A model generated the notes under the pieces. It worked only from the letters and a program-made list of their open reading frames with translations, was not told the DNA's origin and made no database searches. DNA of 64,000 nucleotides from Utricularia gibba (Eukaryota > Plantae > Magnoliophyta). Of the stretch, positions 1 through 64,000 are shown in pieces (the stretch's first letter is position 1; every line of letters begins with the position of its first letter). The position numbers and the translations under genes are program-made. The stretch covers positions 372,001 to 436,000 of the forward strand of contig NEEC01000026.1 of assembly GCA_002189035.1 (NCBI GenBank), given 5' to 3'.

Positions 1-91
1 TTTCCTGCACAATGCAATCATATTTGAGGACGCCAGATAGTATGCGTATACTCCTTTTAACAAGAGATGAAAATAGACCGGTGTTAGTTAC

Positions 92-664
92 CAGTGGCGG
101 AGAGCAAGACTTCATCTCCTCCAGGATGATCTTCCATGAATGAGGTAACATCATAAACCTAAAGGCAGGATTCATCTCACAAAATGATGCAACAATAACA
201 CCTTCCACTTTTTCAGGGAAAACCAAATACTCGAAAACCCAATGTGTCATTTCCAATACTCGAGATGAATGAATCATAATCCAGCAGCACTTAAGAATTT
301 CATTGGCGAACACCAGACATCAAACCAGTACACGAAATCCAAGCTCTACACAAGAAATAGTGCATAAAAGGGGAAAAAAGAATCCAGAATACACAAAGCC
401 GGCGATGGACAAGCAGGATCACAAGCCAACGAACTTACAGATACCCAAAATTCACTTTACACGCAATGCACCCACTAAAGATGAGATATTCCAAATGAAC
501 AAGCGAAGTCAGCAGAGCAGCCACTTTCCGAAAATTAGGAGGAAAACAAAAAGGGGAAAACCAAAAAGGTTTCTTACCTTTCCACCTATAATCAGCCAAC
601 AATCCTTACTCTTGTTGTGCGTCGCCACATCCTGGAAAGAGTGCACTTTCGGATCTGAAGCCAT
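92..664 (-). CDS. CB5: Cytochrome b5 (CB5-D/E type), partial; exons 664-578 and 158-92, last exon beyond the left edge; 5'UTR intron about 813-679
   Basis: Exon 1 reads MASDPKVHSFQDVATHNKSKDCWLIIGGK then GTAAG. Exon 2 (67 nt) reads VYDVTSFMEDHPGGDEVLLSATG, containing the heme-binding HPGG motif, with AG/GT borders. Confidence 0.96.
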
Positions 665-892
665 CGCCTTCCGCTAGGCTACAGAGAGCAATAAACGAAT
701 TGATGATCCGGATCAAAAAGGAATGAATCGGTTAGTCCACATAGAAGAGTCACAAAGGAACAAAATCGATCGCGAATAACAGTGAGCAGCAGGAGATTCA
801 GCGTCTCGCTCACCGAATCACAACTCCCGAGGAAGCAGATGAGGACTGACGGCGTGAGCGCGTGGGGATGGGAATTGGCTTCCTCCCACACT

Positions 893-900
893 TATTTATA
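893..900 (-). promoter_or_regulatory. TATA box of cytochrome b5
   Basis: TATAAATA on the minus strand, about 80 nt upstream of the 5'UTR intron donor (GTGAG at 813). Confidence 0.55.
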
Positions 901-1268
901 ATAAACCCAAGCGAGGGTCACGCTGAATTAAATACCCAATATTATTTCTGCAGATTTTAGATGGGGGATGGGAATTGGCTTTCAGAATCTTGGGTTTATC
1001 CTTTGTAGTTGTTGCTGGTCATTGCCTTCAGAATTTTTTTTTTTAATGCTTTAAGTCCCTCCCTGGTTTTGGATGCCGGTGACTTTAGTTGTGAAGGAAT
1101 TGGTTTGTTTATAGGAAAGATTAGATTTATTTGGACAGAAACAAGTCAAAACCGATTGAAATATTTCAATGATTCCGTTGGGAGTGCCTTCAGTTTGAAT
1201 TTTTTTTTGTTTTTTGTTTCTTGGCATATAAGTTGCAACTCATTTCAATGCTGTAATAACTTGCACAG

Positions 1269-2710
1269 GATATTGTTGCGTGTGACGTTGTTAATCCAGA
1301 CCACATAGATGTGAACTTTGATGCCATTGGTGGATTGGACGCTATTAAGCAAGAACTCTATGAATTGGTTATACTTCCCTTGAGACGACCTGAGCTATTT
1401 TCCCGTGGGAAGCTTCTCAGTCCACAGAAAGGCGTTCTACTGTATGGACCACCTGGCACAGGGAAGACAATGCTTGCCAAAGCAATAGCCAAAGAGTCTG
1501 AAGCCGTTTTTATCAATGTCAGGGTGTCTAGTTTGATGAGCAAATGGTTTGGCGACGCACAAAAGTTGGGTAAGTAGGCTGCCTGGTATATAAGTCAAGG
1601 TTCCCTGCTAAATAATTATTATGGATGGCCGTCGCTCTTAATTATAGCAAGTATTATTGTGTATGCTCAAAAATGCCCACTAGGCTCCCTAGTGTTTCCC
1701 ACATTATACTCTGCTCTATCTTTAGTAGAAACTTGTTCCGCTTGTTTTTATTTTATGAAGACGTATAGGGCATTAATGTTGCTGAATTGTGCGGCTTTTG
1801 AATGTCTCCCTCTCTTGAGATTTTGAAGTTTTCTAACTGTCTCACCCTTTTCCTTTTCTGGTGGAATTTCATGCACTTGCAGTGAATGCTGTTTTCAGTT
1901 TGGCGTACAAACTCCAGCCGTCTATTATTTTTATTGATGAAGTAGATAGCTTTTTAGGCCAGCGAAGGTCTTATGAACATGAAGCGATGACTAGCATGAA
2001 AACAGAGTTCATGGCATTGTGGGATGGTTTCACCACGGATGGTACGTTCTCTATTCTCGTATATCATCTAGAAAATATTTAATGATCTGGATCTAAAAAA
2101 TAATCAACCTTATTGGTCAGTATGCGGTACCTGAAGCGTGTCAATGTGTGTTCTATTACTCAAAATTTTACTTTTGAAATGATCCAGAACATGCCCGGAT
2201 CATGGTACTAGCAGCTACAAATCGCCCAGCTGAACTCGATGAAGCTATACTTCGGCGACTTCCCCAGGCATTTGAAATCGGCATTCCTGATCATAACGAC
2301 AGAGTTGTGATACTCCAGACGATATTGAAGAATGAGAAGGTGGAAGATGGGTTTGACTACGACCAAATATCAAGCATTTGTGATGATTACACCGGTTCCG
2401 ACCTGCTGGAGCTTTGCAAAAAAGCGGCATATTATCCCATCAGGGAAATGCTTGATGATGAGAAGGCTGGGAAATCATCTCAGGTGACTCTTGACTGAGT
2501 ACCGATTATGATTTTCTGTCCAGCCAACATGGGTTGTGTGTTCACTGACGCTCGCTCATCGATCAATTTGTTCAGGAGCCAAGGCCACTGAAGCAATCTG
2601 ATCTTGAAAGGGTCCTGGCCACAAGTAGACAGACAAGGGTCGCTGCAGCCCAGTTCCACCCACAGACTTCAGGGTCACGAGGGAGGGAGGGAGGGAGCGA
2701 GCGAGCTTGA
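1269..2710 (+). CDS. MSP1: MSP1/ATAD1-like AAA+ ATPase (family of At4g27680/At5g53540); exons 1269-1569, 1883-2041, 2188-2483, 2576-2710; N-terminal transmembrane exon not found; last exon frameshifted
   Basis: Spliced frame reads DIVACDVVNPDHIDV, Walker A GPPGTGKT, Walker B IIFIDEVD, TEFMALWDGF, SRH VLAATNRP...DEAILRR, and EPRPLKQSDLERVLATS. All junctions are GT-AG and in phase. Confidence 0.92.
2679..2706 (+). repeat. (GAGG)4(GAGC)3 microsatellite inside the last MSP1 exon
   Basis: Read directly from the sequence. Confidence 0.9.
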
Positions 2711-3479
2711 CTATCCGGTTCAGTCAATCATCAGAGACCTGTCGTAAGTAGTTGTTTTGTCCCAAGGTTGGGAACCTTGAGGAGGATAAGTAACGAAGAT
2801 TTAGTTAACAGAGTTAATTAGTAAAATACCTCACATTCTATATTAAATTGGTATAATACTTGATTTAAAAATCAATTTTGTTAAATACATATGTCTATAT
2901 TGACAATTTATCCTATTTTTACTCTTCATTTTATTTTTTTATTCGATCAATTTATCAAAATATCTGTGTTAGAAAAACTTTTTATCAAAATATATATTGA
3001 TTTTTCGTTATTATTAAATTACATAAATTCATTGTAATTAAAATATCTATAGTTTTTGCTAATAATGTATTTTTATCTTATATTATTTAATTTATGTAAA
3101 AAAAATAAATACGGTAAATTAATCTATATTCGTTTCAATGGTAGTGTCTTTTAAAATGTCCCTATATTACTATTACTAAATACTCAAGATTTAGTAACCC
3201 TTTTTGGTATTATTAGTCTTTTGTTTTATTTGATTTAATTACTTATATCAAATTAAATCAGTAATGAACCCATTAAAAAAGACATGTTTATGTTAAAAAT
3301 ACCGTTTTACTTGACACAAAATTTACTGATTTTGTGTAACAATTCATTGTATCGGGAAGTGTAATCTAGAAACTTTGGAATTTAATTCAAAATTTTATTT
3401 ATTTATATAATATGTTTTTAAGTATATTAAAAATACCGTTTTACTAAGTAATTTATGAAAATCCTTTTACATAGAATAA

Positions 3480-3930
3480 TATTCTATATATAGAAACAAG
3501 AATCTAGATTCCAGTGTCTATATACAGCGGAACCAATGATTATTCATTAAAACACAAATCAAAGTCTATCTATTTCTCATTTAATTTAATTTATTCCAAT
3601 TGCACAGATAGACAAAACTTAAAATATAGGAAAAAATCATTTTTTGGTGAGCCGTAGGAGGGGAAAACCTCGTATACATTTCAAGGAGAGTGTATTGTTC
3701 ATCCACGTCTATCCCAATGAGCCGTTTATCCAATTGTTGCAATTGATGTTCGATCTCGAAGAGAAGGAAGAGATTTTCGAATCAATGGAGAATCAAATTT
3801 ATTTCAATGTTCCTCTTATTTTATATTGTCTTGAAAAAGGAGCTCAATTCACATGAGCTGTTCATAACCTTCTAAACCAAAGCAAAAGTTTTTGAAGGAA
3901 TTTCTGTCAAATCAAATGCAACTTAACTAA
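3480..3930 (+). pseudogene. rps16: Nuclear plastid DNA insertion (NUPT): 3' part of the rps16 group II intron plus decayed exon 2 (3719-3930); outer limits approximate
   Basis: Domain V-like GAGCCGTAGGAGGGGAAAACCTCGTATAC at 3649, intron end ATCCCAAT, then AVYPIVAIDVRSRREGRDFR...NQIYFNVPLILYCLEKGAQ with a deletion and frameshifts. Confidence 0.85.
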
Positions 3931-4205
3931 AAAAATACCATTGGGGAAAATTACATATTCATAGCTTATGGTAATTTTGAAAGTGCACAGAAACCGTCGA
4001 AATAATAAAATAAGATCGTATTCACAGGGAATTGTTATTGGAATTTTCTTTTCAAACAAAAATTCAAAAATACCGAAAACAAAAGAAAGATTTGGTTTTA
4101 AAAATAAAAAAAATGGCATTAGATCGAAGATCCATCTTACTTAAAACTCGTCCCTTGCATGTGTGCAAACCTTGAGGACTGACCTGCTTGCACAAGTTTT
4201 GGGGG

Positions 4206-5073
4206 TGTTATTCTAAAATATTGCTATTCGGTGACCGTTATAGCACCGTCCCTTGTTTTGTGGGATTATGGAATCAACCACGTCACCAGAGCCATTTCAC
4301 CTCTTGTGATAACCCATGTTTTTCTCACACCCAAATCTAACATCTACACCTCACACCTCATAAACAGATTAGACAGAATATGCATTACCAACGATGTCCG
4401 ATTGAGCTCTTCTCCATAGTTGCTTAAGGCCAACCTTTGATTTTCTCACATTCCCTTCGGGTTATGTGATACTAAACAGCACGTTGGTGAAGAAAACGTT
4501 GCAAAAAATAGAATCAAACCTCAATTTAAATGTCAAAAAACATAGTAAAACAGTCACACGCGCAAGACTTGCGCAAGTAAGGCTTCACCGTAGATTCTCA
4601 GCCACAAGTGCCTACACACGCAGTCTTGACTCTAACATAAAAATAGACATGAAAATAGGAAAAATACAAAGGAAAAGTGGTCAAAGACATCTCTAATGGT
4701 TGAGAGGGTGAATTATAGGAGAGTAGATCCAAGTTTTCGTATTGAGCTTATTTGATAGACTTGGATAAGATATTCTATTCAAATACTTTATCCAAATCTT
4801 CGAAGATCTTCATATCTCTATCTTATCCACGAACCTTGGACCAAATCTTCATGGCCCATCAAGTCCATAATTTGGTGGGTCTTGATTTCTCCTCAAATTA
4901 ATCCAAAAATGCTCTAAAAATCCACAAAATACTTTCTCTTCAAAAAGATCAAAGTAGTGTGAAAGATACAAAATCAATTGAAAATAATGAGAAAGTGGAG
5001 TTTAAGATAACTAAAAACAACACTCAAGAGTAATGAAAAAACATGTTTTGGAACGACACAAAATCACTTATCA
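4206..5073 (-). mobile_element. Gypsy (Athila-like) LTR or LTR fragment
   Basis: The minus strand starts TGATAAGTGATTTT at 5073, resembling the TGTTAAGTGTCATTTT LTR starts elsewhere in the window, and there is a possible ...AATAACA end near 4206. No matching TSD. Confidence 0.5.
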
Positions 5074-7128
5074 ATAGCATTACAAGTAAACTAATGCATT
5101 TTAATGTACCATATCATACATTTCAATAAAATAAAAAAAACATGCATTATAGTAATACATTCAAAACAATAGGTATTTTCAAAACAAAAAAAAAACAAAT
5201 TGAAGTTGGTTAGATGAATAGAAGAAAAGGACAAGCATTTTTAAAAAAATTCTGACACAAGTATTTAACTAAATTTTTGAAAATTATTCTGACATGTGAA
5301 GATTAAAACTAAAATCATTTAAAAAATAAAAACATTTCGTATATTTAAAAAATGTAATGTATGTAATTTAATATAAATATTTTTTTAATATTTTGAATTT
5401 TAATAAATATTAAGTTCATATGAATAATATATTATACATTTTTTATAGTAAAATCATATAAAAAAATATAATTTAGCTTCAAAATATAACTTAATTTATA
5501 TGAACATCTACCATAATTTGTAATTAACAATAAAATTTATAATAAAATATATTTTTTCAATTTAAATAAATTTTTAAATATACATTCATATTATATTATA
5601 TAATATCTTATGATAAACTAATATTATAAATATTATAAAGATATATAGTTTTAATAATTCATTAATAATTGTTTCATCCTCTATTTTTTGAAAACTTATT
5701 AATATAATATATTAAAAAAATATAACATCAAACATATTATAAAATAAATATATATTGTAAATATAAAAAAGATATATAATATTTTTTTATGACCTTTATT
5801 TCTTAAAAAAAGAATACATTATTCTTGTTTTTGAAATGCAGATGTGGAATGTTGTGATGGTATCCTCTCATTATCAATTTGTGTTATCTTTCGAGAAATC
5901 ATTTCTATAAATGATTGTGGTGGAGCCCAAAATCGGCAATATCTATGTGGAGGCAAGTAAAGGAGAGACTTATAAATCATAGGGTTGGGAAATAATGAAA
6001 CGAGTTTGTTTCGAACTAAACCAGCTGGAGAGAGGTTGGAAAAGCATCCTTATATCCTATCGCAAGCGGATACACCGATAAGTGTCAGAACTGGGCTGTG
6101 GCGATGGTTTTGGGCAATCTGAAAAGTAGCTGAATTACAGGGATGTCAGATCAGTTGGCGGTTATCTGTCAGGAGGACCACGGTACGGCTAAGAAGTACA
6201 AAAAGTACCCAACACTTAAGTAGTGTTCTGGAAAATTTTTGAAACCTGTTTTTACTTTTCAAAAATAATTTTGAAAAGTAAAAGTAAAAAGTAAAGCAGT
6301 GTTCCGTAATATTTCTACTGACTATTTCTACTTTTGAAATAAAAAAAATAATTTGTACGGAACACAATCAATTTCTATTTTTAATTATAGTAAAAATATT
6401 TTTAAAATCAAGTTATATGAACAGTAAAAATTAAAAGTAACAAGACCCCTACTTTTCGTTTTAATTCTATTTCTTCTAAGATTTCCAAAAAATATTTCTC
6501 CCATAGAACCAATTCTTGTTTCCCATAAGCGATGGCGAAACCTAGTGGTATTTGTAATCTTGGTGGACCAACTATAGTTTCTATAGAGGAATTTATTATG
6601 AGTCTTATTTTGTATAGCATATTTACTTCTCCTTTTGTTATCCATTATGCATGTGTCGAGGGATTTTTTTTCACTTGTTTACATGTTTCATTTGTTTTAT
6701 CATGTGAGTCTTTTAATTCCTCCATTAAAAAGGTAGTTCATGTTATGATTCATTATTACTGAATGATTTTTTTTGTTTATAGTATTTATTGTTTGTCAAA
6801 CAATAATCCAAAAGACTGCTTAAAATTGTTTCCCGTAGCAGAGGATAACTTGTATAATTATTTTTTTGTTAAATTGAGAAAACAATACTGGGATTTATGA
6901 TGGTTTGATCAAACTACCCAATAATGGAAACATGCTCTTGTTTGTTGTATCAACTTTGATTTATAGAGAAAGTTTATTGTTTTATCCCCTGCTGATTTTT
7001 TTTTTGTTTTTCAGAATGTTGTTTTGCTATTACTTGTTCATGATTTTCTTTGTTGTTGTGTTTTCTTATTTGTTGGAGTTGCATTTTTTCTTGAATGGCT
7101 TGTTTTTCTTTATAAGTTCATTTCACAG

Positions 7129-8150
7129 ATGGATATGGAGACAACCAAAGGTAAAAGAAAAAAAGATGTCTCATCTTCAAGTCAACCGAGTAAAGAATCT
7201 ATGAAGAAAGTAACATGGGATTTACCTACAATCGAGATCTTCCTTCAAGGGACACTAATGGAGGTTGAGAAAGGGAATTTTTGCAACACTTCATTTAATA
7301 AAGAAGGATGGAAAAACCTAATGAGTGGATTCAATAATACCCATCCATACAAATGCAATTTGGTGCAAATAAAAAATAAGTGGAATAACCTTCGAGAATA
7401 TTGGAGCGTGTATAAGAGTCTAAGCAATATGACTGGAATAGGATGTGAGGTTGATGGATGGACAATTAAAATGGATCTAGAATGATGGAAATTGCGAATT
7501 GAGGTTAATATATTTTTTGAAAGACCATATTCCTATCAATATTAGTATGTTTTGTTGCTTGTTAATGGTTATTGATTTCTTCCATTGAATAGCATGTTAA
7601 TTTGCTTTTTTATGTTGTCGACTTGTTCCAAAAAGTAGCAGGTTTTATTTTTTAATTATATATGATTCTGACTTCATACATGTGTTAATTAAATGAATTA
7701 GATACATATTATTCACTAGCTTTTACGTTATCAATATTAGTATATGTTAATAGTTCTGGAACTTTTACAAAACAGTAACGTTCTTTTAGTTTTTTAAATA
7801 TATCATGTTTTTATTTTTTCACATTCATCTCATTTTAATTACAATTGTTTTGTAGCAGGAAAATGTTGTAGCTGCTAAGTTCAAGAATAAACCATCTATA
7901 TTTCTTGAGTTGATGCAAATAATATTTGATCCCGTGGTTGGATATCCACCTGAGTGTTATGTGCCAAATGCAGGAATACAACAACAAGATAAAGAAGAGC
8001 AACAATTCAGATGAAAGAACTCCTGATGAAACTACTATGTTGGTTGTCTTTCAGACCCATGAAGGTGTCGTAACTGATTTGAATATTCAAGAGCAATCAA
8101 CACCAGCATCATCTAAGAAAAAAAAATTGTTCGTTGTAGGAACAGTGACC
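7129..8150 (+). pseudogene. PIF/Harbinger ORF1, Myb/SANT-like DNA-binding protein; premature stop at 7483, intron about 7504-7858; 3' limit approximate
   Basis: Reads VTWDLPTIEIFL...FNKEGWKNL...QIKNKWNNLREYW...TGIG, then ENVVAAKFKNKPSIFLELMQIIFD. Confidence 0.8.
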
Positions 8151-8154
8151 ATAT

Positions 8155-8404
8155 ATTAGAGTTGTCAACGCGGAAAGTGCGCTGCTACAGTACTAGCTCT
8201 TACCCTGATAAGACTTAAAACATAGACTGGACAAAATATTAGAGTTTTCGGCTCAATTGTTGCCAATTGAGCCTGTTTTCACAATAAACACATTCTAGCA
8301 GATTAAATACGCAAAAGAAGATAATTTAGCATACTAAATAACATTTATCCCTACAAAACATGCTTAAAAGCATATATAAAAACAAAATAAAAATGGTGTT
8401 ATCA
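8155..8404 (-). mobile_element. 5' fragment of a gypsy LTR inside the PIF element
   Basis: The minus strand starts TGATAACACCATTTTTATTTTG at 8404 and abuts the transposase remnant. Left limit approximate. Confidence 0.5.
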
Positions 8405-8637
8405 GCTATCAGGTACGTTTGGTAGTTGCAACTATGAGTATTCACAACTTCCTAAGCCAACTTTGTGCAAAAGATGATGGATCTAACCTCACTTAATACA
8501 ATGACTTGAATCCATTACCTAAAACCGATGATGATCCAGTTGAAGAGAATGAAATACTATCTCAGTTGACTTCGATGGAGACCATTCGAGACATAATTCG
8601 TGATCATCTGTGGAATGCTCATAATGGGAGGGTATGA
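8405..8637 (+). pseudogene. C-terminal remnant of the PIF/Harbinger transposase
   Basis: YQVRLVVATMSIHNFL...METIRDIIRDHLW resembles the conserved 'IV.AC..LHNF...R..IA..MW' transposase tail. Confidence 0.65.
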
Positions 8638-9476
8638 GAAGTTGTTGCAACCATCATTTGTAATCTTTGTAACCTATGTAATAATGTTTCATTTAATGAT
8701 TTGTGTTTAGTAAGATTTATGTGAAATTGAATAATATATACCATTAACTAGAAATTAGTCACTAAAGAATAATGAGCCTCACGTCAAGTTTACGGCTATA
8801 GCAATTATTGTGTTGGACAAAAAATTAAAAACATTATGGTAGGGAACACTTCTAATTTCTAGATCTATTTCTAAATTTATTTTACAGAAAAACTGGAACA
8901 TTTTTAATTTCTATGAATTATTTCTACTTCTACTTTATATTTTTCGGAAAGTAGAAATAGTCAGTACAAATATTACGGAACACTACTTAAGAGTAACCAC
9001 TCCTTACTTTTCCAAAAATAACTTTTGTAGTCATAATTTTAAAAGTGTTTTTGATAGAATTACTTTTACAATTAAAAGTGTTCTAGAACAAAACTATTTT
9101 TACTTTTGAAAAGTAGAAATAGGTTTTAAAAATTTTCTAGAACACCCTTAACAGAATTCAGAATACGGTCGAGTCGACCTTTTCTATAAATATAAGGAAG
9201 TGTGAAAAAGAGAGGGTTGAACTTTCTGCTTTCTTGAAGTATGGATTCCTCTCTTTTTCTCCATTGGTGAAATTACACTTTTGGTGAGCTTCGACAATTC
9301 CGTGATTTTTCTTTCTCCCGGCAGTTTCCATGTAAAAATCTATATTCATTTTTACTTCCGCTGATCATACCACACATCCCAAACTCATAATACCTAAATC
9401 AGATCCAACTAGTTTGGCTTTAGCGGTAAGCTAAAATAAGTTTTCATCGCTGTACTAATTTGCGGCCGCAACATTT

Positions 9477-9494
9477 TGGCGCCCACCATGGGGC
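9477..9494 (+). other. Primer-binding site complementary to the tRNA-Lys 3' end
   Basis: TGGCGCCCACCATGGGGC, 3 nt after the LTR terminal CA; one mismatch to the reverse complement of plant tRNA-Lys ...GCCCCACGGTGGGCGCCA. Confidence 0.75.
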
Positions 9495-10424
9495 AAGATC
9501 TCTTGTCCCACTAGAGAAATCCACGAAAGCTGCATGTTAAACTTTCATCATAACGGATATCAGCACAGTTGTCAACATGAGTAATGAAGGAAGTGTCAGT
9601 GTGCAAGACTTTGGCCTTATGATCATCAACCGGGAACAACTGAAGGCCCTCATTATGGAAATATTCTTTGACATCAAGTCACCTAGAGGCTAAACTCTAA
9701 TACGCAGGTTGGAATGCCGAAAACGAGACAAAGAGCGGACAAGCGACCTATAGAGCCGGAATACCTTCAGGAGATGGAGACTGGATCTGAAACCGAGGAT
9801 GAAACATTGCGAAGGAAAAGGCACAACGAGATCATTTAGGAACCAGGTACAAATAGGGAGGAAACAGCGAGAGAAATCCTAGAGAAAAGAGAACAAGGGA
9901 TTAGACGAAATCAGTGAAAAGAGAAAGGAGATCAGCCTATGGACACAACAAGTGGCGAGAGAAGGCAAGGGATTTCGAGATGGCATCTAGCACGATGTGT
10001 GCACAGGGCACCGGGATGTACTGGTCGACATCGACTTGGCTCTAAAAAGCAGTGCGGAGGGGCTAATCGGAATGGTCGCCCTGCGTTTCGACCCTTTCTC
10101 AAACGAACTCATCACAAAAGAACCTGGAAGAGGGTTCAAGGTGCCAGACAGCATGCCGACTTATGATGGAAAAGGGGATTCTGTATGACATGTGATCGAT
10201 TTTGATATGAGGATGCCGACTTATGATGGAACAAGTTGTTCACTTGCTCGCTCCTCAGAGGGGCAAAGACTTGGTTCAAATAGTTAGAACCATGCAGCAT
10301 GAGATCTTATTGAAAGTTGGTGTTGATTTTCATCATCCGATATGCTGTCATCATTAAGGCTCTGCCATCCAAGACGGCCCTATATTCAATCAAGTACAAC
10401 CACCGAAAAGAGAGTCTGGGAAGG

Positions 10425-22899: not shown

Positions 22900-24745
22900 T
22901 TGGAGGGTCAGATCAAATAATTCAGATTAAATTCACCAGATTCTAGACAAACTAAATATAACTTCAATACAATCATATTTACTAAATACATGATCCTATT
23001 ATGTATCATATTGGCATGTTTGGATGTGTGTAATACATGCTAATGAGTTGAACTGTGGAACAATGGAAATTTTGACAAGTGAATTACCATGGTATCTAAA
23101 TGAGATTTGAATGCAAAACTCGAGCATGATTATCAAATGGCATTATATGTGGGGTAATGATAACCAATTCTTATTTAAGTGTATTGTTAAGGAAGTTTAA
23201 TTTTTCTATACATGGGTTTCAACATTGTCACTTGGTGTTTTATATACTACACAACTGAAATAATTAACATATTGTGCAATATATTTAGATGACTTTCTAA
23301 AAGACATGCAAATGCTTCGAACAATATAAGTAGGAGGCACAAAGGCATAGAACTAATAGATATTTATTAGAGTACATAGTTCATCAAAAGTATGAAGAAA
23401 TATTGATATAAAGACTAATGCTTACATGCATATCGTACAACTCAAGGAACAATGAATACATTGAGGAATATCATACCTTACATTCAATATAAATAAGAAT
23501 AGTTAATGAACAAGATTAGACTTTTGAATGTGGAATCTGGAAAATTCATAATTATCCATGTTGATGCTCAAATGACAAATATTTCATTACTATTAATGTA
23601 ATTAGATAATTAAAGAATTATATGCACTTGACATTTAAATTTCATGGTTATCATCAATTCAAGTGGGTATACTACATAAGACAAATAAATATTACCTAAG
23701 TTATGGATATCACATATCAACATAATGCTCATTCAATACGAGATAAGAGCCAATGAGAACAATTCATATTTGAGTTATTCTTATATATATCATAAATAAG
23801 AACTATGTTAGGTAGTGGCAAAATGATAGGATACAAGGGTTTTACTGATTTCCAATAGTACAAAAAATTAAAGAAGAATAATGCTCATACAAGGGATGAA
23901 CCATAACAAACAATATGAGAAACTAGAAAAGACGATATTATTCCAACTACATTTGCAATCAATTCTCACAACCCAGCATATAGGCATTCGTTGTTTTATG
24001 GAGAACATTATACTAATAGCAAATACACCTACAGTGCACAAGTGTTTTTATCACTTTTACAATATAACTAATATTAGAATGTAAATTTTTCGATGGCTGG
24101 AGAGACCTTACCTTTCCGTATAATATATAGCTTTGAAAGAGTTTGTAGTTCCCACTAGTATTTTAAGTGATCAAAAAAATTTAAAATTATTTGCACAGTT
24201 GATTCATAACTTGATTAATAACTTATGATGCACCAAAAACAGAGTTTTGCACACCTAGTAGTAAAAGAAAATTGACATTGAGCATAGTAAAATTTTTACA
24301 ATATAACTAATAATAGAATGTAAATTTTTCGATGGCTGGAGAGACCTTACCTTTCCGTATAATATATAGCTTTGAAAGAGTTTGTAGTTCCCACTAGTAT
24401 TTTAAGTGATCAAAAAAATTTAAAATTATTTGCACAGTTGATTCATAACTTGATTAATAACTTATGATGCACCAAAAACAGAGTTTTGCACACCTAGTAG
24501 TAAAAGAAAATTGACATTGAGCATAGTAGATAAATGAAACAATTAAGTAAAAAATGATGCACTAGTTTGCACCTTGCACACTTTTAACCATGATGATATA
24601 TATTAAGAAATCTCAAATCTTTATAAAGCATTCACTCTAGTTCAATGTAGTCCAAGAATGTTTATAGATCATTGAGAACCTATTCAATTGATGGTATGGA
24701 AGAGCTGGCTTGAACACTAAATCGAAAAATTAATGAATTGGAGGG
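22900..24745 (+). mobile_element. Heavily decayed Ty1/copia pol (RT-RNase H) remnant; limits approximate
   Basis: Only weak motif echoes: TR.D...FAIN...RH near 23920, GIL..Q near 23660, and a LFTK-like stretch near 24620. Purine tract GGAGGGAG at 24739. Confidence 0.35.
24055..24528 (+). repeat. Near-perfect tandem duplication, period 239 bp
   Basis: TTTTACAATATAACTAAT...GAGCATAGTA occurs at 24055 and 24294. I saw one substitution (TAATATT vs TAATAAT). Confidence 0.93.
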
Positions 24746-24769
24746 AGCCTTCAATTATTGGCTACTAGA

Positions 24770-25331
24770 TGTAAATCAGCACAAAAATTCAAATCGGCTA
24801 AAATAGAGCAGAGACAATAGACTGACCTACGAACAATAAATTGGCTCGAAGGTTCTTGACAACTATGCTACAACCCTAAAGGGAATAGAAAAAGGATAGT
24901 GACAGCCTACAACAACTAACAAGTAGTAGACATGATCACCGACCTGTAGGAATTTAGAGCAGGCGATGGTTACCAGCCTAGGAGACCATCGTCAAAATCA
25001 AGCAAATCTTACCAAGTGCAAAAACCAGTAGGCCTCTCAGAATTGGTAGGCCAAGAGCTTTTTGTAAAAAGGGGCACAATTCTAGAAATATCCATTTTGC
25101 ACTACATAACCCTCCTGCAACCCTCTCCCTTTCCTCCTAGTGAAATTTATTTCCCCAGCTCCGTGATTTTCTGTTATGGCAGTTTCCACATAAAAACTCT
25201 TGGTGTCCTTGTGCTTATCTTTACGCTAACCGGAATCAGAAATCCAAAATCGGAAAATCAAACCCGATAATATGATCAATTTTAGACACTCAAATTCGGT
25301 CTTCACATTTAACCGATTTTATACAACAACA
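24770..25331 (+). mobile_element. Possible Tat-like solo LTR
   Basis: TG...ACAACA ends, and the internal motif CCGTGATTTT...GGCAGTTTCCACATAAAAA shared with the LTR at 9300-9340. No TSD. Confidence 0.35.
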
Positions 25332-28300
25332 TTAATAAACTAAAAATCAACCAAATAAATGAACTCAATGTCTATAAGATCAACTTTTGCGTGATTTGAA
25401 GATCATCTATAATTTTGGATAAAGAATATAATAATTAAACTTAAAAAACATAATATGAGCATGATACTTATATTTTCATTAGTTTTTTATCGTAGCGTAC
25501 ACAAATTGAAACATTCCATTTAGAATATATTGAAGGATATTACCTCTTGAATGAATGTGTTAAGAAATTTTTATTGCAAATTAACTAACACAAGGAGTGT
25601 CATTCCCAAAAAAATAACCACCAATCATCTTTAAATTTGACTAATAGAAAAGCAATATAAAATGAAAAAATTTGAAAAATCACATCATTATAAGTAATCA
25701 TAGAAATAAAGTAGTATTTAGTGTAATAAAAAAATCTAAAACATCTTTTTGAAAAAATCTACCTCTTTTTTTTTCAAACTTGATCAGATACAAGTAATTT
25801 TAGTATCTTCTCTTTGCAACTCACGCATTCTTCTAGTGACATGGAACACTTTATCTTAGATAGAATCCATCTTATTTTTATGTATAAGATCATACTGAAA
25901 TTTAGGATTGAAGAATTAGATTGCTGTATAAATATTCCTTTTTAGTTGTACATCTCAATGTCATTTCATGGTTGAACTATAAAAAAAATAAAATGCTCAG
26001 TTATATCTAAAAAATAACATTTATTATTTTCTTAATCCTTTTTATGCCTAGTTAGATATACCAACTGAAACTTTATAATCATCATCAACAATTTTCATCA
26101 ACCTAATGAGTAGCTTTGTTATTTTCACAATAATGTAGAAATCACATTAAAAGTTTTTATTATTTTAACCAATGTGAAGTCATTGCCAATATCCTTAGTA
26201 GATAAATAAAAAGTTTTCAAATTTCAGATATAATGCAATGCTTGTGAGTCTATTTTCCTCTTTAAAAAACTATCAAGTGCTATGATAGTTAATGAAAATA
26301 TCATGTTAAATAATTTTACTCCATAATCATACAAGAAAAAAACTATGACCATAAACAAACTTTGCACATGCAGTTTTTTGAGATTCTGACATGCAAGAAA
26401 AATGTTGTATGTGTGGTTCCCTCAACTTGGTGGCTTCCCTTTCTTTCTTTCTGTTCCTCCCAGAAGTCCACTTGAATTCTGCACTGAAATCAAGGTCTCT
26501 TGCATCGAAAGAATGTAAGTGTATCAACTAGAAACACAATATAATTAAACAATGGTCCCCAACTATAATTCCATATTTCAATCATTATGAAATATGGAAT
26601 TTTGTATCAAATAAAATTTATAAATCCTAATATACATGAATCTACAAATCCAAAGAAATATATAATGTTTTGAAATTGAATTCAAGTAGTTGATGCTTAT
26701 GCGTACTAATTCATACATTTCTAAGATCAAATACAATTTTTAATTTTACTTAAGACAATCATCAATTCGATAACAACTATGAAACTAAAAATAAAGAGAT
26801 AGAATGTTTCAAGCTCTAACTTAAATAATCTAAATGTGATATTGATAAACGAAAATTTTGAATGTCGTTGCAATAAAATTAAATTTTCTTATCAAATAAA
26901 TTTATAAGCCCTAATCTTCATAAAATACAAATAAAACATTAATTACATAGTGGAATTTCAGGGTTGATCACAAAGAGCAAATGCTTGCTATATGTATTAG
27001 CCTTTGCAGGATCACAGAATGATTTTAATTTTACTCTAAGGTCGAACTAACAACACTACACAAATTCAATAAGGTTGAGTTATAGAGCAGAAGGTAACAG
27101 GTACTGGTTATACTAAGATGCCTCAAGGATATATAAGTGATGTGGTACTAAGGTCTTTAATTTAATTTACAAGAATTCTATACTTACAACTCAAAACAAT
27201 CTAAGTTTACCCATGTTGTTTCTCATGTTTTTTTGTTGATAGTCCCTAATGTCATCATTAATCCCACACTTAGGTATATCCAAATGCGAAATATATAGAA
27301 CTAGGTCTACCGGCTCTATTGTTTTACCCAAGACTAACACTTGCTATCCCCACCTTGATTTGTTGGTCTACCTCTAAATCAAGCATCTAAGTTGTGAAAT
27401 TGTTCGTTTATCCCCTTAGGTCTACTAAGAAATGATACAAACAAAAGCTAAGATACAACGATCAATTATCTTATGAACCCTAATCCACGTCACCTATCCA
27501 CACCTTAAGGAATCTCTAAAGTCTAGCTGCTCATGTATGAAAAATAAAGCATGATATCATTAATATAAAGTGACAAAAATATCAGAAATATCGTTAAAAA
27601 GTTAGTCATAGAAATTAGAAATATTCAGCAAACTAAAATAAAGTTGAAATAGTTCTGATTCATATCTGCTACTATTTACAATCCAGAACAATAGCATTGA
27701 ACTAGATCTAGTAGCATTGAACTAGATCTTGATGATGTTCTTTAGGTTGGAAAGTATTCTTCTTGAAAATCTCCTTCTTCTTCTTTATGGTTCATTCTGT
27801 TGAAGGAGCTCCCTACGTGTGTGTTCTTCATTCAAATTCCCTCCCTCCATTTCCCTAAGCAAGTACAATTTTCTAACAGTATTGCTGCTCCTGCCCCCTA
27901 ACTTGCAGTCTATTGTGGTGGAAGTGCACTCACTATCTCCTATTTTTATGTTGCTCAATCTGTTAAATAGTTGTTTACACGAAATTCCTATCTTCTCCCC
28001 TGATTTTTTAAATTTGCTACTAGACTCAAAAAGGGTTAGTAGCATAGAATGGCCTAAATCAAAATATTTAGCCTCCAGCTATTGATGAAAAAGCATGATT
28101 TGAAATGCCAAAAAATCATTTATCAAAGACAACATCCATCAAATGTAATCATCAAGTATTAGTTTTTTGCTATAGTATGTGAGATCTCTAACAATAGAAT
28201 GCTTAGAATCATTGATTGCATGAATTGAGAGTGCAAAAATTGTCATGTTGTATAGTAGGGTCAATTTAAAATGTAGAGATCATACAAATCTTCACTCATT

Positions 28301-28883
28301 TTAGAAGTGAGGTTGATAAATGGAAATTTTTAATATCGTTGCAGAAGAGAATAAATTCCCAAATCAAATAAAATTATAAGTTCTAATTTTCACAAAATAC
28401 AAATTCAACACAAATTGTATAATGGATTTTTGAGTCGATCACAAGAAGCACGTGCTTGCAATGTATTTTTCGGGATGCAGAATTCAAAATAAATTGTATT
28501 ATTAATCCAAGACCAAATTAATAATGGTACGCAAGTTTAATAACTAAAATCAAATCTCATTGCAGAAAATTAAAAGTTCAGATTCTAAGCAAAAAAATAA
28601 AACTCAAATATCTTAAAATGGTTCAGGTGATGTAGTGTTCAAGTTTTTAATCTAATTTACAATTTGTCTATATGCATAATCTAAATAACCGAAGTCTACT
28701 CAAGTTGTTATTCGTATTCGTAAATGAAAAATTGTGCAACATCATTAAATTACAAATTCTACTATCAAATAAAATTTATAAATCTAATTAACAACCAATC
28801 ATACAAAAATATGAGCATAATAGATCGGAATCCAACACAAGGAGTTAGATGCTTATTGTGTGAAGATTGATGCATATTGTTTT

Positions 28884-29782
28884 TGTCACGGTTAAGAGAT
28901 TTAGTTTAATTTAAGATTAAGACAGTTCGACGGCAATATGTAAAAAGACAATAAACGGGTAAAATAAGATCTTTATCTAAAATAAAAAAAGGTAATATCT
29001 TGCGATACTCAGGGATAGCTTGTTAATCACAACAATTATCCCTTTTATATCTAAAATTTTTCAGCTAACGAAATGCTCAAGTCTAATCAAACCCTTGTTT
29101 TTTCCTAATTTTTTTATCTACCTCTAATTAGAAATGTTTACGATGAAAACCACTATCTCCCCCTACTCGATCTATCCTAGTTTGTTAAGAAAATAAAATG
29201 ATTAACTGATAGTGTGATCTAGTGCACAATAAGGCACCTCTAAGTGCTTAGCTACTCATATTAAAGGAAAATAAAATACTTTCATAACATATAAAGATCA
29301 TCTTTATTCCATAGATAAAAAAGCAATGAAAGAAATAATAAAATAAGCAATAACTAAAATCATAAACAGTTGTATGAAAATGCTAAAACTATTTTGAACT
29401 AGGAGTAAAGTTTTTCATAAACAAAACAAGTCTTTAAAAGAGGGGTTGGTTCCTGATTCATCTTATTCATTTTTCCAATGAGTTTTTCCCCTAGATCTCC
29501 CCCATAGAAATCTGTTGTGTTTTTCCCAAAATCTTGGAGATATTTTTTTTCTTTCCATCTTGTCTTCTTTTTATCCTAAAATCTTCCTTTTTCGTCTCCT
29601 TACATTTTGTGTCCTTTTCAGCCTTGGACATTATCTTCTACCATTTCACTATTCACGTCCAACTCTTGGGGATTCGCATTATAGAAAACGTGCTGCATTG
29701 CTCATCAAGACTAATACATATTATTCTCATCTTAATTTATTAATCTACCTCTAAGTCAAGCCTTTGAGCTAGACTGCTATCT
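28884..29782 (-). mobile_element. Possible decayed gypsy LTR into which the hAT inserted
   Basis: Layout resembles the 10540-11600 minus-strand LTR. Termini are not resolved. Confidence 0.3.
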
Positions 29783-29790
29783 GTTTCCCC

Positions 29791-32442
29791 TAATGTTGTG
29801 CATGGGTCGAGTCCCAACAAGTTCAAGTTCAACTCATCGAGTCAATCTGAATCATCATCATCATCATTAGCCTCATCACTGGTAGTAATATTCCGCAACC
29901 TTATTTCTACTTGCATCCAATCTTTTAGGCAAATGCAAGCCTCTAATGTTTCAGTTGATAGGCTAAATCGATGTGGTGTAAGAACCCTACCACATGCACT
30001 AAAAGCACTCTCTGATGTAGGTGGTGTTAGGATATCTTTTTCTAATCTAGCTAAAGTTGGATAAAGGAATGTTTGATTCTTCCACCAACCAAGTATGTCA
30101 AAGTTTTCTCCCTTCTTTCCATGCAATTGTTGCATTGCATTGTATAATGCAACATCATTTACTTTAATAGTCATATTTGTGCAAGATGAAACTTGCACCA
30201 TAGAGCAATAATTATCAATGGCCGCAGCCCCGTTATCATTATCATCACCTATTAGTCCACCTCCACCACTTGAACTACCATATTCAATTTCATATAATTC
30301 ATATAAATGATCTAAAGCATCACAAGCATTTTTAAAAAGTCTATCAGCATCTAAAGTAAAATTAGGTACTTGAAGAAAATTATAAAAATTGCAAAATATT
30401 TTCAAACCATTTTGTAAACCAGATTTTTTCACTCTCGGATTAAGAATATTTGCAACAAGAAATAATGTAGGAATAGTTTCATAATATTTAAAAAAATTTA
30501 AAATCATCTCATGTATAATATCACAAACAATAGAATTAGTATATTATTTTTTTAAAAACTACTGTGATATCAACCAAAGCTAACAAAACTAAATGAGTTA
30601 TAAGATAATAAACACCACTAAATAATTCCATATGTCTATGAAATGTACTCATATAATTAATCAGAATATTTATTTTTTCAAAATCAGAAGCAAATAATTG
30701 AATATTTAAATCAGAGTTCATTACTAAAAAGATCTCCACAATATCTTGATACGGCAACACATAATACAATATAATAAGAATAGAATTTCACCTAGCTAGC
30801 AAATCTTCTTTCAAACTTTGAAAAGGAATATTGTTCACTTGATACAAACATTTAAAAGCATCTCTTTTTGTAGTTCTAACTTTTAAAGTAGAAACTAATT
30901 TACAAATATCAACAACTAAAACATTCAACATAGGAAGTTTCAAGGCATCTTGTACACACAAATTTAATATATGGCAAATGCATCTAGAATGAAAAAATAC
31001 ACCACTTATAATAGAATTCATAGAGTTTTCCAAATCACATATAGCATTTGCATTATTAGAAACATTATCAAGTGTAATAATAAAAACACAATTAAAAATA
31101 CCATATTCGCGACAAACATCATTAATAATCATAGCAATTTTTGATCCATTGTGATGAATATCAAAGTTTCTAAAGTCAACAATCCTCTTCTCAATGGTCC
31201 AATTACCATTAATCCATGTAATAGTCACAACAATATAATCTTCACCATTAATATTATGCCAACCATCACTAGTTAATGCAAAATTGCAATCCAAAGATTC
31301 AAATAAAGAAACTAATTCTTTTTTTTCGTTTTTCAAATTGATCTAACGCTATTCTAACAGCAGATCTTCTAGAAAAAGTAATAAATTGAGGTTGCATCTT
31401 CTTTGTAAAAAATAAAATTCATCATATATGGATTTTCAATATCAGAAAATAGTTTCTCACTAATAATTAAAGCAACTATATAATCAACTTGAGCATATTT
31501 CAAATCAAATGTAAATTTTTTCGAAATATTACCACCTACCACATTCAATTTCATTTGTTTGGAACAAATACTATATTTATCAAAATAAACTCTTTCAAGA
31601 TGACGTAAATAGTTAGAAGTGCTACCTCCCTTACCATATTTGTAGTTGGAAGCACAATAATTGAAAGTAGCCCTTCCTGTTTTTGAGTCATGTGTGAAGT
31701 GGTCATGCCAATCTATAGATCTTTCTTTAACCTTTCATTTAGTTGATGTTGTCGTCGATCCAGTAACTTCATTACAATTATCATCTTCTTCAATTTCATG
31801 AACAATATCATTGTTCATTTCTTCAGGTTGTTCAACATAATGATTTGAAGTATCATCCGTATGTAAAAAATAAAAAGATATATATTTGAATTCAACTTTT
31901 AAACCCACAAAAAATAAAAAAATATTGTTCTAAAATAACTAAAAACAAACAAAAGAACACAACTTTAATCGAAAAAATGCCATGATTTTTTCATAGAAAT
32001 CATGAAATACATCATACCGAAGCATTTGCCTTTTTTGAACTTGATTTTGAATGAGATACGTAGCGCAACATTTTTTGTCTTGAAAAACAAAAAAAAACGA
32101 GACAGAAATTAATAGAGAAACAGAGAATCGAAATGAAAGTCACTGTATAATGAGAAAATTTGAAGTAGAAATGGAGAATCGCAAATCGCACGAAGAATAG
32201 CTGCTAGGGTTTGAGCTTTGAGGTTTGAAAGCATGTAGGAAGTAAATGACTTGCAATTTTAGATCTGACCAATGGGAAAAGAAAATTTCCTTTTTTAATG
32301 CATCAACTGGCTGGGTTGACCCGAACCTGTCTAACCACGACCCGACTCACACCCGTCAAACACAGGTGCGAGTCAACTAATGGGTCGGTTACAGGTTGAC
32401 CCGGTGGATTGATGGATTGACCGGACTGGCTGCCCAACCCTA
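29791..32442 (-). mobile_element. hAT (Ac-like) DNA transposon, defective
   Basis: TIRs TAATGTTGTGCA and TAGGGTTGGGCA (reverse complement). 8-bp TSD GTTTCCCC / GTTTCCTC. Subterminal GACCCG/GGGTC repeats at 32310-32430. Confidence 0.88.
29842..31860 (-). pseudogene. hAT transposase (BED finger, catalytic core, dimerization domain), broken into four or more frames
   Basis: Motifs ALTSDGW, WTIEKRIVDF, ITLDNVSNN, HSRCICHILNLCVQD, ILNPRVK, DILGWWK...YPTLARLEKDIL, SESAFSACGRVL and LEACICLKDW. Confidence 0.9.
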
Positions 32443-33375
32443 GTTTCCTCCCTTAAGCCTACCCTAGAAATCTTATAAATAAAAACTAATGTACTCAATA
32501 GTAGATTATCTCATAAATCCTAAACAACATCACATTCTCACATTATCTAATAAAAACTAAGTCATTTCTAAATTTAGTTACTCATGTGTAATAAACAAAA
32601 CATAATCTCATCAAGATAAATTAAAAAAAATATTATAAACATTGTGAGATACACCGTCACAAAAACTAAATATTCAACAAACTAAAAATAAAGTAAAATA
32701 TTTTATTTTTTATCTACTATCGTTCACACCTTAGAACATTATTCCTAAATTTGGCAAAACACTTAAAATTACAAAATAAATACATAAAACATAATTAAAA
32801 AATCATAATTTTTGTATCTTAAAAATAGAAAAATTCATGTGTTATAAATACCATCAAAACTTCACTTCATTTCTTGTTGCATACTAAGAGGGCTGATCCC
32901 ATACTTTTTGCAAGTACAAGTTATCAACTGCTAATGATGATGATAGTACGAAGAGTAAACACCAATTTCTAAGCTGCAAACGGAGTAGCTTTTTGAACAT
33001 CCAGTGAAACATCACATTAACTTCCTTCATGCAAAATTAAGTAAATTTTCAAGAATTAATGACATCTTGTTGATGTGCTTCCTCCTACCAACGAGGACTC
33101 ATACAGAATACAGAGTTGAAACCAATTCAAAAGAGAGAGCTGAAAATTCAGAAATTAACCAGCCATTATAAACAGACGTTTTAGATTGATATCCATTCAA
33201 AAATTGCAGACCTACAAGGGGTTCGGTTCCCTCTTGACCACCCAGAATTGCTCATGGAGGAGAAGAAGCTTCTGCACAAAAGGAGGCCTGTTGATTCGTC
33301 TGAGACAAACTGGCTGTCCTTGTGGCCCGTGCTACCACACCACGCATCATGTGTCCAACAGATGACAGATGTTGT

Positions 33376-34104
33376 TTATGTACGGATGCACTTGAGGCCA
33401 TCACAAATCCATAACCAAACCAGAAACAAGATCAAACAGATGACCGCATCCAGAGACAGAATCAGCAGCACTTGTTTCTTCCAAGCTGCCTTTGCCTTCT
33501 GATGACCGCCATTCTTGTGTAGATCACGCGCTAAGCCAATCCCTTTTCCACCAGATTCACCACCAGTCCCCTCCTCACTCCTTCTCCCCCCAATCCTGAG
33601 CCCTGCGAGCAATCTCTTCTTCATCCTTGACAACCCGGTTTCAGCACTCTGCCATGGAGGTGATTCAAATTGCAAGTTTCCACTTCCGCTCATTCGACGT
33701 CCGCCCGGGGGACTCACTCCTCCCATGTGATCGAAACCCAGTCCCAAAAACCGCCGGAAAACTGGGTTGAATTCACCTTGGAAGCAATGGGAGCTCAGCC
33801 TTTCCAACCTCTTCTCCCCCCTGTAAAACTGCTCAAACGCGTCCCTCACGCTCTCAAGGAATGAAAACCCCTCTGAATTATCCATCTTTTCATCAAATAT
33901 TCCCAAGTAAACGAAGGGGGCATCGACCAGGAAACTATACGTCCTCGATCGGACAGTATGGGTAAAGCTGGCGTGCAAAGGTGGTGTTTTTTCCAGGCAT
34001 TTCGCAGCGACCGCCCCAAGAGCTGCATCCTGGGAGTTGAATTCTGACAACACAAGCGTCCCCCTCGCAATGCACGCGTAATATATCAGACTCGGGTCCA
34101 TCAT
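33376..34104 (-). CDS. PHYL: Phytolongin (longin domain plus C-terminal transmembrane helix, no SNARE motif), single exon
   Basis: N-terminal longin IYYACIARGTLVLSEF...FTHTVRSRTYSFLV; C-terminus KAKAAWKKQVLLILSLDAVICLILFLVWLWICDGLKC. Intact 242-aa ORF. Confidence 0.9.
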   Translation of the reverse strand: MMDPSLIYYACIARGTLVLSEFNSQDAALGAVAAKCLEKTPPLHASFTHTVRSRTYSFLVDAPFVYLGIFDEKMDNSEGFSFLESVRDAFEQFYRGEKRLERLSSHCFQGEFNPVFRRFLGLGFDHMGGVSPPGGRRMSGSGNLQFESPPWQSAETGLSRMKKRLLAGLRIGGRRSEEGTGGESGGKGIGLARDLHKNGGHQKAKAAWKKQVLLILSLDAVICLILFLVWLWICDGLKCIRT

Positions 34105-34371
34105 CGCCCCTATTCGGTTTCCCCAAAACGCATTCGATCAGGCGGCACAATACAATCGCGTCCGAAGAGAAGATAGGCATCAATGTCTAGGGTTCTTGAG
34201 GAAAGGAATCTCGCACAATGAGAAAGGAGACGACTTTGCCTTTTCCCCTTTTCTCCAATGAAGCAATTATTAGATTTACGAAAAAAACCTTGAAGGTCAA
34301 ATAAGCATATGAAGGAAGCCATTGTGGAGTGGAGTGGAAATTGATCACCGCTTCTTCTTTTGGTTTGGCTA

Positions 34372-35758
34372 ATGGCGAGGAAAATGATCCTGGTGACAGG
34401 GGCGTCCGGTTACTTAGGTGGCCGTCTTTGTCGCGCGCTTCTCCATCAGGGCTTCGCCGTCAGGGCATTCGTCCGCCGGACCAGCGACCTCTCTTCCTTG
34501 CCTTCGCCCACCGACGCCGGAGACCTCCAACTGGCCTTCGGCGATGTCACCGACTACCCATCTCTACTAGAAGCATTTTCCGGCAGCGACGTGGTCTTTC
34601 ACGCAGCTGCAGTCGTGGAACCCTGGATTCCCGATCCTTCACTATTCACCACCGTCAGCTCATTTTGAAGTTTTGTTCTCCCATGGTTGAATGAACTTTT
34701 ATAGACGTTTTAATTTGAGTTGATAATCTCGATCGCAGGTTAATGTTGGAGGATTGAGGAACGTCTTGAGGGCTTTTAAGGAGACCAAGTCGATCGACAG
34801 AATCGTCTATACGTCATCGTTTTTCGCTCTGGGTCCGACCGACGGTGCCGTGGCAGATGAATCTCAAGTACTGCTTTTTACTTGACTTTTCTTTCGCACC
34901 TGGAATCATTCCTGTGGTGATTTGTGTAGATGCCCTCCTGCAAAAGCTTTTGTACCGAGTATGAGAAATCGAAAGCTGTGGCTGATAGGATAGCATTGGA
35001 GGCCGCTGCCGAAGGAGTTCCCATAATCCCAGTTTACCCTGGAGTTATTTATGGTTCTGGGAAACTTACAACTGGAAATTTGGTCTCCCTTTTGGTAATG
35101 CACCTTGCGTCTTGGTATTTTTTTTCTGGATTCTTCCTGTTTGTCATCCGGAAAGAAAAAAGACTAGATTTCTACTGGTAATTTAGAGAAGATGAGTTTC
35201 TTCACTGTATCATTTTGGTGGTGTATCAATCAGCTAGTGGAACGATTCAATGGACGGCTACCAGGTTACATTGGTCAAGAAAAGGGATTTTCCTTCAGCC
35301 ATGTGGATGATGTGGTCCAGGGGCATATAGCAGCAATGACCAGGGCCGGCCTGGTGAACGATACCTTCTAACAGGAGACAATGCCTCCTTCAAAGACGTA
35401 TTCGATATTGCTGCTGTGATCACTGCAACATCCAAGCCCTGGTTTCGCATTCCCTTGGTTATGCTTCAAGTGTATGGGTGGTTATGTCTTCTTGTCTCCA
35501 GGATAACAGGGAAGCTTCCTCTTGTCAGTCCCCCAGTAAGCATACCTGAGCTTATCTCTCTGGTTTGGATTTTCAGATATTCCTTCATCTTTATTTATGT
35601 TTTCGTTTGCTCCCCAGACTGTTGAAGTTCTCCGGCATCAATGGGCGTACACTTGTGAGAAGGCAAGGAAAGAACTGGACTACAATCCTAGAAATCTAGA
35701 AGAAGGTCTCAAAGAGATGCTTCCATGGTTGAGGAACTTGGGCTTGATCAAATATTAG
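34372..35758 (+). CDS. FLDH: Farnesol dehydrogenase-like NAD(P)-dependent SDR (FLDH); exons 34372-34653, 34739-34867, 34930-35094, 35234-35535, 35618-35758; apparent -1 frameshift near 35347 giving TAA at 35369
   Basis: Motifs ILVTGASGYLG, AAVVEPWIPDP, YTSSFFALG, TEYEKSK (YxxxK), FSFSHVDDVV and RHQW.Y.CEKA. Exon 4 is 302 nt between phase-0 introns. Confidence 0.92.
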
Positions 35759-35968
35759 TTAGCGCCTTCGATTCAAATCACTGTGGGGGTTGTTTTTGTA
35801 TTGGAAGTAGAACACAGTTTTGCTGTGGGCACAAACTAACTACCGTTTTCGTTATCACTTACCAGTAGCCATCTTCCACGGTGGGATCTGTTTTCGTGCC
35901 ACGTTTCACTTCTCAGGTCGAAAGACCAGTCCTTGCATGAAAAGTGAGGGAGTATCAATTTCGTTTCC

Positions 35969-38131
35969 ATGCGAAAGCTGCGTTTTCCGGAAATAAGAAC
36001 CTTTGTGAAGAAGACGTTGGAGCCAGATTCATTTGATGGATCATGGAATTGGGGATATTGGGTGGAGAAGGGCCACAGCAACTTCGATGTGGTCTCTGCT
36101 AACAAAGCTATCACATTCTATTCCGGGGCTGGGGAGATCGAACGTGCACGGAAGGTGTTCGACACAATGCTGCAAAGATCAATTGTATCTTGGAACGCCA
36201 TGATCAATGGATATTACAGATCGAATATGATTTCTGAAGCTCTGTTCTTGATTTCTCGCATGCACTCTTCGGATATCAAGTTCAACGAGACTACATTTGC
36301 CACCACGCTCGGTGTTTGCGGCAGAGCAAGGTCATTAGAATCTGGAAAACAGATTCATGGACTGGCTCTGAAATCTGCGCATCTGCGGTTCAACCTCGTG
36401 GGAAGCTCCTTGTTGTATGTATATGCTAATTGTTGCGAAATTGAAGATGGCCGAATGGTCTTTAATGAACTACACCATGAGAATGACATGTTATGGAGCT
36501 TGATGCTGATGGGATATGTTGAGTGCGGTTTAATGGACGAAGGTCACCGTGTCTTCAAAAGAATGCCGAGGCACAGCGTGGTGGATTGGACTACCTTGAT
36601 CTCTGGTTATGCTAAAAGTGGGGATGGCTGCAAGGAAGCATTAGAGATGTTCAAGGTGATGAGGATGAAAGACGACGCTATTCCCAATGAGTTCACTTTG
36701 GACTGCGTCCTGCGTGCCTGTAGCGAACTGGGGGATGTGTCCCTTGGAAAAATGGTGCATACCTTCATTGTGAAATGTGGGTATGAACTCGAGTGTTCCA
36801 TACATGGTGCTTTGCTTAGTCTGTATTGTCACTGTGGTTGTATGGATGAAGCTGAGAAGATACACCATGAATTTGGTAACAGGGCTGGCTCGAGTTTCAG
36901 CAGTATGTCAGAGATAAACGAAGCTTCTCACCATCTGGTGATTCATGGGTTTGCAATGTCTGGTAGAATTGCTGATGCAGAGAGGCTATTTATGGAGATG
37001 CCTATCAAGACGCTGTCTTCGTTCAACACAATGATCTCAGCGTATGCACGCTGCGGAGAGATTGACAAAGCAGTAAAATGTTTCGAGTCCGCAAAGGGAG
37101 AAGGGAGTTCCATTACTTGGAACTCGATGATTTCTGGATACATCCAGAATCATCGCCTTGAAGAAGCGCTTCAACTGTACTTGGCCATGCACAGATTGCC
37201 AATATGCAAAACCAGATCCACATTTTCTGCTTTATTTCGTGCCTGCGCCTGCGTGGGTTCTCTTCATCAAGGACAATCACTTCACAGTCATGTAGAGAAA
37301 ACTTCATATTCCAACAATGTTTACGTCGGCACTGCTCTAACTGACATGTACTCAAAATGCGGAAGCTTGGATGATGCAAGAGAAGCATTTAGGTCTGTTT
37401 CTGCGCCTAATGTGGCGACATGGACAGCAATGATAAACGGGTTTGCACATCATGGTCTTGGATCTGATGCCATCGCATACTTCACTCTGATGCTGCAACG
37501 TGAGGTAACTCCAAATGCAGCAACTTTTGTTGCAGTTTTATCTGCTTGTTCACACGCTGGTTTCCTAGAGATGGGAATGAAGTTACTTCAGTCGATGATA
37601 CACCGCTATGGCATTTCTCCAACCGTGGAGCACATCACCTGCGTGGTGGAGCTGCTTGGTAAAGAAGAACTAGCAAAGGAGGCCAAGAAACTGATCCAAA
37701 CTATGGAAATTGAAGCAGACAAAGTTCTCTTGACATCATTGCTCAATGCTAGCTGGAATTCTATGGACATGAAGTCGGCGGAGCAAGCCACCGGAAAGGT
37801 GGTCGCTCTCGATCCCCGAGCATCATCGGCCTATGTTATCATGTCCAACATGTATTCCAGGACAGGGAAGTGGTGGGAGAGGATGAAGGCGAGGGAGACA
37901 TTGAGAGAAACTGGAGGTAAGAAGGATCCTGGATGCAGCTGGATTTGCATCAACAACATAACTTATGTGTTCTCTGTAAATCACAGAAGCCACCCAAAAT
38001 CTGACCTGATGCTTGCTACATTAGAATCACTTAAAGCAAATGCATGTTCATATGCGCAGGTTTATCCTTGCTGTCTTTCTTTGAACAAATTCTCCAGTAA
38101 AACACAAGAGGTGAGAGTTCGTAAGAAGTAA
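35969..38131 (+). CDS. PLS-class pentatricopeptide repeat protein with E/E+ extension (no DYW), single exon, 720 aa
   Basis: Repeated VSWNAMI / WTTLISGY / TWNSMISGY motifs, TDMYSKCGSL, YVIMSNMY and the KKDPGCSWI E-domain motif. Confidence 0.93.
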   Translation: MRKLRFPEIRTFVKKTLEPDSFDGSWNWGYWVEKGHSNFDVVSANKAITFYSGAGEIERARKVFDTMLQRSIVSWNAMINGYYRSNMISEALFLISRMHSSDIKFNETTFATTLGVCGRARSLESGKQIHGLALKSAHLRFNLVGSSLLYVYANCCEIEDGRMVFNELHHENDMLWSLMLMGYVECGLMDEGHRVFKRMPRHSVVDWTTLISGYAKSGDGCKEALEMFKVMRMKDDAIPNEFTLDCVLRACSELGDVSLGKMVHTFIVKCGYELECSIHGALLSLYCHCGCMDEAEKIHHEFGNRAGSSFSSMSEINEASHHLVIHGFAMSGRIADAERLFMEMPIKTLSSFNTMISAYARCGEIDKAVKCFESAKGEGSSITWNSMISGYIQNHRLEEALQLYLAMHRLPICKTRSTFSALFRACACVGSLHQGQSLHSHVEKTSYSNNVYVGTALTDMYSKCGSLDDAREAFRSVSAPNVATWTAMINGFAHHGLGSDAIAYFTLMLQREVTPNAATFVAVLSACSHAGFLEMGMKLLQSMIHRYGISPTVEHITCVVELLGKEELAKEAKKLIQTMEIEADKVLLTSLLNASWNSMDMKSAEQATGKVVALDPRASSAYVIMSNMYSRTGKWWERMKARETLRETGGKKDPGCSWICINNITYVFSVNHRSHPKSDLMLATLESLKANACSYAQVYPCCLSLNKFSSKTQEVRVRKK

Positions 38132-38333
38132 CAAGCGGATGTGGAGAAACCACAGCAAACTGAAACCTAACATTTCTTTCATGACAGAAACATGGGAACA
38201 CAATACAGAAAAAAAAAACAAAACAAAACAAAACACAAAAAAAAGCAGCAAAGCTCATCTTCTCACTACCTACCTATCCGAAGGTTGGCCAATAAGGATT
38301 GATTGACCAAACAGCCCCCTTAATGAGAACATC

Positions 38334-39260
38334 TCAGCCTCTTGACAGCATGACATCCAAGGGTTTCAAAGCATCAAGAGATGGAGAACCAAGCAAGTTA
38401 GAAGTCTTCTTCATCTTCTCATGATCTCGCAGCTCCAACATGAATTTCTCATCGCAGCTTATTTGATTCGCATGTAAGAGAGCTAGCATGCTAAGAGCAA
38501 AAAGGGCAGCATTTCCTATAATCCCAATAGTACTATCCAACTTCAGGAGCTTGGGCAAAAAATTAAAGCTGGAAAGAAAGAGACCGGCAAGACCATTTGG
38601 TTTCTTTTCTCCTGATGGCATAAATTCCCCGCCTGTAGGATGACGAGTTGATGCATAGAAATGTTCAGAGGCAACAAAAGCTCCAGCACTTGTGACATCT
38701 CCTAGCAAAGCCTGTGCCTCCTCAATGACTTTATACTTCTTCCCCTGATGCTCAGACAATCTCATTGCAAGAATGATGCGACTTTGCTCCAGACGAGCAA
38801 TGGCAGAATCCCGCTCCGCACGCTGCTGGATCTGTACCGCCTGTCAACAAAGTGGATAAACACATGTCATCCCAGAATAAACATAAGCTAATCGACCCCA
38901 ATAACCACGGAGAGTTGCAGGAATGGCCCTTGTAACTCACATAAAAGAATTCCAGCTGGTCCTCCAGATTCTCCAGGGCAGTTCGGATAGCGTACAAACT
39001 CTTGGCTTCCTGAACCGCAGGCCCATCCTCATTCACCTGAAGCACAAATTCCTGGCCTTTTTTCCCCTCGGGGTCGTCAAAATCATCATCATCGGCCGCC
39101 GATTTCTTCCTACCTTGAAAACAAAATTCCCGGGATCTCCGGACGGATCCTTGAGGGAATTGAGAAAGTGGGCTCGGGAAGTGAAGTGTATGGCGTCGCT
39201 AAGCTTGTCGTGCAAATCCCATATCCTCTCGAGGACAGCTTGGACGTCGCCCGCCTCCAT
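38334..39260 (-). CDS. PDV1: Plastid division protein PDV1; exons 39260-38941 and 38840-38334; apparent frameshift in exon 1 (about 39150-39105)
   Basis: Reads VLERIWDLHDKLSDAIH, QEAKSLYAIRTALENLEDQLEFF and AIARLEQSRIILAMRL, and ends DVMLSRG* (conserved terminal Gly). Exon 1 is 320 nt before a phase-0 intron. Confidence 0.92.
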
Positions 39261-39895
39261 TCCCAGAACAATGGTGAACAAAGCGGGTATAGGCAGGCTC
39301 CACGTGTCAGGGAAGCACGTTACTTAATCAACCAACATCGGCCATGTATTATTTCCATAAATAGATTACTCATCTTCTTCATTTGATTTGTGTGGAAATG
39401 AACAGATTAAAATAATGAAGAAACGAGCAGAGCCGCGCATAATTCTGGAGGGAGGGACTGGAATCTGGATCGCGTGCGCCGCCGGCGTGGGCCGAAGGGG
39501 CACTGCGGGCCCAAGACTCGTAACGTGGCGCCTTCTGAAACGCTAATCAATCGAAATTTCCGGAAGGGAAGAAAATACCACAATTTGATTATTCAGAAAA
39601 TCGCAGAGCGTTCAGCCCTAAGTATTGGGACTCTCCACACGTTTGGTCCCATGTCTTCTGGCTGTTCGCCTTCTACCCCCGTTCCATTGAACTTGGAGGT
39701 AATCCCATTGGCGTCTTAATACGATTGTGGCTTTCAAAAATCAATAGCGACATCTTCGGAGACGCAAGAATGAATTTGACAGTTTTGGGGTTGGCTTGAT
39801 TCCAAATGAAAAGTCTTTCTTTGGTTTAGATTTTCTTGGAGAGAAAGGAGTATTGAAGACAAGTTAGCAAAGGGCTTGATTTCTTCCAACAAGCT

Positions 39896-42279
39896 ATGGA
39901 TGAGTCTTCTAGGTATTCCAGATTCGACCATGGCGTCACAGCCATGTCTGCCGATGAGAATACAGCGTCAGTGCCTTCTAAGACACAGAAACAGGTCTCT
40001 TATACCTCCGAAGGTGCGAAATTGGGGCTCCATGAAAGAGCTTTTTCTGCCGCCGGTGCGGCATTCCTATCTGCCATTTTAGTCAACCCACTGGATGTGG
40101 CAAAGGTGCATATCTGTTCATGATTTTCTGCCCCTTCTTTTAGTGAATTTTTGTGTGATACTACTGGACTTGGAATTTTCTCTTTTGTCTGAGATGTAGC
40201 AAGGACTTGGAGAATGGCATGCTAGAAACTTAGATCGTATCACCTTATTAATGTTTTTTCACTAGAAAATTATTACTCTCTGATGCTGTGATTTGATTCC
40301 TCTTCTCTCTGATGATATACCATCTTTTTTCTTATTCATCCCTCAGACAAGGTTACAGGCACAGGCAGCGGGGTCCGCTTATTCACACCCATTGAGTAAT
40401 TATAACATTCGAATGGCATTGTTTGGGCCCCAAATGGTACTCATTTTTACACTAATCGAGACACTTGGCTATTTGTGATTCATATTTTGGATAGTTTTTT
40501 TTTACATCTAACGACCAGTTCTGCTTCATTAAATTATTTCTCTTGCGGGATTCTCTTTTTCTGTTAGATGTTTTCCGATATGAGGTGTTCTCCCTCGTGC
40601 AACCGTGCTGGTGTTCACGGTACTGTAGCCTTGTGCCCTCCTGATTGTTTCCATTACAAGGGAACACTAGATGTTCTGAGCAAAGTTATTCGCCAGGTTT
40701 GCACGTAATACATGCAATGTTTTGAGTTGATTGTAAGCACTGGAAATGATTTCTTTGCTGTGCTGTATGATGTTCAGGAAGGTTTTTTTGGGCTTTGGAG
40801 GGGGACGAATGCTGGACTAGCTATCGCTATACCCACTGTAAGTTTCAGAAGTCGTGGATTGTACTGATCAATTGCATCTTCTTATTTTAAAATGGAATTT
40901 TTTTTGGAATGACTGACTTACCTTTTGTTTTGACACTGATAGGTTGGTATCTACTTGCCGTGCTATGACATTTTCTGCAACCAAATTGAAGAATTTACTC
41001 TGACGAGTGTCCCCACCCTAACACCATATGCCCCTTTTGTGGCTGGTTCTCTGGCACGCTCGTTAGCTTGCACCAGCTGCTACCCTCTCGAGCTTGCACG
41101 GACGCGTATGCAGGTATTTATATCCCGCCTTGATGGTTCATTTCGTATTCTCTTTATCTTGTTGGTGAACACTATTTGTACCCAGGCGTTTAAGCATGCT
41201 GTTGGTGATAAAAAGCCTCATGGTATTTATAAGACGCTATTTGATGTATTCTACCAAGTCAGGAGCCCACCAGCTTCTAATAGTATCTGTGAGTTTTTGT
41301 TTACGTCTACCATTTCATTTTTCAAACTTTTATTGTGTTTTTTGATGTGTTTGATTCCAGAGTAAGCGATGAATTTGAAAACGCTTTTCTTTTTTAATTA
41401 TTAAAGTTTTTTCCAATAATGTTTTGAAACATGTTTTTGGCTGTAACAATAATCTCTAATGTTAAATATTTTTCACCTTTTTTTTATGCTCTCTAGTAAT
41501 GTGCTTATTCCTTTTTTTAAATAGGGACTGGTTATCGTGCTCTGTGGACTGGGCTTGGGGCTCAGCTAGCTCGTGATGTTCCTTATTCTGCAATCTGTTG
41601 GTCAACACTGGAGCCGGTTTGTGGTTCCCTTTATGTACTTTATCTCTACAATTTTCCTCTTCTTCTATGTGGTCTAAGCGTCACCCAATATTTTATGTAG
41701 GTAAGAAGACAGCTTCTAAGCATGGTAAGAGATGAGCCTACTGCTGCTAATATCTTTGGAGCAAATTTTGCTGCTGGTTTTGTTGCCGGGAGTGTCGCCG
41801 CTGCTGCTACCTGCCCATTTGATGTAGCAAAGACTCGAAGGCAAATTGAGGTAAAATCTGAATCCATCGTCATTTTTTCCGCACCACCTGCAAGAGCTCC
41901 TGGCCTCTTGCACTATGCTTATGTGTATATAGTATACGTTTTATTTGTCTCTTTCAGAAAGATCCCACAAGGGCTCTCAATATGACCACAAGGCAGACAG
42001 TGCTGGAGGTGTGGAGGTACTGCAGCGAATGTTTTCAATTTCTTCTAAATGGTTTTCTCTTCTGCCTGAAACATGAATTCACATCTCAAATGAAGTCTGT
42101 GTTTTTTGGGATGGCACTCACACATGTTAGACTCACAGGGATGGAGGATTGAAGGGCTTGTTTACCGGCGTCGGTCCCCGTGTTGGTCGCGCCGGTCCAT
42201 CAGTCGGATTGTGATTTCCTTCTACGAGGTGGTGAAGCACAGCATACATGGTCAGCACTCAGAAAGGAGGAGCCTCTAG
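39896..42279 (+). CDS. MTM1: Mitochondrial carrier MTM1 (SLC25A39/40 family); 10 exons: 39896-40105, 40347-40436, 40568-40696, 40778-40837, 40943-41113, 41186-41288, 41525-41616, 41701-41850, 41958-42016, 42139-42279; apparent -1 frameshift near 42208 giving TGA at 42212
   Basis: Carrier signatures NPLDVAKTRLQ, YPLELARTRMQ and CPFDVAKTRRQ, plus GLWRGTNAGL, LARDVPYSAICW and GVGPRVGRAGPSVG. Confidence 0.92.
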
Positions 42280-42675
42280 TGCAGACTGCAGTTTTGGAGG
42301 AACCTTTTCCCATTGAGTAGGCTTAGGTTTTGCCAGAAGCATAGCTCTTTTTTTTTCTATACAGTTCAGTAATAATTCATTCCTCTCCTCGTTTACAGTC
42401 AGGGCATGGGGAGAGATTTTGGGAATTCTTCTTGAACTATTCCGAGATCGATGCATCTAAACACCATCAAAATTTATCTGCAAGTTAGAAAGTAACTCTA
42501 TGCATGAAGCTAGCTCAAGAATCATAAGTTGGTTGACAACTCTGTCCACTTAACTAAATAATCGCCTGTAAAGCATAATTTTTTTTACATGATTTCAGAC
42601 TAAACTAAATCATGTGTGCAAAGGCCGAAAGATGTATACAAAGGTGCTGAGTTATTACAATGGCTGATGTTGCTG

Positions 42676-45006
42676 TCAGTTTCTGCAGCGTATGCACCGA
42701 AGCAGTGAGGCCCAAAAACCAGTGAAAGCTTGATGAGGTTCAGGCGATTCAAGAGGATCCTTGAACTTTGCCTCGGTGCTGAGTTCCTCGAATGAGTCCA
42801 CCAGATTTTGAAGTCTGGCTACAAACTCAATCAACAGAGAAGTGAAGGTTGACAGGGAGAGGGCGCTCGCACTTTCGAAAGTACTGACTTCGCGCTCGTT
42901 GAGGAGGGCGTCTCCGAGAATGGAGAGCCTCGAGGGCCACATTGTTTGCTGTCGGAGCAGAAGCTCTTCGCCGGATTGAACATTCAGGCTCATGCTGATG
43001 CTCCTGTTGGGGTTGGGGTTGGGGTAGTAGCCTCGCGGTGTCTGAAGAGATTTTGGGTTCAAAGAGCCTACGGAGCTGAGCAATTGATTCTTGTGCTCAC
43101 TGTCCTTGAATTCAGTAGGCGGCTCTTCTTGATCTTTGATCCTCGTTTCAGCTTCCCATCTTTCGGATTTGATCAAAAGGTACGATTTTTGATCAATCAG
43201 TAGCTGCAAATCCTCAGCAGCGTTGTGAACTTGATGCAGGATGTCTCCCGGGCTCAGTTTCTCCATCTTTTCCAGTTTCTTCCCAAGAATCCGCAGTATT
43301 TTCGATCCTTCAGCACCCACCTTTTGGATTTGATCCTTGAACACAGCTCTAAGTTCAGATGGAGCCTGAGATATGACAAACAAACATATGCTGTCCATAT
43401 TCTGGCTCACAACAGAGTTTAGAATCAAGTGAATGTAAAAACGCTGAAAGCACAAGTAAGAAGATACCTGTATTTCTGAAAGTATGCATCCGTGCAAAGC
43501 CATCACCATGAAAGAACAATGCCTAAGAGCACCACTGAGCTTGACGTAGTTACTCCAGGGGTAATTCAACATCTTGTAACGCCCGTGTGGTGGCTCCCAT
43601 ACGGCAAAGCCTATCTACACTCATCAGCGTTCCAGACACAAATACCGTGCACATGAGGACAGGTCAAAACCTCAAAGCCACTGAAACAGAAAGAGAGAGA
43701 TACCAACCAAGGATTCCTCTTTGCTTGTGGACTCAAAAGCAGCTCTGTATCCTTTATAAAGAGGATCATCAGAAGGTTGGTAGACAAGAATCTTTGATGG
43801 TATCCTCGTGTACTCAATGCACTGCAAATACATATTGATACAACCTGAAAAGGAAGCCTGTGACATGAGGAGGAGATGTCGTCATGACAGAGGATTTCAT
43901 ACGCGCGTAATCAATCACCTTCCAAAGATGTGGCAACCCCTTCAAAGTTTTTTACTACCAGCTTGTGCAGATCTTCTCCGGCCCAAATCGGGAATACGCA
44001 GACATTTATAAGCAAGCATACACCAGCACCAACAGCTATCAAAAGCAGTCTAGAACTGGCAGTTTGGATGAAATCTGATCCGGATACCAGAACGATGCAA
44101 AATGTCAACAAGAAAACCCGGAATCCATATTCATACTGCTTCATAGCCGGGTGCAACTTCAAATAGCTAGTCACAGAGCCTGGAACCATGAAACATGCAA
44201 GGCAAGCACCGAGACAGGGACATACAGTTAAACGTATTACAATGCAGCAACTCTCATCATATAAAAAATAATGGATTGACATAAACCAAACACCATGCTT
44301 AGCAGTATAAGAAGCACAGGAAAATAATATCCAGCGAAACGCTTAGGCGCTGACTCACCTGCGACAAAGATATTGATAACAACCACCGCTTCTTGCCATT
44401 CTCCAGCCATCTTAGACAACAACGCGATCCCAAGGGACAGTCCCCCGGCAAATAAGGTCCCTAATGCTCGATTGAACCCCTTGTTCAATGTGGCCCCTGT
44501 ACATTAGTTGTGTCATGATGAGACTAGCACCTTTATGTAATCCTAGATTCGATGTCTAACTATTCCAACCAGAGAGAGGAATTAGATGCCATTATCAATA
44601 TGAAACACGAAAAGAGAGCAGGGCATTTCACCAAGAAAGATGTAAACATACCTATGCTGAACTCGAACACGACGACGACAGTGAGAATAGCCCAGATAGA
44701 ATGCTTGGTGATATAAGTGGAGGGCTCCTTGAAAAAAATGAGGAGAGAAACCAGGGCCAAAGCGAAACCCACTTTCGCCGCAAACACCAACTTTCTAGGA
44801 TCGGACCTCCCCATCTCATAAGAAGACACTGCCATGGCCTCCACATTGTTCCACCACCCCGAAAATCTTCGTCCCAGAATCTTGAAAACATTCCAAAAGC
44901 AGGTGTCTGGTGTAGCATAAAAATCATCGGATTCGACGTCCGAAAAGTTTCGCGCCCTGCCTCGATCGACAAAGCTTTGTCGCAGAGAAGCACATTTATT
45001 GGCCAT
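42676..45006 (-). CDS. ALMT: Aluminium-activated malate transporter, ALMT4/ALMT9 (vacuolar) clade; exons 45006-44652, 44496-44359, 44179-43919, 43844-43708, 43614-43468, 43365-42676; intact
   Basis: Motifs [68 protein letters not shown] and [16 protein letters not shown]. All junctions are in phase. Confidence 0.94.
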
Positions 45007-45262
45007 CCTCCTCTTCTTCTTCCCAAGATCATGGAGAACAACAGATTGGAAATTACAGAGTGTATTACAAATCAGGGCATCCTATTTTTAGTGTGTGATA
45101 GTAAAAAATTTTGCTTCAATGTGTGTTACTTTAGAGAAGGATGGAAATCGCCAAGCAGTCAGTTACTCGCCCACTAAATATATGGACAAATCAGGCCATC
45201 CTCCTCTTCTTCTTCCAAGATCATGGAGAACAACAGATTGGAAATTACAGAGTGTATTACAA
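45001..45262 (-). repeat. About 70-bp direct duplication of the ALMT start region and 5'UTR (45001-45070 and 45194-45262), separated by 123 bp of filler
   Basis: GGCCATCCTCCTCTTCTTCTTCC(C)AAGATCATGGAGAACAACAGATTGGAAATTACAGAGTGTATTACAA occurs twice, differing by a 1-nt indel. Confidence 0.93.
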
Positions 45263-46067
45263 CTCTGCTTTTTGCCCTTTCCAATCCAGACCAAGTGTGT
45301 GTATGGTTCGAGGAACAAAGCAGTGACGTGGGTTCCACGCTGGAAGTGACAGTTGGGCAGTTGAACATCACGGCACGGGTAACAACTACTTGCAGCTTGA
45401 ACTGTAATGGTAATGGTGGGAGGAGTGGAGCAGTGTGTGTGTGTGTATCCACCCCAAAAGGATTGCTAAGCCTGAAATACTTTTGTGACAAAAATAAATA
45501 AAATTGATGAAGGATATTAGGATGTTATTAAAGTTTACTATGTGGGTTTTATCGGCAAAAGAAAGAGTTTTTGGTTGCTCCATTGTCCTGTTGTTCAGGT
45601 TGATCTTGTGTTGCAGATTGGGATGGGATGTTTGGGAAGAGAGGTTTCTTCCAGCTCTTAAGACTTTGATGTAGATTGTAATCCAACTGTTTTTTTTTTT
45701 TTATTGGCGTCTTTCTTCCAGCCCATGCCAAGTTCATATGCATCTATTAACATCTAAGCATTCAACACCTGTTAGCATCCATCCATCCATCCTTCCTTCC
45801 TTGGATATGTTTTGGAGCCCAAGAGTTGGTTTCTTGTCTTGTGTTGGGTCGTAGAAGCAATCTGGAGCAGCGCAGCATTGTGTTAACTCTAAAATGGGAT
45901 GTGCTCGCTGGCTGGCTCCCAACAATCCAGGATGGAAACACCATCTGTATCTATTCAGACATCTTAACAACACGCAAGCTCCATCTATCACTTCGTCATT
46001 GGCAAGCAGCACCACTGACTTGGGTGCGGTGCGGTAGCCAATAACCAATAACCAAAAACCAACTCGG

Positions 46068-46101
46068 TAGGGAGTAGGGAATAGGGAATAGGGAATAGGG
46101 A
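46068..46101 (+). repeat. (TAGGGAA)n heptamer array, about 5 units
   Basis: Read directly from the sequence. Confidence 0.8.
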
Positions 46102-46607
46102 TACAGTACAGATGCTGTCCTAAACTTATCAACATGTCTAGGGAAGGTTAAAGTTTATATATTCACTTTAAACCAATTCTCATACAAAAAGCAATCATGC
46201 CATCTCATGTATAATTTTATATTTCATTTGATAAATTTATCAAGTATAATTTTTTTGATACAATATAATTTTATAAAATAAAATAAAATATAAATTTAAT
46301 AGAAATTATAATATATTTTAATATAAATTGACTCTACTGTATTGATACTCTATTTAAATATTCATTGAACTTTATGAATCATACTGTTTTTAAGTAATGA
46401 TATATTTTATTTTAACATAAGATAGTTTAATTAAAAAATAAACGCGAATCTGCCTTGTGGTTAAACAACCTTCCTAAATTCATCTTTTATAGAACATATG
46501 CACTACATTCGTCTTTTATAGAATTATGCTATTTATTAACAAATACACGTGGCCTGTGGGCGGGGTACCAAGTTTTATAAGATTGCATTAGGGAAGGGAG
46601 TCATATT

Positions 46608-47242
46608 TGTTGAGCCCTAGAAAGATAATGAAGAATATTTAAAGAATGATGAGAATGCTGTACAGTGAACACATTAGAGACTAAGATAATTATACCATGA
46701 TTAATTACAAGAAATAAGAGCAAGATGATTAAAACTAAACTCAAGGTTCTACTTAATACTATTGGAATCAATATTGGACATGAAGTATTATCATCAAAAG
46801 AGCTCAACTATTGGATTTTAAATCTACCTTAGAGCTCCAAACATCTCTCCATATTTCATATGTGTTATTGGACTTATTAGGCTTCTGCTTTTTATTTAGT
46901 TTAAACTTTGTAATGTTGGAGTCCAATTCTAAAATATAAATATTCTAAAGATGCACTCTTTGAAATACCTTTAGTTCATTTTCATGTATTTTGTGAGGAT
47001 TTTCCTCTTCTTTAAGTGTTTGAATACTCTTGACTTATCAAGTATTGAGCTTGTGTTGTCTTAAGATTATCATTTCCAATTAATTCTCCTTCTGAAGTGT
47101 GACTCCTAATTTCCTTTTTTTCAAAGTCTGGTTGCAATAGATTCATTCTCTTAAAGGTAGATTTTGATGGGTTTCTTTCTAAGCTTCTAAATCACCTCTT
47201 GTTCGTGAATTGCTAATCTCTTTATATTAGAAGATCACATCA
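46608..47242. mobile_element. Solo LTR, 635 bp
   Basis: TGTTGAG...CACATCA termini with an exact 5-bp TSD ATATT at 46603-46607 and 47243-47247. Confidence 0.8.
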
Positions 47243-48748
47243 ATATTTGCGAGCAAACTATTTACTTTCGGTGTGGTGCATTGTCATTCAACAATGGTTT
47301 GCTTTTGATATACATAAAAACAACTCTCATACTACTCAACCCTCTGGCAAAGTGCCTCATCCTCCTTTATCATTTAGTAATTTAACAAGTTTTTTTTTAT
47401 TTCCAAGAAAGTTAGAGAATATTTTAAATAATATAGACTAGATATATTGAACAAACAAAGTAAATATTCCTTTTGATAGCAACATTGGTAAATGAAGACT
47501 CAACAATCCTTACAAAACTTACGGGTACCGCATATGCTAAAATGGTAAATGTAGATGTGAAATTCATTAGTGGACATGGTAATATAATTTAAAAAGTTCA
47601 GTTCACAAGAGAAATTGTAACTATCAAATTTGGTAAAAAAAAATTGAGATGTATTCATATTGTCATACTGAAAAGATACATAAAAATATTAGTTAAATTT
47701 TATATGCTAATATTTTTTTAGCATATATTTATAGATTTGTTACTATTTTCGGATAAATTCCCAGAAATTATAACAGTAAATATTATAGCGTTTCATCTTT
47801 TATACCTATTGAAAGATGAACTGTATTGGTACCAACATCATTTTTGTTTTCAATTGATTATCCAAGAAAATGAGCATAACACGATCGTCATAATTTAATA
47901 ATGTACAAAGGACCCACAACCTTTTTATATTTAGGAAGACATCATAGAGATCCTACTAACAAAAAAATTCAATTGATTTGAATAATCATCTATTAAATCA
48001 GCCCTACCAAGAATTGTAATATCAAGGATGCCATTAAACCTAAGTGATAAACTTAGTTTCTTTAGAATATCATGAATATTAGAATAGTATCAACACATTA
48101 TATCGTAAATAAATTAGTAGATATTCAAAAATCTTATCTTTATGGATGCTGGTGGATATATCATTTTTGAATGTATTTATGAAAATATTTTTATTATCAT
48201 CATCATGCAAATTAATACAGAATTTATACCATTAGAATATTCAATAGAACTACTATATCTTAAAGATTTGAACATTATATTCTTATTTTTTTTCTGTTAC
48301 CAATCAATCTTAAATGCAGAAAAGAGAACTTGGATGTGATGCACAATGAATCCTTCCTGAAAGAGTTGAAGCTTGGAAGCCGCTTCATCCTACTGGTTAG
48401 GAGGATTTTGAAGCTTGGAGTTTTTCTCTGTTTGTTTGATGACTCAAAGTTATTTACAATGAAATAATAAATTAATTACTTGATGATTTAGGGGCACTCT
48501 CTGTTCTGATGTCCTTCTGAGGAGGACACGACGTTTGGTAATTGTAGTGGTGTTAGGGGCTTGGCTAACCTGTACGGATAATATAATTCCGCAAAGTGCA
48601 GTGCAGCGCAGTGCAGCAGCCAGTTCTAGTCCATGTAATTCTTCCTTTATTTTTGTCACCACGGTAGTGACCGACTTTCACAAGGAAAAAATGATAAGTG
48701 TTGTATGCACTACTACGTACACCAAAAATCAACATTATGTGTGCAGCA

Positions 48749-50528
48749 TCATCGGATCCGGTTCAAGTGAGCAAATGGTTCTGAAACTGCTGCTGCTGCT
48801 TTTGCTGCTGCCTGGGGTTTAGCGGCTTCCGGTGTACCAAACACATTCCAGAATCGAAGAGTTTCATCTCCTGCAGCGGACGCCACTTGGCATCCATCGG
48901 GACTCTGAGCCATAAAAAGAACTCGCGAGGTGTGGCCCGTCAGCTCAGCCACCTTCACCATGGAAGGGTATTTCCAGAGTGTCAACTGGTTCTGAGTAAA
49001 CCCATGAGAGCTCAGCAGCTCACGCTCATTCTTGTTCCACAGCAGTGCACACACTTGAGATCCAGTGTCCACTGAGTTTAAGCATGCGCCTGTGTGAGTG
49101 TTCCAGAACTTGATCGTTCTGTCTCCCCCACCTCCGCCAGAAGCCAGCAAGTTGCCTTGAAAAGGGCACCACGCCAGTGCTTTAACGGCTGCTGTGTGTT
49201 CCTCGAGCCTGTGAAGCCATTGGGATGCACCATTTGTTGACGCCACGGATCGGTCCCAGATGTGCAGAAAGTTGTCGTTTCCACCACTTGCTAATTGCTG
49301 TCCCGATGCCGACCATTTCAAACCGCATACCTCTTGATGATGGCCCTCATACGTTTCAATGATGTGCGACCTCACTCTCACATCGTTGTTGATGATTCGC
49401 CCATCCATTCCTCCGGTAGTAAGAATGTGACTGTTCCAGTCCAATGCACCGACGCGTGATACATGTCCTCCTCTCAGTGTTCTCAGCTGTTACAACAAGA
49501 ACAAAAATGAACACCTTGGCAACATACTACAGAATGCTTATGATACCACAGGATGGAAGGGAACTCTCACCAGTCTATTCGCATGGGTATCCCATAACTG
49601 AACCTCGGAGTTGTTAAGGCCAATGGCAATATGCCTTCCATCAGGAGCCCATTTAACACTGGTGACAGGACCATTCTCTTCCTCAATAGTCATAAGCTCT
49701 GAAGTTGCTCCATCGGCAGCATCCCACAAATACACGGTGTGCCCCAGGGCAATTGAAAGCACATTACTGCTACCCCAATCCAGTAAATTCAAATAGTAAT
49801 CATCCAAGAGATCAGGGGCATCTAAAGTCCTCTCGGAAGTCTGCATTATCACACCCCCAACTGCTTAAGAACAAGAACAGGTAACGAATCAAGGAAAAAA
49901 TGAATCAGCATAAAACTTACTTGTGGAATATGCCTGTGGGCTTTGGCGGTTTTGACTTGTTTAGCAGATGAAAAGAACTCCGAGGGAATGGCTTCCACTG
50001 GCTTAGGAGGCTTGTTTTTGAAAGCCAAAATCCGAGTCCTGTTCATGTTGAATGTCTCCGCCAGCCGCTTCCTGTACGCTTCTCTTGCTGGAGAAGAAAC
50101 CACTGCAGGATTTTCCTTACCTTTATTACCTTCCGATAGCATGTACTGAGCGTAGTCGAAATCCATCGCCGATCTATTTGGTATGAACCGATCGAGCTAC
50201 AGAAAAATCCAGAATCATCTATGTTAAAACCAGAAATCCTTTTTTTTTTTATCAGTAAAACATCACAGAAATCCTTTTTTTTTTCAGTAAAACATCACAG
50301 AAATCTCATTTCCCCCAAACTCGACCAACAAAAAAAAAAAAAAAAAAAATCAAAACCCTCCGAAACGAATCGTTCGAAGCCAAGATCTGCGGATACCCTG
50401 GGAATTAGAAACAATGGGCCACTTACATTTTCCCGAGAATTTCTTCGATGCAGATGCTGTTCTTGGAGCGGGAACCTGGATCTAGACTTCTTCGAAGATG
50501 CAGAAGAGTTGGATAATCCTGCGTCCAT
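48749..50528 (-). CDS. CDC20: APC/C activator CDC20; exons 50528-50427, 50196-49921, 49840-49571, 49486-48749; intact
   Basis: C-box DRFIPNR, KEN box (GKENP), RILAFK motif, [18 protein letters not shown]40 repeats and a C-terminal IR tail. Confidence 0.97.
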
Positions 50529-50788
50529 ATCCCTGAACAAAACAAAACAAAACAAAACAAAAACAGGATACGAGACGTGCACTATGTATGCAAGTATAAT
50601 TAGCGCTTCCTTCTCCAAACACGAAGATCAGGAAGATTCTGAAAGTTGTAAAAGATAAACAGCCAAAACGAATCCTGCAAAACAGAGTATCAGTGAAGAG
50701 CAGTTCTGATGGAGCAAGCGCTGTAGAGAGCACGCAAAACGGTTGCCAGCACAAACTTTAGTGGAGAACAATGCCAATCCAAGTGCGC

Positions 50789-50832
50789 ATTTATAATTCA
50801 AAATCTAACGGCTAGTTTTTGAAGAGCCGTTG
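50789..50832. promoter_or_regulatory. CDC20 promoter: TATA-like TATAAAT (minus strand, 50789-50795), MSA elements and a CHR-like TTTGAA
   Basis: TCTAACGGCT at 50804-50813, CAACGGCT on the minus strand at 50825-50832, and TTTGAA at 50818-50823. MSA (AACGG core) elements are established in plant G2/M genes. Confidence 0.6.
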
Positions 50833-52112
50833 TAGAAAAAGAAGGTGCTCGCTGGGTGATGACAGCTGGCCTTGATCGGGCCCTTCAGCAAGCAGGCTTT
50901 TCCGAGGCAAGGCCCAAATTCGGTAACGGGCTTCCACAGCAGTTTTGAACAGGCCCATCCTGCTTCCTTTCTGTGACATGTACAAGAACTGAGTAGGCAG
51001 CAATTAGACTGGACACGGGAACGATTCGATGGGTAACGGGTCGAATCTACAGAGCCAACATCAAGAATTGCAATTCCATGAATAAGGGTTGATGGGTTGA
51101 CTGGTCACAAATTGATCTAAATAATAATAATTTTTTTTATTTTAAATTAGCTCAATAATTATAATATTATAAAAATTAATTAAAAATTTTACCTTTAAGC
51201 ATGTGTTAAATCTAGTCACTCCAACCATTCAATTGAGGTGATTGGACATGTTACCCGACACCTCAATATCACAAATAATTCATTGATTCTGTCTTGATAT
51301 CATATTTTCATATTATTTTACCATCTTATACTACTTAAAAAAATATTAGAGCATTCATATTCATGTTTGTCCAAATTAATAATTTTTTTTTCACATCAAC
51401 TTCTCGATCTTTCACATCATATTTATTTTAATTAAAATTTAACTTTAAATATTACATCTCATCTTTCCATCTACTCTTATATTGGTATTCAAAAATTTGA
51501 TTTTTTAATATTTAATATTTTTATATTTTTACATTATTTAACTTCATTATTTATTATTTAAAAAATACAAACAATTCAACACAAGAAATAATTGAATATG
51601 AAAAACTTTAAATTAACCAGACTTAGTCCAAAAGTGATGAATCATGTCCATCTTGAGTTGTTTATGCAATGATTTTTCTCTAAATATTATAACTCTATTA
51701 AGATAGTATTTGAAAACGTGAACATTTTGTCCCAAAAGATTAGACAATTATTCAACATTTCTTTAATCATAATCTTCTAGATTTGGCTACCCCTTATTGC
51801 ATTCATCTTCTATCATAATATTATGTAAAATTATTGTGACATACATAATATCGATAAGTGTTTGATGATTCCATTATCGAATAGATGAAAGAAATGATCT
51901 CAAATCTTGCTTGAAGCATTCTAAATGCATTTTTTACATTCTTCTTTACACTCTCTTTATTATTAGCCAATAGTCTTGTTTTGGATTTTGTGGAAAAGTG
52001 ATAGTTTTCATAAAAACATGTCATTCAAGATAAATACCATCAGCTAAATAGTATCATATGTTGTATTTCTTCCCATTCACAAAATACTCAATTGAAGGGG
52101 CAACACCTCGAT

Positions 52113-52907
52113 AAGAGGTGTAATCGGTTCGAACCAAAATAGACGGTTTCAATTTCAGTTCAGTTCCAAGATATGAGTGCTGGTATAGTTCCAATTCTAA
52201 AACTAGAACTATATGGTTTCAGTTCGGTTCGACATATTTGGAACTGTGCAACCATCAATTCCGACCCGTGCGGAATCGACGGTTTGAAACCATGAACCAT
52301 ATTCAAAAATTTGAAGTATTCATTAAAATACATAAACGAGTCAATGGATTTGACAAGTATTTATGATTCTTTAAGTGCATCGTGAAAGGTGAATCATTGA
52401 CAACGCATCATTTTGGTAATGAATTTTCCAAGCACTCATATGATTCTTAAGGGCGACTAGAATCAATTTTGGACGCCCATTCTAAACATCCATAATAATT
52501 GTTAAGGATGTATAGAGACGGTTCTACAATATGAAAATTCATTTCCATCAACGACTAATGTCAGTGCTTGGAAAACACATCAATAGTAACCGTTTGATTT
52601 TGGTTTCGGTTCCGAACTGAAATTGTTGGAGTCCGATTTTCGTTTCGATTCTGAATCAAAACCGATGGAATCCGATTTTGGTTTCGGTTCCAAACTGAAA
52701 CTGTTGGAGTCCAGTTCTGGTTTCGATTCGAAACGAAACTCTTGGAGTCCAGTTTCAATTTTGGATCGGTTTAAGGTTTCAAAATCTGTTTCTAAGCCAA
52801 AATCGAAATCATAATCTACGAAGAACTATAGTGTAATAACTTATGGTTTAAAAAAAACATTCTATTCTAAACCGAAACCAAACGGTTCAAAACCAGTTGC
52901 ACCTCTT
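52113..52907. mobile_element. Non-autonomous hAT element inserted in the Harbinger transposase
   Basis: TIRs AAGAGGTGTAATCGGTT and ACCAGTTGCACCTCTT, with many AAACCG/GGTTCG subterminal repeats. Removing it plus a degenerate 8-bp TSD (ACCTCGAT/ATCTCATT) restores GACTTGCATCGAGGTGT, as seen in element B at about 59908. Confidence 0.78.
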
Positions 52908-53923
52908 ATCTCATTGCAAGTCATCGAATAAAAGTGAATGAGATAAAACATTAAGATTATTATTAGAACCGAGAATTCCAAAGAAAGAATATAAGATTTA
53001 AGTATCATTTGAAGCTATTGCCTCTAAGACAATGATAGATGAACCGTGCCTACAATTATATTGATATTTCTAAGTTATTGGACAATTCTTCCACTCATAA
53101 TACGTACAATCTATGCTTTCTAGCATATCCGTGAATCCTCTTTCCTCTCCCTATAAAAGCAAATTTTGAATATCACTTGAATTGGGGCATCTCATATATG
53201 CTATCTCGAATATAATATGAATTGCAAATACAAAACATCTTAAACATTTGATGGTAGTAGACTCATCAATTCGAAGATATTTATTACAAAATCAATACCA
53301 TATTCATAAGATATCATTCACATAGCAATAATAGATAATTCTTCCACTCCTAGTGTATTGTTGTGAATGAGACATGACATATTGCATCAATTTTTTTTTG
53401 TAAATATAGTTGTACTTCCTGAACACTACACATGTTATGCTCAAACAAACTACGATATATTCTGAAACAACATCAAAACATTTGATCATTGTATGTAGTA
53501 TTAATGGAAAAGTAATCTACTAACAGATGAGCATTGCCAAGCTGATGATCCCGATCAATATACACACTTTCCTCTCTACCTTCAAGATGGATTTCATTCA
53601 TCTTCCAATAAATAATCAACAACAACTTCAATAGCATCAACGATTATATCACAATGTCTAGACATAAGGAATGAAATATCAATTGGATTGAAATAAGCAT
53701 TTTGATATGGAACATTGTCTAAGTTGTTAGGATCCATTGAGATAGAAAACATGAGATATGGTATATATATATATATATATATAGTGGTTTGGATTGAAAA
53801 CATGATGATAGATGTGGTAAATAGAAGTCATGTGATCGGTGTGATACTTTGGTAGGTATGATAAGTATAATAGATAGAAGTCGTTTGGTTAATATGCTAC
53901 TTTCTTATGTGAGGAAAATGTTT

Positions 53924-53925
<2 letters not shown>

Positions 53926-53954
<29 letters not shown>
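53926..53954. repeat. (AT)n microsatellite
   Basis: 29 nt, read directly. Confidence 0.9.
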
Positions 53955-56900
53955 CTTTGAGGAAATTGGAGATTCTTCCAGCCGAAAATCAGATTATTGA
54001 GGATGGCTGATTTTCGGGTTAGAAAATCGATTTATATGCATACAATTTATCACTCTCGGGTTTTTTGGATCGTTGTTTAGATGAAATCAATAAAAAAAGA
54101 TGAGGTTTTTTATGTGAAAACCGCTTGAATAGAAAAACCACGAAGTTGGAAGGACTCACCGGAGAAATGATTTTACTTAAGAGAAGGAAAAAAAAATTAC
54201 AAATGATGTATCGACTGCCCTATTTATAGAAGAGGTAGCCTCGATCGAATACTGCAGATATTAACTATTTTTTGCACCTAGTGACTATATGTGTGATACT
54301 GTTAATACATAATCGCTGGCTGCTCTGAGGCTCTTGTAATTCGGCTACTTTTTAGGTTCTGTTGAAACGGCTATCATCATTCTGCTCTGATCCCTGTTGA
54401 CCCGTCCGTATGTTACAGTCTTTCAGAACTTGTTTCCTTCTTTTCAACCGATATCATCTAGGAAAAAGCCGATTTTGGCATCCCACTCTTCAACCGATTT
54501 GTACATATCTCTTACAATCACCTCTATGGCACTATCGATTTCATACCCCATTAGTGATATATCAGATTTTGGATTTGGTTTGTGAAATACCACTTGTCAC
54601 ATTAATACATGGTATTTGGATTGAATGAAAAATTAATGCAAGTTTAAATTAAAAAAATTATAGTTAATCGATCGAAATACAATGAAGTTGAATGATTGCG
54701 AACTATTGATTGAAGTATTTTCAATTGATCATTTGGCTTCTTTTAGAACAAGTATTTAGTTGGTAATCATTCTGGACTGATAATACAAATGGGTGTGGGT
54801 TATGTCATAACCCATGCTCATATGAGGGGAGAGGTAGGATCGTCATCATTACGTCCATATAATGAAATTGAATTGAGTGCTACAACATGTTTTATAAAGA
54901 AAAAGTAGCACTCGATCAACATGTAGATTGAATACAATGTCTATTTTACAAATGAAGTTAATTAGCACTCAATCTCCCATATATATAGTGATCAAGTGAT
55001 TAATCCAATATACGAGGGAACTCAATCCCATTCCTACATTCATATCATGTGCCAAATATGATTCAATTACTTGATCCTTATATCTCCCTAAATCGCTCAC
55101 TTGTACAAAGGTACACATTGAATTGTATAAGGATTTGTTAATAACCTTATTTGTATCATATCTAAAAACATGTAAATTAAAAATTCAAGAAGATCATAAA
55201 AAATATAAGGCATAATAAATAACAAAAAAATTGGTAGTCATAGCTTATGATTAAAGATATAAATGATTGAAAATAATAATTCATAAATTTGAAACCTACT
55301 ATAATATCATCAAAACCATAAACATCTAGAATTAAAAATCCAAGAAAATCATAAAAGATCTAATTCATTATCAAAATTAAAATATGGCTCCTTAGAATTG
55401 TCTACAGATATTGATCTAGGCTGATTTGCATATCCAATCTCAGTGTTCAATGAAGGGTTAGTAGGAATATAACCCAAAGTAGGCATACCAGATAATGTAC
55501 AACTACATGTCTCATTGTATTTCTTTTAGAAATCATTCATTTTGGACAAATTCATATCAATCAATAGCCTCAACTCATGTATAGAGCTGATTAAAATTTG
55601 TGCATTATTAACATAAATATGTTGTTGAAACATGTCATCCTGTCTTGCCATCTCCAATTTATATCTATCTAATTTATCAGTCAGGAGTTCTATTGTAGCT
55701 CTTTTCTCTTGGAAAATATCTTTGGAAGGACTTTTCTGAAGTTAGCGTTTTTCAGCATTCTTTTGGTGTATGGGATGCTCCAGAGTTGAAGCCTTCGAGA
55801 ATCCTTCATGATCGATTGTATTGATGAGGAATCTGACATTGTGTTCACTTTCTTTTTCTTCATTCTTATATTATCTATATTCCGTGTATCATGTAAAATA
55901 ATAAGTTACTAGAATTAATGATTAAGTGAAATATGAGGAAAAAAAATTTACTATTCTCTACCTTGGTTGATCACATATTATCTTCCAACCCTTCAAATAT
56001 ATGAATGGTTTATGAAGTATCTTATTATATTATTTCAAAGGTATTTCAACTAAATTGTTGTTGTGACCTTTAGTATGTCTTTGTTCAATGCCATCATATA
56101 TGCTAGAAAATTTTGCACATATGCATTTAACTTTCTCATTTCTTCTTTAATGAATTATGAAACTTTGCATTGATGGTGATCTTTATTGCATTACAATAGA
56201 ATAAAACTATAATTTTCCAAAAAATATTGTACTTTTTTAGAGTTACTGGAAATTAAATTAATAGTGGTGTTTAATTAAGTTAAAAATGCAACGTATATAT
56301 AAAACACTAACATTTTATTCAAATACAAGCAAATTAATTTTTTATATTAAACTATAAATATCTCAAACTAACAGTTAAATAAACCAACAATTAGAAAACT
56401 AAATGAGCTTTGATATGAAATTAATAATAAAAAGAATAAAATTGAATAAAATACGTAAAATAATTTCTAAGTATTTTACATCATTTTCAGTTACTCAAAT
56501 AATTCTATTAATCTTAATAAATATATTGACTTCCACCAAAATATGTAAATAATAATAGAATCCTTCTATAATAGTGTTTACATAAATATAAAATATTCTA
56601 TTAGATTTAAGGTTTAAAAAAAAAGGGGATAGAATTGTTTTCAATCCCAAAATATAAAAAAACAAAGGGATAGATTTAAGATTTAAAAAAACAAACACAT
56701 AGTTTTCTGTCCCAAAATAGATATTAATTAAGAAATGAACTATGTCCACGTCTTCAAAGTAATTCTAAAACATTTTTCTAATTTCAAAAGAATTGAATAG
56801 AATTGTTGAAAGGGAATGAAGTTAAAAAAATAGATTATGAAAACAAAAAAAAGGATCTTTATCCACATAAAGAGAAAGGGTGAGAACATTCTTTGTTTGA

Positions 56901-57771
56901 ATTTGTGTTATTGTAATATAGGTTAGTGGAATTAAAAAGATTGGGGACAAAGGTGAGCTGGACACCACGTGGAATTTGGATGCTCACTGATAGAAATGCA
57001 CTTAGGGCATCCACATTAGTGTCCAGATAATTATGATGTGGTGGACACGTAGATTGACGGAAATGAATGAAGATTCCGGATAACAATGCATGGTCTAGTT
57101 TTGTACGGTAATAGTTTGTCTGCGGACACTCACTCTCCGTGGACAATCAATCATTTTTTTATTTTTAATTCTTTTTTTATTCAAATATATTTAATATATA
57201 ACCTATATTTCTTCACACACAATCTCATCTCTTCATTTTCCTTCTATGTGGCGGATTTGGTTTGACAAAAGGGTGAAGATTCATTTCCAATTTTTTTGTT
57301 TATAGCTATTGGGTAGTGTAGGATTTTTATATTTTCACAAATTATGAAAGTTTTCATCTTCAATTAGTATATTAATTGTACTAATTAAAGGATTTCGAAA
57401 ATTTCTAAATGTTGTTTTTTTTTGCTTAATATTTTGGAATAACTAGTATTTGGTTATATTATAATCTTTTATAGAATAATTATATTATATACCATGGTAT
57501 AAAGTTATTTTTTTTGTAGTGTTTTATAGATTTGATGAAACTTGATTAATGTTAAATATTTGTTGATTCTATTATTATTTTTTATTTCCTTATATGCATT
57601 TTCAAAATATTTTTTTATTTTTTAAAAAATTTCAATATATTACATTTGATTTTATAGTATTTATTTTAAGTGTATTTATTTAAATATTCATATGATTATT
57701 TTTTCAATGATATTTTTTAGATTAATATGGGTTCAATGACAAGATGAACATATGAAAAAGTCAACATATTA

Positions 57772-58675
57772 GTGTCAACTTGGTTAAATACTTCCATTGA
57801 TCCCATTATCGGTAATTCTCAAAAGGTAGAGTCATTTTGGAAAGCCATTGGTTATTTCTATTGTAATGCAATCAAGGCTAATGGAACAAATGAAAAAGTT
57901 CAAGAACCTGAAGCGTTGAAGTTACACAACATAATTTTTTCTGGAATGCATGATAGTATTTCACAACATAATCCAAGTGGTTACAACAAATATGACTTAA
58001 TTGATATGAGCTTGAAGTTATATAAAGAAGAACTTCATAAACCTTTTACATATTTGGAAGCTTGGAAAATATTGCAAGATCAACCAAAATGGATGACAAT
58101 AAAATCCATTGTTATTTACATCTTGTTTTTTTTTATGAACTCTTTGTTTTGTATGAAAACAGGATGCAGACAATAGAAGTAAGAAGAAAAAGAAAGCAAG
58201 TATCACATGTGACTTTTCAACAGTTCAATCTGCTATACCTCCAAATGTGATAGAACAAGTGAATTCAGAGATTCCAACTATACAACGCCCCATTGAACAA
58301 AAGAACGCTAAAAAATTATGACTTCAGGGGAGTACCTCTAGTGGGATTTCTCAAGAGAAAAAAGATGTTGTCAAAGCCCTCACTGATAAATTGGATGGGT
58401 ATAGGATTGAAATGGCAAGACACAATACACTGTATCAACAACATATTGTAGTGAAGAATGCATAAATTGCAATAAACTCTGCGCACGAGTTGAGGTTGTT
58501 GATCAAGATGGATGTGTCTAAGATAGATGACTTTCAAAGAATGCTCCATAGTGAAACATGCAATCATGCATTATTTGGTATGAATGCTCAGCAGAATTCA
58601 CTTATTACTCAAGCTAGTTTGCTTTCTCCAAAGCCCAGTTTTCAAGAACCATATAGTGGTCAGAGTGATAATTGA
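57772..58675 (+). pseudogene. Harbinger ORF1 (Myb-like / NAM-associated domain), broken
   Basis: Reads WLNTSIDPIIGNSQKVESFWKAI...YKEELHKPFTYLEAWKILQDQPKW, then RPIEQKNAK. Confidence 0.8.
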
Positions 58676-58854
58676 TGATCCTTCATGTTATTTATTTTGA
58701 TTGAACTTGAACTTTTATGAACTATGCAACTTTAATTTAGTTTATTATATCGCACTGAACAATTTATTTAACTTATTAAACTATCTCAATAAATACATCT
58801 TACAACTACTAATTTATCCTATCAACCATACTTTATAACTACTGATCTATAACT

Positions 58855-59108
58855 ATCAATTCACCACACAACCACACCTTCCAACTATCAATCTACCACA
58901 CCAACCACACCTTCCAACTATCAATCTACCACACCAACCGCACCTTCCAACTACCAATCCACCACACCAACGATACCTTCCTATTACCAATCCACCACAC
59001 CAACCATAACTTTTAACTACCAACCTACCACATAACCGCGTCTCACAACTACAAACCTACCACACCAACCACATCTCACAACTACCAATCTACCCACACC
59101 AACTACAT
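58855..59108 (+). repeat. 33-bp minisatellite (consensus about CTACCACACCAACCACACCTTCCAACTATCAAT), about 7-8 diverging units
   Basis: Read directly; lies between ORF1 and the transposase of element B. Confidence 0.85.
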
Positions 59109-59160
59109 ATCTCATTATATATAACTTGTTCCATTGATAATGTATTCATTCCTGAATTCA

Positions 59161-60407
59161 ATGGATTCTCACAACAATGAAGAGCATATTTCTTTTCAAA
59201 ATGAGCATTTTGATCCAGATGATTTTTCAATCATTATGCCTCATCATAGTAGTGCAGTTATTGATGCTATTGAAGCTACTATTGAGTATATATTCGAAGA
59301 TGAGCTAGATCAACCCCTGACGAAATAGAGGAAAGTGTGAATACATTGATCGTGGACGTGAGTTTGGAAACACTCGCCTAATGGCAAACTATTTCTCCAT
59401 CAATGCCACCTACAATGATAAGATATTTCGTCGACGTTTTAGAATACATCGTAGTTTGTTCAAGCATATTATGTCCAATCTTATGGAAGTAGTACCATAT
59501 CTACAATGTGAATGATGGCACATGGATATGGTGCAGATGCTTGTGATGAATATCTTTGAATTGGTGAGTCAACTACCCTCAAGTGTTTAAGATCTTTTAT
59601 AATCAGAATTCATATAGTGTTTGAGACAGAATATATGAGATGCCCCAATCAAAGAGACATTCAAAGATTTTTTTCATGAGGTGATGAAAGAGGATTCCCA
59701 AGTATGCTGGGAAGTATAGATTGTATGTACTGAGAGTGGAAAAATTATCCTATAACTTGGAAAGGACAATATACTCGTAGACATGAGTCTTTTACTATCA
59801 TATTAGAGCCAGTTGCTTCAAATGATACGTGGATATGACATTCGTTCTTTGGTACTCCAGATTCAAATAATGATCTTAATGTATAATCTCATTCAACATT
59901 ATTTGATGACTTGCATCGAGGTGTGACTCCTCTTGTTGAATTCTTGGTTAACGAAAAAAATGATATGCGATATTACTTAGCTGATGGTATTTATCTTGAA
60001 TGCCTTGTTTTTATGAAAACTATTACTCTTCCACAGAATTCAAAAACAAGGCTCTTCGCTACTCGACAAAAAAGTGCAAGAAATGATGTAGAATGAGCTT
60101 TTGGACTATTAAAAGCAAGGTTTGAAATTATTTATTCACCTGCTCGCATGTGTAATCATGAAACTCTAGTTAATATCATATATGCTGCTATAATTTTACA
60201 CAATATGATTGTTGAAGATGAAGTACATGATACTCAACAAATCCTGAAGACTATGATCAAATAACACAAGAGACACCTGATTTATTAGGACAAAATATCC
60301 ATGCTTTTGAAGCATATCTTGCTAGAGTTGTGAAATCCAAGGAAACAAGTTTGCATAGATAATTGAAAGCAGATTTGATTGAGCATATTTGGAATAAGTT
60401 TAATTAA
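59161..60407 (+). pseudogene. Harbinger DDE transposase, with stops and deletions
   Basis: Motifs FRRRFRI, MLGSIDCM..EWKNYP, LEPVAS.DTWI..SFFG...SNNDLNV, YYLADGIY, RNDVE.AFGLLKARF and ILHNMIVEDE. Confidence 0.88.
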
Positions 60408-61405
60408 TTTTATATATGTTGTATTATATATTGTCTGAATAATAATTTTCTCTATTTTAAATAAATATTATTGTTATATTTGATTAATTATGTAAATTAA
60501 TATAAAATTAATAAATATAAATATTATATACAACATTATCCGGATAGAAATGTAGATGAGGAAGTAAGAATAATGTGTATTATTTAATATTATTATATTA
60601 AATAATTATAAAAAAATAAAACAAATATGAGGTGTAATCCATATTGTTCCCACACCAATGTGGATACCCTTAGGAAAAGCTAAAATTTGTCAAATCTTAG
60701 CAAAACGAATTTTGGCATCGCATGAATATGCTTCAATTTTATCTTTGAATAGTCATAAAACTACCTTTTCAAAGGTTTTCATGCACCACAAATAACATGA
60801 TATCTATGGATGAAGTTTTAATTGTGGTTCAAAAAATGTTGGTAAATCTTAATTTCTTTTTGAATGCGATGCGAACAATATTGAAAAGATAATAAGATGG
60901 AAGATCCAGAAAATTCAAAATGCTTTATATAAATTATTCTAATAAAATAAAATGAATTGGGCTGAATTCATATTACTAAAGCCCAATGGTTGGATCGCCT
61001 AACCCGATAAAAGATATTTTTTCATAGTTTAGCAATGTTTCAATCTAATTCATCTAACCCATGAGTATTCATGTATTACGGATCCATCTTGTACCCATAT
61101 TTTACGGTTCTGAGTGACGGTCTGACCCGTGACAAGTCATGGATTGAGGTGTAACCATGCTCAGCTCTGGGTAGCAGTATAAGCTTATCACCTACGAATG
61201 TATGGAAAAAAGGGATGCTTGATCCTTCTACAAAACAGTCAAGGATGTGGGTCTTTGGGTTAATGGCTTTGCTCCCCGTATCGTCTTCACGCAGTAGCCT
61301 TAGTCAAATACAAGTACCATTTCACTTCCGGTTGTGGGCAGCAAGAACAAGACATTGGGGCAACGAAACAAGGTTTCTGCATTTGCACTACGCATCCATC
61401 CATTG

Positions 61406-62891
<1,486 letters not shown>

Positions 62892-63074
62892 TCCTCAAGA
62901 ATACGAACAGAAAAAATCAACGATCGCAGCAACAAAGAGCTGGGAATCGAACATGAATACAAGATTACTGCCGTAGGCTGAAACTGAGAGGAAACGTAAA
63001 CGCTGATCCTTGGTTTCGCAGGCTGGGTGCCTGTACTGTATAGTTCATTAATTAATATTTAATTGGACATTTTG

Positions 63075-63602
63075 GGCCGCCGGGTTATATTTCGAGTTCG
63101 GACTCGGGTTGGATCCGAATTTCAGGTAATAGTGGTACGGGTCGGACTCGTACCCGTACGAATCGGACCCGCCGGATAAAAAATTCAGTGGCTGACTCGG
63201 CGGGTCAAACTCGTACGGGTAAAGTGCTTGACTCGACTCGTACCCACCCGGGTTGAAGTGTTCTTGGCTCGTCGATCCTTCACTTAACTCCCACATGAGC
63301 CCCAACAGGCCCCTAGGTTGCTTTCTGGAAAATATTTATGTTACTGACATAGAAGGACCCAGCCTTCTCCCCTCGGGTTTCCACCAGTACAATACAATGA
63401 TTCCCACCCAACAGTGGATGCCACACGGTGGACAACCAAGGAGAAGTAACTGCGTGCACTGGTACGGGTTGACGGGTCAACCCGTACCCGTCTATCTCGA
63501 CTCGCACCGTACCCATCTAGTGACGGGTACGAGTCACGGATTGACTCGTTACGAGTCAACCCGCGGGTCGGACGGGTTGACCCGGACTCGTACCCAGCTC
63601 TA
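63075..63602. mobile_element. hAT-derived MITE remnant between ARFB1 and NDUFS6; left end not resolved
   Basis: Right end reads TAGAGCTGGGTACG on the reverse complement, with dense GACTCG/TACCCG/CGGGTC subterminal repeats at both ends. Confidence 0.65.
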
Positions 63603-63682
63603 GAATACTCAAGGCAGTTCAAATACCTCCTCATCCTCAACTTTGGCTTCCCTCTGGAATCTCACGCATTATTCAGCGAGCT

Positions 63683-63823
63683 ATGGCGGCATTTTGGAGA
63701 ACGGACGCCGTAAGGATGGGGTCTCACCTGATGAAAAACCTAACTCGATCCCCAAATTCTCGCAGCGTCAGCGGTATCGTTAACCGCGAAATCATTACGT
63801 CGCATACTGAGAAGTGGATGCAG
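63683..63823 (+). CDS. NDUFS6: Mitochondrial complex I 13-kDa subunit (NDUFS6 family), exon 1 only; the rest lies beyond the window
   Basis: (MAAFWRTDAVR)MGSHLMKNLTRSPNSRSVSGIVNREIITSHTEKWMQ then GT matches the plant family's 'H T . K W M Q' motif after the presequence. Confidence 0.8.
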
Positions 63824-64000
63824 GTATTCCGAATTTCTGATGTATGCTAGGTGGGTGGTTATTGTTATTGGGGCGGGTTTGCATCGAGAATCAGACGTGT
63901 ATACTAAATTTTGTGCAGCTTGTGCATGTTAGCCCCCAATTTAGTTACTGCTTAGGGTTCCTTGACTTCATAGATGCTTTATTCGTAATGTCGTGATGGT

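Follow-up and report, generated by a model that had tools for sequence, protein, structure and literature searches.

The left end of the window (the whole stretch of DNA analysed here, 64 kb) carries two divergent plant genes arranged head-to-head, a cytochrome b5 gene on the minus strand and an ATPase gene on the plus strand; elsewhere in the same stretch, an intronless PPR gene occupies positions 35969–38131. RNA contigs were compared with the window, the four runs being taken as RNA because their contigs carry spliced joints. X1 comes from the organism of the window and shows no mismatch to it, X5 from the same organism with another genotype (scattered SNPs), and X9 from a near-identical relative (organism B), in which three of four contigs are at least 99% alike.

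Coding exon 2 of cytochrome b5 (92–158, minus strand; VYDVTSFMEDHPGGDEVLLSATG) includes the HPGG heme-binding motif, as judged by its translation, and is connected in RNA to the start-codon exon by joint 156/576 (cut +2). A loose RNA end was observed at 91, where the minus strand reads ...KDATDDFEDV, and the remainder of the gene, from the next exon onward, is located to the left of the window. The start-codon exon (578–678, minus strand) matches Pfam Cyt-b5 and is composed of the coding sequence from the ATG at 664–662, MASDPKVHSFQDVATHNKSKDCWLIIGGK, and 14 nt of 5′ UTR, its ends being given by joints 156/576 and 678/814. The latter joint, found in contigs of X1, X5 and X6, removes a 135-nt intron in the 5′ UTR (679–813; GT..AG on the minus strand, CT..AC as written) and leads to a non-coding first exon (814–872, minus strand). 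Transcription of b5 starts near 869–872, with contig 12 of X6 stopping at 869 with 3 extra letters. The region between the two genes (873–965) is, by its sequence, a divergent promoter common to both together with the surviving 5′ leader of the MSP1-like ATPase gene. It contains a TATA-like element, TTATTTATAATAAA, at 891–904 and closes with ATGGG (961–965), the final stretch shared with the intact form of the gene described below. The initial annotation had placed the b5 5′ UTR, its intron and its TATA box within 665–1268, and this is borne out by the RNA joint 678/814, the X6 end and the 891–904 element.

The ATPase homology begins at 1269 (DIVACDVVNPDH...), right behind the polypyrimidine tract and CAG acceptor that end an AT-rich non-coding stretch (982–1268, plus strand). 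Four exons follow on the plus strand. Exon 2, in the ancestral numbering used hereafter (1269–1569), carries the linker, Walker A GPPGTGKT and pore loop KWFGD, as judged by Pfam, PDB and consensus comparisons. Exon 3 (1883–2041), delimited by RNA joints 1568/1882 and 2040/2187, carries Walker B IIFIDEVD, and exon 4 (2188–2483), defined by RNA, Pfam and PDB matches, includes sensor 1 ATNRP, the arginine-finger region and the AAA lid. The last exon as now read (2576–2710; RNA joint 2479/2572 and translation) runs from EPRPLKQSDLERVLATS to ...SERA and the TGA at 2708–2710. The three introns between these exons are all GT..AG and are spliced in RNA contigs of three runs.

Searches were run per exon, the exons never being joined into one protein query. 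Pfam detected AAA and AAA_lid_3, with Walker A, Walker B, sensor 1 and lid all present. The best single-domain PDB matches were Msp1 (5w0t, 6pdw) and ATAD1 (9kmd, 9l3m, 8vxt). Each of these five matched residues 3–100 of exon 2 and, since the PDB matches extend from residue 3–5 of this exon onward, the pre-AAA linker is included. Exon 4 was matched by 8vxt, 7upr and 6pdw, with Rix7 scoring about equally there, and two-domain Cdc48/p97 proteins outscored Msp1/ATAD1 only through summing two stretches. The nearest plant proteins are named ‘protein MSP1-like’ or ‘ATPase family AAA domain-containing protein 1’. The top identity to a named species was 87%, with Sesamum (Lamiales), and identity to cotton was 90% for exon 3 and 71% for exon 4; word searches of the protein collection with exon 2, whole or residues 1–67, gave no match above 90% identity. 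When the AAA core was compared with a plant consensus (columns agreed by at least 90% of 136 plant fragments), one conservative deviation was found in 100 columns, and all three differences between X5 and the window in this core are synonymous. As far as sequence comparison can tell, membership of the ATPase in the MSP1/ATAD1-type AAA family is not in doubt.

The exons had been described earlier as open and in phase. This applies to the AAA core, which is intact with the single deviation mentioned above, but not to the end of the gene. The last exon reads ...SGSRGREGGSERA up to its TGA, and the cotton protein runs on as ...SDDYQVQAAINELSRLVVSQ.... The conserved tail was found only in the next frame, at 2709–2744 (DYPVQSIIRDLS*VVVLSQ), with a TAA at 2745–2747. 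Its local score was 43, compared to 16.5 ± 3.2 in shuffles, none of 500 shuffles scoring as high. The frame change sits in a (GGGA)4(GCGA)2 microsatellite, which with the displaced tail occupies 2680–2747 on the plus strand and is bridged by no contig; the C-terminal frame break is possibly an assembly indel in this microsatellite. X9 shows an 8-nt gap at the microsatellite and AAA in place of TAA, and simple arithmetic indicates that this gap, too, leaves the tail out of frame. With polarity set against the relatives, three of the derived changes in the X9 copy, which is covered at low depth, are non-synonymous (D>N, Y>D, R>S) and one is synonymous. The frame break and the X9 changes point tentatively to constraint on this copy having already relaxed in the clade.

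In cotton (L001 and L002), orchid (L003) and the closer relatives L004 and L005, whose exon 2 is ∼80% identical at the nucleotide level, the gene opens with a single exon of 66–67 codons, located at 845–1042 in L004. It encodes a TM helix (...LSCLVLFVGL...) and a basic linker, and ends with ...RLGRPLI.TN.YE in phase 0. Intron 1 of these relatives ranges from 351 nt to 3.3 kb, the latter in the orchid locus, and exon 2 opens with D[VI][VI]ACDV at a boundary corresponding to window position 1269 in cotton, orchid, L004 and L005. We compared the N-termini of five relatives (65–67 residues of cotton P0006, P0038, orchid P0042 and exon 1 of L004 and L005) with both strands of the 64 kb by permissive tblastn. 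The best E value was 0.18 and no match fell within 665–1268. Nucleotide comparison of the window with exon 1 and intron 1 of the relatives retrieved T-runs only, and no inverted or displaced exon 1 was found elsewhere in the 64-kb window on either strand. The absence of the first exon, as initially annotated, is confirmed by the tblastn search with five N-termini, no frame in 64 kb encoding TM helix...RLGRPL..N.YE. The N-terminal TM anchor of the MSP1/ATAD1 type was found in the relatives and in X9 mRNA and was missing from the window. The locus descends from a member of the MSP1/ATAD1 family, and the window allele itself cannot encode one.

RNA from the organism of the window follows the window exactly. 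Contig 3 of X1 covers 814–1469 unbroken, with 0 mismatches, 0 gaps and no splice, and then takes the b5 UTR splice to 678–576. This continuity shows that window positions 966–1268 are present unspliced in RNA. We take the stretch 982–1268, which has no second copy within the window, as the 3′ remnant of MSP1 intron 1, its donor gone and its sequence retained in the X1 transcript. All three later ATPase introns are removed in contig 4 of X1. No joint into 1269, no loose end at 1267 and no branch at 965 or 1267 were observed among X1 contigs; since rare variants drop out of contigs, X1 could also contain an intact form as a minority.

A different arrangement was observed in X5, whose contig 7, 766 nt long, is ordered 576–678 / 814–965 / 308 other letters / 1267–1469. 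Over 814–965 it shows 2 mismatches to the window and then departs from it, and depth is zero across 1001–1200. In X9, a contig of 264 nt on 1267–1412 carries 118 extra letters in front, the last 30 of which, GTCGACCTCTCATTCACACCAACTCTTACG, give (G)RPLIHTNSYE when translated with AG (1267–1268), a sequence that corresponds to the conserved exon-1 end and sits at the conserved boundary. Metagenome scans with this X9 exon-1 end (24-mer) and with the exon-2 start (29-mer) gave no match. Since X5 restarts at the very nucleotide of X9, the simplest reading is that its 308 letters comprise exon 1 and what remains of the 5′ leader. Judged by the 1267 boundary shared with X9, they would encode exon 1, spliced to exon 2, and thus M...LSCLVLF...RLGRPLIHTNSYE. 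Alternatively, the 308 letters, nearly as long as the 301 they replace, could conceivably represent a very divergent non-coding haplotype. They are contiguous with 814–965 and the b5 5′ exon, so that the place of the missing exon is between 965 and 1267. Compared to the window, X5 introns differ by 1.6–3.5%; flanks, non-coding included, are 98–99% identical. The b5 intron occurs in two or more haplotypes in X5.

The beheaded mRNA is poorly suited to produce the ATPase. Six upstream ATGs open short frames other than that of the ATPase, at 961 (15 codons), 968 (28 codons), 1046, 1073, 1169 and 1248, and one more ATG in the ATPase frame is halted after two codons. The ATPase frame is shut by TAA 1257–1259 and its next in-frame ATG, at 1470, is located directly behind GPPGTGKT and the Walker A lysine; no in-frame start codon lies upstream of the catalytic motifs. 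The lack of an in-frame ATG before Walker A, the upstream ATGs and the stop at 1257 make an anchorless enzyme unlikely. A product initiated at 1470 would be devoid of Walker A and, by this ORF logic, the allele is most likely null, yielding no protein. A cryptic donor at 1017/1018, behind ATG 968, is out of frame with 1269 and used by no contig. We also considered ATG 961 as the true start of the intact form: 5 + 308 + 2 letters give 105 codons in frame, as against 66–67 residues in the relatives, so that the real start is more likely within the 308 letters and the frame match of ATG 961 with 1269 may be due to chance.

The breakpoint itself carries a footprint. An 18-nt sequence at 864–881 is repeated exactly at 964–981 (GGGGATGGGAATTGGCTT, plus strand), with a spacing of 100 nt, the second copy starting at the X5 breakpoint 965/966. 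The 64 kb contain no third copy, and the number expected from 100 shuffles is zero. In plants, end-joining repair commonly leaves breakpoints marked by a short copy templated on neighbouring sequence. The window form was taken as derived because exon 1 is present in every outgroup, and it most likely lost this exon by a deletion. The footprint suggests that the deletion came with templated filler at the junction. Of the origins proposed in the initial annotation, a deletion decapitating MSP1 is thus the one favoured, given the 308 letters of X5 between 965 and 1267 and the X9 exon-1 end at 1267/1269.

Taken together, these results indicate that the window probably carries a plant MSP1/ATAD1-type AAA ATPase gene (At4g27680 ASP1 / At5g53540 APP1 family) in the form of an allele that recently lost its function. 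In the assembled genotype, the deletion would have taken the rest of the 5′ leader and all coding sequence of exon 1, namely the ∼66 residues of TM anchor and linker, as well as the exon-1 donor and the start of intron 1, and the 18-nt sequence copied from 100 bp upstream would have stayed at the junction. The divergent promoter, spanning less than ∼100 bp and common with cytochrome b5, has survived, so that the locus is still transcribed. RNA continues from what is left of intron 1 into former exon 2 without splicing, the three later introns are spliced as usual, and the message would yield no working enzyme by normal initiation. The AAA core would look intact because the loss is young. The form bearing exon 1 would still be expressed in the other genotype (X5) and in the near-identical relative (X9), and the window form and the intact form would presumably be alleles. 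That both segregate as alleles in one species, with natural lines with and without the plant MSP1-like ATPase, has in our estimation an even chance of being correct.

Yeast Msp1 and mammalian ATAD1 (Thorase) are outer-membrane extractases of mistargeted tail-anchored proteins. A functional link between MSP1 and its b5 neighbour had been hinted at on this basis, and it finds no support in the other loci. The 10 kb in front of the gene in cotton L001 and L002 and orchid L003 contained no b5 exon, nor did the 844 nt (L004) and 1140 nt (L005) available upstream in the two closer relatives, although both tests are weak because the queries were short (22–29 aa). Nothing points to a conserved pair; the closeness of b5 and MSP1 appears to be a side effect of genome compactness, and the pairing of a gene for an extractase of tail-anchored proteins with that of tail-anchored b5 appears to be a coincidence.

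Other explanations of the locus have been weighed against this recent deletion allele. The most serious, which we nevertheless consider unlikely, is that the entire b5–MSP1 pair was duplicated very recently and the window locus is the copy without exon 1, the form seen in X5 and X9 being the sister copy. The 1.6–3.5% difference of X5 in introns and its two or more b5-intron haplotypes would fit such a duplication, and the out-of-frame C-terminal tail and the three non-synonymous versus one synonymous changes of X9 hint at relaxed constraint. However, flanks are 98–99% identical, non-coding sequence included, X1 shows neither a branch at 965 or 1267 nor a loose end at 1267, and X5 has no depth on 1001–1200. 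That X1 and X5 each display one form only matches alleles fixed in different lines. If a duplication had nonetheless occurred, the organism would keep a full-length gene and the window would illustrate ordinary duplicate decay, an outcome to which we attach the same low probability. An assembly artefact, in which a local misassembly around 880–980 lost or replaced exon 1, could be invoked from the exact 18-nt repeat with 100-nt spacing at the breakpoint, but is highly improbable, as an RNA contig, a data type other than that of the genome assembly, equals the window over 814–1469 with 0 mismatches and 0 gaps.

Two further proposals of the initial annotation would keep the gene functional. In one, the gene is intact and exon 1 is located left of the window, past cytochrome b5, with b5 nested antisense in a long intron 1. 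Intron 1 can indeed be long elsewhere (3.3 kb in orchid), but the 308 letters of X5 put the exon of the intact form immediately to the right of the b5 promoter, in the interval from 965 to 1267 and contiguous with the b5 5′ exon, and X1 RNA of the window type is continuous over 966–1268 without any splice into 1269. This arrangement is therefore not supported and we regard it as no more plausible than the artefact. In the other, the allele yields a soluble MSP1-like ATPase without the anchor, translated from a non-AUG codon or from an alternative first exon that escaped notice, and the shared promoter co-regulates it with tail-anchored b5. Part of this proposal stands: the transcript is real and arises from the shared region, as shown by RNA contigs, its downstream splicing is correct and the catalytic motifs are intact. 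Nevertheless, the frame is closed at TAA 1257–1259 with no in-frame ATG from there to Walker A, the first being that at 1470 past this motif, six other-frame ATGs lie upstream, X1 offers no other splice leading to 1269, the conserved C-terminal tail sits in a different frame and five other loci do not share the b5 adjacency. A functional anchorless enzyme is accordingly very unlikely. The locus is thus best described as an ordinary, recent, still-transcribed null allele and, less likely, as a very young dead duplicate.

Like Msp1 and ATAD1, the ATPase of the window has a single AAA domain and lid, Walker A and B motifs and a KW[FY]G pore loop; unlike them, the window allele is devoid of an N-terminal TM anchor and of a usable start codon. 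The Arabidopsis proteins ASP1 and APP1 belong to the same plant family, according to the initial assignment and to the names of the nearest matches. At4g27680 is ASP1, reported as a mitochondrial ATPase affecting the root stem-cell niche and ROS (PMC11174532), and At5g53540 is APP1 (PMC5008728). In contrast to the window allele, both are described as full-length, with root stem-cell and ROS phenotypes upon disruption. Extraction of mislocalised tail-anchored proteins had not yet been shown for plant members according to a 2021 review (PMC8644595). The window form also resembles transcribed unprocessed pseudogenes and presence–absence deletion alleles with junctional filler DNA of plant double-strand-break repair: its promoter remains, its 5′ coding exon is missing, later exons are spliced and its breakpoint bears a short templated copy of neighbouring sequence.

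If the two forms are indeed allelic, the lines would constitute a natural knockout pair for an uncharacterised plant MSP1-like function. If the alleles segregate, the null keeps a tagged untranslatable transcript and would offer a contrast for testing a plant Msp1-type extractase. The locus would also be a small clean example of gene loss in a compact plant genome, with a short deletion, a templated junction and the promoter shared with a neighbour sustaining transcription. Gene finders would miss such a locus or model a headless ATPase, and its RNA would falsely suggest a functional ‘soluble MSP1’.

The last exon of the ATPase gene holds, at 2680-2747, a (GGGA)4(GCGA)2 microsatellite and the conserved C-terminal tail of the protein, the cotton form of which reads DYxVQxxIxxLS-R-LVVSQ. 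Because the microsatellite shifts the frame, this tail is out of frame in the window, where it meets TAA at 2745. Alignment with the RNA contigs of organism B, the near-identical relative (X9), shows an 8-nt gap in this interval, and AAA replaces TAA.

Derived changes in the exon-1-bearing ATPase copy of organism B comprise three non-synonymous (D>N, Y>D and R>S) versus one synonymous, as judged from the X9 contigs (window 1338, 2433, 2611). The Y>D change falls within the conserved AAYFPIR motif. Relaxed constraint could lie behind this non-synonymous excess, or else error at low sequencing depth.

On the cytochrome b5 side, the 419-nt intron is read through unspliced in RNA contigs of two sets, X1 and X6 (window 131-605), the spliced form being also present; the unspliced contigs represent either intron retention or pre-mRNA. 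Two haplotypes were observed across this region (131-605) in X5, from another genotype of organism A. The b5 first exon and a TATA-like element are bracketed by an imperfect 16-nt inverted repeat (796-811 and 913-928, 81% complementary).

Elsewhere in the window, an intact, intronless PPR gene (35969-38131, + strand) encodes a 720-aa protein that carries an E motif; the public collection searched lists no gene for precisely this product. Exons on the - strand belong to a longin-domain SNARE-like protein (33376-34104), an ALMT malate transporter (42676-43572) and a CDC20/Fizzy WD40 protein (48749-49444). The AT-rich stretches contain transposon remnants, namely part of a Ty3/gypsy-type RT-RNase H (18573-19106, + strand) together with hAT dimerisation and DUF659 fragments (29842-31336, - strand).
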